DNA from: a virus | Taxonomy: Duplodnaviria > Heunggongvirae > Uroviricota > Caudoviricetes | Virus record (IMG/VR): IMGVR_UViG_2698536549_000018 | Length of the DNA stretch: 14,213 bases | Direction: 5' to 3' (one strand) | Part shown: piece by piece, positions 1 through 14,213 of the stretch | How the letters are laid out: each line of letters starts with the position of its first letter | How positions within the stretch are numbered: position 1 is the stretch's first letter | Translations under genes and position numbers: made by a program | Notes under the pieces: model-generated | What the model was told of the DNA's origin: nothing | Databases searched by the model: none | The model's input: only the letters and a program-made list of their open reading frames with translations

Positions 1-24
1 AAAAAAGCCCCTCCGGAGAGGGGC
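1..24 (-). terminator. Intrinsic terminator (hairpin GCCCCTC-CGGA-GAGGGGC followed by T6 on the minus strand)
   Basis: Plus strand reads A6 then perfect 7-bp GC stem with 4-nt loop at 7-24; on the minus strand this is stem-loop plus TTTTTT. Forms the 3' end of repeat copy A. Confidence 0.6.
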
Positions 25-237
25 CGATCGCTATGTATACACCATAAGCAGCATAGTGCCGGGTGCCTCCCGGTAGATTCAGCCTGACTACTGAATCTGC
101 GTATTGTGACCATCGCTATGGAGACCATGTCAGACGCCCCTCCGCACAGGGGGATTCACTATGCTGGCTCGTTTTTACAAGACTTCCATCGATCAGACAA
201 TAGTCCATCAACCGAATTGTGAGTCATTTAACATTTC
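4..237 (-). repeat. Copy A of a ~240-bp diverged noncoding repeat (terminator hairpin, CCGGGTGCCTCCCGG hairpin, CGCCCCTCCGCACAGGGGGATTCAC block, GAATTGTGAG..ATTTAACA block)
   Basis: Blocks at 7-24, 56-74, 135-159 and 214-237 recur in the same order and spacing at 1965-1982, 2016-2034, 2108-2132 and 2187-2210. No conserved ORF: the ATG after the second block opens a 28-codon frame here and a 10-codon frame in copy B. Confidence 0.6.
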
Positions 238-482
238 CATGAGGTAACTGATATCCAGCTAACAATCATCTACAATGGACGAAGCCAGTTCCAGAACTTG
301 CCCACGGTACAGCAACAACCACTGCATACACATAATTACCACCGGACTCTCTGAACCTGCCTCCTGGCTAACCCCAGATACAACACCACCAGTCACAAAA
401 GCATCTTATTCTGAAGTACAACTGCCGTGCGGCAGATACTAAAAGCGCCTGTATGTAACAACATAAATATACAGGATATGTT

Positions 483-761
483 TTATCCACGGGATATAAT
501 TTTGATTTCATCAAAACCGTTACTACCTGCAATTCTGTTGTACTCCTGAACAAGACTCAGTAACTCCGAATTAGCCGCGGTGAACTCCTCACAGACGTTC
601 CGAAGTGCATCTACATCCAGAAGAACCATCTCCTGACCTGAACGTCGATCAGGGGTACAAAATAAAACTGTCAGACGACTGAAGACCTTTGTTCGTTCCA
701 CATTGACGGCTTCAATACGCTGTAACAGTTGGCTACATCTGATTTTCTCATCAATATTCAC
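483..761 (-). CDS. Small hypothetical protein (92 aa, GTG start) immediately downstream of the AraC-family gene
   Basis: Open frame with protein-like composition; GTG start with weak SD; AT-rich like the adjacent regulator. Function not recognised; a PerC/Pch-like or ANR-like partner is only a hypothesis. Confidence 0.45.
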   Translation of the reverse strand: MNIDEKIRCSQLLQRIEAVNVERTKVFSRLTVLFCTPDRRSGQEMVLLDVDALRNVCEEFTAANSELLSLVQEYNRIAGSNGFDEIKIISRG

Positions 762-850
762 GCAAACACCAAATGATTATAACTCTTTATGCTGAACACA
801 TTCAGACTATATCTAATACAGTCAATCAATATATGCCTGATGAAAAAACA

Positions 851-1576
851 TCAGATAACGTCTGCTTTCTGCAAATATGCATAGCTCTCAGGTGGTGCAC
901 CATAATACTGGTGAAATACAGAAATGAAATAGGACTTACTTGAGTAACCACATTTTTCCGCTATCGCTTGTCCACACTCTCGCTGGAAACATACAAGATT
1001 AACAGCAACACGCATTCGCTCCTCCAGCAACAACCGACTAAAGCTATAACCTTCATCCTTAAGTTTTCGCTTCAACAAGCTTTCGCTCATATGCAATTGT
1101 AATGCAATCACACCTAGCATCCAGCCTGCCGATATGTCGGTCTGAATTATAGCCCTTACTTTACAGCTGATATTATTTACAGCACCGGACAAAAATAATG
1201 GCAGACGCCTGTCTGTTGCAAATAAGGAGATACATGAAAATGCGGTTATAACAGAGAAATCCTTCAAAGTATCACTGGATTCACTATGCTGGGTTATTAA
1301 AGCCTCCGCCAGTTCCGTATTGTAAATATCAGACATCAAATAAAGAGGCATTTTTGTCGGTGTATACTCCGTCAGTTCACACTCCCTTTCCAGATACTGA
1401 TTGACGACGCTGTTACTTATATCTGCCATTTTCACTCTGTCGGCATAAGCACAGAAAAGCCCTCTTATATTTCTGGCAACAAGCATAACACTTCCGGCAT
1501 CGAGTGAAACTTTTTCTTTTTCAAGAAAAATATCTATCGGATAGCGAATCAGGACCACAGAGCAGGCAACATCCAT
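851..1576 (-). CDS. AraC/XylS-family transcriptional regulator (241 aa)
   Basis: C-terminal ~100 aa has the double helix-turn-helix AraC signature (..SESLLKRKLKDEGYSFSRLLLEERMRVAVNL.. and ..IAEKCGYSSKSYFISVFHQYYGAPPESY..). AT-rich with a weak SD, typical of horizontally acquired Rns/AppY/GadX-like regulators. Confidence 0.85.
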   Translation of the reverse strand: MDVACSVVLIRYPIDIFLEKEKVSLDAGSVMLVARNIRGLFCAYADRVKMADISNSVVNQYLERECELTEYTPTKMPLYLMSDIYNTELAEALITQHSESSDTLKDFSVITAFSCISLFATDRRLPLFLSGAVNNISCKVRAIIQTDISAGWMLGVIALQLHMSESLLKRKLKDEGYSFSRLLLEERMRVAVNLVCFQRECGQAIAEKCGYSSKSYFISVFHQYYGAPPESYAYLQKADVI

Positions 1577-1642
1577 TTTGAATTAACCTGAGCAAAAAGA
1601 CTTAATACCAGTATATTCCAAAAATGGCATTTTGGGAGATTA

Positions 1643-1873
1643 CTTCTGCAAACCGCTCCCGCTAAATACATCCCTGATTTCCTGCGCAGTCTGTTCAAAA
1701 CGCCCGGTATCCAGCTCAACGCCAGTTGCACGACGCCCCAGCGCCATCGCTGCTTTAACTGCCGAACCCTACCCCATGAAGAAATCTGCAACCAGGCCAC
1801 CCGGCAGAAGGGAGACTACAGCCCGCAATTCGAAAAAGGCCGCGCTATTGCGCAGAGTGATTACTGTCGGGTA
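1643..1873 (-). pseudogene. C-terminal remnant of a beta-class N6-adenine/N4-cytosine DNA methyltransferase, with in-frame TAG and missing N-terminus
   Basis: Minus-strand translation gives ..LPGGLVADFFMG*GSAVKAAMALGRRATGVELDTGRFEQTAQEIRDVFSGSGLQK*, matching the C-terminal motif I region (DPFxGSGTT..A..LGR.FIGxEld) with TAG at the conserved Ser position (1769-1771). The frame is closed upstream by TAA at 1874-1876; not in the ORF track because it lacks a start. Confidence 0.5.
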
Positions 1874-1924
1874 TTATTCGCCAGTTGAAGTATTACTTCA
1901 CGTTTTATTGTTTATTCCTTGCCG

Positions 1925-1952
1925 CCCGCGTCTCCCAGCGCGGGCTTTTTTT
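1925..1952 (+). terminator. Plus-strand intrinsic terminator (CCCGCG-N8-CGCGGG followed by T7)
   Basis: 6-bp GC stem at 1925-1930/1939-1944, then C and TTTTTTT at 1946-1952. Sits back-to-back with the minus-strand hairpin of repeat copy B. Confidence 0.5.
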
Positions 1953-1961
1953 GTCCATAAG

Positions 1962-2210
1962 AAAGCCCCTCCGGAGAGGGGCTGAAGCCGCATTTCTGTA
2001 TCACCATGAGCATGGTGCCGGGTGCCTCCCGGTGAGTTCAGCCCGGTGACACCAAACCCGCGTATTCTCGCTTACGATCATCAAAGAGATCATACCGTTC
2101 ACCAGTCGCCCCTCCGCACAGGGGGATTCACCATGCGAAATTTTTTTAACAAATGCTCAGTCTGACAGGCAACTGTCAACTTACTGAATTGTGAGGGATT
2201 TAACACTTCA
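1962..2210 (-). repeat. Copy B of the ~240-bp diverged noncoding repeat, including hairpin GCCCCTC-CGGA-GAGGGGC at 1965-1982
   Basis: Same ordered blocks as copy A (see 4-237). Lies directly 3' of the lipoprotein gene on the minus strand. Confidence 0.6.
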
Positions 2211-2271
2211 CAGCACAATATCTTTCCAGCGCCCCAAAATCATCAGGACAGGAGAAAATCTTCTCCCCCTG

Positions 2272-2700
2272 TCAGAGTTTAAAATCCAGCACGCCATTTC
2301 TAAATGCTTTATATACTCCTGAAGACGGTGGTGATGGTATATCAGCATTCTTTACTGCATTCATCGCTTCACGACATAAATCGGGATCACCGCTTTCTCT
2401 TTTAACCTGTAGCAGAAGACCATTCGGGGCCATATACATTCTCAGTGAACACTCTTTTCCTGAATACTTACTCGCATCCTTTAACTGTTCTTCTATGGCT
2501 TTCCTGACCTGAATGGCATACAGCCGGATTTCTTCACTGGCATCAGGGGTACGTTCCGATGAGCTCAAATTTTGCGACTTTATTAATTTATCTGAGTGAT
2601 ACAGAGAAGCATCATAATTATTTGTCGATACATCTTTTGTGCAGCCAGTTGTCAGACTGGCTAATATCAAAACAAGAACCGGTACAGCACGGCAATACAT
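2272..2700 (-). CDS. Lipoprotein with TolA C-terminal domain III-like domain (142 aa)
   Basis: N-terminal signal peptide with lipobox (LILASLTTG-C). C-terminal ~85 aa (YAIQVRKAIEEQLKDASKYSGKECSLRMYMAPNGLLLQVKRESGDPDLCREAMNAVKNADIPSPPSSGVYKAFRNGVLDFKL) aligns closely with the C-terminus of E. coli TolA as recalled (..YAGQIKSAIESKFYDASSYAGKTCTLRIKLAPDGMLLDIKPEGGDPALCQAALAAAKLAKIPKPPSQAVYEVFKNAPLDFKP). ATG start with GGAG upstream; AT-rich upstream region. Confidence 0.8.
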   Translation of the reverse strand: MYCRAVPVLVLILASLTTGCTKDVSTNNYDASLYHSDKLIKSQNLSSSERTPDASEEIRLYAIQVRKAIEEQLKDASKYSGKECSLRMYMAPNGLLLQVKRESGDPDLCREAMNAVKNADIPSPPSSGVYKAFRNGVLDFKL

Positions 2701-2900
2701 TTATCCATCTCCATATTAACAAGAACAATTATCTATAAAATATAGTAAATATGCGGGATCCGGGAGGACTTGTAACTATCATCTCCGGATCAGCATGTAG
2801 TTTTTATTTTTCCGGATGATATATGCCGCAATAATACCCCTGCATACAGATGCCTGCAAATATCTACGAAGCATCCGGCGAGAATAAACAAGGAAGTCTG

Positions 2901-2922
2901 AGGCTATCTTATATGATAGCCT
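2901..2922. promoter_or_regulatory. Perfect palindrome AGGCTATC-TTATAT-GATAGCCT between the tRNAs and the lipoprotein gene; candidate operator or structural element
   Basis: 8-bp perfect inverted arms around a 6-bp AT spacer, read directly. No flanking T-run, so not a classical terminator. Confidence 0.3.
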
Positions 2923-2978
2923 GTTGCTCAAAAGACAATGATTCACTCATCAGAACCAACAACGCATAATGCAGATAA

Positions 2979-3055
2979 TGGACCGCCATCGAGGACTCGA
3001 ACCCCGCGCAGCCAGCTTCGAAGGCTGGCGCTCTATCCCGATGAGCTAATGGCGG
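2979..3055 (-). tRNA. tRNA-Arg (anticodon UCG by manual fold)
   Basis: Reverse complement folds as a cloverleaf: acceptor CCGCCAT/ATGGCGG (7 bp), D-arm GCTC..GAGC, anticodon stem CCAGC/GCTGG with loop CTTCGAA, T-arm CGGGG-TTCGAGT-CCTCG, discriminator and encoded CCA. Confidence 0.8.
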
Positions 3056-3064
3056 TATGTGATA

Positions 3065-3139
3065 TGGTGGCCTTGCTGGATTTGAACCAGCGACCTGGCG
3101 ATTATGAGTCGCTCGCTCTCACCACTGAGCTAAAGGGCC
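3065..3139 (-). tRNA. tRNA-Ile2/Met-like (anticodon CAU), ileX-like, with an apparent 1-nt deletion in the 3' acceptor strand
   Basis: Reverse complement GGCCCTTTAGCTCAGTGGTGAGAGCGAGCGACTCATAATCGCCAGGTCGCTGGTTCAAATCCAGCAAGGCCACCA resembles E. coli tRNA-Ile2. Anticodon loop CTCATAA, T-loop TTCAAAT. The 3' acceptor strand reads AAGGCC where AAGGGCC is needed to pair with 5' GGCCCTT. Confidence 0.7.
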
Positions 3140-3258
3140 GGGCGCAGGATAATAACGTTACGAAATAAATGTTGCAAGCATTCAAGAATCACCTGGTTAA
3201 AAATTACCCTTACTTCCTCCACCAGCGCATTCACCATTTCTATCCGAGATAAGTGGCA

Positions 3259-3290
3259 TAAAAAAACCCGCTTGTGGGCGGGTTTTGTTT
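3259..3290 (-). terminator. Bidirectional intrinsic terminator between the Q-like gene and the tRNAs (tR'-like)
   Basis: A7, then stem CCCGC/GCGGG with 6-nt loop, then TTTTGTTTG on the plus strand; on the minus strand the same hairpin is followed by T7. Positioned as lambda tR' is relative to Q. Confidence 0.6.
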
Positions 3291-3349
3291 GCTTTTGCCA
3301 TCACGTACAAAATCGGCAAAATATCAGATTTGCATGAAATATATGCCTT

Positions 3350-4039
3350 TCAATCTACTTTTGCAACACTTTGCTTTGAAAATGCCGCCTTTTGTTTTGA
3401 ACGTGTTCTCATTACAAACAATAAAGCCTCACTATCCAGTCGGTGAAAAATGTGTTTCATTGCAACCCAGTGACGAGTAAATGTTTTGGACCAGTTTTTA
3501 GTTGTCACTCCCGCCAGTAATGCCAGCTCCTGGTATTCATAACCTTCCCCACCAAAAAGTTCTGCTTTTACTGCCTGCGCCGCCAGCCAGATTAATTTTT
3601 TCAGGCGTTCCTGCGTTTTCCCTGCAATTTTTCTGGTACCGGATTGAGTATTAAATTCATTCCACGCCCACTGTGTTATCGCGATCTGATATTCCCAACA
3701 AATACTCCCGCTGTAACTCCACAACAACCAGGCTTTATGATGTTCTTCAAGAGACAGAACAGCCCGCCGCCACGATGATGTCGAAAACTCAACCGGACTG
3801 ACCAGAGGAATTGACGTCCCCTTCGCCAGCGATTGTTTCCCCGGGATTGGTGGATTATCCCGCGTAATCATTTTTCCGGTCACTTCATCTCGGTACCGGA
3901 TTTTTTTACGCCTGTAACGCCCTGTATCGAACATGGCATTCTCCTGCCAGGCTTCAAGCTGACCTTTTGTTGCCCCACTCAAATCAGCGGTGGCGATAAT
4001 GAGCTGCTCACGCACAAACTGTAAATACTGGTTATTCAT
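3350..4039 (-). CDS. Putative late-gene antiterminator Q-like protein (229 aa from the ATG at 4039)
   Basis: Follows rusA with an ATGA start/stop overlap and precedes the tR'-like terminator and tRNAs, the canonical Q position. Trp-rich sequence; no lambda-Q zinc finger seen, so the family is assigned by position only. Confidence 0.55.
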   Translation of the reverse strand: MNNQYLQFVREQLIIATADLSGATKGQLEAWQENAMFDTGRYRRKKIRYRDEVTGKMITRDNPPIPGKQSLAKGTSIPLVSPVEFSTSSWRRAVLSLEEHHKAWLLWSYSGSICWEYQIAITQWAWNEFNTQSGTRKIAGKTQERLKKLIWLAAQAVKAELFGGEGYEYQELALLAGVTTKNWSKTFTRHWVAMKHIFHRLDSEALLFVMRTRSKQKAAFSKQSVAKVD

Positions 4040-4395
4040 GCGCACTCCAGTTCTGTGATTTTTATCCCCAGCCGCCCACCAGGAACGAGCTGACCGCGCA
4101 CAATATTGATTTCATCAAACTGCTCGTCGTCTATAAGTAGTCCGGCATGCGTCAGCGCATCCAGTGGTGCCTTCAGGATATTGTCCAAGTCGCGGCGGCG
4201 CTTATCCGGTGGCTCTGCAATAATCTTTATCGCCAGCCTTCCGGACAGGTTTAATTTCAGCCGCTGCTGGCGAACAATAAGCGCCACATCATGGCGATAA
4301 CGCTTTCCGGCCTCCGAGATGAAATACGTATTGCCATGACGTCGCCAGTAGGTATTCACCGTCGGCGGGTAAGGCAAAACAAACTCTATACACAT
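4036..4395 (-). CDS. rusA: Holliday junction resolvase RusA (119 aa from the ATG)
   Basis: Sequence matches the RusA family (..YRHDVALIVRQQ..PPDKRRRDLDNILKAPLDALTHAGLLIDDEQ..GGRLGIKITE..), including the catalytic D-rich core. SD GGGGG upstream of the ATG at 4395. Confidence 0.85.
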   Translation of the reverse strand: MCIEFVLPYPPTVNTYWRRHGNTYFISEAGKRYRHDVALIVRQQRLKLNLSGRLAIKIIAEPPDKRRRDLDNILKAPLDALTHAGLLIDDEQFDEINIVRGQLVPGGRLGIKITELECA

Positions 4396-4409
4396 CAATA
4401 CCCCCCCTT

Positions 4410-5467
4410 TTACCCAAGCACACCGGTTGCAAAGGCGTGATCAAGAAAACGAAAAATTAAATCAACCTGAGAACCATGCTTTTCTTCGAACGCCAGCGGA
4501 TCCACATGAAGCTCGTTATGATGCTCCCGACACAGCGGTAGCGTGAAAATATCGTGGGCTTTTGTTCCCATTCCCCCCTGACCATGACCAATCAGGTGAT
4601 GCGGATCGTCAGCTGGCTTACCACAACACGCACACGGCTGTGTCTTTACCCAGCGCGTGTATTTCTCATTAACCCAACGGCGATGTTTAGGCCGCTTCAT
4701 AAACGATTCAGGAGACTCCGGATCAACGGCGATACTGACAACCGTTTTTTTCTGTGGTGGATTTTGTTGCTGGTGGACGTGAAGTGGCAGCGCAATATTT
4801 TTTGTGCGCTGCTTCAGTATGCTGATGGCTGTCTGTTCTCCCGGTACGATGTCACTCTCACGGTATACGGAGCGGATTTTTTCCNNNNNNNNNNNNNNNN
4901 NNNNNNNNNNNNNNNNNNNNNNNNNNNNNNNNNNGCATCCACCACCTGATTGCAGGCCGCCCACCAGGATAATTCGGCCAGCGATAACTCCCTCTCCTGC
5001 GTACCGCTTATTGCGTGACGTATAACATCAATCATCCAGACTGCCAGATTCTGCTGAGCAAGTTGATCGAGTGATTCTGATGTCTGGTCGCGCAGCTGGT
5101 TGTCACAGTGCCAGCACAACACCATCGCGCCGGTACCGTAACGATGTATGACTGTTTCACTGTGATGATAGTCACCATGAGGCCACTGGCAGGATTTGAC
5201 ATGACGCAACAGCCAGTCAGACAGTGCGCCAGCGCCGCCAGCAGCACGAATCACCCGCTCATCGCTGAAAAATGGCAGTAATGATTTATCTTCCGCCAGC
5301 GGCTGGCGAACAGCAGGAACAACTCCGGACGGCAGACCGCGCATGCTTTTCGGTTCCGGCTCCACCAGCACTCGAGGGTTATGAAATACCTGCATGGATT
5401 CACGGCCCGGCTTTAGCACCACCAGTCCAAGTTCCGGTACCGGAACAGGTCGAAGCAATACCCGCAC
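4410..5467 (-). CDS. DUF968-like prophage protein (YdfU-like, ~350 aa) with Cys/His-rich HNH-like C-terminal region; interrupted by an assembly gap
   Basis: Two ORF-track pieces (4410-4964 and 4814-5467) are separated only by the N run and are in different frames, consistent with a gap of arbitrary length. C-terminal motif ..CACCGKPADDPHHL..HGQGGMGTKAHD..LPLCREHHNELH... GTG start at 5467 with GGAGG 5 nt upstream. Confidence 0.7.
4885..4934. other. Assembly gap (50 N) inside the DUF968-like gene
   Basis: Run of n characters read directly from the sequence. Confidence 0.99.
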
Positions 5468-5468
5468 G

Positions 5469-5741
5469 TTACCTCCAGATGCGTTGCTGGAATGTGCGGG
5501 ACGGACGCGGTGGGCGTTCGGAATAAGGGAGTCTGACGTAAATTATCCAGAGACGATAATCGAGGCTGAGAGCTTTCTTAATCTCGTATCCGCGTCTGCG
5601 GTAGTTCTGAATCAGCCATTCGGCCTGTTCTTCAGTGCATGGGTTATGCTGGAACCAGTCGGTTTTAAATGCGCGCGAACGCCGCCCGTGCCGGATGGCA
5701 AGGTCGGTATCAGAATTGTGATGTTTGGTATTGTGCGCCAT
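5469..5741 (-). CDS. Hypothetical small basic protein (90 aa from the internal ATG), positionally equivalent to rem in Qin-like prophages
   Basis: The longer 132-aa frame would translate through the hok terminator hairpin, so the ATG at 5741 is preferred. Its TAA stop abuts the GTG start of the DUF968-like gene. Weak SD. Confidence 0.4.
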   Translation of the reverse strand: MAHNTKHHNSDTDLAIRHGRRSRAFKTDWFQHNPCTEEQAEWLIQNYRRRGYEIKKALSLDYRLWIIYVRLPYSERPPRPSRTFQQRIWR

Positions 5742-5810
5742 CGGTTTTCTCTGCTGGCGCAGCAGGTGCCAGTTGTTCAGGCTGGCCTGTGGATTGTAAA
5801 CCAGAATACG

Positions 5811-5845
5811 TAAAACAAAAAACCCGCCGAAGCGGGTTAAGCGCG
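5811..5845 (-). terminator. Intrinsic terminator downstream of hok (AACCCGC-TTCG-GCGGGTT followed by TTTTTTGTTTT on the minus strand)
   Basis: 7-bp stem at 5821-5827/5832-5838 with tetraloop, preceded on the plus strand by a 12-nt A-rich run (T-run on the minus strand). Confidence 0.7.
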
Positions 5846-5907
5846 GGTGCGTTGAGGATGCCGACACATCAGAGGTGGCGGGAGATTACTCTCCCGCCTG
5901 GTCACTC

Positions 5908-6063
5908 TTACTTCTCAGATTCGTAGTCCACGAAGACAGCGACCTCCGTCTGGCCGGTTCGGATTCGTACCTCGCAGAGGTCTTTCCTCGTTACCAGTGC
6001 CGTCACTATGACGGTTAAACAGATGACGATCAGGGCGACTAACATCGCCTTTTGCTGCTTCAT
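5908..6063 (-). CDS. hok: Hok/Gef-family type I toxin (51 aa); in-frame upstream ATG at 6120 gives a 70-codon mok-like frame
   Basis: MKQQKAMLVALIVICLTVIVTALVTRKDLCEVRIRTGQTEVAVFVDYESEK matches the Hok signature (single TM helix, conserved ..RK.LCE.R...G..EVAAF..YES..). GGAG SD upstream of the ATG at 6063; terminator downstream. Confidence 0.85.
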   Translation of the reverse strand: MKQQKAMLVALIVICLTVIVTALVTRKDLCEVRIRTGQTEVAVFVDYESEK

Positions 6064-6274
6064 AGACTGCTTCTCCTTGCCTTTCGGCACGTAAGAGGCT
6101 AACCTACATTTGTGAGACATAGATTGGGCCTCAGATTAATGTTAAGCGTCTTGCAGGACGCGTAATGTTAACTGGGGCTTTTCTCTATCTGCCTTTTGGT
6201 GTTCATGCCTGAGGCAGATAGCCTCAAGCACCCGCAGCAATTCTACTTAACTCTCCTTTTCCCGCAAACCGTTT

Positions 6275-6358
6275 TTATCCCCAACGGCAAATCGAATACA
6301 CCACCAGCACCACCGCCATCGCAATTCCTACCGTTGTGAATGCTTCAGGCCAGGTCAT
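6275..6358 (-). CDS. Candidate 27-aa hydrophobic peptide (MTWPEAFTTVGIAMAVVLVVYSICRWG), translationally coupled to the upstream gene
   Basis: ATG at 6358-6356 overlaps the TGA stop of the 131-aa gene (ATGA). Single predicted TM segment. Below the ORF-track length cutoff; found by manual translation. Confidence 0.3.
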   Translation of the reverse strand: MTWPEAFTTVGIAMAVVLVVYSICRWG

Positions 6359-6750
6359 CGATTCACCTCCTGCTCAATATTTTTAAGGTCATTTTCCGCA
6401 TACAGTATTGCTGTCCTGGCTGCTCGTAACCGGGCTTTGGCGTTTTTCTCTTCACGTTCAAGTTTTGCCACAGCTTCACGAAGAGCATCTCGCTTTGCAT
6501 AGAGTGATTTAATCTCTGATACGATGTTTTCACCGTTTCTCGCACGGTCGAGAACAAGTTCGAACGGATCTAAAGTCAATCCACACCGTTTGCAGGTAAT
6601 CGTACGATTCACTTCTGAAATTGTTGTACGGATATGCTGACAGCATTTTTGCTCGACACTTTTTTCGTCGGTTATCACAACGTTGAGGAGTCCTCCCTCC
6701 TCTGATTTTGGCTGTACCAGGGTGATAACATTGTCGACTTCATTTTTCAT
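6355..6750 (-). CDS. Hypothetical phage protein with C-x2-C...C-x2-C zinc-ribbon-like motif and C-terminal coiled-coil (131 aa)
   Basis: Cysteine pairs (..KCCQH.. and ..CKRCG..) then a charged heptad-like segment (AKRDALREAVAKLEREEKNAKARLRAAR). Start overlaps the previous stop (TGATG). Confidence 0.7.
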   Translation of the reverse strand: MKNEVDNVITLVQPKSEEGGLLNVVITDEKSVEQKCCQHIRTTISEVNRTITCKRCGLTLDPFELVLDRARNGENIVSEIKSLYAKRDALREAVAKLEREEKNAKARLRAARTAILYAENDLKNIEQEVNR

Positions 6751-7115
6751 CAGTTCACCTCCTGCGGTGGTTCCGGTAGCGGCATCCAGTGAGTTGCCTG
6801 CTCAATACCATTACCCGGCTTAATCGTTGCTTCTCCTCGCCGGAATGTGCTTCCTGTATAGCGTGCGGAGCATATTAGCGGTTCAACCAGAGAGCTATCG
6901 AAATTCACCGAAATAAGTACGTTCTGGTTCTTTTCTGGCATTCGCTCACTACAACTTATCCAACCATCCGGAGTTACCGGAGAGTTGCCAGCCTTGCGCA
7001 TGGCAATCTCCACGATTTCAACCATATCTCCTGGCGGGATTTTGCAATGCTGACCAAAGCGCCTCTGCTGTCTGGCATACTCGAGGATGTGCTCCAGTTT
7101 GGTTCGATTAATCAT
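6750..7115 (-). CDS. DUF551-like phage protein (121 aa)
   Basis: C-terminal HWMPLPEPP motif characteristic of DUF551 as recalled. Start overlaps the previous stop (TAATG). Confidence 0.7.
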   Translation of the reverse strand: MINRTKLEHILEYARQQRRFGQHCKIPPGDMVEIVEIAMRKAGNSPVTPDGWISCSERMPEKNQNVLISVNFDSSLVEPLICSARYTGSTFRRGEATIKPGNGIEQATHWMPLPEPPQEVN

Positions 7116-7528
7116 TATTTATCTCCCTTAAGCATGGTGGCGCGGCAGGCGTTCCAGCCATCAGCATATGTTTCAGTTACACCGTCGAGATGGCAGGTAA
7201 GCAAATCCATTTCATCAGGCACTACCATCGCTGGCGGCGCTGCGTAAAGCGGTGTTATTTCTGCCCGAAAATCACCTACTTTATGCAGTCGCACCCACCG
7301 TTCGATTTCTGCTTTGTCAGAATTCATAAGGGTGAACGTATTACATTCATGGTTAATTTGCGTGAAGGTTGCCTTCCACGCCACTGGCTCTGCTTCCAGT
7401 GATGCCAGTGCGATACGAAACACATTGGCAAGCAGGCTGTCTGAAGATTGGTTATCGTGCGCCGGGTCGCTCAGGAAACCAGTGATGAATGATTTAATCT
7501 CCGCGTTTTCTCTGGTAATAGTGGTCAT
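7115..7528 (-). CDS. Hypothetical phage protein (138 aa from the ATG at 7528)
   Basis: ATG at 7528 has AAGGA 9 nt upstream and abuts the stop of the upstream 72-aa gene; the longer ORF-track version would overlap that gene. Confidence 0.65.
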   Translation of the reverse strand: MTTITRENAEIKSFITGFLSDPAHDNQSSDSLLANVFRIALASLEAEPVAWKATFTQINHECNTFTLMNSDKAEIERWVRLHKVGDFRAEITPLYAAPPAMVVPDEMDLLTCHLDGVTETYADGWNACRATMLKGDK

Positions 7529-7529
7529 A

Positions 7530-7748
7530 TCAGCTTTCCTTATATGGGTTGATTTTGTTGTGCAGTGTGTTGAACGACGCCCATACCACGTCGTTACACA
7601 ATTCAATAACTGGCTCAATTATTTTCCCGATAAACCAGACCAGTAATAGCGGGGATATCGGTATCATCAACACGATAAACAGAATGAGAAACAGGAATTC
7701 CGTTGCTCTGCTCTTTCGCGGATATTCTTTTCTGAATAATGTAGTCAT
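7530..7748 (-). CDS. Small membrane protein (72 aa)
   Basis: Strongly hydrophobic core (FLFLILFIVLMIPISPLLLVWFIGKII). An AGGAGG-like SD lies 5' of a GC hairpin that sits between it and the ATG. Confidence 0.5.
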   Translation of the reverse strand: MTTLFRKEYPRKSRATEFLFLILFIVLMIPISPLLLVWFIGKIIEPVIELCNDVVWASFNTLHNKINPYKES

Positions 7749-7876
7749 TTATTACCGCCCTTTCGGGCGGCCTCCTGATGTTTTGAGGGTGCAGAAATCC
7801 CTCCGGTTAAGGATTTAATAAAATTCACTTCTGATTTAAATTTTTCAGTGTTTTGTTGTCAGGTGGTTTATCGCCT

Positions 7877-8188
7877 TTATGCTTCAGCCTTATTTCTCAG
7901 CCATACACAAACAGGACCATCTTCAGTGTCATGAATGGAACCAATGAACCAGCCTTCACCTTCCAGGCGCTCCGGTTTCCAGGAGGCAATATCGGGACCA
8001 TCTGCGTCCAGATTAAAATCATCTTCATCCATAGTTCTGATGGTCCATTGAAGATTATTTTCCTCCATCCATGCGTTAAACTCTTCCGTTGAAATATGTT
8101 CTCTACCATCACAGAAATTTTCATATTCAGGATGCGTCCAGCAGCCATATGCATCACGTTCTACCGGCATTTCTTTGATTTCGTTCAT
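7877..8188 (-). CDS. Hypothetical acidic phage protein (103 aa from the ATG at 8188)
   Basis: ATG at 8188 with GGAG 9 nt upstream, just after the TAA of the upstream gene. Acidic, Trp-containing sequence; no family recognised. Confidence 0.65.
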   Translation of the reverse strand: MNEIKEMPVERDAYGCWTHPEYENFCDGREHISTEEFNAWMEENNLQWTIRTMDEDDFNLDADGPDIASWKPERLEGEGWFIGSIHDTEDGPVCVWLRNKAEA

Positions 8189-8201
8189 AACATTAACTCC
8201 A

Positions 8202-8384
8202 TTAAAATAATGCAAAACAAATTAACCACACCACTACAACCGATGCTATTAACACCCTGATTGCAAACAGTGGACTGATATGTCGAAAAGGATTTTTCCA
8301 GACAATAAAAGCCGCTGCCAGAAATGCACTGATCAGGAATACAATAACAAACAGCTCAATTTTGATTATCCAGAACATATTCAC
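8202..8384 (-). CDS. Small membrane protein (60 aa, two predicted TM segments)
   Basis: Hydrophobic throughout; start overlaps the stop of the DUF4406-like gene. Confidence 0.5.
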   Translation of the reverse strand: MNMFWIIKIELFVIVFLISAFLAAAFIVWKNPFRHISPLFAIRVLIASVVVVWLICFALF

Positions 8385-8677
8385 TGCATCGCCTTCTGTA
8401 AAATAACCGCATGCCCCAGCTTCTCCGCCAGTGCCAGTTCTGCCTTAGCACCTGCCGACCGCTGCCAGCCATTCAGCATGTAAATCGCATCCACGCAACG
8501 TATCATCGCCATGCAGATATCCATGTACTGCAACTGAGTCAGTCCGTCCGGAAGTACTGCCGGGTTTAAGACGGTATGCCCTTCCCGTTTCAGTTCCTCT
8601 TCTGCCTTGTGGAACGCCTCACGGTTGAAATTTTTATACCCTGTCATTGGACCGGCAATATAGACTCTCACCCTCAC
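8381..8677 (-). CDS. DUF4406-like (nucleoside 2-deoxyribosyltransferase-like) phage protein (98 aa, GTG start)
   Basis: N-terminal VYIAGPMTG motif typical of this fold as recalled. GTG start with GGAGGTG SD; GTGA overlap with the upstream stop. Confidence 0.65.
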   Translation of the reverse strand: MRVRVYIAGPMTGYKNFNREAFHKAEEELKREGHTVLNPAVLPDGLTQLQYMDICMAMIRCVDAIYMLNGWQRSAGAKAELALAEKLGHAVILQKAMQ

Positions 8678-9099
8678 GCCATCACCTCCTGAAAATTACC
8701 CTGATAAAACGCCAGCACGCGCTGCATAACTTCGCTCTTCCGGCACTCGCTACAGATTATGTTCTGACGCCTGTCATAACGACGTATTTCTCCGTCTGGT
8801 AACGACCAGATAAGGTCCGGATCAACCACAGGTGTTTTTTTCTTCAGCTTTGCCCTTGAGAGTTTTTTGCGGGCGTTTTGCCAGTCCTTACGAGCCTGTT
8901 CAGACGGGAATAACCCGTAACCAGAGTTGTATACATCACCACTGGCAACCAGCTCTCTGGCGAGAACGCTCATCAGATATCTTGTCGCACCTGTCTTGGC
9001 TTCCAGTTGCCGTAACGTCTCGCGCCCACTCCGGCGTACTAGCTCAACAACCTGCCCTTTAATTTTTTCTCGCTCTTCTTGTGTAAAAACTTTTGCCAC
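8674..9099 (-). CDS. Hypothetical phage protein (141 aa, GTG start), basic, possibly DNA-binding
   Basis: GTG start with GGAGGG SD 4 nt upstream. Lys/Arg-rich middle region; no family recognised. Confidence 0.65.
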   Translation of the reverse strand: MAKVFTQEEREKIKGQVVELVRRSGRETLRQLEAKTGATRYLMSVLARELVASGDVYNSGYGLFPSEQARKDWQNARKKLSRAKLKKKTPVVDPDLIWSLPDGEIRRYDRRQNIICSECRKSEVMQRVLAFYQGNFQEVMA

Positions 9100-9139
9100 A
9101 AGCCCTCCTGAAAATTACCTCATGACCTGAAATAAACAC

Positions 9140-10240
9140 TTACCCCCTGAAGCCTGGCGGAATTTCGGTATCCGGTTCAGAAACATGATTCACACAACGC
9201 TGGTTGTTCGTGCCGCTTACCGGGAGCAACCAGGGGTTTTCAAAATTCCGGTCCGGTCCAAAAAACGTCGTCGCTCGCTGAACAAATTCCGTTCCCGTTT
9301 TCCCGGTAGTCGCCAAGTATCTTGCGTAACGCCTCACGCCATCCAGCATGGCCTCTGGTGGCACCCCCTCGCGTAATCTGGCCTTCCAGGCACTGAAAGC
9401 GGATTTCTTCGGGTTTGCCCCGGCACGCAACGGGTATTCCCGCCAGACCTGTTCGAACACATCCGGATAATCCACTCGTCCCACAGGCTGCCCGGTGTTT
9501 TCCGGGACTACCTGATCGGCTTCCCGCTGAATGGCGGAATCGGCTTCAGGCTGCTGCAGTTGGTGTGATTGTTCCGGCCTTGCGGTCATCGCCTGCTGCA
9601 CAGCGCCCGAATCGGCTTCCGGTGTCGTGCCTGCTGGCTGACCAGGATTGACGTTCTGAACATCCCCTGCCTGGTTCGTGGCGATTTTTTCGCCATGAAG
9701 CATAGTATTTTTATCCTGATCCTGTTCTTTCTCCTGTTCTTGGCTTAGAAGCCCCTTTAAAGCCTCTTCGAAGCCCCTTGCTGAATTCCGGCGATTATTC
9801 CGCCTCACATCCAGATGGAAATCCGTTTTATATCTGTCGTAAAAGGCTGACAGAAAGGCGTTTTCAGGTAATGATGCATACTCATTCCTGACACCTGCAC
9901 AACGGTTATCTCCAGGCTTCAACGTTTCCCCAACCTGCCAGGCTGCCATTTCATGGACCCAGACCATCTCGGCATCATGGTCATAGCTACAAAAACCAGC
10001 TTCAACAGCCCTTTTAAGCCCCTTCGAAGCCCCTTCCGGACCAAGCCCGGTTTCATGAGCAAGGTACAAAACTGGCAGGTAATACAAACCCAACATATTT
10101 GCGTGAGGGGATGTCATCAGGTAAAAAGCAACAACTTGCGCTTCTGCACCCGCCTTTCTAAGTTCTCTCCCCGTTTCTCCCAGCCAGAATCGCGGGGAAA
10201 CTTTTGCATAATCACGCATGTTCACCTCGTCTGGAGCCAA
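9140..10240 (-). CDS. Putative phage replication-initiation / replisome-organiser-like protein (366 aa; alternative ATG start at 10219)
   Basis: Largest early-operon ORF, at the position of O/YdaU-type replication genes. Low-complexity Gln/Glu/Pro-rich linker between N- and C-terminal domains. Function assigned by position and general resemblance only. Confidence 0.7.
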   Translation of the reverse strand: MAPDEVNMRDYAKVSPRFWLGETGRELRKAGAEAQVVAFYLMTSPHANMLGLYYLPVLYLAHETGLGPEGASKGLKRAVEAGFCSYDHDAEMVWVHEMAAWQVGETLKPGDNRCAGVRNEYASLPENAFLSAFYDRYKTDFHLDVRRNNRRNSARGFEEALKGLLSQEQEKEQDQDKNTMLHGEKIATNQAGDVQNVNPGQPAGTTPEADSGAVQQAMTARPEQSHQLQQPEADSAIQREADQVVPENTGQPVGRVDYPDVFEQVWREYPLRAGANPKKSAFSAWKARLREGVPPEAMLDGVRRYARYLATTGKTGTEFVQRATTFFGPDRNFENPWLLPVSGTNNQRCVNHVSEPDTEIPPGFRG

Positions 10241-10243
10241 ACC

Positions 10244-10291
10244 TTCCTCTGGTTATAATCTGTGATTCACTAATCAACAGAACCAGAGGAG
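10244..10291. promoter_or_regulatory. Inverted repeat TTCCTCTGGTT-N26-AACCAGAGGAG spanning the divergent start region; contains TATAAT at 10254-10259 and both divergent SD sequences
   Basis: 10-of-11-bp inverted arms at 10244-10254 and 10281-10291. The left arm complement carries the replication gene SD (GAGGAAGG); the right arm carries the SD (GGAGG) of the plus-strand gene at 10299. Confidence 0.4.
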
Positions 10292-10298
10292 GTTCGAC

Positions 10299-10694
10299 AT
10301 GGATTTTGCAACTATCACAAGTAGCGTTGTGTTGAGTGCGTGTGTTGCTGGCGTGGTTTCGCTGGTTAATGGTGCCTGGCAACGCAAATCGGAACGAACC
10401 ATTGAAGCGCAACGCCGGGCTGCTGAAGCCAGAGCAAAAATAAGAGAAATGGCTCTCACCCTCGCATTGAAAGAATGGGAGCTCCACCAAACCATATCGA
10501 AGGCAAAGGGGTATGGTGTCAGCGGCCCAGAAGTTTACGTCTTTCGATACTTTCGTATGCTCAACCTGATGGAGGAAGACAAATTCACGATTGAAAATCT
10601 CAGACTGATCCAGTACGACTCCATGTGTGCTGTTGCAGCAATTCAGGCAGAGATCGAGCGATATCGGGAGAAAAACGGCCTCCCGATGCCATAA
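10299..10694 (+). CDS. Hypothetical membrane-anchored protein (131 aa) with N-terminal TM helix and coiled-coil region, opposite in orientation to the early operon
   Basis: ATG with strong SD (CAGAGGAGG, 6-nt spacer). N-terminal hydrophobic segment (ITSSVVLSACVAGVVSLV) then charged helical region. Converges on the 73-aa minus-strand gene with a 4-bp gap. Confidence 0.6.
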   Translation: MDFATITSSVVLSACVAGVVSLVNGAWQRKSERTIEAQRRAAEARAKIREMALTLALKEWELHQTISKAKGYGVSGPEVYVFRYFRMLNLMEEDKFTIENLRLIQYDSMCAVAAIQAEIERYREKNGLPMP

Positions 10695-10698
10695 ACAA

Positions 10699-10920
10699 TC
10701 AGCGTTTTTCATCTTTCCAAATCCTCATATCAGGCTTGCGCCCAATGAACCGACGAAGACAATTTAAAGTCCATCGGGTGAAGTAATCCCTGAAACCAAA
10801 GAGATACCAGGTGAACAGATTCACGATAAAATGTCCGGCCAGAGCCCCACCAATACCACAGGCAAGAACAGTAAAAAAATCAGGTAGATTCACAGCCCCC
10901 TCCGTCATTGTTAACGCCAT
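10699..10920 (-). CDS. Small membrane protein (73 aa)
   Basis: Hydrophobic segment (FFTVLACGIGGALAGHFIVNLFTWYLFGF); ATG start, weak SD. Confidence 0.45.
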   Translation of the reverse strand: MALTMTEGAVNLPDFFTVLACGIGGALAGHFIVNLFTWYLFGFRDYFTRWTLNCLRRFIGRKPDMRIWKDEKR

Positions 10921-10928
10921 CCGTGCTT

Positions 10929-11354
10929 TTAGTGCATCACCACGGCATTTCCTGCCGGGCCACCACGGTTCATCTGATTGAAACCGGCAATCGCCACTGC
11001 GACAAAATCATCAGCGTCTCTCACCAGTCGTTCCCGCGTCTCCACCAGCTCCCGAAAATAGGCTGAACTGTGGCTGCGCATTCGGGCCACCAGCAAAGGT
11101 GGCATTGCCTTTTCGATCGCTGGTAACAACGCCTGAATTTTTTCAACAGCATCAAGGGTGTCTTTCTCTACCCAGCGGAAAATTTTCTGGGTATTACGAG
11201 CTAGGGCTTCCGGATGGCTGTCGCCGTACAGTTCCGGAAATGTCATTCCCAGTTCAAAATACGCTTTGGTAATCTTCGCAGTTGGTACTTTCTCGCCATC
11301 CGGATGCGCCCAGGCATTCATCGCCATGCGGATGTGCTCATGGCTGATTTTCAT
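10929..11354 (-). CDS. YdaT-like protein (141 aa), second gene of the Rac-type Cro/YdaS-YdaT module
   Basis: Size and position match Rac YdaT (second gene after the cro-like gene, divergent from the repressor). Overlaps the 3' end of the Cro-like gene by 17 nt. Confidence 0.7.
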   Translation of the reverse strand: MKISHEHIRMAMNAWAHPDGEKVPTAKITKAYFELGMTFPELYGDSHPEALARNTQKIFRWVEKDTLDAVEKIQALLPAIEKAMPPLLVARMRSHSSAYFRELVETRERLVRDADDFVAVAIAGFNQMNRGGPAGNAVVMH

Positions 11355-11661
11355 GAATCATTTGCCTCTTGATATTTCGGGTATGCTCGTTTTCGTCATT
11401 TGGTTGCTTCATCAACATATTCAGCGAATAGCATGACGAGCGTCGTAAGTATGACCAGTCAACATCAGGACGAAGTTCTTCGCACAGAACACCACCTCTT
11501 GTTGCACGTTCAATTGCTGGACATCGCTCAGCAGGCAACTGACGTACACCTTTGATCCATTGATTTACGCTTGGAGGTGATACACCTAAAAGCCTAGCCA
11601 TTGCAGATTGCCCACCGACAACAGCACACGCTCGTTTGAATGAATAGTTCTCTTTTTTCAT
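11338..11661 (-). CDS. Cro/YdaS-like helix-turn-helix regulator (107 aa)
   Basis: HTH signature (..QSAMARLLGVSPPSVNQWIKGVRQLP..). First gene transcribed leftward from the operator region, divergent from the repressor. Confidence 0.75.
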   Translation of the reverse strand: MKKENYSFKRACAVVGGQSAMARLLGVSPPSVNQWIKGVRQLPAERCPAIERATRGGVLCEELRPDVDWSYLRRSSCYSLNMLMKQPNDENEHTRNIKRQMIHENQP

Positions 11662-11691
11662 CGAATGAACTCCAAAAAAACACGAAACAAT

Positions 11692-11760
11692 ATTAGGCGA
11701 CGCCTAATACAAATGTCAATAGGCGTCGCCTAACGCAAATGAAGTAGGGATTGCCTAATG
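11692..11760. promoter_or_regulatory. Right operator region: three 17-bp operators (ATTAGGCGACGCCTAAT at 11692-11708; AATAGGCGTCGCCTAAC at 11718-11734; GTAGGGATTGCCTAATG at 11744-11760) with a leftward promoter (-35 TTGACA complement at 11714-11719, -10 near 11691-11696)
   Basis: The first site is a perfect 17-bp palindrome, the second near-perfect, the third degenerate in one half. Centres are 26 bp apart. TTGACA sits between sites 1 and 2 on the minus strand, with a TAATAT-like -10 overlapping site 1. Confidence 0.6.
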
Positions 11761-11786
11761 CAATGAGCATAGGAGAGTATTAAGCA

Positions 11787-12263
11787 ATGCTTAGTGGTAA
11801 AGACTTAGGCCGAGCGATAGAGCAGGCCATTAACAAAAAAATTGCATCAGGATCCGTCAAATCAAAGGCGGAGGTAGCGCGTCACTTCAAAGTCCAACCA
11901 CCATCAATCTATGATTGGATTAAGAAAGGTTCGATAAGTAAAGATAAACTTCCAGAGCTATGGCGTTTCTTTTCTGATGTGGTTGGCCCAGAGCATTGGG
12001 GGCTTAACGAATACCCCATACCCACCTCCCTCATTTCAGATACAAAAAGTGAACTTTTAGACATAAACAGCCTTTATCAAGCCGCCTCTGATGAAAAAAG
12101 AGCCATTGTGGCTTTTCTCTTATCAGCAAATGCCACGGAACCTGGTTGGGTTGATCATGACGTTCGCGCCTACATTGCCACAATGGAGATGAAGGTAGGT
12201 AAGTATTTGAAAGATCAAGAATCAGAACGGAAAAGCCAGAACATCACCAAAACGGGAACTTAA
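11787..12263 (+). CDS. Prophage repressor, RacR-like HTH protein (158 aa)
   Basis: Divergent from the Cro-like gene across the operator array. GGAGA SD upstream. N-terminal HTH-like segment (SKAEVARHFKVQPPSIYDWIKKG). Same length as Rac RacR as recalled. Confidence 0.75.
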   Translation: MLSGKDLGRAIEQAINKKIASGSVKSKAEVARHFKVQPPSIYDWIKKGSISKDKLPELWRFFSDVVGPEHWGLNEYPIPTSLISDTKSELLDINSLYQAASDEKRAIVAFLLSANATEPGWVDHDVRAYIATMEMKVGKYLKDQESERKSQNITKTGT

Positions 12264-12356
12264 ACTTATATGGTCTGATGGGAACCTCCTAGAGCCCGTT
12301 ATCTAGCCCCCCATCACCTCTTCCACATATCATCGCCTATTAGGTTTTCGTCAAAA

Positions 12357-12402
12357 ACATTAGGCGCAGCCTATTGACAATTAATTAGGCATTACCTATA
12401 GT
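12357..12402 (+). promoter_or_regulatory. Left operator/promoter: rightward promoter (-35 TTGACA 12374-12379, 17-bp spacer, -10 TATAGT 12397-12402) overlapped by operator-like sites ATTAGGCGCAGCCTATT and ATTAGGCATTACCTATA
   Basis: Half-sites TTAGGC/GCCTA match the right-operator consensus. Consensus -35 with 17-bp spacing to a TAtAgT -10, downstream of the repressor stop. Confidence 0.55.
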
Positions 12403-12746
12403 TCTCCCATACCAACCCACCCCGCCCACAGAACACCGGGCAATACTTCGAGTTACCCGGCAGTGATTAGGGGTTAAGTAGCCAGCCCGAGGCGTATGAA
12501 CATGACGGCGGGAACACTTTGTATAACAGCGCAGCAGGTTTTTAGTTCCGCTACCCCGGCGTTAAGGGGAAATGAGGTCAACATGGATACGCTCAATCTT
12601 AGCAACAACGAATCTCTGGTATGCGGTGTGTTCCCTAACTAGGACGGCACCTTCACCGCGATGACGTATACCAAAAGTAAAACGTTTAAAACCGCAGCTG
12701 GCGCGCATCGCTGGTTAGCAAGAAACACTGACTGATGAGGTTGACG

Positions 12747-13106
12747 ATGGAATTTAAATATTTACCGCCTTCAATCCAGGAGATTGCAGCACACACACTT
12801 CGTCATCGTCTGAACGAACTTGAATTGGAATCGGTAACAAAAAAAGACACTGATAATATGGCTCGTAATGTGCGCGATGCGTTTACTGGGCTGTTTTCAG
12901 ATACAGCTTTAAATATCCATGGCACAGAGGATACAGCAAAACAATTTGCAGAAAAAGAAGTGGAAGATCTCAGTTCAAAGAGCCAGAAACAGCCAAACAA
13001 CCATGAAATTAACGAACTGCTTCTGGCAACAGGCTTCATAAATATTAACGAATATGAACGCCGTAAAAAAATGTTATCTGATCAATCCATCAAGATATCT
13101 TTTTAG
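12747..13106 (+). CDS. Hypothetical early-left protein (119 aa from the ATG at 12747)
   Basis: GAGG 6 nt upstream of the ATG at 12747; acidic, helical-looking sequence; no family recognised. Confidence 0.55.
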   Translation: MEFKYLPPSIQEIAAHTLRHRLNELELESVTKKDTDNMARNVRDAFTGLFSDTALNIHGTEDTAKQFAEKEVEDLSSKSQKQPNNHEINELLLATGFININEYERRKKMLSDQSIKISF

Positions 13107-13268
13107 CATCAGCGTTTCTACGTTATTAAAACCATCAGATTTTAACATAGCTTCGATTCGCTGATTTAAATTGCCAACTAACTGTTGATACTGAGTAGAT
13201 GGAAGCATGTGTACCAGCTCCTTGAGAACACAATAACATGCACCAAGTTTTAACTCCTGCTCTGACAT
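13074..13268 (-). CDS. Hypothetical small protein (64 aa from the ATG at 13268), convergent with and overlapping the 3' end of the 12747-13106 gene
   Basis: GGAGG 5 nt upstream of the ATG at 13268. Its 3' 33 nt overlap the convergent plus-strand gene. Confidence 0.4.
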   Translation of the reverse strand: MSEQELKLGACYCVLKELVHMLPSTQYQQLVGNLNQRIEAMLKSDGFNNVETLMLKRYLDGLIR

Positions 13269-13619
13269 TTTATCCTCCATTGAGGTTACTGGTTGAGAAT
13301 GGAGACCTCTCGTGACAGCGTGTGGTCGTGCGCCGGACACGGATAAGAATCCGGCACTGACAGTTTACTGAAAGGATATATCCCTGAAAAGTCAGGGCAT
13401 AACACGAAAGCGCACGGCGAGATTCCTTTGCATATAAGGCTTGTCGTTAAATTTCTTCAACCGTGCGTTTCCGGTTGTGGCAATCCGCGAAATAGCGCGG
13501 CGGTAAGTATGGCGGGGTTATTCCTTCCCCCGTTGAGGAGACCGGGTTGTCAGGTTGACCATACGCTTAAGTGACACCCCAGCCACAACAACCTCTGTTA
13601 TCACTTTTCTGGTGATTCG

Positions 13620-13644
13620 GCGGAAATGGATATCCGCTCTTTTT
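13620..13644 (+). terminator. Candidate plus-strand intrinsic terminator (GCGGA-N8-TCCGC followed by TCTTTTT)
   Basis: 5-bp stem at 13620-13624/13633-13637, then T-run at 13640-13644. Short stem, so modest confidence. Confidence 0.35.
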
Positions 13645-13821
13645 AAAGTGAATTTTGTGATGCGGTGAATGCGGCCATGCGCACGCGGAACAGTTAAAAC
13701 AAGCGGTCTTTTACTTGCGTAACAGACATCAACTAACAATCCGGCGTTAATTGTTAACTGGTTAACGTCACCTGGAGGCACCAGGCACGGCATCACAAAA
13801 TTCATTGTTGAGGACGCGATA

Positions 13822-14010
13822 ATGGAAACGTTATTACCAAACGTTAATACGTCTGAAGGTTGTTTTGATATTGGTGTTCTGCTCAGTAACCGGGAGTTTA
13901 CTGAAGATGCCATTAATATGAGGAAATATGAGCCTTATCTGCTCAATGATAATTCCATACTTTCCCGAATTGCTCTTCTTGAACTTGGTATTTTCGGAGA
14001 ACGTCAATGA
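13822..14010 (+). CDS. Hypothetical small protein (62 aa), first of a translationally coupled pair
   Basis: GAGG 7 nt upstream of the ATG; its stop overlaps the next start (ATGA). Confidence 0.5.
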   Translation: METLLPNVNTSEGCFDIGVLLSNREFTEDAINMRKYEPYLLNDNSILSRIALLELGIFGERQ

Positions 14011-14195
14011 CTTCAGCATTTGCACTGATGATGACGGTTTTTCTTATAACGGGTGAATCACAGAATGTGATTACCGGAATTTATGCAAGTAAAGAATCCT
14101 GCCTCCAGGCAAGAGACGAGCAAAAATTTTCTGGTGAATGCCTCCCGCTAAAAAAAGTATCGCTGTACCTGAATAACGAAACACCGGCTGGATAA
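14007..14195 (+). CDS. Hypothetical small protein (62 aa) with N-terminal hydrophobic/signal-like segment, second of the coupled pair
   Basis: GGAGA 6 nt upstream; N-terminal AFALMMTVFLITG segment; ATGA overlap with the preceding gene. Confidence 0.5.
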   Translation: MTSAFALMMTVFLITGESQNVITGIYASKESCLQARDEQKFSGECLPLKKVSLYLNNETPAG

Positions 14196-14213
14196 CCCTC
14201 CAGCCATATTAAC

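What the first reader, a model, noticed from the sequence alone, without database searches (positions are those of the whole stretch)
1..2210. Two diverged copies of a ~240-bp structured noncoding element, each ending in a GC hairpin terminator
Copies at 4-237 and 1962-2210 share ordered blocks: a terminator hairpin GCCCCTCCGGAGAGGGGC, a CCGGGTGCCTCCCGG hairpin, a 25-nt near-identical block CGCCCCTCCGCACAGGGGGATTCAC, and a GAATTGTGAG..ATTTAACA block. The sequence between blocks has diverged and no ORF is conserved. That pattern fits an RNA or DNA-site function (a prophage sRNA, a structured 3' UTR, or a recombination boundary sequence) rather than a protein. On the minus strand each copy lies directly 3' of a cargo gene and ends at a terminator.
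Basis: seen in the sequence. Interest (0 to 1): 0.55.

Follow-up and report, generated by a model that had tools for sequence, protein, structure and literature searches.

The report
Known prophage small-RNA genes (STnc100)
The two repeats are copies of an already catalogued prophage small-RNA gene (STnc100, the same kind that sits next to Shiga toxin genes); they are real and strongly structured, but what the RNA does is still not established.

Summary
Both copies lie on the minus strand and match Rfam family RF02076 (STnc100) far above its threshold: copy B 2165-1953, 172 bits; copy A 193-1, 113 bits. They sit in the late operon of a lambdoid prophage, between Q/pR' and the nanS-p/lysis genes, and bracket an AraC-type moron. 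This is where EHEC carries EcOnc27/sRNA103 after stx2B. EPEC PasD is a relative.

The family is known, is bound by Hfq and is seen on northern blots. Its function is not established.

Comparison of about 190 distinct relatives from Enterobacterales adds several points:
- The core is a multi-helix junction. P1, P2 and P5 covary strongly, and P2 fits better in a register different from Rfam's.
- A pseudoknot joins the linker after P2 to the P5 loop. The papers read here do not mention it.
- G-U pairs show that the selected structure is on the minus-strand RNA.
- The stretch between core and terminator, where PasD has its seed, is the least conserved part.
- A third, divergent copy lies at 13649-13804 (+), just upstream of dicB.

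Verdict: a real feature of an already known kind, of moderate interest only because the role of the conserved core is open.

The parts
2190..2205 (-). It is the probable promoter -10-like element and 5'-end region. It also fits TGTTA-N6-TCACA, a CRP-like site.
   Evidence: The pattern occurs only at the two homologous places in the window, against 0.06 expected. It is conserved at a fixed 53 nt before P1 in the E. coli subfamily. EcOnc27's northern size puts the 5' end at the equivalent block in Sakai. The function of the block is inferred, not shown.
2137..2189 (-). Copy B, A/U-rich leader (..UUGACAGUUGCCUGUCAGACUGAGCAUUUGUUAAAAAAAUUUC). It also holds weak sigma70-like hexamers, TTGCCT-18-TAAAAA at 2172-2143.
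   Evidence: The Rfam model covers its last 29 nt. The EcOnc13 northern probe is antisense to the equivalent stretch of another family member. The 5' end itself has not been mapped.
2010..2136 (-). Copy B, structured core. P1 2136-2129 with 2017-2010. P2 2125-2110. Pseudoknot 2105-2100 (CUGGUG) with 2048-2043 (CACCGG). Variable P3 about 2093-2074. P5 2059-2052 with 2041-2034. P6 2032-2018.
   Evidence: Rfam alignment. Covariation on 72 relatives. Pseudoknot permutation test.
1984..2009 (-). Copy B, single-stranded stretch between core and terminator (UCAUGGUGAUACAGAAAUGCGGCUUC). It is the candidate base-pairing region.
   Evidence: It is the least conserved segment, 43% identical to copy A. 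It corresponds to the place of the PasD seed and of the EcOnc27 probe and Hfq cluster. Its role is inferred.
1953..1983 (-). Copy B, intrinsic terminator: stem 1983-1964, then a U-rich tail.
   Evidence: Terminator scan. Rfam model positions 168-206.
218..233 (-). Copy A, conserved upstream block TGTTAAATGACTCACA.
   Evidence: It has the same spacing to P1 (53 nt) as in copy B.
165..217 (-). Copy A, leader. Weak hexamers TTGTCT-17-TAAAAA at 200-172.
   Evidence: Alignment with copy B.
51..164 (-). Copy A, structured core. P1 164-157 with 58-51. P2 153-138. Pseudoknot 133-129 (CUGAC) with 88-84 (GUCAG). P5 98-90 with 83-75. P6 73-59.
   Evidence: Rfam, 113.2 bits. The minimum-free-energy fold reproduces P1, P2, P5, P6 and the terminator, z -3.4. 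The pseudoknot pairing is listed.
26..50 (-). Copy A, single-stranded stretch between core and terminator (UGCUUAUGGUGUAUACAUAGCGAUC).
1..25 (-). Copy A, intrinsic terminator: stem 25-6, U6 tail 5-1. The RNA is complete even though the Rfam model is cut by the window edge.
13649..13804 (+). Copy C, a third and divergent member with no terminator. It has a 17-bp outer stem (13649-13665 pairing with 13788-13804, read off the fold; the repeat finder extends the arms to 28 nt at 82% complementarity). Its P2 is of another sequence type (GCGG..CGCG). The pseudoknot is CAGUUAA/UUAACUG. P6 carries a compensatory change (CCUGG/CCAGG). It ends 18 nt before dicB.
   Evidence: Rfam 25.3 bits, E 0.04, below threshold. 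Inverted repeat I3. Fold z -5.0. Relatives of this type reach the Rfam threshold (L140) and fit the family structure. dicB is supported by Pfam E 6e-37.

Best explanation
Each copy is a self-contained gene for an STnc100-family small RNA. This is the class called EcOnc27/sRNA103 in EHEC and is related to PasD of EPEC. It is carried in the moron zone of a lambdoid prophage's late operon.

Reading the minus strand, each cassette has five parts:
1. A conserved upstream block where transcription probably starts.
2. An A/U-rich leader of about 55 nt.
3. A 114-127-nt folded core: closing helix P1, hairpins P2, P3, P5 and P6, and a pseudoknot between the linker after P2 and the P5 loop.
4. A poorly conserved single-stranded stretch of about 26 nt.
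5. An intrinsic terminator.

How it most likely works:
- In the lysogen the cassette is transcribed on its own and stops at its own terminator, giving a roughly 220-240-nt RNA.
- Hfq holds the 3' part.
- The RNA acts on other transcripts by base pairing through the variable stretch, so copies A and B would have different targets.
- The conserved core serves as a shared scaffold whose own role is unknown.
- After induction, Q-modified polymerase from pR' (3366-3256) reads through both terminators into nanS-p and the lysis genes.

Shown here: family membership, the structure and its covariation, the strand, the terminators and the genomic position.
Taken from papers on homologues: discrete transcripts, Hfq binding and the position of the seed.
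Inferred: the 5' end, independent transcription of these two copies, and the base-pairing mode of action.
For: Membership: RF02076 scores 172.4 and 113.2 bits against a gathering score of 47.

Position: 21-type Q at 4045-3350; a pR'-tR' unit at 3366-3256; tRNA-Ile and tRNA-Arg; a TolA-C-domain moron; copy B; a methyltransferase remnant, an AraC-type gene and a 92-aa ORF; copy A. In the closest genome this is followed by two more copies, nanS-p, holin, lysozyme and Rz.

Structure, on 72 distinct relatives:
- 87% of cells are paired against 70.8% in shuffles.
- The covariation score is 0.448 against 0.156 (0/500 shuffles reach it), and 0.07-0.12 when partners are slid.
- P1 has double changes in 7 of 8 pairs, P5 in 8 of 8, and P2 is 99.7% paired.

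Pseudoknot: the mean best duplex is 6.24 bp in 107 representatives against 4.71 +/- 0.10 after permuting loops (0/2000).

Strand: G-U is the commonest pair at one P5 position and is frequent elsewhere. That is only possible on the minus-strand RNA.

Homologues:
- The EcOnc27 Hfq-CRAC cluster maps to P6, linker and terminator. The northern species are about 235/247 nt, and the 247-nt species is destabilised without hfq.
- PasD1/2 were confirmed by northern blot and RIL-seq, with the seed 3' of the core.
- RpoD ChIP-exo signal was reported at Salmonella STnc100 promoters.

Independent cassette: in tandem arrays each unit repeats block, leader, core and terminator, with only about 30 nt after the preceding terminator.
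Against: - No transcript data exist for this strain, and the 5' end is not mapped.
- Three candidate start points exist: at the block, about 29 nt before P1 (the Rfam model boundary), and at P1 as in PasD.
- The promoter hexamers are weak, and the block has no good -35.
- In a typical base-pairing sRNA the seed is the best conserved part. Here it is the least conserved, and the elaborate core is conserved across families of bacteria. The base-pairing model leaves that unexplained.
- About half of the relatives have no terminator within 140 nt, and some run straight into a tRNA gene. The Hfq/terminator module is therefore not a constant feature of the wider family.
- Reported targets of sRNA103 (fimZ, espA) come from overexpression, with no shown mechanism.
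Confidence: 0.6

Rival explanations
1. The conserved core is the functional part. It would be a folded RNA domain that binds a protein, a ligand or the transcription/translation machinery. On this reading the Hfq-bound sRNA form is only one of several ways of packaging it.
For: - The core has a multi-helix junction, a pseudoknot and near-invariant loop and junction nucleotides (GGUGAAU, the P2 loop U-N-N-G-C, P6 CCGGGAGGCACCCGG). These are kept from Escherichia to Pantoea, Erwinia and Rahnella.
- The presumed seed is the least conserved part.
- The core occurs without a terminator, directly before tRNA genes, before dicB, in tandem arrays of 3-5 copies, and next to a chromosomal kdgM porin gene.
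Against: - No partner is identified.
- No recurrent neighbouring protein gene was found other than the ordinary late-region genes.
- No other Rfam family matches.
- The only experimental data on homologues point to Hfq and RNA-RNA contacts.
Confidence: 0.22
2. It is a riboswitch-like attenuator. The core senses something and decides whether the terminator forms, so controlling read-through into the genes downstream (the AraC module, nanS-p, lysis genes).
For: - The layout is aptamer-like fold, short spacer, terminator.
- In copies A and B the 3' half of P2 (GGAGGGGC) equals the 3' half of the terminator, so the two hairpins can swap partners. The minimum-free-energy fold of copy B does exactly that.
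- CAUGGUG after P1 repeats the P1 5' strand.
Against: - Across the family the terminator sequence does not follow P2.
- Only 64 of 163 distinct members have a terminator within 140 nt.
- Downstream genes are unrelated to one another.
- Read-through into holin genes in a lysogen would be lethal.
Confidence: 0.07
3. It is a structured 3' UTR or processing product of the upstream cargo mRNAs. On this reading it stabilises their 3' ends and terminates them, and has no promoter of its own.
For: - Each copy follows a cargo gene and ends in a terminator.
- The block has no convincing -35.
- EcOnc27 starts only about 35-45 nt after the stx2B stop codon, and two northern species are seen.
Against: - Tandem copies directly follow another copy's terminator and still keep the block.
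- PasD-type and Salmonella-type members have a good -35/-10 pair at a fixed distance from P1.
- PasD2's estimated 5' end, taken from RNA-seq read coverage in the paper's supplementary table, falls on the first nucleotide of P1.
- RpoD ChIP-exo signal was reported at Salmonella copies.
- Upstream genes differ from locus to locus.
Confidence: 0.08
4. It is primarily a DNA-level element: repeated homology that lets lambdoid phages swap morons by recombination.
For: - Direct repeats 1972 bp apart bracket the methyltransferase-remnant/AraC/92-aa module.
- The same spacing recurs in viral contigs (L045, L058, L069).
- Copy number varies between close relatives.
- About half of complete E. coli genomes carry 1-11 copies.
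Against: - Selection is on a strand-specific RNA fold: G-U pairs and compensatory changes in four helices and a pseudoknot.
- Recombination between copies is a likely by-product, not the reason for conservation.
Confidence: 0.03

Closest known systems
STnc100 (Rfam RF02076), also called EcOnc27 (Sakai) and sRNA103 (EDL933)
   Same: - Both copies match the covariance model end to end.
- They share the position between the Q-dependent late promoter and the lysis genes, and the orientation.
- They have an intrinsic terminator and a convergent short sRNA partner after it.
- Stx phages carry the element right after stx2B.
   Different: - Here the upstream cargo is a TolA-C-domain gene (copy B) or an AraC-type module (copy A), not stx.
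- The convergent partner after copy B is not AsxR.
- My P2 register and the pseudoknot are not in the nested consensus line that the Rfam scan prints. Whether Rfam's seed file annotates a pseudoknot could not be checked.
PasD1/PasD2 of EPEC E2348/69 (Pearl Mizrahi 2021; Zhu, Shabalina and Storz 2026 preprint)
   Same: - Same neighbourhood: Q upstream, nanS-p or holin downstream.
- Same 5' part: GCAUGGUGAAUCC, a P2-like hairpin, the pseudoknot, P5 and GGGAGGC.
- Hfq-dependent, with a terminator.
- The preprint proposes common ancestry with STnc100.
   Different: - PasD lacks the 3' half of P6 and has a shorter P2.
- It does not reach the STnc100 gathering score.
- It has a longer 3' extension carrying the seed UUGUGAG, which copies A and B lack.
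- PasD's estimated 5' end, taken from RNA-seq coverage, is at P1.
AsxR/AgvB class of short prophage anti-sRNAs
   Same: They occupy the same moron zone and are arranged convergently with STnc100-type genes.
   Different: They are 51-60 nt and unstructured apart from the terminator, lie on the opposite strand, and act as sponges of core sRNAs. The window has no match to the Rfam AsxR or AgvB models.
pR' leader RNAs of lambdoid phages (lambda 6S RNA, StxS)
   Same: They are short terminated transcripts in the late region, read through by Q-modified polymerase.
   Different: The window has its own pR'-tR' unit directly after Q, at 3366-3256. The same holds in L011. The STnc100 copies lie 1.2 and 3.2 kb further downstream.
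DicF (compared with copy C only)
   Same: Copy C occupies the spot immediately upstream of dicB in the early-left operon. From my own knowledge of the K-12 map, that is where the Qin prophage has dicF.
   Different: There is no sequence or model match to DicF. Copy C is a 156-nt STnc100-type fold, not a 53-nt processed sRNA.

Membership tests
STnc100 (RF02076) | Score at or above the curated gathering score (47 bits) of the covariance model | tested here: met
   Copy B scores 172.4 bits and copy A 113.2 bits. Copy C scores 25.3 bits, so this row is not met for copy C.
STnc100 (RF02076) | Core helices P1, P2, P5 and P6 can form in the copy and are supported by covariation in the family | tested here: met
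   All four helices form in copies A, B and C. Family covariation is 0.448 against 0.156 in shuffles.
STnc100 (RF02076) | Intrinsic terminator at the 3' end | tested here: met
   Called at 1983-1964 and 25-6 on the minus strand. Copy C has none.
STnc100 (RF02076) | Prophage late-region (moron zone) location, in sense with the late operon | tested here: met
   Copy C lies elsewhere, in the early-left operon.
STnc100 (RF02076) | Discrete transcript bound by Hfq | not testable with these tools
   This is known only for homologues (EcOnc27; PasD).
PasD1/PasD2 | PasD-type 3' extension with the seed UUGUGAG, and near identity to the E2348/69 genes | tested here: not met
   The alignment shows similarity only in the 5' core. 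The seed is absent from the minus-strand RNA of copies A and B. PasD itself does not reach the STnc100 threshold.
pR' leader RNA (lambda 6S / StxS type) | Starts at the Q-dependent promoter immediately downstream of the Q gene | tested here: not met
   A separate promoter-terminator unit lies at 3366-3256, right after Q. The copies start at about 2195 and about 221.
Transcription-terminating riboswitch | Conserved mutually exclusive pairing between aptamer and terminator | tested here: not met
   The P2/terminator swap is possible in copies A and B, but the terminator does not covary with P2 in the family, and most members lack a nearby terminator.
Class I CRP-dependent promoter (reading of the upstream block) | CRP site centred near -61.5 relative to the transcription start | tested here: inconclusive
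   TGTTA-N6-TCACA is centred 61.5 nt before P1 in both copies. However, northern sizes of EcOnc27 put the start at the block itself, which would void this geometry.

The most novel reading that the evidence does not exclude
The 5' core of STnc100-type RNAs would be a so far unrecognised class of autonomously folding RNA domain. It has a junction, a pseudoknot and invariant loops, and it is spread through Enterobacterales prophages, plasmids and at least one chromosomal locus. Its conserved function would be binding of a host or phage factor (a protein, the polymerase, the ribosome or a metabolite) rather than base pairing. On this reading the Hfq-bound sRNA, the tRNA-leader form and the dicB-leader form are different deliveries of the same domain.
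Probability: 0.22. Interest if true: 0.7.

Novelty: already known. Interest (0 to 1): 0.35.

Why it matters
For this window it settles the annotation: two complete STnc100-type sRNA genes plus a third divergent copy, none of them annotated in the RefSeq records that were examined.

More widely, the family is very common. Sequences like copy B are found in 2687 of 5426 complete E. coli genomes, with up to 11 places per genome. It also sits directly after stx2B.

A 2025 study found that sequence variants 90 and 103 bp after stx2B are among the best predictors of haemolytic uraemic syndrome. On my mapping these two positions fall in the A-rich tract just before helix P1. That places them in the leader or promoter region and not in the folded core, which makes an expression effect testable.

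The unexplained contrast between a deeply conserved pseudoknotted core and a fast-changing 'seed' is the one point a specialist might find worth following up.

Tried and rejected
1. The lambdoid pR' leader (6S-like RNA). Rejected: a separate pR'-tR' unit lies right after Q.

2. A kissing contact between the P2 loop GUGC and the P6 loop GCAC. Rejected: the two P2-loop positions vary freely (GU, AA, AU, GA, CA, UU) while the P6 loop stays fixed.

3. A small ORF starting at the AUG inside P1's 3' strand, behind the GGAGG of P6. Rejected: many members have CACCACAC there with no AUG, and the change is compensated in P1.

4. A riboswitch-type antiterminator using the P2/terminator similarity. Not supported family-wide.

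5. A cis-regulatory leader for one kind of gene. Rejected: downstream genes are unrelated to one another. They include dicB, holins, a KdgM porin, tRNAs and others.

6. Transcription start at the first nucleotide of P1 with a class I CRP site at -61.5. I held this view until Tree et al.'s northern sizes and probe positions showed that the leader is transcribed in EHEC. It is now kept only as a weak alternative.

7. A tRNA-like element. The topology is loosely cloverleaf-like and some copies abut tRNA genes. However, the Rfam scan at E up to 1, which includes the tRNA model, lists nothing at the copies. A dedicated tRNA finder was run only on the sequence downstream of the cores, not on the cores themselves.

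8. A fixed-column count of the pseudoknot on the MAFFT alignment gave only 54% paired, because the register shifts between types. A register-free permutation test was used instead.

9. An Rfam identity for the convergent plus-strand sRNA at 1899-1952. None was found.
Full report
**What is there**

The two stretches align with 69% identity. Conservation is concentrated in the terminator (93%), the upstream block (88%) and the structured middle (77%). The stretch between the last stem and the terminator is 43% identical, and the stretch between the upstream block and the first stem is 51%.

An Rfam scan of the whole window places both copies, on the minus strand, in family RF02076 (STnc100):
- copy B, 2165-1953: 172.4 bits, E 9e-40;
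- copy A, 193-1: 113.2 bits, E 1e-24.

The gathering score is 47.

**Setting**

The nearest genomes (99.4% and 96.6% identical over the first 4.2 kb) and Pfam give the order of features on the minus strand:
- a 21-type Q antiterminator, 4045-3350;
- a short promoter-terminator unit, 3366-3256, which is the Q-dependent late promoter with its leader;
- tRNA-Ile and tRNA-Arg;
- a gene with a TolA C-terminal domain, 2700-2272;
- copy B;
- a DNA methyltransferase remnant, an AraC-type regulator (1576-851) and a 92-aa ORF;
- copy A.

In strain N51 two more tandem copies follow, then the nanS-p esterase, holin, lysozyme and Rz. This is the moron zone of a Stx-type lambdoid prophage. In Stx2 phages the same element follows stx2B.

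**What is known about the family**

- In EHEC Sakai the copy after stx2B is EcOnc27. It is an Hfq-crosslinked RNA of about 235/247 nt, convergent with the anti-sRNA AsxR (PMC4104026).
- In EDL933 it is sRNA103. Its overexpression raised fimZ and espA transcripts, by an unknown route (PMC7873438).
- EPEC PasD1/PasD2 are abundant Hfq-dependent sRNAs from the same neighbourhood, with a predicted seed 3' of the structured part (PMC8550237).
- A 2026 preprint proposes that PasD and STnc100 share an ancestor and states that the function is not elucidated.
- RpoD ChIP-exo signal was reported at the Salmonella copies.
- A 2025 study reports STnc100 in outer membrane vesicles of STEC strains.

The element is thus an already known kind.

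**Structure**

I collected relatives with two exact-motif scans, viral contigs and one genome per species. This gave 195 parsed cores; after filtering out mis-parses, 163 distinct members remained. They come from Escherichia, Salmonella, Klebsiella, Enterobacter, Kosakonia, Citrobacter, Pantoea, Erwinia, Rahnella and others.

On 72 distinct sequences, with the unalignable P3 arm spliced out, the fold P1-P2-P5-P6 gives the following:
- 87% of cells are paired, against 70.8% in shuffles.
- The covariation score is 0.448 against 0.156 (0 of 500 shuffles reach it).
- With partners slid by 1-3 columns the score is 0.07-0.12.
- P1 has double changes in 7 of 8 pairs and P5 in 8 of 8.

P2 fits best in a register different from the one printed by the Rfam scan. 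It has five or six pairs and a loop U-N-N-G-C. One 3'-side nucleotide is bulged, or is paired when an extra base is present on the 5' side. This register is 99.7% paired, with C-G to G-C, U-A and A-U swaps.

P6 (CCGGGAGGCACCCGG) is almost invariant. The one swap (CCUGG/CCAGG) is the type found in window copy C.

**Pseudoknot**

The linker that follows P2 is complementary to the loop of P5, and the two change together. Examples are CUGGUG/CACCGG (copy B), CUGAC/GUCAG (copy A), AUCAGCA/UGCUGAU, CCAGUC/GACUGG, UCCAGAA/UUCUGGA, AGGCUAC/GUAGCCU and CAGUUAA/UUAACUG (copy C).

The register shifts between types, so the fixed-column count is weak (54%). A register-free test was used instead. In 107 representatives with different linker sequences, the mean best duplex is 6.24 bp. 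It is 4.71 +/- 0.10 when loops are permuted, and 0 of 2000 permutations reach the observed value.

Frequent G-U pairs show that the selected fold is that of the minus-strand transcript, not of the opposite strand or of duplex DNA. None of the papers read mentions a pseudoknot.

**The 5' end and the fourth block**

It lies a fixed 53 nt before P1 in the E. coli subfamily.

I first read it as a CRP-like site (TGTTA-N6-TCACA) centred at -61.5 from a start at P1. PasD2's estimated 5' end, taken from RNA-seq coverage in that paper's supplementary table, is the first nucleotide of P1. PasD-type and Salmonella-type members also have a good -35/-10 pair right before P1.

Data from Tree et al. argue otherwise for this subfamily:
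- In Sakai the distance from P1 to the terminator tail is 175 nt, while EcOnc27 runs at about 235/247 nt. This puts the 5' end at the block.
- The EcOnc13 northern probe is antisense to the stretch -40 to -6 before P1 of another STnc100 type, so that leader is transcribed.

The best estimate for copies B and A is therefore an RNA of about 240 and about 220 nt that begins at the block. The block then carries a -10-like TAAAT with no clear -35. The CRP-like reading remains a weaker alternative. The start site is not settled by anything I could compute.

**How it most likely works**

The Hfq crosslinking cluster of EcOnc27 maps to P6, the linker and the terminator. The PasD seed lies in the equivalent stretch.

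The most economical model is an independently transcribed, terminator-ended, Hfq-held sRNA that pairs with targets through the stretch between core and terminator. That stretch differs between copies A and B, so they would not be redundant. After induction, Q-modified polymerase would read through both terminators.

This model does not explain why the seed-like stretch is the least conserved part while the core is kept across bacterial families. It also does not explain the other contexts in which the core occurs:
- 64 of 163 distinct members have a terminator within 140 nt (median gap 29 nt).
- 6 run into a tRNA gene.
- Others precede dicB, holin genes or further copies.
- A subfamily lies next to a chromosomal kdgM-type porin gene and a pectate lyase gene in Klebsiella, Kosakonia and Enterobacter.

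I therefore keep as the main rival that the core itself binds some factor.

**Rejected readings**

- The element is not the pR' leader RNA.
- A P2-P6 kissing contact is contradicted by free variation in the P2 loop.
- An AUG after P6 is not conserved.
- The striking similarity between P2 and the terminator in copies A and B lets them swap partners in the predicted fold of copy B. Across the family, however, the terminator does not track P2, so a riboswitch-type switch is not supported.
- Downstream genes have nothing in common.
- The direct repeats could well mediate moron exchange, but RNA-level selection shows this is not why they are conserved.

**Third copy**

At 13649-13804 on the plus strand there is a further member below the Rfam threshold (25.3 bits, E 0.04). 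It has a 17-bp outer stem, its own pseudoknot, a compensated P6 and a fold z-score of -5.0. It ends 18 nt before a dicB homologue and has no terminator. Near-identical copies precede dicB in viral contigs L053 and L096.

**Verdict**

This is a real feature of an already known kind. The added value here is the pseudoknot, the revised P2, the strand assignment, the likely extent of the RNA, the third copy, and the wider range of contexts. Interest is moderate and rests on the unexplained conservation of the core and on the link to the HUS-associated variants next to stx2B.

Noticed in passing
window 13649-13804 (+): A third, divergent STnc100-type fold lies directly upstream of a dicB homologue (13822-14010), where (from my own knowledge of the K-12 map) the Qin prophage has dicF. 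It has no terminator after it. A terminator-like hairpin lies just before it, at about 13620-13645.
   Followed up: partly
window 1899-1952 (+): A short convergent sRNA-like gene ends at terminator 1924-1945 plus a T7 run, 10 nt from copy B's terminator. Its sequence is almost the same as the EPEC RIL-seq candidate 'E2348C_1409.E2348C_1408.IGR'. It has no Rfam family. The same kind of partner follows the last tandem copy in L001, at about 3800-3870.
   Followed up: partly
L001 3872-4580 (strain N51, just left of the window): Three STnc100 cassettes stand in tandem, about 260 nt apart. Each has its own upstream block, leader, core and terminator. The window's left edge cuts this array after its first member, which is copy A.
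   Followed up: partly
window 2190-2199 and 218-227 (-): The conserved block contains CUCACAA. This matches the motif CUCACA(GG) enriched in RIL-seq targets of PasD, whose seed is UUGUGAG. PasD-type RNAs might pair with the 5' end of STnc100-type RNAs.
   Followed up: no
window 2110-2125 / 1964-1983 and 138-153 / 6-25 (-): Hairpin P2 and the terminator are near-duplicates (CCCCCUGUGCGGAGGGGC and GCCCCUCUCCGGAGGGGC). The predicted minimum-energy fold of copy B pairs them with each other instead of forming P1 and P2. This is not conserved in the wider family.
   Followed up: yes
window 3220-3237 (-): The fragment GGUGAAUGCGCUGGUG lies about 80 nt before tRNA-Ile and resembles the first 16 nt of a core of the copy-C type. 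In other phages (L061, L104, L204, L218) an intact core lies 8-10 nt before the same tRNA. This may be a decayed remnant.
   Followed up: no
window 3256-3366 (-): A pR'-tR' unit lies right after the 21-type Q gene: TTGCAA-17-TATATT, a leader of about 75 nt, and terminator 3286-3263. It has weak sub-threshold similarity to isrK and isrJ.
   Followed up: partly
window 6061-6233 (-) and 5908-6120 (-): A hok/sok toxin-antitoxin locus: sok RNA at 119.7 bits, with a 70-aa hok-type ORF.
   Followed up: no
window 2272-2700 (-): A moron encodes a 142-aa protein with a TolA C-terminal domain (Pfam E 4.6e-22). It occupies the place where Stx phages carry stx.
   Followed up: no
window 9744-10035: Four copies of CTTCGAAGCCCCTT lie in two pairs 256 nt apart inside the 366-aa ORF 9140-10240. 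They are probably origin iterons within a replication-initiator gene.
   Followed up: no
L179, L243, L244, L170, L192, L135 and others (genome contigs): A subfamily of the core lies in what looks like a non-prophage chromosomal locus of Klebsiella, Kosakonia and Enterobacter. It sits between a LuxR-type regulator and a KdgM-family porin gene followed by a periplasmic pectate lyase gene, 77-199 nt before the porin start codon.
   Followed up: partly
L246 2545-2558 and L247 638-651 (Stx2 phages): The two variants reported as HUS predictors (a SNP at +90 and a T deletion at +103 after stx2B) fall in the tract UGUUAAAAAAAUUUC just before helix P1. Phage Stx2a_WGPS6 has one T fewer there than Sakai.
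   Followed up: partly

Follow-up and report, generated by a model that had tools for sequence, protein, structure and literature searches.

A probable cargo module of an AraC-type regulator and a small helical protein in the Shiga toxin slot of a lambdoid prophage

Introduction

The locus described here raises the question of how a gene for an AraC-type transcription factor, with a 92-codon reading frame next to it, came to lie in the late region of a lambdoid prophage between two copies of a repeated element. The initial annotation of this DNA had answered it with insertion by recombination between the repeats. We arrive at a different origin, in which the repeats are genes in their own right and the two-gene unit would take the place that Shiga toxin genes hold in related phages.

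Organisation of the late region

The window, i.e., the whole stretch of 14,213 nucleotides that was analysed, shares 99.86% identity with E. coli strain N51. All late-region features lie on the minus strand, the direction of lambdoid late transcription, and the late antiterminator Q defines a late operon that holds the AraC, orf92, sRNA, TolA-like and tRNA genes, all in the same orientation. The AraC gene is encoded inside the lambdoid prophage, between Q and the lysis genes, and the remaining window is a Rac-like lambdoid early region with YdaS/YdaT, DUF977, hok/sok, DUF968 and RusA. The protein and tRNA genes of the late region, with the spacer and hairpin on either side of orf92, are as follows:

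3350..4045, minus strand: late antiterminator Q (Pfam Phage_antiter_Q, 7.2e-91)
2982..3139, minus strand: two phage tRNA genes, Arg and Ile/Met-CAU type (Rfam tRNA, 55 and 60 bits; PGAP in L010)
2272..2700, minus strand: TolA C-terminal-domain protein with an N-terminal signal and a lipobox-like sequence (Pfam TolA, 4.6e-22; phrog_5772)
851..1576, minus strand: AraC/XylS-family regulator, 241 aa, ATG start, WP_000382066.1, YdeO/GadX/Rns-like (Pfam, NCBIfam, PHROG)
762..850, minus strand: AT-rich spacer between AraC and orf92, 89 bp, 30% GC, without a terminator-like site
483..761, minus strand: orf92, 92 aa, GTG start, predicted two-helix hairpin (phrog_2873, conservation, AlphaFold2)
422..435, minus strand: terminator-like hairpin with a weak T tract, 48 nt past the orf92 stop codon (pattern scan only)

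The complete AraC/XylS gene and the 92-aa frame had been described as an AT-rich unit with weak ribosome-binding sites, and this description stands. The GC content of 483-1576 is 40.9%, compared with 47.0% for the whole window, 30% for the 89-bp spacer and 50-54% for the flanking sRNA elements, a bias that is moderate and not extreme. The AraC gene has no Shine-Dalgarno sequence, and orf92 has GGTG 5 nt before its GTG start (AGGAG in its homologue on contig L009). In a consensus scan, neither AraC nor orf92 was preceded by a sigma-70-like promoter, and overall such sites were no more frequent than in shuffled sequence. In the L009 homologue, a clear hairpin and T-run follow immediately 3' of orf92.

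An AraC-type regulator related to YdeO and GadX

The C-terminus of the 241-aa protein matches Pfam HTH_18 (residues 158-232, 2.6e-12, 47.3 bits against a cutoff of 33.6) and HTH_AraC (1.4e-10, 41.5 bits, cutoff 26.6). With a double helix-turn-helix domain above gathering score, the protein can be assigned with confidence as a predicted AraC/XylS transcription factor, and it belongs to phrog_1450 (4.8e-92). Within NCBIfam, it aligns over nearly the whole YdeO equivalog model NF007407 (residues 1-230 on model positions 1-228 of 253, 1.4e-34, 119.8 bits), followed by GadX (2.2e-26). The curated YdeO cutoff is 348 bits, and the protein is accordingly a related paralogue and not YdeO itself. The closest solved DNA-binding domains are those of GadX (3mkl, 1.9e-18), Rns, CsvR and ToxT. 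Both comparisons bear out the earlier proposal that this is a regulator of the acid-resistance and virulence branch of the family.

The nearest relatives outside its own clone (at least 99% identical) are prophage AraC proteins with 54-63% identity. No homologue outside that clone exceeds 63%, and the protein represents a distinct lineage. Against homologues that are 58-63% identical, dN/dS is 0.15-0.21, indicating that the gene is under purifying selection. One such relative is ECs_1087 of the Sakai prophage Sp4 (58%), which has an equivalent late-region position in O157 prophages and whose gene family is found in 726 of the 5426 complete E. coli genomes; in phiSTEC1575-Stx2k, a relative of the AraC gene lies directly upstream of the tRNAs and stx2k. 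The AraC protein of EDL933 CP-933H (OI-8), which we took as PatE from its position only, is 37% identical over 233 aa. No homologue was found in the CP-933N region of EDL933, where PsrA and PsrB were not located, and a literature search on the accession returned no paper mentioning WP_000382066.

A small gene missed by annotation

RefSeq annotation (PGAP) has no CDS at the position of orf92 in any of the four genomes inspected (L001, L002, L006 and L010), which amounts to treating the frame as a chance ORF in an AT-rich spacer, and the GTG start and the weak Shine-Dalgarno sequence in the window would fit such a reading. The relatives of orf92 make it extremely unlikely. Homologues with 58-61% amino acid identity, in mEp460_ev081 (L003) and on the metagenomic contig L009, have 92 codons without indels and the same GTG start, with start and stop both conserved. 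Pairwise dN/dS is 0.23-0.33, and third codon positions differ about twice as often as first and second positions. The protein matches phrog_2873 over residues 1-92 (profile positions 17-108 of 108, 158.6 bits, 1e-46) and, more weakly, phrog_4827 (2.8e-7). By profile search, the family is restricted to E. coli and Shigella and has three main clades plus distant relatives; an exhaustive HMMER search places these more distant relatives at 91-95 aa and 25-38% identity, i.e., at much the same length. The AlphaFold2 model, with a confident pLDDT of 86, is a hairpin of two helices (residues 3-35 and 50-81). Together, the PHROG matches, the conserved frame and start, the substitution pattern, the relatives and the fold prediction indicate that orf92 is a real, conserved protein-coding gene under purifying selection, one that RefSeq annotation has missed. 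The homologues, the conservation and the coding signal in relatives that the initial annotation had named as decisive for a coding frame were thus all found.

What orf92 resembles is less specific. There is no Pfam match at E<=0.1 and none in NCBIfam or PADLOC. A PerC/Pch-like activator had been one suggestion for the small protein, and we reject it for want of a Pfam PerC signal: none of eight family members matches PerC at E<=10, and a Pfam scan of each member gave nothing consistent. In a search of the orf92 profile against PDB sequences, the best chain was the UPF0335/GapR-like 6cg8 with an E value of 0.6, which is not significant and was dropped, and fold searches returned generic hairpins only.

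The flanking repeats are sRNA genes

The element on either side of the unit had been described as a duplicated noncoding sequence of about 240 bp. Two related copies do flank the unit. Each contains a gene of a known sRNA family:

1953..2165, minus strand: STnc100 sRNA gene, upstream copy (Rfam RF02076, 172.4 bits, E 9e-40)
194..237, minus strand: conserved sequence 5' of the sRNA gene that forms the upstream part of the repeat unit (repeat 131-237/2103-2209 and an alignment of nine family copies)
1..193, minus strand: STnc100/PasD-family sRNA gene, downstream copy, with its 3' end cut by the window edge (Rfam RF02076, 113.2 bits, E 1.3e-24)
25..6, minus strand: terminator hairpin of the downstream sRNA copy

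The flanking repeat is real and far beyond chance, because both copies exceed the RF02076 gathering score of 47 bits. A repeat search detected three blocks, 1-27/1959-1985 (93%), 50-84/2009-2043 (89%) and 131-237/2103-2209 (73%), and blastn aligned the two copies over 256 nt with approximately 70.7% identity. They are in direct orientation either side of the cassette and share exact blocks of 19-26 nt. The 5' flank at 194..237 may hold the sRNA promoter.

STnc100/PasD is a described prophage sRNA family found beside the sialate esterase gene of Stx-like phages (bioRxiv 10.64898/2026.05.13.724894), and STnc100 is reported to lie 75 nt downstream of stx2 (PMC12370729). In full-length relatives of the window, the downstream copy is the first of 2-4 tandem STnc100 copies before the nanS-p esterase gene (4 copies in L002, 3 in L010 and 2 in L006). 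The upstream copy, by contrast, is 92% identical to the copy directly 3' of stx2B in phage Stx2_95 and belongs to a module of tRNA, TolA-like and STnc100 genes, not to the cassette; the TolA-like gene is separate cargo. The two flanking copies are old paralogues of a known prophage sRNA family, and neither a recent duplication nor an insertion scar. What look like flanking repeats are sRNA genes in these prophages, and they can mislead an inference of cassette insertion.

The cassette in the Shiga toxin slot

DNA of the cassette is present in 80 of the 5426 complete E. coli genomes (approximately 1.5%), always at 99% identity or more and always on the chromosome. Labelled serotypes of the carriers include O91:H21, O113:H21, O178:H19, O104:H21 and O22:H8, which we take to be LEE-negative STEC serotypes, and sources include cattle, human, goat and bird; many carriers come from cattle or patients and either bear an STEC designation or belong to serotypes like O91:H21 and O113:H21. 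The edge of the cassette towards Q is marked by two features:

1640..1804, minus strand: DNA-methyltransferase gene remnant, the 3' 165 nt (PGAP pseudogene in L001 and L002; collinear with the intact SMBL gene to 1804)
1803..1806, no strand: recombination junction with approximately 2 nt of microhomology (comparison with SMBL and Stx2_95)

The junction at 1803/1804 is common to 79 of the 80 carriers, and SMBL is the sole carrier with an intact methyltransferase junction. Its gene order is Q, a hypothetical gene, an intact DNA-methyltransferase, AraC, orf92, two STnc100 copies, nanS-p and holin. The cassette is at least 99% identical to that of the window and directly follows the methyltransferase gene, without an upstream sRNA copy. 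Rightwards in the window, homology to SMBL ends at 1804, inside the methyltransferase gene, and from 1803 on there is 92% identity to the region after stx2B in Stx2_95, comprising the STnc100 gene and 150 bp downstream of it. A sister lineage (L009, L020 and L021; AraC 63% and orf92 61% identical) keeps the order methyltransferase, AraC, orf92, which together with SMBL points to the methyltransferase as the original upstream neighbour of the cassette.

SMBL and the Stx2a phage Stx2_95 are collinear on both sides of the cassette; they are 96.6% identical towards the methyltransferase gene and 85% identical towards STnc100/nanS-p. In between, 1726 bp in SMBL (AraC, orf92 and one STnc100) replace 1708 bp in Stx2_95 (three tRNAs, stx2A and stx2B). 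Because of this collinearity and the swap of segments of 1726 and 1708 bp, the AraC-orf92 cassette occupies exactly the Shiga toxin slot. Natively, it is likely to lie between the phage DNA-methyltransferase and the STnc100/nanS-p genes, the slot of the tRNAs and stxAB in Stx2 phages. Regulator cassette and Shiga toxin neatly illustrate how a single slot in a phage can hold alternative payloads.

The arrangement in the window would then have arisen by a single non-homologous event that joined a left module (Q, tRNAs, the TolA-like gene and STnc100) to a right module (the methyltransferase 3' end, AraC, orf92, the STnc100 array and nanS-p). Joining at 1803/1804 would have truncated the methyltransferase gene. 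In such a history, the upstream STnc100 copy came with the other cargo module, and the downstream copy would belong to the tandem array that closes the slot.

The earlier proposal, that AraC-orf92 was inserted or duplicated via homologous recombination between two repeats of about 240 bp bounding a mobile cassette, draws on the direct orientation of the copies on both flanks and on their exact shared blocks. The sRNA genes do recombine, as shown by a downstream array of 2-4 copies between strains, and the downstream copy does border the stretch not shared with the Stx2 phage. However, the copies are only about 70% identical, and the breakpoint lies in the methyltransferase remnant, outside both repeats and approximately 150 bp 3' of the upstream sRNA gene. 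That the two flanking copies belong to different modules, with the junction outside both, contradicts an insertion from repeat to repeat. Nor is the cassette always found between repeats: besides SMBL, which lacks the upstream copy, the sister-lineage members L020 and L021 have no STnc100 within 6 kb either side of the cassette, and in them TerB, DUF3927 and holin genes come after orf92. The occurrence of the cassette in relatives without flanking repeats is the very observation that the initial annotation had said would speak against its own proposal. We consider recombination between the repeats very unlikely, and a composite repeat-mediated insertion is rejected on the position of the breakpoint and on the relatives that lack the repeats. 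A more limited role is plausible, in which the sRNA gene and the methyltransferase 3' end serve as homology anchors in cargo exchange, since each marks one end of the stretch in which the Stx2 phage differs and the array varies between 2 and 4 copies.

Taken together, the data support acquired two-gene cargo in a lambdoid prophage, as had been proposed. AraC-orf92 is probably cargo, a 'moron' module that a Stx-phage-like lambdoid prophage carries in its late operon and that consists of a YdeO/GadX-like factor and a co-inherited 92-aa protein.

Linkage of the regulator and orf92

AraC and orf92 are co-inherited in two lineages at matching divergence (63% and 61% identity for AraC and orf92, respectively). 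Each of them, however, occurs without the other in other phages. AraC without orf92 is found in O157 and Stx2k phages, and orf92 without AraC in an mEp460-type clade with the order Q, tRNAs, orf92, STnc100. Distant orf92 homologues have no AraC neighbour in the four contexts examined (P0080-P0083): P0080 and P0082 lie in other prophage late regions, P0081 adjoins a PapB-type and P0083 a GerE-type regulator gene, and tblastn detected no AraC pseudogenes beside the distant homologues. The two genes are thus separable cargo, for which a dedicated partnership is possible and not required.

In such a partnership, orf92 would bind the regulator, or H-NS, and adjust how strongly the regulator acts, either as a co-activator or as an anti-activator of the ANR/Aar type. 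The co-inheritance of the pair suits this idea, as do the short spacer (89-130 bp) on the same strand with no terminator in between, and a small, all-helical predicted fold that is suitable for protein-protein contacts. ANR proteins, which bind AraC-type activators, are three-helix proteins of approximately 60-70 aa. orf92, in contrast, is predicted to form a hairpin of two long helices over 92 aa, and it has no Pfam or NCBIfam match, although the presence of an ANR model in those libraries is unconfirmed. The lack of any match in the three family libraries, PerC included, the generic hairpins from the fold searches and the orf92 homologues that have no AraC neighbour in the mEp460-type clade or at P0080-P0083 lead us to regard a dedicated AraC partner as unlikely.

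Alternatively, orf92 could be tied to the downstream STnc100, either as one transcription unit with a 3' sRNA or as a small protein that acts with the sRNA. An STnc100 gene indeed lies 233-290 nt 3' of orf92 in the window type and also in L022 and mEp460_ev081 (L003). The association does not hold in L020 and L021, nor by the distant homologues in L011 and L014, where there is no STnc100 nearby. Conversely, orf92 is absent from thousands of prophages that have STnc100: a match to some part of window positions 1-2300 is present in 2672 genomes, versus 80 with the cassette. The sRNA family moreover has a conserved 5' flank of its own, and we judge a functional tie between orf92 and STnc100 quite unlikely.

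The most far-reaching reading would combine several of these elements. AraC-orf92 would be a true two-component regulatory module and orf92 the founder of a new family of helical-hairpin modulators, common in enterobacterial prophage late regions, acting directly on an AraC-type activator or on some other regulator of the host. The methyltransferase/STnc100 interval would be a general exchangeable cargo slot, with the regulator module and Shiga toxin as alternative payloads and the sRNA gene as the downstream recombination anchor. As a whole, we regard this as a long shot.

A possible role in acid resistance

AraC-like regulators encoded by prophages, PatE, PsrB and AppY among them, reprogramme the acid resistance and virulence of the host, and the present lineage is uncharacterised. 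PatE (z0321, OI-8) has been described at the CP-933H locus of EDL933 (PMC10877973), and reviews credit PatE, PsrB and AppY with activation of gadE/hdeAB and with increased acid resistance (PMC10877973; PMC10057817). Given this literature, the full-length alignment to the YdeO model, the GadX-like DNA-binding domain and the 37% identity to the CP-933H AraC protein, we infer that the regulator probably activates host acid-resistance genes.

Under this model, both genes would be transcribed from the Q-dependent late promoter upon induction and, in the lysogen, probably also from a weak promoter of the AraC-orf92 unit itself. The AraC protein would then bind AT-rich host promoters, with the acid-fitness island (gadE, hdeAB) as the likely target by analogy with YdeO, GadX, AppY, PatE and PsrB. 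The expected outcome is higher acid tolerance, along with modulated colonisation genes, in hosts that are mostly bovine or STEC, and the cassette is a candidate fitness factor for gut passage. orf92 would be an independent small helical protein, most likely working via protein-protein contacts.

As separate observations that count against a role in acid resistance, the YdeO-model score is far under the cutoff and the presumed PatE is only 37% identical.

Comparison with known systems

With regard to phrog_2873 and phrog_4827, orf92 matches the former over its full length, and this family has no assigned function, nor was a Pfam or NCBIfam model or a solved structure found for it. The sRNA genes are better described. 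Both copies in the window match the STnc100 (RF02076)/PasD model along its whole length, including its conserved hairpins and terminator, and the position next to the esterase gene agrees with the published survey of the family (bioRxiv 10.64898/2026.05.13.724894). Here, there is one upstream copy together with a tandem array of 2-4 diverged copies, whereas that survey stressed distal copies from separate phages and not tandem duplication (bioRxiv 10.64898/2026.05.13.724894).

The regulator compares most directly with PatE and PsrA/PsrB of O157:H7, AppY of DLP12 and the chromosomal YdeO, GadX and GadW, with which it shares family, size and the C-terminal double helix-turn-helix. Like PatE, PsrA/PsrB and AppY, it is AT-rich cargo of a lambdoid prophage. 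It differs in being paired with orf92 and found mainly in non-O157 strains, and its gene lies 3' of the methyltransferase in the stx slot and not 5' of the tRNAs.

Finally, the backbone and the slot boundaries are those of the Stx2 phage cargo locus (Q - methyltransferase - tRNAs - stx2AB - STnc100 - nanS-p - lysis genes). Relative to the Stx2_95 locus, the cassette is collinear at 85-97% on both sides and has the same orientation as the Q-dependent late operon. Where the Stx2 phage locus carries toxin and tRNAs, the locus described here carries a regulator and a small protein, with an extra copy of the sRNA gene.

An unannotated gene and a variable sRNA array

The gene for the conserved 92-aa ORF (orf92; window 483-761, minus strand) was left uncalled by RefSeq/PGAP in all four genomes that were inspected (loci L001, L002, L006 and L010). 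In L002, approximately 1.8 kb between the AraC-family regulator gene and the nanS-p esterase gene carries no annotated feature, yet it contains 1 protein gene and 4 sRNA genes. Between orf92 and nanS-p, diverged sRNA genes of the STnc100/PasD family stand in tandem, the first of them being the downstream repeat copy. The array lies directly left of window position 1, and its size varies by strain:

L002 3214-4193: STnc100/PasD tandem array, 4 copies
L010 3766-4474: STnc100/PasD tandem array, 3 copies
L006 6305-6754: STnc100/PasD tandem array, 2 copies

A published survey of this sRNA family placed its stress on distal, not tandem, copies (bioRxiv 10.64898/2026.05.13.724894).

Stretches without a called gene, 0.55 to 0.9 kb long, lie upstream of each of the 4 distant orf92 homologues examined (L011 to L014). 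Two of these relatives, P0081 (L012) and P0083 (L013), with 34-38% identity, are sited outside obvious phage late regions; P0081 lies beside an usher gene and a fimbrial regulator of the PapB type, whereas the neighbour of P0083 is a GerE/LuxR-type regulator.

The module boundary

Part of the methyltransferase remnant upstream of the AraC gene (1640-1747, minus strand) is called by PGAP as a 35-aa "hypothetical protein" (WP_021293244.1) in E. coli N51, while the matching DNA in other genomes is flagged, unlike in N51, as a pseudogene. Hairpins follow on both strands:

1924-1945, plus strand: strong terminator-like hairpin (GCCCGCG..CGCGGGC, then T7)
1855..1840, minus strand: additional hairpin

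The plus-strand hairpin and the STnc100 terminator at 1983-1964 (minus strand) are arranged back to back, and the three hairpins together form a cluster of terminator-like sites at the module boundary.

Other loci in the window

Two further features were identified, the first being cargo separate from the AraC-orf92 pair:

2272-2700, minus strand: TolA-like cargo gene (Pfam TolA, 4.6e-22; phrog_5772)
6061-6233, minus strand: hok/sok type I toxin-antitoxin locus (Rfam sok, 119.7 bits)

The TolA-like protein, named "cell envelope integrity protein TolA" by PGAP, has 142 residues; an N-terminal signal and lipobox-like sequence (..LTTGC) are combined with the C-terminal domain of TolA. It may act as a TolA mimic or decoy, e.g., against colicins or TolA-using phages. 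The hok/sok locus occupies the early-to-late transition region of the prophage, and the element is present again in most related loci (L003, L010, L011 and L022). Within 4410-5467 (minus strand), positions 4885-4934 comprise 50 nt versus 42 nt in N51. As a result, the DUF968 gene is split into ORFs 4410-4964 and 4814-5467, which overlap but differ in reading frame; the gene is therefore probably frameshifted in the window.

Comparison with an Stx2k phage

In phage phiSTEC1575-Stx2k (L004 4001-6500), an AraC gene with 59% identity is followed directly by the three tRNAs and stx2k. The end of stx2B overlaps with an STnc100 gene, and the gene for an IraM-like anti-adaptor comes immediately afterwards. 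One late-operon block of this phage combines the toxin with acid- or stress-response regulators.

What the first reader, a model, noticed from the sequence alone, without database searches (positions are those of the whole stretch)
2272..2700. Prophage lipoprotein carrying a TolA domain III mimic: candidate exclusion/decoy factor
The C-terminal ~85 aa align at roughly half identity with the C-terminal domain of host TolA, the domain bound by filamentous-phage g3p and by group A colicin translocation domains and used in Tol-Pal interactions. Here it is fused to a lipoprotein signal (LTTGC), so it would be tethered in the periplasm. The gene is AT-rich, has its own upstream region, and sits in the moron position between the tRNAs and the late genes. 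A membrane-anchored TolA-III decoy could titrate incoming phage or colicin ligands, or modulate Tol-Pal. I am not aware of a characterised function for such a protein.
Basis: partly seen in the sequence, partly recalled or inferred. Interest (0 to 1): 0.75.

Follow-up and report, generated by a model that had tools for sequence, protein, structure and literature searches.

The report
Prophage lipoprotein copying TolA's tip
A prophage gene encodes a small lipoprotein, predicted to be outer-membrane-anchored, whose folded part copies the tip of the host protein TolA that colicins and filamentous phages grab to enter; it probably acts as a decoy, and uncharacterised relatives are common on E. coli prophages and bacteriocin plasmids.

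Summary
Window 2272-2700 (-) encodes a 142-aa protein with three parts: a lipoprotein signal (Cys20, Thr at +2), a 33-aa disordered linker, and a TolA C-terminal domain. That domain is 51% identical to E. coli TolA 333-420 (Pfam E 5e-22), and the AF2 model superposes on TolAIII at about 1 A. The protein lacks TolA domains I and II, so the database name "cell envelope integrity protein TolA" is an over-annotation.

The gene lies on the late-gene strand between Q/tRNAs and the lysis cassette, the slot that stx occupies in Stx phages. This held in all 80 related viral contigs. About 30% of complete E. coli genomes have a match.

Short TolAIII lipoproteins form a large mobile-element family:
- About 1,300 plasmids carry one.
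- On Klebsiella bacteriocin plasmids and a Salmonella island it is paired with a secreted TonB C-terminal domain.
- In 776 E. coli genomes it sits in tandem with a second, divergent TolAIII lipoprotein.

I found no paper on its function. Best explanation (confidence 0.45, untested): an outer-membrane-tethered decoy that intercepts Tol-dependent colicins and filamentous phages. Main rival: deliberate weakening of Tol-Pal during lysis. I class it as a new variant of a known kind, interest 0.7.

The parts
2272..2700 (-). CDS of the 142-aa stand-alone TolAIII lipoprotein, stop codon included
   Evidence: ORF listed. Pfam PF06519 at E 4.6e-22. PHROG 5772, unknown function, at E 4.9e-57. The exact protein was seen on 524 contigs.
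2641..2700 (-). Signal peptide and lipobox (aa 1-20: MYCRAVPVLVLILASLTTG|C). Cys20 is the predicted lipidated first residue of the mature protein, and Thr21 at +2 predicts outer-membrane sorting.
   Evidence: Read directly from the sequence. Gly19 and Cys20 are at least 90% conserved in alignment A1. Of 75 short relatives, 50 have a strict lipobox and none has Asp at +2.
2542..2640 (-). Linker of 33 residues rich in Ser, Asp, Thr and Asn (aa 21-53), predicted disordered
   Evidence: pLDDT is below 50 for residues 1-50. The linker is the most divergent part between alleles, at 58% identity against 78% for the domain.
2275..2541 (-). TolA domain III (aa 54-142): alpha1, beta1, beta2, alpha2, alpha3, beta3, with the conserved Cys84-Cys109 pair
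   Evidence: 51.1% identical to E. coli TolA 333-420. The model matches 3qdp/3qdr at rmsd about 1 A. The Cys pair is invariant in alignments A1 and A3. dN/dS against the mEp460 allele is 0.27.
2701..2978 (-). Upstream intergenic region. It holds GGAG at 2712-2709 and one weak sigma-70-like site (TTTGCA-18-TATTAT, 2860-2831).
   Evidence: Sequence and scan (5 sites found against 3.7 expected, so not significant). The region is not conserved between alleles.
2979..3140 (-). Two phage tRNA genes: tRNA-Arg(UCG) at 2979-3055 and a CAU-anticodon tRNA at 3066-3140. A promoter-like site lies just upstream at 3177-3149, outside these coordinates.
   Evidence: ARAGORN, Rfam and promoter scan. RefSeq annotates the CAU tRNA as tRNA-Ile in the identical N51 locus.
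3263..3366 (-). Candidate late promoter (3366-3338) and short-transcript terminator (stem 3286-3263 followed by a T run), immediately after Q. This would be the start of the Q-dependent late operon in which the gene lies.
   Evidence: Scan and sequence. Assigning these as PR'/tR' is an inference from lambdoid phage organisation.
3350..4045 (-). Antiterminator Q
   Evidence: Pfam Phage_antiter_Q at E 7e-91.
1953..2165 (-). STnc100-type RNA element directly downstream of the gene, ending in a terminator-like hairpin (1983-1964)
   Evidence: Rfam RF02076 at 172 bits against a gathering score of 47. Terminator scan.
851..1576 (-). Neighbouring cargo gene, an AraC-family regulator. It is not always linked to the TolAIII gene.
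   Evidence: Pfam HTH_18 and HTH_AraC. It is present downstream in 5 of 13 type-A viral contigs and 0 of 45 type-C contigs.

Best explanation
The gene encodes a periplasmic decoy of the host energy transducer TolA.

Proposed steps:
1. After Sec export, lipidation at Cys20 and Lol sorting (Thr at +2), the protein hangs from the inner leaflet of the outer membrane on a flexible linker of about 33 residues.
2. It therefore presents a folded, disulfide-bonded copy of TolA domain III just under the outer membrane.
3. This is where the TolA-binding epitopes of Tol-dependent invaders first emerge. These invaders include the g3p/pIII N1 domain of filamentous phages, the translocation domains of group A colicins such as A, N, E1 and K, and possibly colicin-activated TolB.
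4. The copy lacks TolA domains I and II, so it is not coupled to the TolQR motor. A ligand bound to it is not pulled in, and the lysogen becomes tolerant.
5. Invader epitopes bind TolAIII at micromolar affinity, whereas the physiological TolA-TolB contact is 40-200 uM. A moderate amount of decoy could therefore block invaders without crippling Tol-Pal.

What is shown: the domain architecture, fold, conserved disulfide, lipobox, purifying selection, cargo position and distribution. What is inferred: lipidation and outer-membrane location, ligand binding, expression in the lysogen, and the protective phenotype.
For: Fold and identity to TolAIII are established.

Ligand-binding strands:
- Edge strand beta3, used by TolB and g3p, is NGVLDFK against NAPLDFK in TolA. 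N135, L138 and F140 are at least 90% conserved family-wide.
- Of the colicin-A site, L375, L376, K379 and K396 are kept and I378 becomes V.

The protein looks functional and exported:
- The Cys84-Cys109 pair is invariant, consistent with a folded, disulfide-bonded periplasmic domain.
- The lipobox Cys is conserved, and none of 50 lipobox-bearing relatives has Asp at +2.
- dN/dS is about 0.3.

Genomic company:
- Homologues lie beside bacteriocin operons on small Klebsiella plasmids, outside the LexA-controlled bacteriocin transcription unit.
- Hundreds of plasmids and a Salmonella island carry the gene next to a Sec-secreted TonB C-terminal domain, the equivalent part of the other import motor.
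- Type-C prophage alleles are always followed by a second, divergent TolAIII lipoprotein (57/57 viral contigs; 776 genomes). That tandem unit has a 10/12 promoter match and a terminator, so it looks like a classic moron.

Experimental precedent:
- Exported TolAIII makes the E. coli outer membrane leaky (citing Levengood-Freyermuth 1993 and Wan & Baneyx 1998). From my own knowledge, the 1993 paper also reported colicin tolerance.
- Periplasmic pIII-N1, the mirror image, gives colicin A resistance and a 4-log drop in phage uptake.
- Affinities are 1.3 uM for ColA against 40-200 uM for TolB.
Against: - No experiment exists on this protein or any homologue.
- K368, partner of the essential ColA Tyr58 cation-pi contact, is Tyr here. 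D377 is Gln and P380 is Arg, so colicin A binding may be weakened.
- In every prophage the gene is co-directional with the Q-dependent late operon and lies just upstream of the lysis genes. An own promoter is not supported for the window allele or the Salmonella allele. Expression in the lysogenic state, which a protective role needs, is therefore unproven.
- The family is absent from PADLOC defence models.
- Frameshifted and truncated alleles are fairly common, suggesting the gene is dispensable in many hosts.
Confidence: 0.45

Rival explanations
1. The protein is a late-phase Tol-Pal saboteur. It would be made from the Q-antiterminated late transcript and would compete with TolA for the TolB N-terminus at the outer membrane. 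That would switch off Pal mobilisation and produce a transient 'tol' phenotype (leaky, hypervesiculating outer membrane). The result would help outer-membrane rupture and release of virions, or of co-encoded products such as NanS-p esterase or bacteriocins. Protection against colicins or phages would be a side effect.
For:
- No convincing own promoter was found for the window allele.
- Exported TolAIII is used in biotechnology precisely to make the outer membrane leak periplasmic proteins.
- Plasmid homologues travel with bacteriocins that must be released.
Against: - These prophages already carry a full holin, lysozyme and Rz-type lysis cassette.
- On the bacteriocin plasmids the gene is not in the SOS-controlled bacteriocin-immunity-lysis operon and has no LexA box.
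- The TolA-TolB contact is weak, at 40-200 uM, so out-competing it needs high expression.
- A TonB C-terminal domain partner has no obvious role in lysis.
- Other homologues sit in non-lytic contexts: IncF leading region, IncFIB plasmids and chromosomal islands.
Confidence: 0.2
2. The protein is a host-fitness or envelope-remodelling cargo whose ligand is something other than the known TolAIII partners. Candidates are another periplasmic or outer-membrane protein, or a component of the phage's own entry or exit machinery. The TolAIII fold would serve only as a beta-strand-augmentation binding module.
For: - Only 51% identity to TolAIII, with several substitutions at the mapped ColA site.
- The family is very diverse, with alleles at 30-50% identity and two very different paralogues in tandem.
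- The same slot carries unrelated cargo such as a TerB-family protein and an AraC-family regulator.
- TolAIII is described as a promiscuous interaction hub.
Against: - The nearest relative outside its own clade is E. coli TolAIII itself.
- The residues that are invariant across the family are the same as in TolA.
- The recurrent pairing with TonB C-terminal domains and bacteriocin loci points to the import machines rather than an unrelated ligand.
Confidence: 0.2
3. The gene is a genuine or backup TolA, as the database name 'cell envelope integrity protein TolA' implies, or else a decaying gene fragment with no function.
For: - PGAP names it TolA, and TIGR02794 scores 72.8 against a cut-off of 59.45.
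- Frameshifted alleles exist.
Against: - It matches only positions 266-361 of 362 of the TolA model. The stricter equivalog NF007065 scores 100 against a cut-off of 213.
- It has no transmembrane domain I and no helical domain II. The N-terminus is a lipoprotein signal instead.
- It is under purifying selection.
- The identical protein is on 524 contigs, and about 30% of complete E. coli genomes have a megablast match to the gene.
Confidence: 0.03

Closest known systems
Domain III of E. coli TolA (residues about 333-421; PDB 3QDP, 1S62, 1TOL)
   Same: Same fold (rmsd about 1 A), 51% identity, the same disulfide pair, and the same edge strands beta2 and beta3 that bind colicin A and TolB/g3p.
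   Different: No inner-membrane anchor and no domain II, so no coupling to TolQR or the proton motive force. It is anchored at the opposite membrane by a lipid. It is encoded by a prophage. It carries substitutions at K368, D377 and P380.
Artificially exported TolAIII (signal-peptide fusions; Levengood-Freyermuth, Click & Webster 1993; Wan & Baneyx 1998)
   Same: A free periplasmic TolAIII without the motor-coupled part. It is reported to make the outer membrane leaky and, from my own knowledge of the 1993 paper, to give tolerance to group A colicins.
   Different: That is a laboratory construct of the host's own domain, soluble and over-expressed. Here a natural, diverged, lipid-anchored version is carried by mobile elements.
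Exclusion by filamentous-phage pIII/g3p (periplasmic N1 domain sequesters TolA)
   Same: It targets the same TolAIII-ligand interaction and yields resistance to colicin A and to phage uptake.
   Different: It is the mirror-image strategy. pIII occupies the host receptor, whereas the prophage protein would imitate the receptor and occupy the invader.
Outer-membrane exclusion lipoproteins of phages and plasmids (T5 Llp, phi80/HK022 Cor, F TraT, mEp Lpp)
   Same: Small lipoproteins encoded by mobile elements that block entry of competitors (for the Lpp proteins of mEp phages and for the Llp abstract; the rest is from my own knowledge).
   Different: Those proteins bind and mask an outer-membrane receptor such as FhuA, OmpA or LamB. 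There is no sequence relationship (PHROG and PADLOC). This protein would mimic a periplasmic energy transducer.
Colicin immunity proteins
   Same: Plasmid-borne protection against bacteriocins, encoded next to the toxin.
   Different: Immunity proteins neutralise one cognate cytotoxic domain. A TolAIII decoy would act at the import step and could in principle cover many Tol-dependent toxins.

Membership tests
TolA C-terminal domain (Pfam PF06519, TolAIII fold) | Profile match above the curated cut-off | tested here: met
   78.5 bits against a cut-off of 25, E 4.6e-22, covering profile positions 7-96 of 96.
TolA C-terminal domain (Pfam PF06519, TolAIII fold) | Three-dimensional fold superposable on solved TolAIII | tested here: met
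   In the AF2 model, residues 54-142 have pLDDT above 90. Foldseek top hits are 3qdr_A and 3qdp at rmsd 0.9-1.1 A with TMt 0.93-0.94.
TolA C-terminal domain (Pfam PF06519, TolAIII fold) | Conserved Cys pair (TolA C363/C388), which I recall forms a disulfide in TolAIII | tested here: met
   C84 and C109 are invariant in alignments A1 and A3. Their positions map to TolA 363 and 388 with the offset of 279.
Full-length TolA (NCBIfam NF007065 / TIGR02794 equivalogs) | N-terminal transmembrane domain I that couples to TolQ-TolR | tested here: not met
   The protein is 142 aa and its N-terminus is a cleavable lipoprotein signal. NF007065 scores 100.1 against a cut-off of 213, and the match covers only model positions 298-386.
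Full-length TolA (NCBIfam NF007065 / TIGR02794 equivalogs) | Long Ala/Lys/Glu-rich helical domain II spanning the periplasm | tested here: not met
   Only a 33-residue Ser/Asp/Thr/Asn-rich linker, predicted disordered, precedes the domain.
Bacterial lipoproteins (signal peptidase II substrates) | Positively charged n-region, hydrophobic h-region and a lipobox ending in an invariant Cys | tested here: met
   The N-terminus is MYCR / AVPVLVLILASL / TTG|C. Gly-1 and Cys+1 are at least 90% conserved. 50 of 75 short relatives pass a strict lipobox pattern. Thr at -3 is atypical.
Bacterial lipoproteins (signal peptidase II substrates) | Actual lipidation, and outer-membrane sorting (no Asp at +2) | not testable with these tools
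   Residue +2 is Thr, and none of the 50 relatives has Asp at +2. This predicts outer-membrane sorting by the E. coli Lol rule, but it needs palmitate labelling, globomycin treatment and fractionation.
Phage moron (autonomous cargo unit) | Own promoter and terminator, lower GC, and location between conserved phage modules | tested here: inconclusive
   Location is met. GC is 41% against 47%. A terminator-like hairpin lies within the downstream STnc100 element. The promoter is only a 9/12 match at chance frequency for this allele, but a 10/12 match plus a terminator flank the tandem unit of the mEp460 allele.
Known superinfection-exclusion or defence proteins (Cor, Llp, TraT; PADLOC systems) | Sequence membership in a described exclusion or defence family | tested here: not met
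   PADLOC gave no hit. PHROGs gave only phrog_5772, unknown function.
Functional TolAIII ligand binding (g3p-N1, colicin A/N, TolB N-terminus) | Binding of these ligands by beta-strand augmentation | not testable with these tools
   There is only indirect evidence. Beta3 is 5/7 identical. At the ColA site, 4 of 8 mapped residues are identical and one is conservative, but K368 is Tyr.

The most novel reading that the evidence does not exclude
Mobile elements of Enterobacteriaceae (lambdoid prophages, IncF plasmids, small bacteriocin plasmids and integrative islands) widely deploy periplasmic decoys of the C-terminal domains of both envelope energy transducers. These are TolAIII as outer-membrane lipoproteins and TonB-CTD as secreted proteins, and they often occur in pairs or tandems. 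Together they would form an unrecognised, broad-spectrum layer of immunity that blocks entry of bacteriocins and of Tol- or Ton-dependent phages. This could account for part of the widespread natural colicin tolerance of E. coli isolates.
Probability: 0.35. Interest if true: 0.85.

Novelty: new variant of a known kind. Interest (0 to 1): 0.7.

Why it matters
If the decoy model is right, roughly a quarter to a third of sequenced E. coli and over a thousand plasmids carry a transferable, generic tolerance factor. It would act against the Tol-dependent (and, with the TonB partner, Ton-dependent) entry route used by colicins, klebicins and filamentous phages.

That would bear on several questions:
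- why natural isolates are so often colicin-insensitive;
- competition among STEC, bovine and clinical strains;
- the design of bacteriocin or phage therapeutics against E. coli and Klebsiella;
- how mobile elements use copies of host domains as decoys.

If the Tol-Pal-sabotage model is right instead, the protein is a new accessory of phage lysis and of vesicle or toxin release, sitting in the slot where Shiga toxin genes sit.

There is also a practical annotation point. Thousands of records label this 14-kDa lipoprotein 'cell envelope integrity protein TolA' or 'colicin import membrane protein', which is misleading.

Tried and rejected
1. Literature. Nine full-text searches combining TolA with prophage, moron, lambdoid, decoy, mimic, 'TolA-like', klebicin and lysogen found no study of this protein. 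One paper merely notes a 'TolA protein' on a cloacin-type plasmid.

2. False leads.
- A paper calling EDL933_2012 a TolA-type protein induced 32-fold by ciprofloxacin turned out to concern a real tail-fibre gene, RS09825. It gives no expression evidence for this family.
- The 'Tolavirus' paper was a word-start artefact.
- The O157 soil-survival paper concerns chromosomal tolA.

3. Databases. PADLOC gave no hit. The BFVD viral structure library had no TolAIII-like fold at E <= 0.001. In GenBank phage genomes the only hit at E <= 1e-5 was one record, mEp460_ev081. The family therefore lives mainly in integrated prophages and plasmids.

4. Conserved promoter. The upstream regions of three alleles do not align, and promoter scans are at chance level for the window and Salmonella alleles.

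5. SOS control. There is no LexA box near the gene in the window or upstream of the plasmid homologue. The only perfect box in the plasmid is at the bacteriocin promoter.

6. Levengood-Freyermuth 1993 (PMC196117) is not held in the library. Its content is therefore cited second-hand and from memory.

7. Modelling complexes with g3p, ColA or TolB was not possible, because only window or database sequences may be submitted for structure prediction.

8. A first-pass context count wrongly scored the gene's own weak cross-match as a 'second TolA_C' in type-A loci. This was corrected.
Full report
**Observation**

Window 2272-2700 on the minus strand is an intact 142-aa ORF with GGAG 8 nt upstream of the ATG.
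- Residues 52-140 match Pfam PF06519 (TolA C-terminal) at E 4.6e-22.
- Residues 54-141 align without gaps to E. coli TolA 333-420 in several solved structures at E about 1e-25. I counted 45/88 identities, 51.1%.
- An AlphaFold2 model built on 43 homologues is confident for 54-142 (pLDDT above 90) and disordered for 1-50.
- The folded part superposes on E. coli TolAIII (3qdp, 3qdr) at rmsd 0.9-1.1 A and target-normalised TM 0.93-0.94. The g3p-TolA and CTXphi pIII-TolA complexes are the next hits.

**Anatomy**
- The N-terminus (MYCR / AVPVLVLILASL / TTG|C20) is a lipoprotein signal.
- Thr at -3 is unusual, but Gly-1 and Cys+1 are at least 90% conserved in an alignment of relatives whose signal peptides are otherwise only about 35% identical.
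- Residue +2 is Thr. Among 75 short relatives, 50 pass a strict lipobox pattern and none has Asp at +2. By the E. coli Lol rule (established knowledge), the protein should end up in the inner leaflet of the outer membrane.
- A 33-residue Ser/Asp/Thr/Asn-rich linker follows, then the TolAIII domain.
- The two cysteines (C84, C109, equivalent to TolA C363 and C388) are invariant, as expected for a disulfide-bonded periplasmic domain.
- Against the 67%-identical mEp460 allele, dN/dS is 0.27 for the domain, 0.36 for the linker and 0.33 overall. The whole protein is under purifying selection.

**It is not TolA**

The protein has neither the transmembrane domain I nor the long helical domain II. The strict NCBIfam equivalog NF007065 scores 100 against a cut-off of 213. 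TIGR02794 passes its low cut-off on the last 96 model positions only, which explains why PGAP calls it 'cell envelope integrity protein TolA'. PHROGs lists it as family 5772, function unknown, and PADLOC has no model for it.

**Context in the window**

The window is a lambdoid prophage. Reading along the minus strand, the order is:
- immunity region and replication genes;
- hok/sok;
- DUF968 protein and RusA;
- Q (3350-4045);
- a promoter-like site and a strong hairpin/T-run terminator right after Q;
- a CAU-anticodon tRNA and tRNA-Arg, with their own promoter-like site;
- the TolAIII lipoprotein;
- an STnc100-type RNA element with a terminator;
- an AraC-family regulator;
- a second STnc100 copy.

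In strain N51, which is 100% identical over the 651 nt around the gene, the row continues with a SASA-family esterase, holin, lysozyme, Rz-type lysis protein and terminase. From my own knowledge, this is the slot that stx genes occupy in Stx phages.

I checked 80 related viral contigs from IMG/VR.
- Every detectable neighbour is on the same strand.
- Holin or lysozyme follows in 8/10 type-A, 1/1 type-B and 38/38 type-C loci that have enough flank.
- Q or RusA precedes wherever my three Q queries could recognise it.
- A 41%-identical Salmonella homologue sits in the same Q-to-holin slot.

**Distribution**
- 1,634 of 5,426 complete E. coli genomes have a megablast match to the 651-nt query. Of these, 123 cover at least 80% of it.
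- The exact protein is on 524 contigs.
- There are at least three E. coli allele types, at about 99%, 72% and 67% identity, plus many frameshifted copies.
- An exhaustive HMMER search of 1.84 billion cluster representatives found 294 relatives. About half of the best 150 are 100-215 aa long, not full-length TolA, and most of these have a lipobox.
- Named members come from Escherichia, Shigella, Salmonella, Klebsiella, Kosakonia, Serratia, Enterobacter and Raoultella.
- The nearest relative of the window domain outside its own clade is E. coli TolAIII itself.

**Associations that bear on function**

(a) Plasmids. tblastn finds the family on 1,331 plasmids. These include:
- Klebsiella IncFIB plasmids, where the gene is next to a thioredoxin-fold gene;
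- pO157-like IncF plasmids, where it lies in the leading region after psiB-psiA-hok;
- 10-12-kb ColRNAI plasmids.

(b) Bacteriocin plasmids. On the ColRNAI plasmids a TolAIII lipoprotein and a Sec-secreted TonB C-terminal-domain protein lie together. They sit beside a colicin-like tRNase bacteriocin, its immunity gene and its lysis gene, but are transcribed separately. The only LexA box is at the bacteriocin promoter. The TonB_C partner is on 422 plasmids, nearly always adjacent to the 'tolA' gene. Other small Rop plasmids combine a TolAIII lipoprotein with a lysozyme-like bacteriocin and a colicin lysis gene.

(c) A Salmonella integrase/AlpA island carries the same TolA_C + TonB_C pair.

(d) Tandem paralogues. 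In type-C prophages the gene is always followed by a second, very different TolAIII lipoprotein of the pO157 type (57/57 contigs). The pair occurs at 99% identity or more in 776 complete E. coli genomes. In the mEp460 allele it is bracketed by a 10/12 promoter match and a terminator.

(e) Kosakonia and Serratia homologues are chromosomal, next to DinI or Cho and integrase fragments.

**Mechanism**

Published work establishes the following.
- TolAIII is the hub bound by the TolB N-terminus and by g3p-N1 at strand beta3, and by colicin A at strand beta2. Both contacts work by beta-strand augmentation.
- The ColA-TolAIII complex has a Kd of about 1.3 uM. TolA-TolB is 40-200 uM.
- Exporting free TolAIII makes the outer membrane leaky. 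From my own knowledge of Levengood-Freyermuth 1993, it also makes cells colicin-tolerant.
- Periplasmic pIII-N1 sequesters TolA and gives colicin A resistance and a 4-log drop in phage uptake.

In the window protein, beta3 is NGVLDFK against NAPLDFK in TolA. At the ColA site, L375, L376, K379 and K396 are kept, I378 becomes Val, D377 becomes Gln, P380 becomes Arg and K368 becomes Tyr.

I therefore favour an outer-membrane-tethered, motor-uncoupled decoy that captures Tol-dependent invaders as they emerge under the outer membrane. It might also capture colicin-activated TolB. Four observations fit an arms-race decoy better than anything else I could think of: the pairing with TonB C-terminal domains, the residence beside but outside bacteriocin operons, the tandem divergent paralogues, and the presence in non-lytic elements. 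Confidence is 0.45.

The main rival is a late-phase saboteur of Tol-Pal that aids outer-membrane rupture or release (confidence 0.2).
- For it: the invariant position and orientation in the late operon, and the lack of a convincing promoter for this allele.
- Against it: the complete lysis cassette downstream, the weak TolA-TolB affinity, and the plasmid and island contexts.

The two roles are not mutually exclusive. A third possibility is that the TolAIII fold is used here to bind a different, unknown ligand (0.2). A real TolA or a dead fragment is essentially excluded (0.03).

**Comparison and novelty**

The protein works like laboratory-exported TolAIII, and it mirrors pIII-mediated exclusion. 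It belongs to the TolA C-terminal domain family but not to TolA proper. It is unrelated in sequence to the known exclusion lipoproteins Cor, Llp and TraT. Nine full-text searches found no paper that characterises it. One Klebsiella bacteriocin survey mentions a 'TolA protein' on a cloacin-type plasmid without comment.

I class it as a new variant of a known kind: an entry-blocking lipoprotein of a mobile element that works, if the model holds, by mimicking a host domain rather than masking a receptor. All functional statements remain inference.

**Dead ends**
- The reported ciprofloxacin induction of a 'TolA' gene in EDL933 concerns a tail-fibre gene.
- BFVD holds no viral structure with this fold.
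- GenBank phage genomes contain a hit at E <= 1e-5 in one record only.
- Upstream regions do not align between alleles.

Noticed in passing
window 1953-2165 (-) and 1-193 (-); also L001 9336-10044 and 11804-12016, L002 5700-5890, L006 5281-8152: STnc100-type RNA elements (Rfam RF02076, up to 172 bits) are repeated one to four times in the Q-to-lysis region of all the prophages examined. They are interleaved with tRNAs and cargo genes, and in the window each copy follows a cargo gene. They may act as module boundaries or terminators, or as sRNAs derived from 3' UTRs.
   Followed up: partly
L002 6580-6975 (phage mEp460_ev081); 776 complete E. coli genomes: A second, very divergent TolA C-terminal-domain lipoprotein (pO157 plasmid type, Pfam E 1.3e-14) lies directly downstream of the type-C allele. 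The two form a tandem unit with a promoter-like site and a terminator. The window's type-A allele lacks it.
   Followed up: yes
L007 1512-2245 (Klebsiella 10,060-bp ColRNAI plasmid); L013/L014 7001-7796 (Salmonella Oranienburg island): A stand-alone TolAIII gene is paired with a Sec-secreted stand-alone TonB C-terminal domain. On the plasmid the pair lies beside a colicin-like tRNase bacteriocin with its immunity and lysis genes. The TonB_C partner is on 422 plasmids. The plasmid TolAIII is a lipoprotein, but the L013 allele has Gly in place of the lipobox Cys.
   Followed up: partly
L008 5815-6246 (pO157-like IncF plasmid pTA144): pO157-type plasmids encode a 143-aa TolA_C lipoprotein in the leading region after psiB, psiA and hok, a few kb upstream of toxB. 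Its cluster has 399 members, and the exact sequence reached the look-up's 1,000-contig count cap.
   Followed up: no
window 851-1576 (-): An AraC-family regulator is carried as neighbouring prophage cargo (Pfam HTH_18 and HTH_AraC). It is followed by a 92-aa ORF (483-761) with no family. From memory it resembles the prophage-encoded Psr regulators of EHEC; I did not test this.
   Followed up: no
window 3066-3140 (-): ARAGORN calls the CAU-anticodon tRNA tRNA-Met. RefSeq annotates the identical gene in strain N51 as tRNA-Ile, presumably a lysidine-modified Ile2 type, as in the ileZ-argN-argO sets of Stx phages.
   Followed up: no
window 4885-4934: A run of 50 N (assembly gap) interrupts the DUF968-like gene upstream of RusA, so the ORFs listed there are artefactually split.
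   Followed up: no
window 5908-6233 (-): A hok/sok type I toxin-antitoxin locus (Pfam HOK_GEF; Rfam sok at 119.7 bits) lies inside the prophage early region.
   Followed up: no
public annotation of the family (RefSeq/PGAP, IMG): This 14-kDa lipoprotein is systematically named 'cell envelope integrity protein TolA' or 'colicin import membrane protein', with GO terms for transport. The cause is that TIGR02794 passes its cut-off on the C-terminal 96 positions alone.
   Followed up: yes
L018 15275-19198 (EDL933 prophage): In O157:H7 EDL933 the slot between the phage tRNAs and the SASA esterase carries different cargo: a TerB-family protein plus a DUF3927 protein. An HTH-domain regulator lies just upstream of the tRNAs. 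The Q-to-lysis slot therefore looks like a cargo hotspot.
   Followed up: no

Follow-up and report, generated by a model that had tools for sequence, protein, structure and literature searches.

In E. coli K-12 the isoacceptor tRNA-Ile2, whose CAU anticodon reads AUA after lysidine modification, is encoded by the genes ileX and ileY. A gene of the same type, ileZ, opens the tRNA cluster ileZ-argN-argO of Stx phages as represented by 933W, VT2-Sakai and prophage Sp12 of O157 Sakai, where it follows the antiterminator gene Q, the late promoter pR' and the terminator tR' and is preceded by the tRNA promoter pT. [quoted passage not shown] The two genes differ by eight substitutions, two of which (6:67) constitute a compensating stem pair, while those at positions 26/27 and 43/44 affect the anticodon stem or its immediate vicinity. 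A two-tRNA ileZ-argN module is present in E. coli prophages such as those of RM10466 and the O113:H21 strain FWSEC0010 (about 120 complete genomes), to which the locus studied here is 99.55% identical over 2 kb.

The stretch of DNA that we analysed (14,213 nucleotides, in the following "the window") is 100% identical to a part of the chromosome of E. coli N51 (NZ_CM165887.1; the coordinate in this record equals the window coordinate plus 2,999,678). This strain was isolated from cerebrospinal fluid in a case of neonatal meningitis. The features of the locus are compiled in Table 1.

Table 1. Features of the tRNA module of the N51 prophage. Positions refer to the window unless indicated otherwise.
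Feature	Position	Strand	Remarks
Antiterminator Q gene	3350..4039	minus	229 aa; PGAP, WP_021522777.1
pR'-like late promoter	3338..3366	minus	overlaps the 3' end of Q; consensus match only, 9/12
tR'-like intrinsic terminator	3263..3286	minus	GC hairpin followed by TTTTTTT; scan and sequence reading
pT, tRNA promoter	3149..3177	minus	TTGCAA-17 nt-TATTAT; consensus scan; position corresponds to pT of 933W
ileZ-type tRNA-Ile2, anticodon CAU	3065..3139	minus	75 nt including the encoded CCA; PGAP (tRNA-Ile), ARAGORN, Rfam
Deletion site, GG versus GGG in relatives	3071..3072	minus	tRNA positions 68-70, partners of C3-C5
Spacer between CAU tRNA and tRNA-Arg	3056..3064	minus	9 nt, UAUCACAUA
argN-type tRNA-Arg, anticodon UCG	2979..3055	minus	77 nt, intact; ARAGORN (tRNA-Arg(tcg)), PGAP
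Possible degenerate argO relic	2890..2965	minus	weak; about two-thirds identical, as judged by eye, over the first two-thirds (5') of Sakai argO
TolA-like gene	2272..2700	minus	carries Q60L (codon 2521-2523), a marker of the deletion haplotype
AraC-like HTH gene	851-1576	minus	accessory gene after the tRNAs
Tandem prophage	2,971,798-3,069,000 (N51 record)		loci L144, L001 and L145; the window lies in copy 1

This is a standard lambdoid ileZ-argN tRNA module of the Stx-phage type, located in an stx-less prophage adjoining potB. The original prediction had described it as a lambdoid tRNA pair downstream of Q and a tR'-like terminator, a description borne out both by the gene calls and by comparison with 933W. 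Its further suggestion of an arrangement as in Stx phages holds for the position of the tRNA pair behind Q, pR', tR' and pT, for the pair as such with its spacer of 9 nt, and for the esterase and lysis genes farther downstream, but not for the remainder of the cluster. The N51 ileZ is one G short, argO (UCU) is absent or represented by a degenerate relic at most, and no stx genes are present in the N51 module, their place being taken by the TolA-like and AraC-like HTH genes. With RM10466 and FWSEC0010, in contrast, N51 has the tRNA pair, the spacer, the argO-less downstream region and the TolA-like and AraC-like genes in common. The differences consist in an intact GGG, a glutamine at position 60 of the TolA-like protein and a DNA methyltransferase gene in these two strains, the latter in the place upstream of the tRNAs where N51 harbours Q.

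The control elements of the module correspond in position to those of 933W. In the 933W record a "pT; putative tRNA promoter" is annotated at the equivalent place; both hexamers of pT are unchanged in four flanks which have otherwise diverged, and 9 nt separate the end of pT from the 5' end of the first tRNA. The hairpin of the tR'-like element is predicted to be bidirectional, and annotated terminators are present at the equivalent place of 933W. The candidate late promoter shows the same layout as pR' of 933W. The Pfam family Phage_antiter_Q was found on the identical context in the loci L137 (CP027484.1) and L138. The tRNA-Arg, which reaches 55.1 bits with the Rfam tRNA model (RF00005; gathering score 29), folds with a perfect 7-bp acceptor stem according to ARAGORN, just as had been predicted, and its gene sequence is the same as in RM10466 and FWSEC0010. 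The spacer shares its sequence with that of RM10466 and its length with that of 933W.

The CAU tRNA scores 59.8 bits with the same model and gathering score, and its D, anticodon and T arms are all canonically paired. It agrees with 933W ileZ in 75 of 76 positions, the sole difference being a missing G, and with K-12 ileX, whose likeness had been noticed from the start, in 68 of 76. Together with the PGAP assignment to tRNA-Ile, which comes without a pseudogene flag, these matches place the body of the molecule with the ileX/ileZ type rather than with tRNA-Met or tRNA-fMet; the ARAGORN label tRNA-Met(cat), given for positions 3066-3140, is based on the anticodon alone. The ends of the tRNA read 5' GGCCCUU ... 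AAGGCC-ACCA 3', while the 3' strand of the acceptor stem is AAGGGCC in ileZ of 933W and RM10466 as well as in ileZ6 of Sakai Sp12, and AGGGGCC in K-12 ileX. In agreement with these alignments, Infernal places a deletion column within this strand, so that the prediction of one base lost from the 3' acceptor strand proves correct. Neither ARAGORN nor Infernal builds a full 7-bp acceptor stem with discriminator and CCA for this tRNA. ARAGORN, the tRNA finder which we used to see whether a complete stem might be folded after all, does not return one, since it attains seven stem positions solely by recruiting an upstream C, which introduces two C.A mismatches and sacrifices the ACCA tail. Restoring one G in silico yields a perfect 7-bp stem together with the ACCA tail in ARAGORN.

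The original prediction had left the choice between a genuine deletion and a homopolymer sequencing error, with an assembly gap nearby. According to the latter explanation the true sequence is GGG, from which one G was dropped. Single-base homopolymer indels are indeed a typical error of long reads, and pattern scans appeared to present the allele as a singleton of N51. Among 5,426 complete RefSeq E. coli genomes, a 30-mer across the deletion (CGCTGGTTCAAATCCAGCAAGGCCACCATA) matches that of N51 only, where it occurs at two places, and the exact pattern of the deletion allele has no match in species-representative genomes and none in IMG/VR viral contigs, compared to at least 120 in the latter for the intact pattern. 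This impression was overturned by a lookup of contigs encoding exactly the TolA-like protein with leucine at position 60, which is linked to the deletion. It returned eight loci besides N51, namely six NCBI draft assemblies, the complete chromosome CP027484.1 and a human-gut metagenome assembly (ENA ERZ918891). The identical deletion is present in all eight of these independent assemblies, whose downstream 2.3 kb are 99.9-100% identical to N51. A second lookup, anchored on the AraC-like gene farther downstream, provided eight loci with the Q60 form of the TolA-like protein, every one with an intact GGG, and two further loci which matched neither allele and possess no TolA-like gene. Hence, linkage of L60 with the deletion is complete among the 16 sampled loci (8/8 versus 0/8). 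The L60 protein is encoded on 524 contigs and the Q60 form on at least 1000; estimated through this linkage, the deletion allele occurs on about 524 contigs and is thus not rare among draft assemblies. We would like to note that the pattern scans also yielded a single match among JGI metagenomes (L123, OJHJ01000183.1), which we discarded as a 3'-half tRNA fragment at an unrelated locus for which no tRNA is called. At positions 2960-3012 this contig retains nothing of a CAU-type tRNA but its 3' half, which has AAGGCCACCA as its end and may be the remnant of an integration site.

The quality of the N51 sequence likewise speaks against a dropped base, as the assembly was generated from PacBio HiFi reads by means of hifiasm at 31x coverage (PMC13460096) and the G run in question is merely three bases long. 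The supposed assembly gap does not exist: the run of N at positions 4885-4934 of the window is a mask, and the RefSeq record contains ordinary sequence with an intact DUF968 gene at this place. In the PGAP annotation there is no frameshifted gene within 24 kb around the tRNAs. A 50-kb sample of the N51 chromosome which includes the ETT2 island contains eight frameshifted pseudogenes, all of them in or beside ETT2, while the flanking core genes are intact. ETT2 is commonly decayed in E. coli; with all eight pseudogenes located in or beside it, their count says little about assembly quality. An error of the suspected kind is nonetheless suggested elsewhere in the same region by the long-read sequence CP027484.1, which shows two 1-nt deletions shared by no other locus, at the equivalents of window positions 3005 and 1981, one of them in the GGGG of argN. 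These private deletions look like homopolymer errors, in contrast to the ileZ deletion, which is shared by assemblies of differing kinds, a metagenome among them, and is invariably accompanied by the linked SNP. We conclude that the deletion of one G is a real, heritable allele, as attested by all eight assemblies and by the HiFi data, and that a sequencing artefact is exceedingly improbable.

Relative to the nearest intact haplotype, that of RM10466 and FWSEC0010, the deletion haplotype shows seven SNPs in 2 kb and, in addition, two single-base indels, of which the deletion within the tRNA is one. The exchange of glutamine for leucine in the TolA-like protein is due to a T/A SNP at window position 2522. 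The second indel, again a 1-nt deletion in comparison to RM10466, is situated just past the stop codon of the TolA-like gene, at position 2270. Three different modules are found upstream of the deleted haplotype: Q, which is the module of N51, a gene for a DNA methyltransferase, and a PP2C phosphatase/kinase pair. The haplotype has therefore been moved by the mosaic recombination usual among lambdoid phages. The allele would have had a single origin, in a haplotype that is characterised by the Q60L exchange as well, and recombination would then have carried it into at least three phage backgrounds. In N51 itself a mosaic junction is apparent just 5' of the tRNA, at about 3140-3145 of the window. 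Upstream of it the sequence is of the Sakai Sp12 type (about 93%), whereas from the 5' end of the tRNA onwards it is of the RM10466 type and identical.

The prophage beside potB is present in N51 as an exact tandem duplicate, the repeat unit measuring 48,629 bp, with no mismatch over the 44.5 kb that can be compared. It is due to this duplication of a 48.6-kb prophage that N51 contains the allele twice. Queries with foreign upstream contexts (the RM10466 methyltransferase, L139, L141 and L136) revealed no second copy in N51, for the second copy is an exact tandem repeat, as became evident from reading the neighbouring 50-kb stretches. The presence of the deletion in both copies is a further point against a dropped base, although the second tRNA copy represents the same allele and hence does not amount to independent evidence. 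The tandem arrangement can be explained in two ways, by a double lysogen with both copies in tandem or by replicating phage DNA that affected the assembly.

The energetic consequences of the deletion were estimated by RNA folding. Without constraints, the predicted free energy is -26.6 kcal/mol for the deleted and -33.5 kcal/mol for the intact tRNA, a loss of about 7 kcal/mol. If the cloverleaf body is enforced, the intact molecule with its 7-bp stem attains -29.7 kcal/mol, whereas the deleted one attains -24.3 kcal/mol with an acceptor stem of four G-C pairs and -22.6 kcal/mol with six pairs and a bulged C. Taken together, the predicted cost of the deletion is about 5-7 kcal/mol, and the pair probabilities of U6 and U7 in the deleted tRNA fall to 0.14-0.18. 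As only two G's are left opposite C3, C4 and C5, pairing has to be given up at 3:70, 4:69 or 5:68. It is this part of the stem which is read by the enzymes acting on tRNA-Ile2. E. coli TilS needs C4-G69 and C5-G68 for the conversion of C34 to lysidine (PMC1635315; PMC11947777), and the determinants of IleRS include C4-G69 and A73 (PMC9976931). With 3:70, 4:69 and 5:68 unable to form together, the set of TilS and IleRS identity pairs is incomplete in the deleted tRNA.

On these grounds we consider it probable, albeit far from certain, that the deleted ileZ is a weakened or dead AUA-decoding tRNA whose real allele, of single origin, hitchhikes in a mosaic module. The acceptor stem would be reduced to four stable G-C pairs, with six pairs and a bulged C as the best case; processing, lysidinylation and charging would be poor, effectively turning the gene into a young pseudogene. 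Such a loss would be tolerated because host genes like ileX and ileY of K-12 would supply the same tRNA, and the deleted allele would persist by hitchhiking. The loss of function we infer from the predicted structure and the published identity rules, and we take it to be probably neutral.

No second mutation is present in any of the nine deleted copies. Beside the deletion, nothing is damaged in pT, in the three arms (D, anticodon and T), in the encoded CCA or in argN. This intactness is equally expected of a tRNA which is still useful, although the haplotype is so young, as indicated by its identity of 99.9-100%, that little can be concluded from decay not having progressed. The alternative has to be considered that the allele still provides a working AUA-decoding tRNA-Ile2. 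A bulged stem of six pairs retains the ACCA end, and a tRNA of this form, with A73-CCA kept, could be accepted by RNase P, TilS, IleRS and EF-Tu with an efficiency which is reduced but still useful. The intact promoter and remaining tRNA features, the Rfam score far above the gathering threshold, the missing pseudogene flag and the occurrence, free of additional damage, on about 524 contigs and in three phage backgrounds are all compatible with this, and some TilS enzymes tolerate a mismatch in the acceptor stem, as exemplified by Burkholderia TilS, which keeps about 45% of its activity with a C3:C70 mismatch (PMC11947777). The two accessory genes immediately downstream of the tRNAs, which are unusually rich in ATA (8 of 241 codons in the AraC-like and 4 of 142 in the TolA-like gene), point in the same direction. 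As to the intact ileZ, which would read ATA, it plausibly serves the supply of rare codons: the frequency of ATA per 1000 codons is 12.5 in the non-structural genes of the prophage, compared to 5.0 in the neighbouring host genes. Yet the folding prediction for the deleted tRNA favours the 4-bp stem over the bulged one of six pairs, and the pairs among which one has to be lost include both pairs needed by E. coli TilS as well as a determinant of IleRS. Moreover, E. coli suppressor tRNAs with mutations in the acceptor stem are classical examples of poor processing and instability. We therefore regard a still working tRNA-Ile2 as possible but rather unlikely.

The effect of the deletion on the TilS identity pairs opens up another alternative, namely a switch of identity. 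If the tRNA matured but escaped TilS, it would keep C34, might be charged by MetRS and would then serve AUG codons as an additional elongator tRNA-Met. tRNA-Ile2 with an unmodified C34 does lose its acceptance of isoleucine and gain that of methionine (PMC9976931), and it is as tRNA-Met(cat) that ARAGORN, going by the anticodon, calls the gene. Bacterial methionine identity, however, is listed as G2-C71, C3-G70, U4-A69 and A5-U68 (PMC9976931), and the defect of the stem should harm processing, EF-Tu binding and the acceptor-stem contacts of MetRS as well. Because the same lesion should thus impair maturation, we judge such a switch improbable. Still less probable is that the allele is kept for some other role, be it as a methionine-charged CAU tRNA devoid of lysidine or as a tRNA-like RNA transcribed from pT, which might titrate TilS, RNase P or a host defence targeting tRNA, or might yield regulatory fragments. 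If this were true, the spread of the allele to some 500 contigs and three phage backgrounds would reflect selection and not hitchhiking.

A weakened or dead tRNA, as favoured here, would not be the only loss suffered by this cluster. In the region 2700-2978 neither ARAGORN with lowered thresholds nor Rfam at E<=10 detects anything convincing as a third tRNA; judging from the sequence, argO is already lost from the haplotype, whether deleted or intact at ileZ. The candidate argO relic is followed by a hairpin, GGCTATC-ATATAA-GATAGCC. To put the ileZ lesion into perspective, we inspected 119 complete ileZ-type copies from IMG/VR loci. These loci had been obtained by two pattern scans, and in one of the scans an intact 3' end was a precondition. 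The acceptor stem is perfect in 114 of them and contains a G.U wobble in one, while the remaining four exhibit disruptive changes. One of the latter (L127, IMGVR_UViG_2703718798_000010, at about 1142-1217) likewise lacks one nucleotide of the 3' acceptor strand, but another one than in N51, giving AAGGGC-ACCA, and the other three (L128, L130 and L096) have single acceptor-stem mismatches. With four of 119 copies, i.e. about 3% of the other ileZ genes on viral contigs, affected in this way, acceptor-stem lesions in prophage ileZ are not unusual, and the lesion of the N51 type is notable solely for having spread.

The locus thus offers a small natural example of the decay of a prophage tRNA cluster, argO being gone and ileZ now damaged, and it clarifies that what looked like a defect of a tRNA, annotated by PGAP without any flag, is a real allele in circulation. 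As a natural one-base variant of the acceptor stem, it could be used to probe recognition by E. coli TilS, IleRS and RNase P. Beyond that, we most likely deal with ordinary biology of little consequence in a module of known type, which leaves the knowledge of phage tRNAs unchanged.

Some further elements were noted in and around the window. A match to the Rfam family Plastid-ycf2 on the plus strand at 3067-3139 was rejected, as it scores 29 bits compared to a gathering score of 65.7 and corresponds to the reverse complement of the tRNA. Two matches to the sRNA family STnc100 are present on the minus strand within 2 kb, at 1953-2165 (172 bits) and at 1-193 (113 bits), one of them being cut by the edge of the window. 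The nin-like region harbours a hok/sok RNA locus on the minus strand at 6061-6233 (Rfam sok, 119.7 bits) along with an annotated Hok/Gef gene, and a relBE pair is annotated farther upstream in the prophage.

Follow-up and report, generated by a model that had tools for sequence, protein, structure and literature searches.

A hokW-sokW-like locus and an adjoining, unannotated 27-codon membrane-peptide ORF in the early operon of a lambdoid Escherichia coli prophage

The prophage DNA analysed here, a window of 14,213 nucleotides (IMG/VR record IMGVR_UViG_2698536549_000018), carries a gene for a Hok-type toxin and, immediately upstream of it, an ORF of only 27 codons that would encode a hydrophobic peptide. 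This arrangement raises the question of whether the small ORF is a second membrane toxin, an accessory of hok, or a gene of its own. We consider it probable that the two are independent elements lying side by side, a hok/mok/sok locus and a separate 27-codon mini-gene for a membrane peptide. Both are on the minus strand and belong to the early-right operon of an E. coli prophage of the lambdoid type, where they lie between a cro-like gene and Q (Table 1). Every feature named in a preliminary description of this DNA was found there, on the minus strand, to within 1-2 bases.

Table 1. Coordinates of the features discussed in the text, as positions in the window
Feature	Position	Strand	Basis or remark
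Q gene	3350-4045	same strand as hok	operon context
hok intrinsic terminator AACCCGC-TTCG-GCGGGTT + T run	5811-5838	-	stem 5838-5821, T run to ~5811
hok mRNA, ~418 nt	5816-6233	-	inferred +1 at 6233 to terminator; Rfam RF01794 covers 6233-6061
fbi element CCUCAACGCACCC	5845-5857	-	complementary to tac
hok toxin gene, 51 aa	5908-6063	-	Pfam PF01848 HOK_GEF, phrog_251
mok, 70 codons, in frame with hok	5908-6120	-	ORF reading; SD GAGG at 6132-6129
Sok promoter (by homology): -35 TTGCCT 6077-6082, 17-nt spacer, -10 TAACCT 6100-6105	6077-6105	+	identical in 933W
Sok antisense RNA	6112-6186	+	933W sokW annotation maps to 6112-6182; fold
TAATGTTAA, two copies	6137-6145, 6163-6171		arms of Sok terminator hairpin, G-U wobble pairing in Sok strand
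First leader hairpin, inverted repeat CTATCTGCC/GGCAGATAG, arms 6185-6193 and 6213-6221	6185-6221	-	folding
tac element GGGUGCUUGAGG	6222-6233	-	mRNA 5' end, pairs with fbi in full-length RNA (folding)
Putative hok promoter: -35 TTTGCG 6268-6263, 17-nt spacer, -10 TAGAAT 6245-6240	6240-6268	-	inference from sequence and Rfam-model mRNA start
27-codon gene, single-pass membrane peptide MTWPEAFTTVGIAMAVVLVVYSICRWG	6275-6358	-	ORF reading; unannotated
Shine-Dalgarno GGAGG of 27-codon ORF	6366-6370	-	7 nt before ATG
131-aa early gene, phrog_1621	6355-6750	-	context upstream of 27-codon ORF, outside hok/sok
cro-like gene	11338-11661	same strand as hok	operon context

The hok/mok/sok locus

The assignment of the toxin gene to the Hok family was borne out by matches of its product to Pfam PF01848 (HOK_GEF; 81.8 bits, E 2.6e-23, cut-off 22) and to phrog_251 (E 2.5e-32). 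The protein has the size and domain of this family, that is, about 50 aa with a Hok/Gef domain made up of an N-terminal TM helix and a conserved Cys in the C-terminal part. The 70-codon extension that had been called mok-like is identical to MokW of phage 933W at 65 of 70 residues. As in other loci of the family, the mok frame overlaps hok and its initiation region lies within the target of Sok, the Shine-Dalgarno (SD) sequence and AUG of mok (6132-6118) falling inside the complement of the Sok RNA (6112-6186).

The -35 element of the putative hok promoter begins 6 nt past the stop codon of the 27-codon ORF. In its full length the hok mRNA is predicted to fold with a minimum free energy (MFE) of -172.4 kcal/mol (z = -6.6), which no shuffled sequence equalled. 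In the MFE fold, and also in the consensus fold of 29 alleles, tac pairs with fbi (6233-6222 with 5857-5845), the long-range closure typical of the hok/sok family and one of the fold-back elements that had been anticipated from the sequence. The consensus fold contains 3 compensatory pairs; covariation is uninformative for the tac-fbi helix itself, because its columns hardly vary. The inverted repeat noticed earlier at 6184-6221 is present, one base off, and forms the first hairpin of the leader, in which the 29 alleles include one compensatory change from A-U to G-C (6219/6187). When the 3' end was truncated in silico to 5860, tac was predicted to fold locally into a 5' hairpin and a further hairpin to form around the mok AUG. 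The strong terminator described downstream of hok is the sole terminator-like site within 5700-6500.

An Rfam scan had been proposed as a means of finding Sok. It gave a full-length match (1-157) of RF01794, named 'sok', to 6061-6233 at 119.7 bits, above the gathering score of 59. Since the strand matched is that of hok and the match stops at the hok AUG, RF01794 describes the leader of the hok mRNA and not the Sok RNA itself.

The antisense RNA is nevertheless recognizable by other means. Its promoter is identical to that of sokW in 933W, and the RNA is predicted to fold (-30.7 kcal/mol, z -5.1) into a single-stranded 5' tail (6112-6125) and a long hairpin (6126-6180), after which a U-rich tail follows. 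The repeated motifs reported at 6135-6175 proved to be the two arms of this terminator hairpin. The RNA is complementary to the SD and start codon of mok, and its features, namely a promoter of its own within the leader, a 5' tail and a terminator hairpin, would be those of a cis-encoded Sok. A simple sigma-70 consensus scan placed neither the hok nor the Sok promoter above threshold, and both putative assignments are made by homology. Primer YO-421 of Takada et al. (2021; PMC8621323) changes TAGGTTAG to CCGGCTCG, that is, exactly the -10 of the Sok promoter, and we read it as the primer for a promoter-less construct, sokW(pro-less).

The closest characterised system is hokW-mokW-sokW of the Stx2 phage 933W/Sp5 (GenBank AF125520), with 93% DNA identity over 5835-6456, a stretch that takes in the whole locus and the small ORF and reaches ~100 nt into the 3' end of the upstream gene. 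Hok is identical to HokW at 50 of 51 residues, the only change being I9V. The Sok promoter, the SDs, tac and fbi are all identical, and mok is in frame in both. Differences concern the 5' tail of Sok and the opening codons of mok (MSHKC here, MLNTC in 933W), the sequence of the terminator and the map position: the present locus has nin-type genes on one side and DUF968/RusA/Q on the other, while that of 933W adjoins L0139-L0142, close to the right end of its record. Judged by these identities, the locus is an intact ortholog of hokW-sokW. Work on hokW-sokW has reported that the toxin is toxic and the antitoxin active, that sokW is lost on induction and that the system contributes to lysis and to the release of phage; HokW is only 44% identical to R1 Hok (PMC8621323). 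By analogy, Hok toxicity and its neutralisation by Sok would carry over from the HokW experiments to the present locus, whose Hok differs at one residue.

The archetype studied by the Gerdes laboratory, hok/sok of plasmid R1, has the same architecture, with the tac-fbi closure and the 5' hairpin on 3' truncation that are predicted here. The R1 Sok promoter, which we take to lie inside the leader and to be of the type TTGC..-17-TA.CCT, and the R1 Sok, presumably a tail plus a hairpin, are as in the prophage. While mok is in frame with hok here, as it is in mokC and mokW, it is out of frame in R1. The setting also differs, being a prophage with a reported lysis-help role (hokW) in one case and plasmid maintenance in the other.

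In the Qin prophage of K-12, hokD (relF) likewise precedes DUF968 (ydfU) and Q, which is the map position seen here, and HokD is identical to Hok at 46 of 51 residues. The 3' UTR is near-identical, fbi and terminator included. However, the homology begins only at the hok SD, relBE having replaced mok, sok, tac and the promoter, and fbi is kept there as a relic. Unlike K-12 hokD, the window retains the complete regulatory region; the locus is the intact form of the truncated hokD and shows its state before relBE displaced the regulatory half. The gene downstream of hok was considered as a possible rem and rejected because its product does not resemble K-12 Rem.

Inactivation is common among chromosomal hok loci, and with hokD lacking mok, sok and tac it may be asked whether the present copy is a decayed, non-functional relic like several of the K-12 hok loci. 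We regard this as most improbable, given that every element is intact here and that the regulatory sequences match those of the functional hokW-sokW, with a single substitution in the toxin.

With this organisation, the stable hok mRNA would be held untranslatable by pairing of its 5' tac with the 3' fbi, and the short Sok, transcribed on the opposite strand from a promoter of its own, would pair with the ribosome-binding site and start codon of mok and so block translation of mok and of the coupled hok. Once Sok is lost, Hok would be made and the inner membrane damaged. We infer that after induction the antiterminated early transcription may read through the locus in the hok-sense direction, and that it may thereby occlude the Sok promoter and titrate Sok, so that Hok would assist lysis. 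Since the locus sits within the antiterminated early operon, such read-through could conceivably be the unexplained trigger of the Sok loss on induction reported by Takada et al. In all other respects the hok/sok part is ordinary and already characterised; it is another intact copy and offers nothing new.

The 27-codon ORF and its conservation

The ORF was found as described, with an ATGA overlap and a product with a single TM segment. Its ATG (6358-6356) shares bases with the TGA (6357-6355) that ends the 131-aa gene, the last codons of which contain the SD of the small ORF. This upstream C-terminus (...NIEQEVNR-stop) precedes the small ORF in 14 fetched loci; more generally, all 96 copies found have the ATGA overlap, and the genes preceding them are of at least four unrelated kinds. 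None of the reference annotations inspected lists the ORF. At 84 nt it is believed to be shorter than the minimum gene length of common gene callers, and it may therefore be missed systematically.

Conservation in homologous prophages had been named as one point on which the ORF would stand or fall. In a motif scan the reading frame was present in 96 of 97 loci, with exactly 27 codons in 92 copies, and distant copies, at 55-63% amino-acid identity, still preserve both frame and length. Of 39 distinct DNA alleles, 27 encode an identical peptide; the mean pN/pS is 0.22, with pS up to 0.6, and 30 close alleles have 13 synonymous against 5 non-synonymous segregating sites (binomial P = 5e-5). The conserved block corresponds exactly to SD, ORF and stop codon, with dips at third codon positions and both flanks at ~0.5. 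Over 58 distinct contexts, one indel allele being set aside, positions -15 to -10 are conserved at 0.91-1.00, except -14 at 0.53. The consensus of the peptide is M-x-W-P-[ED]-A-x4-G-x3-A-x5-[YF]-S-x-[CF]-R-W-[GW], with M1, W3, P4, A6, G11, A15, S22, R25 and W26 invariant. Length variants of 29 to 35 aa arise by expansion of a 6-nt repeat, which would rotate the helix face, and one copy, in POCJ13, is a pseudogene.

A conserved block of this kind might also serve as an element of the DNA or RNA, for instance a linker for recombination where mosaic segments meet or a translational-coupling spacer, in which the open frame is incidental. The block does lie exactly at mosaic junctions, three copies have lost the stop codon at the junction, and almost no database calls the ORF a gene. 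Such an element would hardly be expected, however, to accumulate mainly synonymous substitutions, to encode one peptide from 27 DNA alleles, to vary in conservation with codon position, to keep frame and length in its distant copies and to be always preceded by an SD, and we see very little chance that this explanation is correct. These patterns indicate instead that the ORF is a genuine autonomous gene, separate from hok/sok and under purifying selection.

The gene is widespread. Of 5426 complete E. coli genomes, 1626 (~30%) contain it, in up to 7 copies each, and it is also found in 92 phage records and in 180 plasmids, almost all of them non-mobilizable and, among the matches listed, mostly of ~87-130 kb. 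Its hosts comprise lambdoid prophages, Shiga-toxin phages, lytic Vequintavirinae and phage-sized plasmids.

The neighbourhood of the gene bears on whether the peptide works with Hok, in its insertion or timing, or with the product of the upstream gene, for example by anchoring proteins of the Ea22/DUF551 type to the membrane. A hok gene lies within 700 nt downstream in 52 of 91 sampled loci, a frequency biased by the 80 loci from IMG/VR, which are those most closely related to the query. A single block of homology in 933W spans hok/sok, the small ORF and the C-terminal portion of the upstream gene. Coupling of the ORF to some upstream gene is the rule without exception, and in the database protein P0042 an upstream coiled-coil protein is fused in frame to the peptide. 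Against such a partnership, hok is absent from the other 39 of the 91 loci (~43%) and from all of the most divergent copies, the upstream genes belong to unrelated families, and fused forms are rare and look like products of frameshift or deletion. We thus consider a dedicated role with either neighbour improbable, and the idea of the ORF as a hok accessory does not agree with its occurrence in many contexts without hok. A programmed frameshift that would join the peptide to the protein encoded upstream was rejected, since a slippery site is lacking and the genes upstream are not related to one another; a DUF551-peptide fusion returned by the clustered exact look-up was a clustering artefact running through partial entries. 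It should be noted as a caveat that the clone from which Takada et al. (2021; PMC8621323) expressed hokW-sokW started at the start codon of the 27-codon ORF.

Possible roles of the peptide

Profile searches of the peptide against Pfam, NCBIfam, PADLOC and PDB gave nothing significant, families of small regulatory membrane proteins included, the best NCBIfam match being KdpF (E 0.21). An exact look-up, a search with a 45-aa over-extended database entry and a comparison of a 32-aa window translation with 1.84 billion representatives yielded no functional name; only hypothetical, partial or over-extended calls were returned. A weak match to phrog_4612 (residues 1-23 against profile positions 33-54 of 57; E 0.008, below the safe threshold) probably reflects a family made up of calls of this ORF that extend too far, as the 45-aa database entries do. 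There is no named K-12 homolog in the Qin hokD region or in CPS-53, and a literature search for the peptide string found no paper containing it. Neither the peptide nor its DNA is in the supplements of the ribosome-profiling study of strain Sakai, an absence that is uninformative because the operon is expected to be repressed in lysogens.

The peptide has one predicted TM helix (best 19-residue Kyte-Doolittle window 2.24, residues 6-24), a net charge of 0 without a charged tail, and an invariant face of small residues, G11-xxx-A15...S22. It would be translated from the repressor-controlled early transcript by means of its own GGAGG and of termination-reinitiation at the ATGA, giving a single-pass inner-membrane peptide of 27 residues. 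The single Arg at position 25 and the Glu at position 5 predict an N-out/C-in orientation.

The preliminary description had left two possibilities for this ORF, a second small membrane toxin or simply an unannotated small protein. The latter stands, as does the translational coupling; the former is rather unlikely. A second membrane-damaging toxin or lysis helper resembling TisB, DinQ, ShoB or Hok would depolarise the inner membrane on induction, and the peptide is indeed a short hydrophobic one, with a single TM helix and a size close to that of known type I toxins. It adjoins hok in more than half of the sampled loci, and in a repressor-controlled operon an antitoxin would not be needed. Nevertheless, there is no conserved antisense element, since conservation does not reach past the SD or the stop codon and variation at synonymous sites is free. 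No promoter-like site was found on either strand in a consensus scan, which also misses the hok and Sok promoters. Moreover, type I toxins typically have their own promoter and tightly restricted translation, whereas this ORF is invariably coupled through ATGA and has a GGAGG at optimal spacing. The missing charged tail and the zero net charge, and the occurrence in lytic phages and in phage-sized plasmids without hok, also speak against a toxin.

We rank a membrane peptide that binds a partner above a second toxin. In size (below 50 aa), in its one TM helix, in the interfacial Trp and Arg and in the conserved small-residue face, the peptide resembles small regulatory proteins of the KdpF, AcrZ, MgtS and MgrB type, an analogy only, as there is no sequence similarity to them and the peptide is phage-encoded. 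Because it has no homology to a protein of known function, the mode of action proposed here is drawn from its composition. With low confidence, we would suppose that it acts early in lytic growth, that the G11/A15/S22 face packs on a host or phage membrane protein, and that it is not a pore-forming toxin. It is possible, and we put it forward tentatively, that the peptide represents a hitherto undescribed family of membrane effectors that phages make early, encoded by a self-contained mini-cassette of SD and ORF that is joined by ATGA to any preceding accessory gene, is common to temperate lambdoid phages, lytic Vequintavirinae and phage-sized plasmids, and may target a specific host membrane protein during lytic growth.

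The useful result of this analysis is the unannotated 27-codon membrane-peptide gene. A nonsense change at W3 leaves the upstream gene intact, and the ORF is a ready candidate for small-protein work.

Prophage context and identity of the hok/sok locus

The window belongs to a lambdoid prophage of E. coli, and strain N51 matches it best (99.5% over 5700-6800). The gene order, running from the Cro/YdaS-like gene through the nin-type genes and RusA to the antiterminator Q, places the hok/mok/sok locus and the adjacent 27-codon ORF inside the early-right operon, which should be silenced by the prophage repressor in a lysogen. Two tRNA genes follow just downstream of Q, and the one with the CAT anticodon is called Met by ARAGORN versus Ile in the annotation of the near-identical N51 record. 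Two moron-like genes and two copies of the STnc100 sRNA family, the second cut by the window end, are also located downstream of Q.

Features of the window, in the direction of early-right transcription
Feature	Position	Strand	Remark
Cro/YdaS-like gene	11338-11661	minus	
Replication and nin-type genes	between Cro/YdaS-like gene and RusA	minus	
27-codon ORF	6275-6358	minus	ATG overlaps TGA of preceding 131-aa gene; GGAGG 7 nt upstream
Putative hok promoter	6268-6263 and 6245-6240	minus	TTTGCG, 17-nt spacer, TAGAAT; +1 at 6233, placed from the Rfam model start
RF01794 match	6233-6061	minus	119.7 bits, full length
Inverted repeat	6213-6221 and 6185-6193		
TAATGTTAA copies	6163-6171 and 6137-6145		
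Sok RNA	~6112-6182	plus	933W sokW annotation mapped onto the window
mok	start at 6120	minus	70-codon ORF, in frame with hok
Sok promoter	6077-6082 and 6100-6105	plus	TTGCCT, 17-nt spacer, TAACCT; identical in 933W
hok	5908-6063	minus	51 aa; Pfam HOK_GEF, E = 2.6e-23
Terminator	5838-5821	minus	hairpin and T run; sole terminator-like site in 5700-6500
Masked bases	4886-4935		50 N inside DUF968-type gene upstream of RusA
RusA	4036-4398	minus	
Antiterminator Q	3350-4045	minus	
tRNA-Arg (tcg) and CAT-anticodon tRNA	2979-3140	minus	
Moron-like gene, TolA C-terminal domain	2272-2700	minus	142 aa; E 4.6e-22
STnc100 (RF02076), two copies	1953-2165 and 1-193	minus	172 and 113 bits
Moron-like gene, AraC-type regulator	851-1576	minus	241 aa

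All the features named in the preliminary description, namely a Hok-family toxin gene with a mok-like extension, a downstream terminator, an inverted repeat, a repeated motif and a 27-codon ORF coupled to the preceding gene, were found in the sequence. The Rfam match lies on the hok-sense strand and extends from GGGUGCUUGAGG to the hok AUG, and therefore the model represents the hok mRNA leader and not Sok. Despite its name, 'sok antitoxin', the match locates neither the Sok gene nor the Sok strand. The Stx2 phage 933W, in which mokW, hokW and sokW are annotated, is 93% identical to window 5835-6456, with 50 of 51 Hok and 65 of 70 Mok residues identical. Neither the hok nor the Sok promoter passed a simple consensus scan. 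Primer YO-421 of Takada et al. (2021; PMC8621323) alters exactly the -10 sequence of the Sok promoter, which suggests to us that it was used to make their sokW(pro-less) construct. What the window contains is thus an intact version of a hok/sok system that is already known and characterised.

HokW is toxic and is neutralised by sokW, partly via RNase III and Hfq; upon RecA-dependent prophage induction the sokW RNA vanishes and HokW then builds up in the inner membrane. The locus brings lysis forward and doubles phage release (PMC8621323). Why the sokW RNA is lost was left open by those authors. We suggest that read-through from the early operon, running in the hok-sense direction, may cause the loss, since it would titrate Sok as well as occlude its promoter.

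Folding of the hok mRNA and of Sok

The full-length hok mRNA (418 nt) has a predicted fold of -172.4 kcal/mol (z -6.6) in which the 5' end, 6233-6222, pairs with 5857-5845, corresponding to the closure of the 5' tac element with the 3' fbi element. This closure recurs in the consensus fold of 29 alleles, where three compensatory pairs were found outside tac-fbi (6219/6187, 5894/5881 and 5892/5883). When the last ~45 nt are removed, the 5' end is predicted to form a local hairpin, with a second hairpin around the mok AUG. Sok is predicted to fold into a 16-nt single-stranded tail, a long hairpin and a U-rich tail (z -5.1), and the TAATGTTAA 'repeats' are the arms of this hairpin, with G-U wobble pairing that becomes C-A mismatches on the hok strand.

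In a comparison of 31 distinct hok transcript alleles, strong variation is confined to 6110-6127 on the minus strand (column conservation 0.35-0.8), which comprises the Sok 5' tail and the first mok codons. The remainder is mostly at 0.9-1.0, with a less variable stretch, down to ~0.5, around the end of the hok coding sequence and the 3' UTR. One possible meaning of the variable tail is that, where a genome has many hok copies, each retains a Sok specificity of its own.

The K-12 hokD gene (Qin) occupies the same map position as the window hok, and the two sequences become homologous only at precisely the hok SD, beside relE, because relBE replaced mok, sok and tac in K-12. Although its partner tac is absent, K-12 hokD keeps an fbi relic and the terminator almost unchanged (4010-4420 of the fetched K-12 locus versus window 5800-6245).

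A conserved 27-codon gene upstream of hok

The small ORF is unlisted in the annotations inspected (933W, VT1-Sakai, the Stx1-converting phage AP005153, BP-4795, Av-05, 19-1-2, PhiR12_2, ArgO145 and RefSeq records), and the few protein database entries are labelled 'hypothetical' or 'DUF551, partial', or are over-extended calls. When phage genomes were searched with window 6234-6420, the part with the SD and the small ORF recurred alone, at 73-80% DNA identity, in phages without a nearby hok, each time in an unannotated ~83-nt gap after an annotated gene and in every case translating to 27 residues. These peptides include MNWPEAFTAVGVAIAVAFILYSLFRWG in the early-left operon of BP-4795, near xis and int, MTWPEAFTTVGVVMAVAFAVYSVCRWG in the lytic Vequintavirinae Av-05 and 19-1-2, and MSWPDAIVTLGMVFAAAFVVYSICRWG in PhiR12_2.

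Further loci were fetched, including 80 from IMG/VR (where there are at least 531 matches) and 8 from species-representative genomes; of 97 loci scanned by motif, 96 have the reading frame. It has exactly 27 codons in 92 copies and 29 in one, through a 6-nt duplication; the stop codon is lost at a mosaic junction in three. The 39 distinct DNA alleles have a mean pairwise pN/pS of 0.22, a single identical peptide being encoded by 27 of them, and in 30 close alleles 13 synonymous versus 5 non-synonymous sites segregate (P = 5e-5). The small ORF is under purifying selection. In 58 distinct contexts of 260 nt, compared without one indel allele, conservation climbs from ~0.5 to 0.9-1.0 on reaching the SD (-15 to -10), remains high up to the stop codon except for drops at the third position of codons, and is ~0.5 directly past the stop. 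The conserved block is exactly the small gene.

Variants were also observed. In the N51 counterpart of 6275-6358 (L002) and three database proteins (P0030, P0032, P0034), in-frame 6-nt repeat expansions within the TM segment give peptides of 29 to 35 residues (e.g. ...GIAMAMAMAMAMAVAL...), a microsatellite-like length polymorphism of the helix. A divergent copy in Shigella phage POCJ13 (L099, ~1000-1083) has a nonsense codon at W3 (MT*PEAFAIVVAAISIALIVFAICRWG) and is a natural knock-out. In the 143-aa protein P0042 an upstream coiled-coil protein is joined in frame to the peptide (...ESNK-MSWPDAFAIAGVAMSIALIVFAICRWG), which may reflect either a genuine fusion or the loss of a stop codon.

Of 5426 complete E. 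coli genomes, 1626 carry the gene, with as many as 7 copies in one genome and 3096 places in total. It was also found in 92 phage records and in 180 plasmids from E. coli, Salmonella and, in one case, Klebsiella. The plasmids, almost all non-mobilizable and mostly ~87-130 kb among the matches listed, are suspected to be phage-plasmids. In the species-representative genomes it is confined to Escherichia and Shigella, apart from three short contigs of 369-1780 bp that belong to genomes assigned to unrelated genera and probably represent contamination.

Neighbourhood and possible role of the small gene

The ATGA overlap with the upstream stop is present in 96 of 96 copies, and the upstream genes are mutually unrelated, four kinds being noted: the 131-aa phrog_1621 protein, DUF551/Ea22-type proteins, a family ending ...NGLISVEDILR and a Vequintavirinae EaA-type protein. 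Downstream there is the hok promoter directly, a terminator and then hok, a terminator with a toxin-antitoxin pair on the opposite strand, or the next early gene; hok lies within 700 nt downstream in 52 of 91 loci, and in the other 39 this interval has no hok. The small ORF is a genuine, autonomous mini-gene at mosaic boundaries, whose proximity to hok reflects a common map position in nin-type regions and not a functional unit.

The forward cloning primer YO-432 (Table 2 of PMC8621323) starts GAATCA-ATGACCTGGCC, corresponding to window 6344-6363, and we presume that it served to build pBAD18-hokW-sokW; in that case all 27 codons of the ORF, but not its SD, were present on this plasmid. The primers used for the hokW-sokW deletion did not remove any of the ORF (PMC8621323).

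The peptide has a single hydrophobic stretch (residues 6-24) with W3, P4, A6, G11, A15, S22, R25 and W26 invariant, and resembled none of the known families or solved structures against which it was compared. The preliminary description had considered a second small membrane toxin or simply an unannotated small protein. Judged from sequence, a type I toxin would here lack two defining features, since a conserved antisense partner is absent and translation of the ORF appears not to be restricted. We favour, with low confidence, a peptide that would bind a larger membrane protein via its conserved small-residue face and may act early in lytic growth. The small ORF itself is a member, not described before, of the broad class of small membrane proteins encoded by phages.

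Follow-up and report, generated by a model that had tools for sequence, protein, structure and literature searches.

The window, the whole 14,213-nt stretch of DNA that was analysed, represents the early region of an E. coli prophage that is lambdoid and Rac-like, and the locus studied in it is 100% identical to a locus annotated by PGAP. The features are listed in Table 1. The protein of the first replication-module gene matches phrog_1701 with residues 1–359 aligned to profile positions 1–323 (E 3e-142). The locus is nearly absent from the isolated-phage collection, which gave 5 matches to the ydaT end only and one match to the leader. Because of this, the genomic context was drawn from prophages.

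Table 1. Features of the locus; positions are those of the window.
Feature	Position	Strand	Basis
First replication-module gene, DnaD-like helicase loader or initiator, 359 aa	9140..10219	-	phrog_1701; PGAP start
Replication-gene SD, GAGG	10225..10228	-	5 nt before ATG, 7 nt 3' of hairpin
Weak -35-like hexamer CTGGAG (putative), 17 bp upstream of -10	10231..10236	+	inferred; TTGGTG or CTGGTG in other variants
Conserved leader of about 69 nt, predicted early-operon-sense RNA hairpin (stem 10236-10298, about 26 bp)	10233..10301	-	covariance model, folding, pairing statistics
Left arm TCCTCTGGTT; spacer of putative cargo promoter; 3' arm of RNA hairpin	10245..10254		sequence
Putative -10 box TATAAT of cargo promoter, within the asymmetric internal loop of the hairpin	10254..10259	+	sequence; variant conservation
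Right arm AACCAGAGGA; overlaps PD-lambda-6 SD	10281..10290		sequence
PD-lambda-6 SD, GAGGAGG, 6 nt before ATG	10286..10292	+	sequence
PD-lambda-6 gene, 131 aa, N-terminal transmembrane helix then three-helix cytoplasmic domain	10299..10694	+	PADLOC, PHROG, codon analysis, AF2
Small membrane-protein gene convergent on PD-lambda-6, probably 64 aa from GTG 10893	10699..10893	-	PGAP; codon-position analysis
ydaT, CII-like, early operon	10929..11354	-	Pfam YdaT_toxin; phrog_163 (CII-like activator)
ydaS, cro-like, first gene of early operon	11338..11661	-	Pfam YdaS_toxin, P22_Cro
pR-like early promoter TTGACA-18-TAATAT	11690..11719	-	promoter scan, 10/12 matches
racR, prophage repressor	11787..12263	+	PGAP, 100%-identical locus

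The 131-aa plus-strand ORF that an earlier note on this DNA had described is present at 10299-10694. PADLOC model PDLC04020 (PD-Lambda-6) matches the protein over its full length (1–131 of 131, 295.6 bits, E 9.2e-90), and phrog_36733 matches it with E 1.4e-91. The protein also has the general features of the family, with about 131 aa, an N-terminal transmembrane segment and otherwise no recognisable domain. By its sequence, the ORF is PD-lambda-6, an already described anti-phage defence gene. PD-lambda-6, a 131-aa 'hypothetical' protein of strain UMB6655, was validated against lambda-vir as a single-gene defence with its native promoter and leaves adsorption unaffected, and transmembrane-like regions were the sole HHpred matches (Vassallo 2022, Nat Microbiol). 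Protection against lambda-vir was shown for the UMB6655 allele, and defence by the allele in the window is predicted from the family match. The guess of the earlier note that this gene has an accessory function of the exclusion or abortive-infection type fits this assignment well. The probable site of action of PD-lambda-6 is the inner membrane, at a step later than adsorption, through DNA-entry exclusion or membrane-based abortive infection.

The coding frame was examined by comparison with the Citrobacter homologue. The differences by codon position are 15/6/59, with 53 synonymous and 15 non-synonymous codon changes. These substitutions fit purifying selection in the plus frame, indicating that the ORF is real. 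The region is also spanned by an ATG-initiated 166-aa minus-strand ORF (10212-10712), which runs in the operon direction and could be the real product if the plus-strand ORF were spurious. However, the best minus frame gives only 40 synonymous against 28 non-synonymous changes, homologues of the plus frame keep the conserved motifs of the family down to about 30% identity, the plus-strand protein has a confident AF2 model, and plus-strand PD-lambda-6 was validated by experiment (Vassallo 2022). The minus-strand ORF was rejected by the codon-position analysis, and the probability that it is the real product is negligible.

The AF2 model of PD-lambda-6 (pLDDT 87) has helices at residues 3-70, 77-92 and 98-125, and the hydropathy peak is at residues 5-23 (19-residue window, Kyte-Doolittle >1.6). 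Hydropathy, model and codon changes thus agree with the membrane-anchored helical protein, encoded by a real counter-oriented gene, that the earlier note had proposed. No match was found in Pfam or NCBIfam, and Foldseek against the PDB returned no structural neighbour with E <1. A later review ties PD-lambda-6 to a lipoprotein. This assignment was rejected: although residues 12-15 read LSAC, the n-region MDF is acidic and has neither Lys nor Arg. The lipobox-like Cys15 is missing from homologues with 38-49% identity. Membership of the ECs1072 family was also rejected, since there was no match to NCBIfam NF033230 and the BLASTP comparison with an ECs1072 protein reached only E 4.4. PD-lambda-6 is found in 17 of 5426 complete E. 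coli genomes, with alleles that are 96-100% identical at the DNA level. Only 10 relatives were recovered by exhaustive HMMER search, and only 2 loci by a scan of genome contigs.

The TAA stop codon of PD-lambda-6 (10692-10694) is followed after 4 bp by the end of the convergent minus-strand ORF at 10699. No canonical intrinsic terminator was found between the two genes. The scan called two weak look-alikes on the minus strand, at 10295-10280 and 10692-10675, and both were rejected as terminators for want of a proper U tract. The ORF coordinates and the terminator scan therefore bear out the 4-bp gap and missing terminator given before. The convergent gene was also described as a 73-aa membrane protein, which would begin at ATG 10920. 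It is convergent and hydrophobic as described (residues 6-27, 19-residue window, Kyte-Doolittle >1.6), but a length of 64 aa is more likely than 73 aa: PGAP starts the gene at GTG 10893, this codon is preceded by GGAGG, and the Citrobacter homologue has ATG at the same position. In the frame of the small gene, 23 codon changes are synonymous and 18 are non-synonymous, and the differences by codon position are 16/6/35.

The small gene is present in all 17 complete genomes that carry PD-lambda-6. The pairing exists in four prophage backgrounds besides the window, with a gap of 4 bp in E. coli strain M15 and Citrobacter, 11 bp in Trabulsiella, and also another distance in E. albertii. In Salmonella, the PD-lambda-6-type and small proteins carry adjacent locus tags. 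Strict co-occurrence was rejected, because 251 genomes have a truncated copy of the small gene (about 85% identical) at another site and no PD-lambda-6 beside it. The homologues with 38-49% identity in L006, L010, L135, L136 and L137 are likewise followed by a small, hydrophobic ORF in convergent orientation; the remote homologue L138/L139 has no neighbouring small membrane ORF. The small membrane ORFs beside remote homologues have 21-23% mutual identity and no detectable homology. The repeated adjacency suggests that the 64-aa gene moves with PD-lambda-6 and is probably its functional partner. The validated PD-lambda-6 clone, which contained the ORF and about 257 bp on each side, must include the leader and the whole 64-aa ORF. 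The publication treats PD-lambda-6 as a stand-alone 'hypothetical' gene and does not discuss either of them (Vassallo 2022). The likeness to the published system is otherwise close: full-length family match (PDLC04020), size, E. coli origin, lambdoid prophage, and a transmembrane helix as the sole recognisable feature.

On the cargo strand, the leader appears to supply a promoter with a weak -35 and a good -10, an SD and the ATG. A -10-like hexamer, defined as A2 and T6 with at least 4/6 matches and ending 33-39 nt before the ATG, was found in 21 of 24 leader variants, and 8 of them have a perfect TATAAT. The sequence GGAGGTTCGACATG is common to all cargoes, but it also served as the 14-mer search pattern. 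The consensus promoter scan of the window did not call the cargo promoter because of its weak -35. Consistent with such a promoter, the PD-lambda-6 clone with 257 bp upstream was functional from its 'native promoter' (Vassallo 2022). Arrays from O157 cultures that had not been induced detected ECs1072, which occupies the same slot as a cargo. Since the leader would carry its own promoter, the cargo could be made in the lysogen while RacR silences the early operon. PD-lambda-6 has no terminator of its own of the kind expected for a moron, and the nearest plus-strand terminator-like site (11086-11103) is inside ydaT. The predicted transcript should therefore continue, as antisense RNA, through the small gene and into ydaT.

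The leader also contains the inverted repeat of the earlier note, whose 11-mers agree at 10 of 11 positions. Its perfect 10-bp core consists of TCCTCTGGTT (10245-10254) and AACCAGAGGA (10281-10290) with 26 nt between them. The core alone is only mildly unusual, because 81 of 2000 (4%) dinucleotide shuffles of 10100-11000 contain a perfect inverted repeat of 10 bp whose arms are 3-60 nt apart. The folding of the whole leader is much more extensive. In the early-operon sense, the window leader is predicted to form a hairpin from 10236 to 10298 in which a 17-bp lower stem and a 9-bp upper stem are separated by an asymmetric internal loop with 5 nt on the 3' side, and a single A is bulged out. The MFE is -33.9 kcal/mol for the 69-mer and -34 kcal/mol in a 91-nt context (z -4.1). 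The covariance model matches the window once, with 85 bits. When the two strands of one site are compared, the model scores 91 bits on the early-operon strand versus 22 bits on the opposite one. In each of the 24 leader variants, the early-operon-sense fold is more stable than the cargo-sense fold by 3-12 kcal/mol, with stems of 21-28 bp.

Pairing is maintained across the variants. The outer helix is 95.9% paired versus 29-55% in slid controls, and 89% of the covariance-model alignment is paired. Compensatory double changes were found in 8 pairs of this alignment, including 6 of the 9 apical pairs, and the covariation score was reached by none of 500 shuffles. G.U pairs outnumber A.C mismatches by 57 to 1 on the aligned outer-helix pairs and by 76 to 2 in the MFE stems, indicating that selection acts on the early-operon sense. 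The variants were gathered by an exact 14-mer, so the outer-stem variation is under-sampled, and the sequences are mutually related. These results predict that the early-operon-sense leader transcript folds into a 21-28 bp hairpin that is conserved with covariation, consistent with the hairpin in read-through early mRNA expected from the earlier note. In Rfam there was no gathering-level match at the locus and one sub-threshold miRNA-precursor look-alike (14.6 bits against a 54-bit threshold). The hairpin was rejected as an intrinsic terminator for lack of a U run: the sequence after it reads GGCUCCAGACGAGG in the window, and ACCAG or ACCAA elsewhere among the variants.

The role first proposed for the hairpin was to sequester the SD of the replication gene in read-through mRNA and so repress its translation. 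Such a model needs the early-operon-sense hairpin, which is predicted to form; the 3' arm includes AGAGGAAGG, and in the window TTG 10240 opens the longest ORF. However, PGAP, the PHROG alignment and all related loci place the start of the replication gene at ATG 10219-10217. A start at TTG 10240 was rejected, because just 2 of the 24 leader variants have TTG (most have TTC) and the mosaic junctions with other prophages coincide with ATG 10219. The statement that both SDs lie in the repeat arms is thus half right: the right arm overlaps the SD of PD-lambda-6, but the left arm does not hold the replication-gene SD (10225-10228). Both this SD and the start codon lie beyond the stem, which stops at 10236; the SD is mostly unpaired in the predicted MFE fold, and it is outside the hairpin in other leader variants too. 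In addition, the predicted accessibility of the replication RBS drops rather than rises when the 3' arm is lost in silico (from 0.42 to 0.20 in the window). Among 20 variants, 14 show such a fall and 6 the opposite, a weak trend with means of 0.37 versus 0.29. When the 3' arm is replaced in the window, the 5' arm is predicted to pair with the replication-gene SD. Occlusion of the replication-gene SD is therefore very improbable.

Two other readings take the palindrome as DNA. A dimeric regulator might bind the arms as an operator and thereby act on the cargo promoter, on early transcription passing through, or on both. The arms do bracket the -10, the left one in the promoter spacer and the right one at about +15 to +25, and the outermost arms are conserved as sequence beyond complementarity. 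A DNA palindrome, however, predicts no strand bias, whereas the 57 G.U against 1 A.C are seen in one sense only; the inner and apical stems change sequence with pairing kept; and the leader occurs with at least 4 immunity regions that have no evident common regulator. An operator function is unlikely on these grounds. It is also improbable that the leader is conserved merely as a homology patch for recombination or as a promoter/RBS, with functionless self-complementarity caused by mirrored divergent SD-like sequences. The mosaic junctions at both leader edges (10217 and 10307), the 4-5 bp of complementarity that divergent GAGG/CCTC give free, and the occurrence of a 10-bp inverted repeat in 4% of shuffles would fit such an origin, but they do not account for pairing of 21-28 bp that spans spacer and apical regions unrelated to SD motifs, for the compensatory changes and one-strand G.U bias, or for the 29-55% pairing of slid-register controls.

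The leader is not specific to PD-lambda-6. Of 5426 complete E. coli genomes, 577 (about 10%) carry it, and the 24 variants precede at least 8 counter-oriented cargo families, which are apparently unrelated in that no mutual similarity is evident, the direct comparison being that of PD-lambda-6 with ECs1072. The slot, in lambdoid (Rac-like) prophages, is between the cII-like ydaT (or cro) and the first replication gene, and PD-lambda-6 points against the early operon there. The commonest cargo is the ECs1072 family; nearly all cargoes are uncharacterised small proteins, and those examined are accompanied by a convergent early-operon ORF. The leader was found with at least 4 immunity regions, including RacR/YdaS, LexA-family CI with Cro, and S24-peptidase CI with P22-type Cro. 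In one prophage with the leader and a different replication gene, homology begins at 10217, the last base of the replication-gene ATG. Where the leader and the replication gene are combined with an ECs1072-family cargo, homology ends at 10307. The counter-oriented gene is therefore no one-off insertion, as the earlier note had it, but one of many cargoes of a conserved slot with a shared leader. The literature searched, which left many subscription papers outside it, contained no earlier description of the slot or the hairpin.

The explanation that we favour, and hold to be somewhat more probable than improbable, is that PD-lambda-6 occupies a swappable slot with a conserved leader, whose hairpin has an insulating or processing role. 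The leader promoter would drive the cargo in the lysogen, where RacR keeps the early operon off. The 3' arm of the hairpin, which is the mirror of the cargo RBS, would sequester the complement of that RBS with its CCUCC. The hairpin most likely serves for insulation, for RNase III-type processing, or for both. With any cargo, it would separate the replication-gene message from about 400 nt of untranslated antisense-cargo RNA; as an insulator, its 3' arm would prevent the 5' arm from pairing with the replication-gene SD.

A more far-reaching proposal is tentative, and we think it rather less likely to be right than wrong. The leader would be an undescribed two-faced cis element defining a slot for cargo exchange, with a promoter/RBS on one strand and an early lytic RNA hairpin on the other. 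The cargoes would be convergent two-gene cassettes, in which the early-operon partner is a cognate modulator, either for self-immunity or as an antidote at induction, or else a required cofactor. At this locus, the 64-aa protein would have that role, and PD-lambda-6 would not be a truly single-gene system.

Several known systems share some of these properties. T7 early R sites, lambda sib and the N leader are intergenic hairpins of at least about 20 bp with an asymmetric internal loop, which are processed by RNase III in early transcripts. The leader hairpin resembles them in shape only (21-28 bp, asymmetric internal loop), with no sequence similarity. HK97 gp15, P22 SieA/SieB, lambda RexB and T4 Imm are small inner-membrane proteins for exclusion or abortive infection after adsorption. 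PD-lambda-6 is likewise membrane-anchored and leaves adsorption unaffected, and no sequence or fold similarity to these proteins was detected. Lambda pO is a promoter at the junction of cII and the replication gene that opposes pR and makes an RNA antisense to the end of cII (PMC3349717). Similarly, the putative -10 at this locus is 35 nt from the replication-gene ATG and points towards ydaT. The likeness is in position and direction, with no sequence homology established: pO makes the 77-nt self-terminating non-coding OOP RNA, whereas the promoter proposed here would drive a protein-coding cargo, and the lambda sequence at the corresponding place has no hairpin (z 0.36) and no covariance-model match. 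P2/P4 defence hotspots and lambdoid 'morons' also have a fixed site between conserved phage genes, many unrelated accessory or defence genes, and expression in the prophage. In contrast to them, the slot described here is marked by a short leader combining a promoter/RBS with a predicted opposite-strand RNA hairpin, and its cargo is counter-oriented inside the early operon without its own terminator.

The PD-lambda-6 gene is already catalogued, and its rediscovery is ordinary. The leader can be searched with covariance model R1, or with the 14-mer GGAGGTTCGACATG and its mirror, and tags the slot in about 10% of complete E. coli genomes. Such a search would be a cheap way of mining candidate defence genes in lambdoid prophages, as P2/P4 hotspots were mined. 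Mechanistic work on PD-lambda-6 should consider the unnoticed convergent membrane ORF in the validated clone. One short DNA segment seems to be doubly constrained, as a promoter/RBS on one strand and as a structured RNA on the other, and it suggests how a phage may tolerate a backwards gene within its early operon.

The window covers the early region of an E. coli prophage that is lambdoid and Rac-like. Positions 10100-11000 share 100% identity with strain HY220605 and 99.6-99.8% with 14 other complete genomes. The 131-aa plus-strand ORF proposed in the earlier note is present, and its protein matches the PADLOC model of PD-lambda-6 over the full length (E 9.2e-90). The gene is an already known defence gene, PD-lambda-6, and the guess of an accessory or defence-type function was right. 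Vassallo et al. (PMC9519451) recovered PD-lambda-6 from strain UMB6655 as a sub-library peak protective against lambda-vir, list it as 'Hypothetical', and validated it on a low-copy plasmid under its native promoter; adsorption was unaffected by any validated system of that study, PD-lambda-6 included, and HHpred gave transmembrane-like hits only (PMC9519451).

Features of the window and their coordinates
Feature	Coordinates	Strand	Remark
racR	11787-12263		divergent from early operon
pR-like promoter	11719-11690	minus	TTGACA-18-TAATAT, promoter scan
ydaS	11338-11661	minus	cro-like
ydaT	10929-11354	minus	cII-like
Terminator-like hairpin	11086-11103	plus	within ydaT, on cargo strand; GCCACC...GGTGGC then ATTGCCTTTT
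Small ORF	3' end at 10699	minus	between ydaT and plus-strand ORF
PD-lambda-6 (cargo)	10299-10694	plus	131 aa
Cargo SD and start	within leader	plus	GAGGAGG, then ATG
Putative cargo -10 box	10254-10259	plus	TATAAT, from sequence
Putative cargo -35 (weak)	17 bp upstream of -10	plus	CTGGAG; TTGGTG or CTGGTG elsewhere
Predicted leader hairpin	10298-10236	minus	26 pairs
Inverted-repeat core	10245-10254 / 10281-10290		perfect 10 bp, 26 nt between arms
Replication-gene SD	10225-10228	minus	GAGG
DnaD-like replication gene	9140-10219	minus	beyond plus-strand ORF in operon order
DUF977, DUF4406, more early genes		minus	after replication gene in operon order
hok/sok toxin-antisense module	5908-6233	minus	sok RNA 6061-6233 (120 bits); hokD-like ORF 5908-6120
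Masked stretch	4885-4934		50 N, within DUF968-like ORF
Two tRNA genes	2982-3139	minus	late-regulatory region; tRNA-Arg and tRNA-Ile in a matching genome's annotation
STnc100 (gammaproteobacterial sRNA), two copies	1953-2165; 1-193	minus	172 and 113 bits; second copy clipped by window edge

Compared with the Citrobacter homologue, the plus frame contains 53 synonymous and 15 non-synonymous codon changes, and 59 of the 80 differences are at third positions. The substitution pattern identifies the plus frame as the coding frame. A 166-aa minus-strand ORF over the same region fails this codon-change test. The PD-lambda-6 family is small (8 clusters in a word-indexed search, 10 representatives in an exhaustive one), with motifs still conserved at about 30% identity. 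The AlphaFold model (pLDDT 87) has a long helix at residues 3-70, whose first 23 or so residues are hydrophobic, followed by helices 77-92 and 98-125. The basic QRKSER after the hydrophobic segment suggests, by the positive-inside rule, a cytoplasmic C-terminal domain. Foldseek found no match to the model in the PDB at E below 1. A later review associates PD-lambda-6 with a lipoprotein. Its homologues do not conserve the lipobox-like LSAC, and the n-region is acidic. In E. albertii the gene (L005 3001-3396) carries a frameshift near the 3' end, giving 123 aa with an altered tail, and degradation extends to its leader and to the small gene. A 39%-identical relative at loci L138 and L139 has a PAPS-reductase-like gene on one side and, on the other, a family-A DNA polymerase gene that it overlaps convergently; the context is non-lambdoid and there is no leader.

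Comparison across prophages shows that the intergenic leader is the constant part and the flanking genes are the variable part. Strains M15 and M8 combine the leader, PD-lambda-6 and the small gene with another replication gene (DUF1376) and another immunity region; homology begins at 10217. O157 and many other strains share the replication gene and leader of the window, with an ECs1072-family gene coming next; homology stops at 10307, three codons into the cargo. The ECs1072-family protein is unrelated to PD-lambda-6 by direct comparison. An exact search of viral contigs for GGAGGTTCGACATG gave 120 stretches, 45 of which have a leader-like left element upstream, nearly all of them the same leader. 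Together with other loci, 24 distinct leader variants precede at least 8 cargo families with no evident mutual similarity. Besides PD-lambda-6 these include ECs1072-like proteins (151-156 aa), a second, separate family (151-155 aa), proteins of 92-99 aa and of 77-83 aa, a BssS-family (biofilm regulator) protein behind the same leader in the same slot (locus L054, 6373-6624), and others. Of 5426 complete E. coli genomes, 577 have the leader, in up to 3 places per genome, and 17 have PD-lambda-6. The sole isolated-phage record with the leader (L131, PP818812.1, 'Actinobacillus phage vB_Apl-pPE4') has it at 3501-3577; its early region is of the E. coli dicA/ydaS/ydaT type, and the Actinobacillus host label looks doubtful. 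By these sequence comparisons, the conserved two-faced leader was found to be the marker of a widespread cargo slot. No description of the leader, the slot or a possible partner gene was found in the literature searched, the coverage of which is incomplete.

In early-operon sense the whole leader is predicted to form one long hairpin (-33.9 kcal/mol in the window; -34 kcal/mol, z = -4.1, in a 91-nt context). The early-operon sense folds better than the other sense in all 24 variants, by 3-12 kcal/mol. G.U pairs outnumber A.C mismatches by 76 to 2 in the minimum-free-energy stems, and by 57 to 1 in the outer helix of a sequence-based alignment, where 95.9% of outer-helix cells are paired versus 29-55% when the partner column is slid. 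A covariance model derived from the alignment scored 91 bits on the early-operon strand and 22 bits on the opposite strand at the same site, which was its single match in the window; it had no match in lambda, and no Rfam family matches the hairpin. In the model-based alignment both sides changed in 8 of 26 pairs, including 6 of 9 apical pairs (at one pair, 12 sequences have U-A and 9 have G-C), and no shuffle reached the observed covariation score. The leader sequences behind all these counts are mutually related, and gathering them with an exact 14-mer held part of the outer stem invariant. These comparisons are evidence that the structure under selection is the RNA of early-operon sense, and show the predicted hairpin as a conserved feature of that RNA.

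The inverted repeat at the cargo start was recovered, and its core alone is unremarkable because a comparable 10-bp core arises in 4% of shuffles of the region. The earlier note had placed the replication-gene SD in a repeat arm, so that the hairpin would hide it. That model is not supported: the real SD lies outside the repeat, 7 nt beyond the hairpin end, and replacing the 3' arm lowers the predicted accessibility of the replication-gene RBS. The replication gene starts at ATG 10219: PGAP places the start there in three prophages, the PHROG alignment includes the protein from residue 1, and homology with the prophage of a different replication gene begins at the final base of this ATG. TTG 10240, which misled the note by making the arm look like an SD, occurs in just 2 of the 24 related sequences. 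The 5' arm, as the complement of the cargo RBS, would carry an anti-SD-like CCUCC, and the 3' arm would be a mirror copy of the cargo RBS that pairs with it. When the 3' arm of the window was swapped in silico for a neutral linker, the 5' arm was predicted to pair with the replication-gene SD instead, and RBS accessibility fell from 0.42 to 0.20; across 20 variants the effect was small (0.37 vs 0.29) and in the same direction in 14. Our preferred reading is that the hairpin may insulate the start of replication-gene translation from the upstream antisense-cargo RNA, which is variable and untranslated. Phage early transcripts contain RNase III processing signals of similar shape. RNase III cleavage is also plausible here because the hairpin, in which an asymmetric internal loop separates a long lower stem from an upper stem, resembles them.

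The convergent ORF lies 4 bp from PD-lambda-6 with no canonical terminator between them, as the note had claimed. Its proposed length of 73 aa gives way to 64 aa, most likely from GTG 10893 behind GGAGG; PGAP annotates this start and the Citrobacter homologue has ATG there. Codon-position differences of 16/6/35 show third-position bias in its own frame (23 synonymous versus 18 non-synonymous changes), and residues 6-27 form a hydrophobic segment. The same 4-bp gap is found in E. coli M15 and in Citrobacter, where the small gene directly follows cro because that phage is without ydaT. In Trabulsiella the gene is 11 bp from the PD-lambda-6 stop, E. albertii has a decayed copy, and in Salmonella the two proteins have adjacent locus tags. 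Homologues at 38-49% identity (L006, L010, L135, L136, L137) likewise have a small hydrophobic ORF converging on them, though these small proteins have no detectable relationship to one another; the remote L138/L139 homologue is without one. Other cargo families in the slot also have conserved minus-strand ORFs, mostly unannotated. Examples are at L003 ~4340-4860 (-), the one RefSeq locus checked, where they are unannotated, and at L053, L065, L043, L091, L026 and L058; one type, with ...SPH(I/V)W.GGL..., adjoins ECs1072-family genes. Some of these ORFs overlap the cargo gene in antisense for 190-320 nt, and either strand may code in the overlap.

The 64-aa ORF is possibly a hidden partner gene of PD-lambda-6. 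The arrangement is seen in 17 of 17 complete genomes with PD-lambda-6, and the published clone extended about 257 bp past each ORF end (PMC9519451), so it would have held the small ORF in full if UMB6655 is arranged likewise. What speaks against a strict link is a truncated copy of the small gene, at about 85% identity, in 251 E. coli genomes without PD-lambda-6 (e.g. locus L132 2494-2637 (-)). It lies just after ninE and faces a 590-aa plus-strand gene that has no PADLOC match and looks effector-like. The small protein could act as a cofactor or as an antidote made at induction, or it could be unrelated.

On the plus strand the leader is probably the cargo promoter. The -10-like hexamer is kept in 21 of 24 variants with a nearly constant spacing to the ATG, and coincides with the 5-nt asymmetric internal loop of the hairpin; a consensus promoter scan of the window did not call it. 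Indirect support comes from the published clone, functional with only 257 bp upstream (PMC9519451), and from ECs1072, detected by array in uninduced O157 cultures. A positional precedent is lambda pO, which at the cII-O junction fires against pR to give OOP RNA, antisense to the cII end (PMC3349717); the analogous promoter here would drive a protein gene instead. Without a terminator after the cargo, its transcript should run antisense through the small gene into ydaT, perhaps ending at the terminator-like site, and convergent transcription would be expected to silence the cargo after pR becomes active. A PD-lambda-6 transcript that ended at that site would cover, in antisense, the small gene in full and about 175 nt of ydaT.

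Follow-up and report, generated by a model that had tools for sequence, protein, structure and literature searches.

Positions 11661-12420 of the window, the 14,213-nt stretch of viral DNA analyzed here, are the immunity module, or lysis/lysogeny switch, of a RacR-type lambdoid prophage of E. coli. With high probability the best explanation for its layout is a RacR-type switch that has both right and left operators and places them under the control of one repressor. Over its entire length the window matches, at 100% identity, a prophage of E. coli HY220605 whose repressor gene is annotated racR. This host element is a lambdoid prophage of approximately 48 kb, flanked by potB and potC. Its genes for replication, lysis, head and tail form a full set, and the module occupies the canonical immunity position. 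A preliminary description of the DNA had held the immunity region to be intact, and we concur; the host prophage also looks complete.

The repressor was assigned to the NCBIfam RacR equivalog NF049929 with 245.7 bits (E 1.9e-73, curated cutoff 200), and it shares 93.7% identity over 158 aa with RacR of E. coli K-12, while a PDB sequence search with RacR returned no solved relative. YdaS is 86% identical to its K-12 counterpart. The genes racR and ydaS diverge from a gap of 125 bp that holds face-to-face promoters and multiple operators, in the manner of a CI/Cro-type pair. YdaT is a DNA-binding CII analogue (PMC9986795; PMC11879457), and its role as a CII-like activator has been shown in K-12 (PMC11879457). 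The YdaT box of the window departs from the K-12 box ATGATT-N6-AATCAA at a single position (PMC11879457), so that, judged by sequence, the cro analogue is followed by a CII-type activator with a binding site of its own. An Rfam scan of the whole window found no RNA family in 11300-12800, which leaves no riboswitch or sRNA explanation for this region.

Table 1. Features of the immunity module and its surroundings, in window coordinates.
Feature	Position	Strand	Remarks
ydaT	10929..11354	-	CII analogue, 141 aa, second in the ydaS operon; Pfam YdaT_toxin 8.7e-10
ydaS	11338..11661	-	Cro-like regulator, 107 aa; Pfam YdaS_toxin 4.3e-30, P22_Cro 1.3e-8
YdaT box ATGATTCATGAAAATCAG	11344..11361	-	overlaps ydaT start codon; left edge of immunity-specific DNA
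ydaS promoter (PR analogue)	11690..11719	-	TTGACA 11719-11714, 18-bp spacer, TAATAT 11695-11690
Operator dyad -87 TTAGGCGACGCCTAA	11693..11707, centre 11700	.	perfect; covers ydaS promoter -10; identical in K-12
Operator dyad -61 ATAGGCGTCGCCTAA	11719..11733, centre 11726	.	abuts and overlaps ydaS promoter -35
Operator dyad -36 GTAGGGATTGCCTAA	11744..11758, centre 11751	.	weak left half; 2 mismatches
Leaderless racR promoter -10 (PracR3 in K-12)	11775..11780	+	GAGTAT here, GAGAAT in K-12; by alignment
Operator dyad 0 TTAAGCAATGCTTAG	11780..11794, centre 11787	.	racR ATG is the central spacer; centre is the A of ATG
racR	11787..12263	+	repressor, 158 aa; N-terminal helix-turn-helix and short non-S24 C-terminal domain
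Left operator dyad 1 TTAGGCGCAGCCTAT	12360..12374, centre 12367	.	last base is the first T of PL -35
PL analogue (putative)	12374..12402	+	TTGACA 12374-12379, 17-bp spacer, TATAGT 12397-12402
Left operator dyad 2 TTAGGCATTACCTAT	12385..12399, centre 12392	.	covers PL spacer and -10; 2 mismatches
Early-left leader start	12408..12495	+	common to other-immunity prophages; right mosaic boundary of the immunity module

Operators and promoters in the racR-ydaS gap

Four dyads of the type TTAGGC-N3-GCCTAA are found in the gap, with spacings of 26, 25 and 36 bp between their centres. A comparison with the operators of Rac, as proposed in the preliminary description, showed the gap to be 93% identical to that of K-12 and to contain the same four dyads, three of which are identical while the fourth, -61, retains identical half-sites and differs in its spacer alone. 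The published operator motif, (T/A)TAGGC-N3-GCCTA(T/A) with one repeat over the racR ATG (PMC9638921), is present here. For K-12 Rac, the right-hand operators, the ydaS promoter and the leaderless racR promoter have been mapped by experiment (PMC9638921), four inverted repeats were described in the gap, and RacR was found to be an octamer in solution (PMC11014345). Binding of RacR to the right sites has been shown for the K-12 ortholog only (DNase I footprints; PMC9638921; PMC5700373).

Between the divergent genes the preliminary description had noted three palindromes, one of them perfect, with centres exactly 26 bp apart. The perfect site is dyad -87, which even extends to a 19-bp palindrome (11691-11709), and all three sites are real, albeit the third is weak, but the regular spacing gives way to one of 26 and one of 25 bp. 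The inventory had also missed the fourth dyad over the racR ATG and an additional half-site near it, at 11805-11810. A leftward promoter with a consensus TTGACA, described as interleaved with the palindromes, was recognized correctly: it is the ydaS promoter (TTGACA-N18-TAATAT), with the same hexamers as in K-12, where primer extension and mutagenesis of the -10 box have mapped it (PMC9638921). In K-12 the region of this promoter is protected by RacR at the lowest protein concentration (PMC9638921).

Dyad -36 has a single good half-site, the right one, and its position and right half-site are kept in all RacR-type loci examined. The TTGCCT within this half is a candidate for the -35 box of the leaderless racR promoter, whose K-12 equivalent, PracR3, has been mapped and mutated (PMC9638921). 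Dyad 0 is the published O3 of K-12 (PMC9638921) and is conserved in Enterobacterales, Betaproteobacteria and Pseudomonas phages. Note that the repressors of the Pseudomonas phages are long.

We further compared the occurrence of the dyad with 2000 first-order Markov simulations of the window. The motif TTAGGCNNNGCCTAA yielded five matches in the window with up to 2 mismatches, against an expectation of 0.455. With up to 3 mismatches there are 7 matches, all of them between 11700 and 12392, and the dyads are confined to the two clusters, in the gap and beyond racR. Pairs of matches at a distance of 24-27 bp were observed three times, and in none of the 2000 simulations. Promoter-like matches, by contrast, are by number alone not above background (3 found, 2.7 expected); what supports the promoters is where they lie and that they are conserved.

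A dyad pair and a putative promoter beyond racR

The preliminary description had also placed a second set of related half-sites on a rightward TTGACA-N17-TATAGT promoter, and this set resolved into two dyads with 25 bp between their centres. The putative promoter, an analogue of PL, matches 11 of 12 consensus positions, and left dyad 1 together with the PL -35 box is 87% complementary to dyad -61 with the -35 box of the ydaS promoter. The two lytic promoters, ydaS and PL, are each built into a dyad pair. Sequence and comparison indicate that past the repressor gene, too, an early-left promoter carries operators, and that these share the specificity of the first set. The genes that follow PL are a DUF1391 gene, dicB, an exonuclease gene, xis and int. 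The first of these contains an internal amber stop, an indication that part of the left operon is decaying.

The region with two dyads and promoter is conserved in K-12, and of 11 distinct immunity types with a RacR-type repressor 10 have retained the left dyad pair. Dyad pairs spaced by 25 bp and set in a promoter of the form TTGACA-N17-TA(A/T/C)(T/A)(A/G)T follow the repressor gene in Mixta, Morganella, Proteus, Achromobacter, Pigmentiphaga and Klebsiella phage KpF5, at distances of 68 bp to 1.4 kb from the repressor stop codon. This variable distance argues that the pair is tied to the promoter rather than to the end of the repressor gene. In Klebsiella sp. R390, no downstream dyad pair was found in the 2.5 kb examined. 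K-12 and E. ruysiae have a possible third left site, TTAGGTTACGCT(C/T)AA, 19 bp upstream of left dyad 1. As a third left operator in the sense of lambda it was rejected and is not counted here, for other genera have not conserved it and a 1-bp insertion breaks it in the window.

The mosaic structure of the prophage points to the same place. Prophages of three unrelated immunity types align with the window only up to 11360 and again from 12408, six bases past the -10 box of PL; on the right, blastn placed the breakpoint at 12408 twice and at 12418 in the remaining comparison. The left pair, on its conserved promoter, sits at the edge of the immunity module and ends exactly where cross-immunity homology resumes. 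At the same place, upstream of the common leader, the prophages of three other immunity types have a promoter and dyads of their own, and in one of them, L018, TTTAGA-type repeats are found at PL. On these grounds RacR would be expected to bind both left dyads and PL to be active, with a start near 12409.

Could the early-left genes instead be reached by read-through from the racR promoters and silenced by Rho, the dyads beyond racR being relics or chance occurrences? Rho-dependent termination in or after racR, acting on transcripts begun at the racR promoter, does guard against expression of kilR, in a model that has no separate left promoter (PMC4150792), and the number of promoter-like matches at background level would fit as well. 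We nevertheless consider this improbable. Dyad pair and promoter are kept across genera even where they lie 1.2-1.4 kb from the repressor gene, the mosaic junction coincides exactly with the predicted start, prophages of other immunity carry equivalent promoters, and a dyad pair of this spacing never arose in the simulations. Moreover, the two models are compatible, as lambda combines PL with a terminator behind its repressor operon.

Mode of control and inducibility

In a switch of the RacR type with operators on both sides, RacR dimers would read the TTAGGC-N3-GCCTAA dyads through the N-terminal helix-turn-helix domain. From dyads -87 and -61, on the -10 and -35 boxes of the strong ydaS promoter, they would shut off ydaS, ydaT and the replication genes behind them. 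The -36 and 0 dyads lie on the promoters of racR, among them the leaderless one with its start at the ATG, and would bring about negative autoregulation at high concentrations of RacR. The left pair would act within the -35/-10 region of the PL-like promoter that reads into the early-left genes. With operators on the ydaS promoter as well as on PL, one repressor could silence both early operons. YdaT, bound to its box, would feed back on racR from a reverse promoter inside ydaS, as it does in K-12. In line with such control, ydaG, ydaF, kilR, ydaE and racC of K-12 increase 40-70-fold when RacR falls (PMC6765115), and silencing of racR by CRISPRi gives the same pattern of early-left derepression (bioRxiv 10.64898/2026.09.06.749655).

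RefSeq and Pfam label both YdaS and YdaT as 'toxin', and racR is essential in K-12 because expression of ydaS-ydaT is lethal (PMC5700373; PMC5700377). The module might thus be read as an addiction cassette resembling a toxin-antitoxin system, with RacR as the antidote, YdaS and YdaT as the toxins and dyads that merely silence the toxin, but we hold this to be very improbable. YdaS matches Cro families, YdaT is the CII analogue referred to above, and the module occupies its canonical place in a prophage with replication, lysis, head and tail genes. The same module is present in KpF5, a phage isolated from wastewater, and a second operator set on the early-left promoter would have no role in a simple pair of toxin and repressor. 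Nor is there the co-transcribed toxin and antidote of a type II system, as racR is divergent from ydaS-ydaT, and the published mechanism linking them is transcriptional repression (PMC5700373). That the palindromes work mainly at the RNA level, as hairpins or terminators, and not in protein binding can be practically dismissed: a terminator scan flagged a hairpin with a T-run at 11710-11690 and 12373-12361 (- strand), but the T-runs are weak, the matches were rejected as being the operator palindromes themselves, RacR footprints on these palindromes in K-12 (PMC9638921), and freely varying spacer bases between conserved half-sites are what a protein-binding site would show, and a stem would not.

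A further proposal goes beyond the two-sided RacR switch as such, and we put it forward tentatively, with more doubt than confidence. The left dyads would be a true left operator, undescribed for Rac-type immunity, a RacR octamer would bridge the right and left dyad pairs to form a loop of approximately 640 bp that contains racR, and the DNA-binding domain of RacR would form a portable module with its operators, dyad 0 on the repressor's start codon among them, and the promoters built into these operators. The octamer might then stand as a bridge in place of the proposed four dimers lined up in the gap. The distances between left and right operators across loci (641, 639, 616, 654 bp and larger) have no common helical phase and so provide no argument for or against looping. 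The portable unit may be joined to a short, non-cleaving C-terminal domain in Enterobacterales and to a LexA-type S24 domain in Betaproteobacteria, and with different C-terminal domains the same switch could be wired to different induction signals.

The preliminary description had called the prophage possibly inducible, a statement that has to be narrowed with respect to the lambda mechanism. Pfam gave no Peptidase_S24 match in RacR of the window, while this domain was found in the betaproteobacterial homologs from Achromobacter and Pigmentiphaga that have the same N-terminal domain (1e-13 and 4e-15). For a repressor without it, RecA-stimulated self-cleavage is not expected, and RecA induction in the style of lambda is unsupported. 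A search for the LexA box CTGT-N8-ACAG gave one match, inside an ORF (12891-12906), and since 30 of 200 shuffles likewise gave one match or more, it provides no evidence for control by SOS. Among the unassigned ORFs, Pfam identified no antirepressor; the matches were an AraC-type HTH protein, DUF977 and a Q-like antiterminator.

Comparison with known immunity systems

As RacR has already been studied, the region is essentially known biology, and the right operators as well as the ydaS and racR promoters are part of what is known. In the searchable literature, which does not cover older subscription papers such as those on sbcA genetics, we found no description of a left operator or left promoter of Rac, and no direct binding or transcription data on the left pair from any RacR-type phage. 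The left pair with PL would explain the whole early-left derepression observed when RacR falls, which concerns kilR, recET, xis and int in K-12 and would concern dicB, exo, xis and int here, and it offers an alternative reading of the octamer, as a loop and not a linear array. The locus would furthermore be a natural system in which to study RacR-type immunity in a complete-looking and maybe still viable prophage, unlike the defective Rac of K-12.

K-12 Rac shares with the window the RacR family repressor, its Cro-like and CII-like partners, the four gap dyads -87/-61/-36/0, the hexamers of the ydaS promoter, a leaderless racR, and two dyads with a promoter beyond racR. It is, however, a defective 23-kb remnant, whereas the prophage here has approximately 48 kb. 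YdaS has 98 aa in K-12 and 107 aa here, the -10 boxes of two racR promoters are GAGAAT in K-12 but GAGTAT here, the -61 spacer differs too, and the early-left operon leads to kilR in K-12 and to dicB here.

The DicA/DicC-dicBp system of Qin likewise combines a short repressor that does not self-cleave with a PL-like promoter into a DUF1391 (ydfA-type) gene and dicB (PMC10448788), but repressor and operators are different ones, and Qin uses the antirepressor Rem, of which no equivalent was found in the window. PaaR2/YdaS/YdaT of CP-933P from E. coli O157:H7 has the same module architecture and an octameric repressor. Beyond its repressor operon lies a PL-like promoter with left operators, for which repression was shown experimentally (PMC8630535). 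CP-933P differs in the specificity of repressor and operators (GTTTAGTAA-type repeats) and in a toxin-antitoxin pair inserted after the repressor gene.

These results do not alter the general view of lambdoid immunity. The preliminary description had seen a lambda-like OR/OL layout with a shared operator specificity, and the RacR family assignment, the K-12 operators and the conserved left promoter support it. As in lambda, the genes for repressor and Cro are divergent, the repressor mRNA is leaderless, a gene for a CII-type activator follows cro, and past the repressor gene the early-left promoter carries a second set of operators. The operators are likewise interleaved with divergent promoters and lie about 2.4 helical turns apart, at 25-26 bp here and 23-24 bp in lambda. 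An octamer-forming repressor is common to lambda and RacR as well (RacR: PMC11014345). Where lambda has three right and three left operators, the window has four right and two left dyads, which are 15 bp long with a 3-bp spacer, and one operator is centred on the repressor's own ATG. Unlike in lambda, the C-terminal domain of RacR is not an S24 peptidase and YdaS of K-12 was reported not to repress racR (PMC9638921), and the left and right operator sets are separated by approximately 640 bp here but by approximately 2.3 kb in lambda.

Operators and promoters of the immunity module

We identified the 158-aa protein as RacR (245.7 bits against the NCBIfam RacR equivalog model, cutoff 200 bits; 93.7% identity to K-12 RacR). 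The preliminary description had placed three palindromic sites with centres exactly 26 bp apart in the racR-ydaS gap, together with a leftward promoter with a TTGACA -35. Both the sites and the promoter were recovered, but the centres are spaced by 26 and then 25 bp, and a fourth dyad, TTAAGCAATGCTTAG, had been overlooked. There the first codons of racR (ATG CTT A..) double as operator sequence, and a single half-site follows at 11805-11810. The second set of half-sites described beyond the repressor gene consists of TTAGGCGCAGCCTAT and TTAGGCATTACCTAT, with centres 25 bp apart, overlapping the predicted early-left promoter PL. The observation is real except for the spacing and the overlooked dyad, and its interpretation as a lambda-like OR/OL immunity layout is right in substance.

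Coordinates of the module and adjoining features in the window
Feature	Position	Strand	Basis or remark
racR, 158 aa	11787-12263	+	ORF; divergent from 107-aa ORF
ydaS, 107 aa	11338-11661	-	ORF; Pfam YdaS_toxin 4e-30, P22_Cro 1e-8
ydaT, 141 aa	10929-11354	-	ORF after 107-aa ORF; Pfam YdaT_toxin
ydaS promoter, TTGACA-N18-TAATAT	11719-11690	-	consensus scan
Dyad TTAGGCGACGCCTAA	11693-11707, centre 11700		perfect; racR-ydaS gap
Dyad ATAGGCGTCGCCTAA	11719-11733, centre 11726		racR-ydaS gap
Dyad GTAGGGATTGCCTAA	11744-11758, centre 11751		racR-ydaS gap
Dyad TTAAGCAATGCTTAG	11780-11794		centre is A of racR ATG
Left dyad TTAGGCGCAGCCTAT	12360-12374		overlaps PL
Left dyad TTAGGCATTACCTAT	12385-12399		overlaps PL
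PL, predicted, TTGACA-N17-TATAGT	12374-12402	+	consensus scan, beyond 158-aa ORF
YdaT box	11344-11361		one mismatch to K-12 box
Leader	12408-12495	+	C-rich, CATACCAACCCACCCCGCCC...GGGCAATACTTCGAGTTACC...
DUF1391 gene (ydfA/ydaF-type)	12583-12735	+	in-frame amber stop 12640-12642; pseudogene in RefSeq
dicB, cell-division inhibitor	13822-14010	+	early-left operon
131-aa ORF	10299-10694	+	no Pfam match

With up to two mismatches, TTAGGCNNNGCCTAA occurs five times in the 14.2-kb window, against 0.455 expected from 2000 first-order Markov simulations, and all seven matches with up to three mismatches fall within 11700-12392. Three pairs of matches lie 24-27 bp apart, an arrangement found in none of the 2000 simulations; the 41-kb stretch around the window adds one further match (up to two mismatches), far outside the window. 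Promoter-like matches are not significant by count alone (3 found, 2.7 expected). The ydaS promoter and PL regions are related: complementarity is 87% between the 23-nt arms 11711-11733 and 12360-12382, and in direct register 11717-11757 and 12358-12398 match at 73%.

Note that the 131-aa ORF lies between ydaT and the replication genes, on the opposite strand inside the rightward early operon, and may be an inserted accessory gene. Elsewhere in the window, Rfam matches on the minus strand (1-193, 1953-2165, 2982-3139 and 6061-6233) comprise two STnc100 sRNAs (the window edge truncates one of them), two tRNA genes and the sok antisense RNA, which adjoins a hok-family gene.

Conservation and boundaries of the predicted left operators

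Conservation was studied in RacR homologs at 57-62% identity (Mixta, Morganella, Proteus and Klebsiella phage KpF5) and in homologs sharing the N-terminal domain only (Achromobacter, Pigmentiphaga). Nearly all loci carry a dyad pair 25 bp apart within TTGAC(A/T)-N17-TA(A/T/C)(T/A)(A/G)T, the sole locus with no downstream pair within the DNA fetched being Klebsiella sp. R390. The distance from the repressor stop codon to the pair ranges from 68 bp to 1.4 kb, with an additional gene and an intrinsic terminator lying in between in KpF5; the pair thus follows the promoter rather than the gene end. Both lytic promoters take their -10 from the outer half-site of one dyad (CCTAATAT or CCTATAGT), and the other dyad ends against the -35 (GCCTAT directly followed by TGACA). 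On the right, loci from other genera (L007-L012, L015) have three dyads, at -60, -35 and 0 relative to the repressor ATG, and Escherichia-type regions have four gap dyads (window 11685-11760); the additional unit of about 26 bp increases the distance between racR and the Escherichia ydaS promoter by one operator. The ATG dyad is kept even with Pseudomonas phage repressors, which share about 53% of the N-terminal domain. This domain is highly conserved in all compared repressors, as fits a single operator specificity common to them.

On one flank ydaT, and on the opposite flank the early-left leader, are shared with prophages of three unrelated immunity types; homology of the window to them ends at 11360 and restarts at 12408, six bases past TATAGT, and each has its own promoter with its own flanking repeats just upstream of the junction. 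These breaks delimit the immunity-specific block, 11361-12407, which includes the left dyads and the predicted PL. The predicted PL start falls at the very beginning of the leader, which is shared at 86-88% identity with prophages representing three or more other immunity types and might be a Rho loading site or an antitermination site. The first gene after PL is of the DUF1391 type and is followed by an annotated gene marked as incomplete (12747-12897); with the gathering threshold, Rfam gave no DicF sRNA in the window.

The literature searched contained no paper describing a Rac-type left operator or left promoter. K-12 keeps both left dyads and both hexamers; a drop in RacR raises ydaG, ydaF, kilR, ydaE and racC 40-70-fold (PMC6765115), and CRISPRi silencing of racR gives the same early-left pattern (bioRxiv 10.64898/2026.09.06.749655), data that fit a left operator and promoter. 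Conservation in K-12 and across genera and the mosaic boundary all support the predicted left operator and PL. A published model (PMC4150792), in which the early-left genes are controlled only by racR read-through and Rho termination, is unlikely, as it leaves the conserved promoter-operator design and the mosaic junction unexplained; read-through/Rho control and a left promoter can, however, act side by side. That the module is a toxin-antitoxin cassette is very improbable, a reading that mirrors database names and not mechanism. We give practically no credence to the palindromes being RNA hairpins, since half-sites are kept while dyad spacers vary, in contradiction to an RNA-stem role.

Inducibility

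The proposed inducibility would not be expected to follow the lambda route of RecA-stimulated self-cleavage, since RacR of the window has no Pfam match to Peptidase_S24. The Achromobacter MAG and Pigmentiphaga proteins (L011 2501-3595, L012 2501-3403) combine the same N-terminal domain (about 75% identical, 77 aa) with Peptidase_S24, and their loci have TTAGGC-N3-GCCTAA operators and the promoter design of the RacR loci; it looks as though domains have been exchanged between repressors that can self-cleave and repressors that cannot. Neither an antirepressor gene (Pfam on unassigned ORFs) nor a convincing LexA box was found in the window; CTGTTTTCAGATACAG (12891-12906, plus strand), inside a 123-aa ORF (12735-13106), has the LexA-box outline CTGT-N8-ACAG but gives no evidence of SOS control, as a match arose by chance in 30 of 200 shuffles. 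In K-12, lowering RacR suffices for Rac excision (PMC11014345; bioRxiv 10.64898/2026.09.06.749655). As evidenced by the deposited record of Escherichia phage vB_EcoS-683R6, with a RacR-type repressor at 92% identity, and by the isolation of KpF5 as a phage, non-defective phages use RacR-type immunity.

Relation to the Rac prophage of K-12

Comparison of the operators with Rac, as the preliminary description had proposed, gave 93% identity to K-12 in the racR-ydaS gap. Published work on K-12 reports footprints of RacR on the gap, a derived motif (T/A)TAGGC-N3-GCCTA(T/A) and an operator that covers the racR ATG; ydaS has one mapped start site there, downstream of TTGACA/TAATAT, mutation of the -10 abolished the promoter, and the strongest racR promoter is leaderless (PMC9638921). 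Later papers describe four inverted repeats in the gap (PMC11014345; PMC11879457), RacR as octameric in solution (PMC11014345), binding of YdaT to ATGATT-N6-AATCAA at the start codon of its own gene, and activation by YdaT of a reverse racR promoter (PMC11879457). With footprints, start sites and YdaT box already published, the right-hand half of our finding rediscovers a characterised system, and the system as a whole is not new. What the analysis adds is modest and testable: a left pair for which we found no earlier description, and a possible left-right loop.

Over 11300-12750 the window matches the E. coli HY220605 chromosome at 100% identity, and the genes in that record are labelled racR, HTH protein and YdaT-family protein. 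Among 5426 complete E. coli genomes, 1085 contain at least 80% of this stretch. The host element is inserted between potB and potC, is about 47.7 kb long and has few pseudogenes; it carries integrase, excisionase, exonuclease, dicB, replication genes, a Q-like antiterminator, a lysis cassette, terminase, portal, capsid, tail and tail-fibre genes. While Rac of K-12 is a defective remnant, the element described here has a set of replication, lysis, head and tail genes.

Follow-up and report, generated by a model that had tools for sequence, protein, structure and literature searches.

Gene organization of the locus

Toward the 3′ end of the window, the whole 14,213-nt stretch of viral DNA analyzed here, lies a 553-bp interval (13269-13821) that aligned with 88% identity to the whole ydfC–dicB spacer of the Qin prophage of E. 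coli K-12. By this similarity, the interval is the dicF part of a dicBF operon, an already known locus; the dicF–dicB prophage operon blocks E. coli cell division. The dicB gene itself occupies positions 13822-14010 of the plus strand (Pfam DicB PF05358, E 6.4e-37; RefSeq annotation of identical proteins) and is preceded on that strand by the Shine-Dalgarno sequence GAGGA at 13811-13815, located 4 nt past the stem P1 described below. A ydfD-like DUF1482 gene follows on the plus strand (14007-14195; Pfam DUF1482, E 1.7e-13; annotation in relatives) and is translationally coupled to dicB through an ATGA overlap. These two genes are the coupled small-gene pair recognized in the preliminary description of this DNA.

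The left edge of the interval is exact, with a 64-aa phage gene of the minus strand (phrog_4987; 13077-13268; full-length PHROG match, E 3e-49) beginning at position 13268. This gene is convergent with a 123-aa gene (phrog_2151; 12735-13106; PHROG E 2.7e-54), and the pair sits in the place of ydfB/ydfC. The junction between the phrog_4987 gene and the RNA leader, which recurs in 11 loci, spans positions 13269-13329 and corresponds to the 5′ untranslated/upstream region of the minus-strand gene, with a Shine-Dalgarno sequence GGAGGA at 13273-13278 (minus strand). The junction is not homologous to K-12 (40% identity), in contrast with the 83-91% identity observed further right.

A putative PL-like promoter of the left operon, analogous to dicBp, was read in the sequence at 12374-12402 of the plus strand (TTGACA, 17 nt, TATAGT). 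It is surrounded by ATTAGGC/GCCTAAT operator-like repeats and located downstream of a RacR-like repressor gene. In K-12, dicBp is the sole promoter for DicF and dicB (PMC10448788), and by analogy the promoter at 12374-12402 would be expected to fire here. The convergent minus-strand gene at 13077-13268, placed between this promoter and the sRNA cassette, could hinder plus-strand transcription.

Annotation of a 98.6%-identical genome includes racR-like, DUF1391 pseudogene, dicB, DUF1482, exonuclease, excisionase, and integrase genes. The order found is that of a dicBF-type left operon, with repressor, PL-like promoter, DUF1391, sRNA cassette, dicB, ydfD, and exonuclease/xis/int in one direction. 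The same block is present in phage Tritos, where DicF is annotated, and a DicB search of genome contigs gave matches in E. albertii only. The homology of the locus and the identities of its genes are established by these comparisons, and we hold with good confidence that the cassette belongs to the dicBF-type left operon of a Rac/Qin-like lambdoid prophage and works as plus-strand RNA, not as protein-binding DNA.

Noncoding nature of the interval

The interval had been described as GC-rich, a label that applies only relative to its flanks (0.48-0.49, vs 0.35 upstream and 0.38 in dicB). Comparison of its fold energy with that of shuffled sequences gave z = -4.1 for the plus strand and -4.7 for the minus strand; since both values are similar, energy alone cannot choose the strand. 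A coding role for the interval, through a 131-aa minus-strand ORF or through short plus-strand ORFs, would be favored by the existence of an ATG-started 131-codon open frame at 13518-13913 of the minus strand. However, this ORF had no Pfam or PHROG match and partly coincides with dicB. Across 64 distinct homologous sequences the length of the open frame varies between 67 and 203 codons, and gap lengths in the alignment to K-12 are not multiples of three. The probability that the interval encodes a protein is, in our view, negligible, and the early noncoding call was borne out, with no database match for the 131-aa ORF and no conservation of its frame. Scanning for tRNA and tmRNA genes revealed nothing within the interval, nor did Rfam give any match there at gathering thresholds.

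Leader domains A and B

The plus-strand region preceding the sRNA consists of two domains. Domain A, a structured pre-sRNA leader (13330-13483) delimited by folding and homology, is 83-88% identical to its counterparts in K-12, E. albertii, and phage Tritos. Its main element is a long stem (13398-13417/13461-13479, plus strand) equivalent to the K-12 RNase III site. This stem contains 18 pairs with two small interruptions, a length suited to RNase III, whose substrates have about two turns of nearly uninterrupted dsRNA, and it is retained with compensatory changes in eight divergent versions. The 5′ end of the 190-nt DicF form of K-12 (end taken from PMC10448788) maps by alignment inside the 3′ arm of the long stem, corresponding to 13467|13468.

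Domain A also holds two shorter hairpins, both noticed in the preliminary description. The GCCGGA/TCCGGC hairpin is present, at 13332-13337/13350-13355 and not at 13331-13354 as first given, whereas CCCTGA-AAAG-TCAGGG lies exactly at 13382-13397. The second hairpin is shorter in the stem in K-12, and another hairpin takes its place in Rac-type versions. A reading of this element (CCCUGAAAAGUCAGGG) as a lambda boxB was rejected, since neither its loop nor its stem is conserved or agrees with that motif: CCCUGA-AAAG-UCAGGG has a 6-bp stem and a 4-nt loop, vs the 5-bp stem and GNRNA-like pentaloop (GAAAA) of lambda boxB, which has a boxA nearby. No N-like gene was found among the ORFs examined.

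Domain B (13484-13605, plus strand) is a Qin-type insert recognized by folding and alignment to K-12, with which it shares 90-91% identity; Rac-type (KilS) versions lack it. The predicted structure includes hairpins at 13485-13500 and 13513-13532 and an outer helix formed by 13507-13512 and 13559-13564. In K-12, domain B supplies most of the 190-nt DicF precursor, and its 3′ end is an A/U-rich single strand where, in that strain, RNase E cuts to give the DicF 5′ end. The identity to K-12 of the noncoding domains A and B (83-91%) exceeds that of the dicB coding sequence (70%).

A short allele in the dicF slot

Alignment to K-12 dicF and a terminator scan revealed that the sRNA slot is occupied by what we term a short DicF allele, a 39-nt sequence (UUUCUGGUGAUUCGGCGGAAAUGGAUAUCCGCUCUUUUU) at 13606-13644 of the plus strand. 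It aligns exactly onto K-12 dicF, on the same strand as dicB, with a net shortening of 19 nt, and dicB begins after a spacer of 177 nt, vs 174 nt in K-12. The allele ends in an intrinsic terminator with a stem at 13619-13638 (6 bp, four of them G-C, with an 8-nt loop) followed by T5 at 13640-13644, and no other plus-strand terminator-like site was detected in 12500-14213. Two elements of the preliminary description are upheld by these data: what was flagged there at 13620-13644 as a possible terminator marks where an sRNA locus ends, in the slot of DicF (Qin) and KilS (Rac), and the proposed sRNA corresponds to a noncoding locus that aligns to dicF.

The first 10 nt of the short allele (UUUCUGGUGA) are those of DicF, but the following nucleotides differ (UUCGG vs CGUUU). 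With respect to the K-12 xylR site AAACGUCACC, the short allele would retain only five pairs, the match ending after GGUGA. The K-12 DicF segment UAUCAGUUUUACUCCGUGACUGCUCUG is replaced by AAAUGGAUAU, and the loss of the ftsZ-pairing segment is established by this comparison; the 3′ region of DicF is required for ftsZ pairing (PMC5069750). The predicted duplex with the -60..+30 region of ftsZ had an energy of -15.6 kcal/mol for the short allele (worse than 99% of shuffles), vs -38.5 for K-12 DicF. Because the ftsZ/pykA-pairing segment is lost, the short allele is predicted to be very unlikely to inhibit FtsZ synthesis as K-12 DicF does. The Rfam DicF model (RF00039; curated threshold 48 bits) gave no match at E<=10 in positions 13000-14000. 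In this model, K-12 DicF scored 76.7 bits and a second E. albertii allele 43.5 bits, whereas the short allele in locus L084 obtained no score.

The short allele was found in 445 of 5,426 complete E. coli genomes (about 8%), O157:H7 strains included, as well as in IMG/VR loci and in E. albertii. It was unannotated in all 12 of the matches listed across the ranking, which came from 12 different genomes, and no description of it was found in the literature searched. Genome annotation thus misses the short allele, and counts of “dicF copies” may mix ftsZ-targeting and non-targeting alleles; inferences on DicF-dependent filamentation in pathogens may mix both kinds as well.

The short sRNA, which fails both sequence-based tests for DicF, may be devoid of any trans function. 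That the allele is a decayed remnant, kept as a terminator or attenuator without activity as a trans-acting sRNA, is a serious possibility that falls somewhat short of probable. The missing ftsZ/pykA-pairing region, the interruption of the xylR-site match after GGUGA, and the failure of the covariance model to recognize the allele point in that direction. On the other hand, the allele is stable and common, as seen in the 445 genomes including O157:H7 and in E. albertii, and it retains an intact terminator hairpin and a 13-nt single-stranded 5′ end. Furthermore, the same slot holds other seeds in other phages, such as KilS, which would be expected under selection for sRNA function. The DicF position can be regarded as a slot with exchangeable seeds (DicF, KilS, short allele) within a conserved processing frame, and as such it provides a useful model of phage sRNA evolution.

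A pseudoknotted RNA domain between the sRNA and dicB

The remaining part of the spacer, designated domain C (13647-13806, 160 nt), folds as a five-helix pseudoknotted RNA of the plus strand according to minimum free energy (MFE) folding and covariation. A 21-bp closing stem, P1 (13647-13667/13786-13806), P2 (13670-13683), and P5 (13771-13775/13781-13785, with an AGGCA loop) were obtained from the MFE fold, and a variable P3 (about 13698-13740) from folding. P4 (13743-13750/13762-13769, with its loop at 13751-13761) was defined by folding and a custom parse. The P4 loop pairs with CAGUUAA at 13691-13697, located 60 nt upstream; this pseudoknot (13691-13697 with 13754-13760) was identified by covariation.

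Pairing was conserved in 92% of cases for P1, 98% for P2, 79% for the pseudoknot, and 100% for P5 in 22 sequences of both types. Overall, 83.5% of the cells were paired vs 66.2% in shuffles, and the covariation score was 0.454 vs 0.162, neither value being reached in any of 500 shuffles; sliding the 3′ partners lowered pairing to 35-50%. All six pairs of the pseudoknot vary on both sides, and among 32 distinct loop/partner helices the matched mean was 6.4 bp vs 4.45 bp for cross-matched ones. The arms of P4 were paired in every sequence parsed, with 36 distinct arm sets (for instance GGGUUCAG/CUGAACUC, GAUACCAG/CUGGUAUC, and GACUGUAA/UUGCAGUC). The value of 58% for P4 in the MAFFT alignment is an underestimate, the arms being off by one column in many rows, and the custom parse is the better measure. 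P1 varies in both sequence and length, with 17-22 bp in the early-operon type (for instance CAACAGACCUUGCAAUGCAGUG/CACUGCAUUGCAAGGUCUGUUG). These data establish the helices and the pseudoknot by covariation.

The structure bears directly on the GTTAA(C) repeats, which the preliminary description had taken as an array bound by a regulator. The three copies exist, at 13746-13750 (GTTAA), 13753-13758, and 13761-13766 (both GTTAAC), although both gaps between them measure 2 nt, in contrast with the 1 and 3 first given. The first and third copies make up the 5′ and 3′ arms of P4 and the middle one its loop, and the repeat block is invariant in homologues. The number of GTTAAC sites in the 14.2-kb window was 4 vs 2.95 expected, with two copies 2 nt apart here.

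Three closely set copies of a palindromic hexamer a short distance ahead of a gene would suit a DNA array bound by a regulator of a dicB-ydfD promoter about 55 bp downstream, and an older study, as cited in PMC10448788, proposed a promoter upstream of dicB. However, the arms vary and still remain complementary in other phages, and the middle repeat covaries with a partner located 60 nt upstream, which a DNA operator does not need. In addition, G.U wobbles outnumber A.C mismatches by 68 to 13, A.C being what pairing of the opposite strand would need. A promoter scan revealed no sigma-70-like site in 12500-14213, and primer extension and Northern blots in K-12 detected no internal promoter (PMC10448788). 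A DNA operator is accordingly highly improbable, and the array interpretation gives way to an RNA one, with the repeats as parts of a single hairpin whose arms and whose loop pairing with the upstream segment both covary.

Considered as RNA, domain C has features of an RNase III substrate. P1, with 21 bp and one G.G mismatch (13664/13789), also reaches the length of an RNase III substrate. The RNase III-generated 3′ end of the 72-nt DicF of K-12 (end taken from PMC5069750) lies by alignment in the 5′ arm of P1, so both published RNase III ends fall in the two longest predicted helices. Junction and loop nucleotides (AAU, UCACC, AGGCA, and GGCAC) are invariant across types; since these exceed the needs of RNase III, a processing signal is probably not the whole function of the domain. 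The fold of domain C at the dicF–dicB position is apparently undescribed, although Faubladier & Bouche 1994 may describe parts of its conservation.

Relatives and possible functions of domain C

The Rfam STnc100 model (RF02076; curated threshold 47 bits) aligned to domain C over model positions 21-154 of 206 with 25.3 bits (E 0.003), and to four other dicB/kilR leaders with 31-38 bits, E values across leaders ranging from 5e-5 to 3e-3. The core fold was found in domain C, comprising P1, P2, P4, and P5 with its AGGCA loop and UCACC...GGCAC flanks; the P5 motif has an exact match at 13769-13788, where a compensatory change turns a G-C pair of P5 into U-A. On these matches, domain C is best classified as distantly related to the core of the STnc100/PasD sRNAs. 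The sequence that separates the sRNA from the toxic gene is no passive linker but a pseudoknotted domain common to STnc100/PasD and late-gene leaders. Two full STnc100 copies were found by Rfam elsewhere in the window.

Domain C-type structures also precede kilR (NF008465, E 3.9e-48) and ORFs resembling holin and endolysin. In the latter, promoter-proximal type, P1 has 8-10 bp and starts a few nucleotides past a TTGACA-17/18-TAAATT promoter, and the domain is followed by a terminator and then by the holin-/endolysin-like ORFs. At the present locus, the terminator scan gave no site between 13806 and 13822.

Domain C might act mainly in cis on lethal genes, sensing a protein, a ligand, or the state of RNA polymerase and setting termination, mRNA stability, or translation, with RNase III cleavage as a secondary matter. 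This would agree with its constant position next to an intrinsic terminator and ahead of host-killing functions (dicB, kilR, and lysis-like ORFs), with the invariance of junction and loop nucleotides across types, and with the end of P1 lying 4 nt from the dicB Shine-Dalgarno sequence. Nevertheless, no alternative (switching) structure covaries, similarity to HK022 put is absent, and a constitutive antiterminator before the late-leader terminator would be lethal, so such a role needs an extra factor. Control in cis as the main function is possible but rather unlikely.

We attach similar doubt to domain C being a stand-alone trans RNA like STnc100/PasD, a partner of Hfq and/or CsrA, that RNase III would excise from early transcripts and that late-leader promoters would produce directly. 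A cut in the middle of the 21-bp P1 would leave about 10 bp, the length of P1 in the promoter-proximal type (8-10 bp). [quoted passage not shown] On the contrary, the literature found reports no RNA of such size from the dicF-dicB or the kilS-kilR spacer, the early type has neither the 3′ terminator nor the U-tail usual for Hfq-dependent sRNAs, and the STnc100 similarity stays under the Rfam gathering score.

As a tentative proposal, domain C would represent a widespread five-helix phage RNA fold, with a covarying pseudoknot between loop and junction and with invariant nucleotides in both, comprising the STnc100/PasD core, the dicB and kilR leaders, and the promoter-to-terminator leaders of apparent lysis genes. 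It would be a discrete functional RNA that has a host factor such as CsrA, Hfq, or RNA polymerase as its partner and is produced by the two routes named above, seed-pairing sRNA functions being add-ons. Such a fold is not described as such in the literature found.

Two more specific ideas did not hold. The presence of GGAGGGGC in both P2 and the STnc100 terminator suggested a riboswitch-like exchange, which was discarded, the complementarity being missing from other subtypes. The sequence GGTGAAT lacks the key A at position 2 of a -10-like sigma-70 pause element and is equally conserved far from promoters. Finally, a CsrA site in the P5 loop is a lead only, with a GGA that straddles stem and loop and is not in the classical context.

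Proposed processing of the transcript

In the model that we propose by analogy with K-12, a plus-strand transcript from the repressor-controlled PL-like promoter at 12374-12402 would cross domains A and B. RNase III would cut the long stem 13398-13417/13461-13479 and RNase E would trim further, as suggested by homology to K-12. In that strain, the published map assigns to RNase III the 190-nt form and to RNase E the 53-nt form, the 72-nt DicF results from an RNase III cut 19 nt past the terminator, and rnc-dependent cleavage was observed in vivo for the orthologue (PMC10448788, PMC5069750). Most polymerases would then halt at the terminator at 13619-13644, freeing the DicF-slot sRNA, and this terminator would function as an attenuator ahead of the toxic dicB gene; termination efficiency here is extrapolated from K-12. 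Read-through RNA would enter domain C, where the 21-bp P1 may serve as a second RNase III site. Cleavage in P1 would detach the sRNA part, excise a compact STnc100/PasD-like RNA of about 120-140 nt, and give the remaining dicB-ydfD mRNA a short leader that begins just ahead of the Shine-Dalgarno sequence. From K-12 experiments and conservation, we infer that the PL-like promoter is used, that RNase III and RNase E cut the transcript, and that the terminator attenuates. Domain C is now open to structure-guided mutants in the dicF-dicB and kilS-kilR spacers of K-12.

Comparison with known systems

Long imperfect hairpins between cistrons that are cut by host RNase III exist in the lambda N leader and in the early intercistronic sites of T7, where the cuts separate functional RNAs and redefine the 5′ leader of the message that follows. 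In contrast with these simple hairpins, the stem found here encloses a conserved pseudoknotted domain of several helices. HK022 put resembles the present case as a structured RNA early in a lambdoid operon with no obvious N gene there, a positional analogy only. Homology to put was rejected, as there is no sequence match and the architecture differs: put is a pair of stem-loops of about 70 nt that lacks a closing stem (PMC9378689), the first terminator precedes domain C instead of following it, and no domain C motif was found in HK022 positions 22000-34000 (early/immunity region).

The closest arrangement is dicBF of K-12 Qin, with the same order of structured leader, sRNA and terminator, structured spacer of about 175 nt, dicB, and ydfD, and with the helices of both published RNase III sites present here. 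The differences affect the sRNA, which has 39 nt here vs 53, departs in its seed after nt 10, lacks the 3′ ftsZ/pykA-pairing segment, and is missed by Rfam RF00039. They also affect the neighborhood, where unrelated convergent phage genes take the place of ydfB/ydfC, ydfA is present as a pseudogene, and a RacR-like repressor is found instead of DicA. The KilS/kilR region of K-12 Rac shares the long stem of domain A, an sRNA with a DicF-like terminator, and then domain C with an extended P1 followed by a division inhibitor gene. KilS is a Northern-verified sRNA detected by RIL-seq (PMC8175672). Unlike the present locus, Rac lacks domain B, its KilS seed is UGUGUGUAGUC..., and the downstream gene is kilR instead of dicB.

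STnc100/PasD of lambdoid/Stx prophages share with domain C a P1 ending in GGUG/CACC, AAU, P2, P4, and the near-invariant UCACCNGGAGGCACCNGGCAC (P5). On the other hand, the dicB/kilR leaders score 25-38 bits, below 47, and their P1 has 17-22 bp vs 8. Domain C has no 3′ terminator of its own, the gene begins 16 nt past P1, and its location is the early-left operon and not the late region. The loop-to-junction pseudoknot present in domain C is absent from the consensus structure line of STnc100 in Rfam.

Identity of the interval upstream of dicB

The window is part of a Rac/Qin-type lambdoid prophage, Rac and Qin being the cryptic prophages of E. coli K-12 that carry kilS-kilR and dicF-dicB, respectively. 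On the minus strand, a Q antiterminator gene (PF06323 in Pfam, 3353-4045) is directly followed by genes for tRNA-Arg(TCG) and tRNA-Met(CAT) (within 2979-3140) and by two apparent accessory genes, a TolA-like ORF with the TolA C-terminal domain (2275-2700) and an ORF for an AraC-family regulator (854-1576). The order of the Q and tRNA genes is typical of Stx-type phages, with the two accessory ORFs in the place of the toxin genes. Just downstream of each of them lies one copy of the STnc100 sRNA (minus strand; 1953-2165, 172 bits, and 1-193, 113 bits, the latter clipped by the window edge). The same strand carries RusA and DUF968 genes and a full hok/sok-type element (6061-6233; Rfam sok, 119.7 bits).

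The interval under study (13269-13821) belongs to the left operon, located on the plus strand at the right end of the window, which comprises a RacR-like repressor gene, a promoter, a DUF1391 pseudogene, the interval, dicB (13822-14010) and a DUF1482/ydfD-like gene, followed in the closest genomes by exonuclease, excisionase and integrase genes. A strong PL-like promoter (TTGACA-17-TATAGT) was read in the sequence at 12374-12402 (plus strand), and the ATTAGGC/GCCTAAT repeats surrounding it (12330-12402) resemble operators for the RacR-like repressor. The ydfA-like DUF1391 frame (12584-12735, plus strand) contains an in-frame stop and is annotated as a pseudogene in a 98.6%-identical genome. 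In the place of ydfB/ydfC of K-12 the operon holds two convergent phage genes whose 3′ ends overlap by 30 nt, phrog_2151 (12735-13106, plus) and phrog_4987 (13077-13268, minus), the start codon of the latter forming the left edge of the interval. Transcription of phrog_4987 would run against the left operon; no promoter for this gene was detected.

The region from about 13330 to 13821 was found by alignment to be 88% identical to the stretch between ydfC and dicB in K-12 Qin, in which the annotated sRNA gene dicF corresponds to 13606-13644, bearing out the earlier suggestion that the interval holds an sRNA. Taken as a whole, the locus is a known one, the dicF cassette of a dicBF operon, and the block is also present in phage Tritos and in many Stx and "PPompW" phages. 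In K-12, a single promoter, dicBp, drives ydfABC-dicF-dicB-ydfD, and no internal promoter was found; RNase III generates a 190-nt precursor of DicF, and the 53-nt form, produced by RNase E, has a 3′ end that results from transcription termination, while a 72-nt form arises from an RNase III cut 19 nt past that end (PMC10448788, PMC5069750). When the published RNase III-made ends were placed on the predicted K-12 fold, both fell within the two longest helices, whose counterparts in the window are 13398-13417/13461-13479 and 13647-13667/13786-13806.

All the hairpins, the terminator and the repeats listed in the preliminary description are present, with the first hairpin one base further right and the GTTAA(C) repeats separated by spacers of 2 and 2 nt. 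The region is GC-rich only relative to its AT-rich flanks. It is indeed noncoding: the 131-aa minus-strand frame matches no family, its length ranges from 67 to 203 codons across 64 homologues, and indels that are not multiples of three interrupt it in comparison with K-12; it was rejected as a protein on these grounds. On either strand, the interval folded better than its shuffled versions did (z about −4).

Modular organization and a short DicF allele

When divergent relatives (IMG/VR, E. albertii and K-12 Rac) were compared, the interval fell into modules. The junction (13269-13329), which belongs to the minus-strand phrog_4987 gene as its upstream region, lacks homology to K-12. The remaining modules are on the plus strand. 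Domain A (13330-13483) occurs in all relatives compared, and its long stem is retained in 8 divergent versions through A-U to G-C and G-C to U-A exchanges. Domain B (13484-13605) is restricted to Qin-type versions; its identity to K-12 is 90-91%, whereas that of the adjacent dicB coding sequence is only 70%. It is followed by an sRNA slot (13606-13644) and by domain C (13647-13806), the next gene starting 16 nt beyond.

The contents of the slot differ between phages: DicF, a second E. albertii allele, KilS-type seeds (UGUGUGUAGUC..., in the comparison loci L091, L124, L152, L157 and L080) or the short allele of the window. L124, a Rac-type viral contig, also carries the RalA sRNA, the RalR antitoxin (9891-10069, minus; 216.7 bits).

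The short allele, UUUCUGGUGAUUCGGCGGAAAUGGAUAUCCGCUCUUUUU (39 nt), is DicF-like in its first ten nucleotides and in its terminator logic, and has lost the middle and 3′ part through which DicF pairs with ftsZ and pykA; a role of the DicF 3′ region in pairing has been described (PMC5069750). With the ftsZ initiation region, the allele forms a predicted duplex of only −15.6 kcal/mol, compared with −38.5 for K-12 DicF, and does worse than shuffled controls; predicted pairing with the K-12 xylR site was down to five base pairs. The Rfam DicF model did not match the short allele, while K-12 DicF scored 76.7 bits. The allele was also found in IMG/VR loci encoding identical DicB, in the E. albertii type strain, and in 445 of 5,426 complete E. 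coli genomes, O157:H7 included (full 76-nt query covered, ≥95% identity), with no annotated feature underneath among the matches listed. It is, at the least, an intrinsic terminator ahead of dicB.

Domain C folds into a conserved pseudoknotted RNA

The Rfam scan gave a single signal in the interval, a sub-threshold match to STnc100 at 13651-13799 (25.3 bits, E 0.003). Weak STnc100 matches (31-38 bits) were likewise obtained in K-12 Qin, two E. albertii loci and one kilR-type locus. Three copies of the motif UCACCNGGAGGCACCNGGCAC are present in the window, one in each STnc100 copy and one in domain C, where a compensatory U-A replaces G-C. Scanning IMG/VR with this motif yielded at least 58 sequence clusters, and the aligned clusters share the architecture, 5′ to 3′, of helix P1 ending in GGUG/CACC, AAU, P2 with a bulged A, a junction strand, a variable P3, P4, and P5 with an AGGCA loop. 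In the window, P4 consists of the 5′ arm GGCGUUAA, the loop UUGUUAACUGG and the 3′ arm UUAACGUC, and these are the three repeats at 13746-13750, 13753-13758 and 13761-13766.

UUAACUG of the P4 loop is complementary to CAGUUAA (13691-13697) in the junction strand. This helix is present in almost every cluster with differing sequence (32 distinct helices, such as CCAGUC/GACUGG, AUCAGCG/UGCUGGU, CUGGUG/CACCGG and GCCAGGUCG/UGACCUGGC). Loop-junction pairing averaged 6.4 bp for matched partners vs 4.45 bp for partners crossed between clusters, with 89% and 21%, respectively, reaching a helix score of at least 5.5. When 22 sequences representing both types were aligned plainly with MAFFT, 83.5% of the cells of this structure were paired vs 66.2% in shuffles, none of 500 shuffles reaching that value; the covariation score was 0.454 vs 0.162, and sliding the 3′ partners lowered pairing to 35-50%. 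Pairing was 92% for P1, 98% for P2, 100% for P5 and 79% for the pseudoknot, which showed double changes at all six pairs. P4 was only 58% paired because MAFFT misplaces its arms by one column in many rows; parsed directly, its 36 distinct sets of arms are fully paired.

Distinct P1 and P4 helices contained G.U and A.C in a 68:13 ratio, and therefore the pairing takes place in the plus-strand RNA and does not reflect a DNA palindrome. This strand bias, together with the covariation of the P4 and pseudoknot helices, disposes of the reading of the GTTAA(C) repeats as a regulator-binding operator array.

Contexts of domain C and proposed function

Domain C always has a terminator alongside and lethal genes downstream. 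In the early type, P1 has 17-22 bp, a DicF-like terminator usually lies immediately 5′, and the following gene is dicB, kilR (NF008465), a YdaE-family gene or a Rha/Ash gene. In the promoter-proximal type (L088, L092, L107, L122 and L155), P1 has 6-10 bp and starts a few nucleotides past a TTGACA-17/18-TAAATT promoter, an intrinsic terminator following. The ORFs downstream look like holin and endolysin genes, and in these five loci the domain is, as read from the sequence, the leader of a late/lysis operon. The STnc100 type has its own terminator and, as in the window, follows accessory genes that are inserted into the late region.

In K-12 Rac (L209), domain C lies between kilR and KilS (3406-3503, minus), a validated sRNA (PMC8175672). 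The annotated 5′ end of KilS falls within the 3′ arm of the long stem, whose Qin equivalent is cut by RNase III, which suggests that KilS may also be a processing product; a promoter of its own has been suggested (PMC8175672).

Extrapolating from the K-12 experiments and from conservation, the transcript from the PL-like promoter would read through the cassette, RNase III would cut the domain A stem and P1, and RNase E would trim further. Partial termination at 13644 would act as attenuation ahead of dicB, and the dicB-ydfD message would begin shortly 5′ of its Shine-Dalgarno sequence. The published 72-nt DicF end falls exactly in the P1 arm, and a mid-P1 cut in the early type would leave about 10 bp, matching the P1 length of the other types.

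In the literature searched we found no description of three points: a short allele that is common and unannotated, stands apart as a variant of the DicF slot and fails the tests that define DicF; a relationship between the STnc100/PasD core and the spacers separating dicF from dicB and kilS from kilR; and a pseudoknot with covariation, for which the Rfam consensus structure line has no counterpart. Some of this may already be covered by a 1994 paper that dealt with dicF-like sequences in prophages. The original question had an ordinary answer, yet it reveals a structured phage RNA whose function is now testable.

The conserved core of domain C goes far beyond the complexity that an RNase III site requires. 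It might exert cis control of the downstream gene or, with about equal likelihood, be released as an STnc100/PasD-like RNA engaging host factors. PasD depends on Hfq (PMC8550237), and among the RNAs in CsrA complexes PasD2 is the most abundant (bioRxiv 10.64898/2026.08.12.744399). The STnc100 copies of the window and the dicB leader have this core fold in common.
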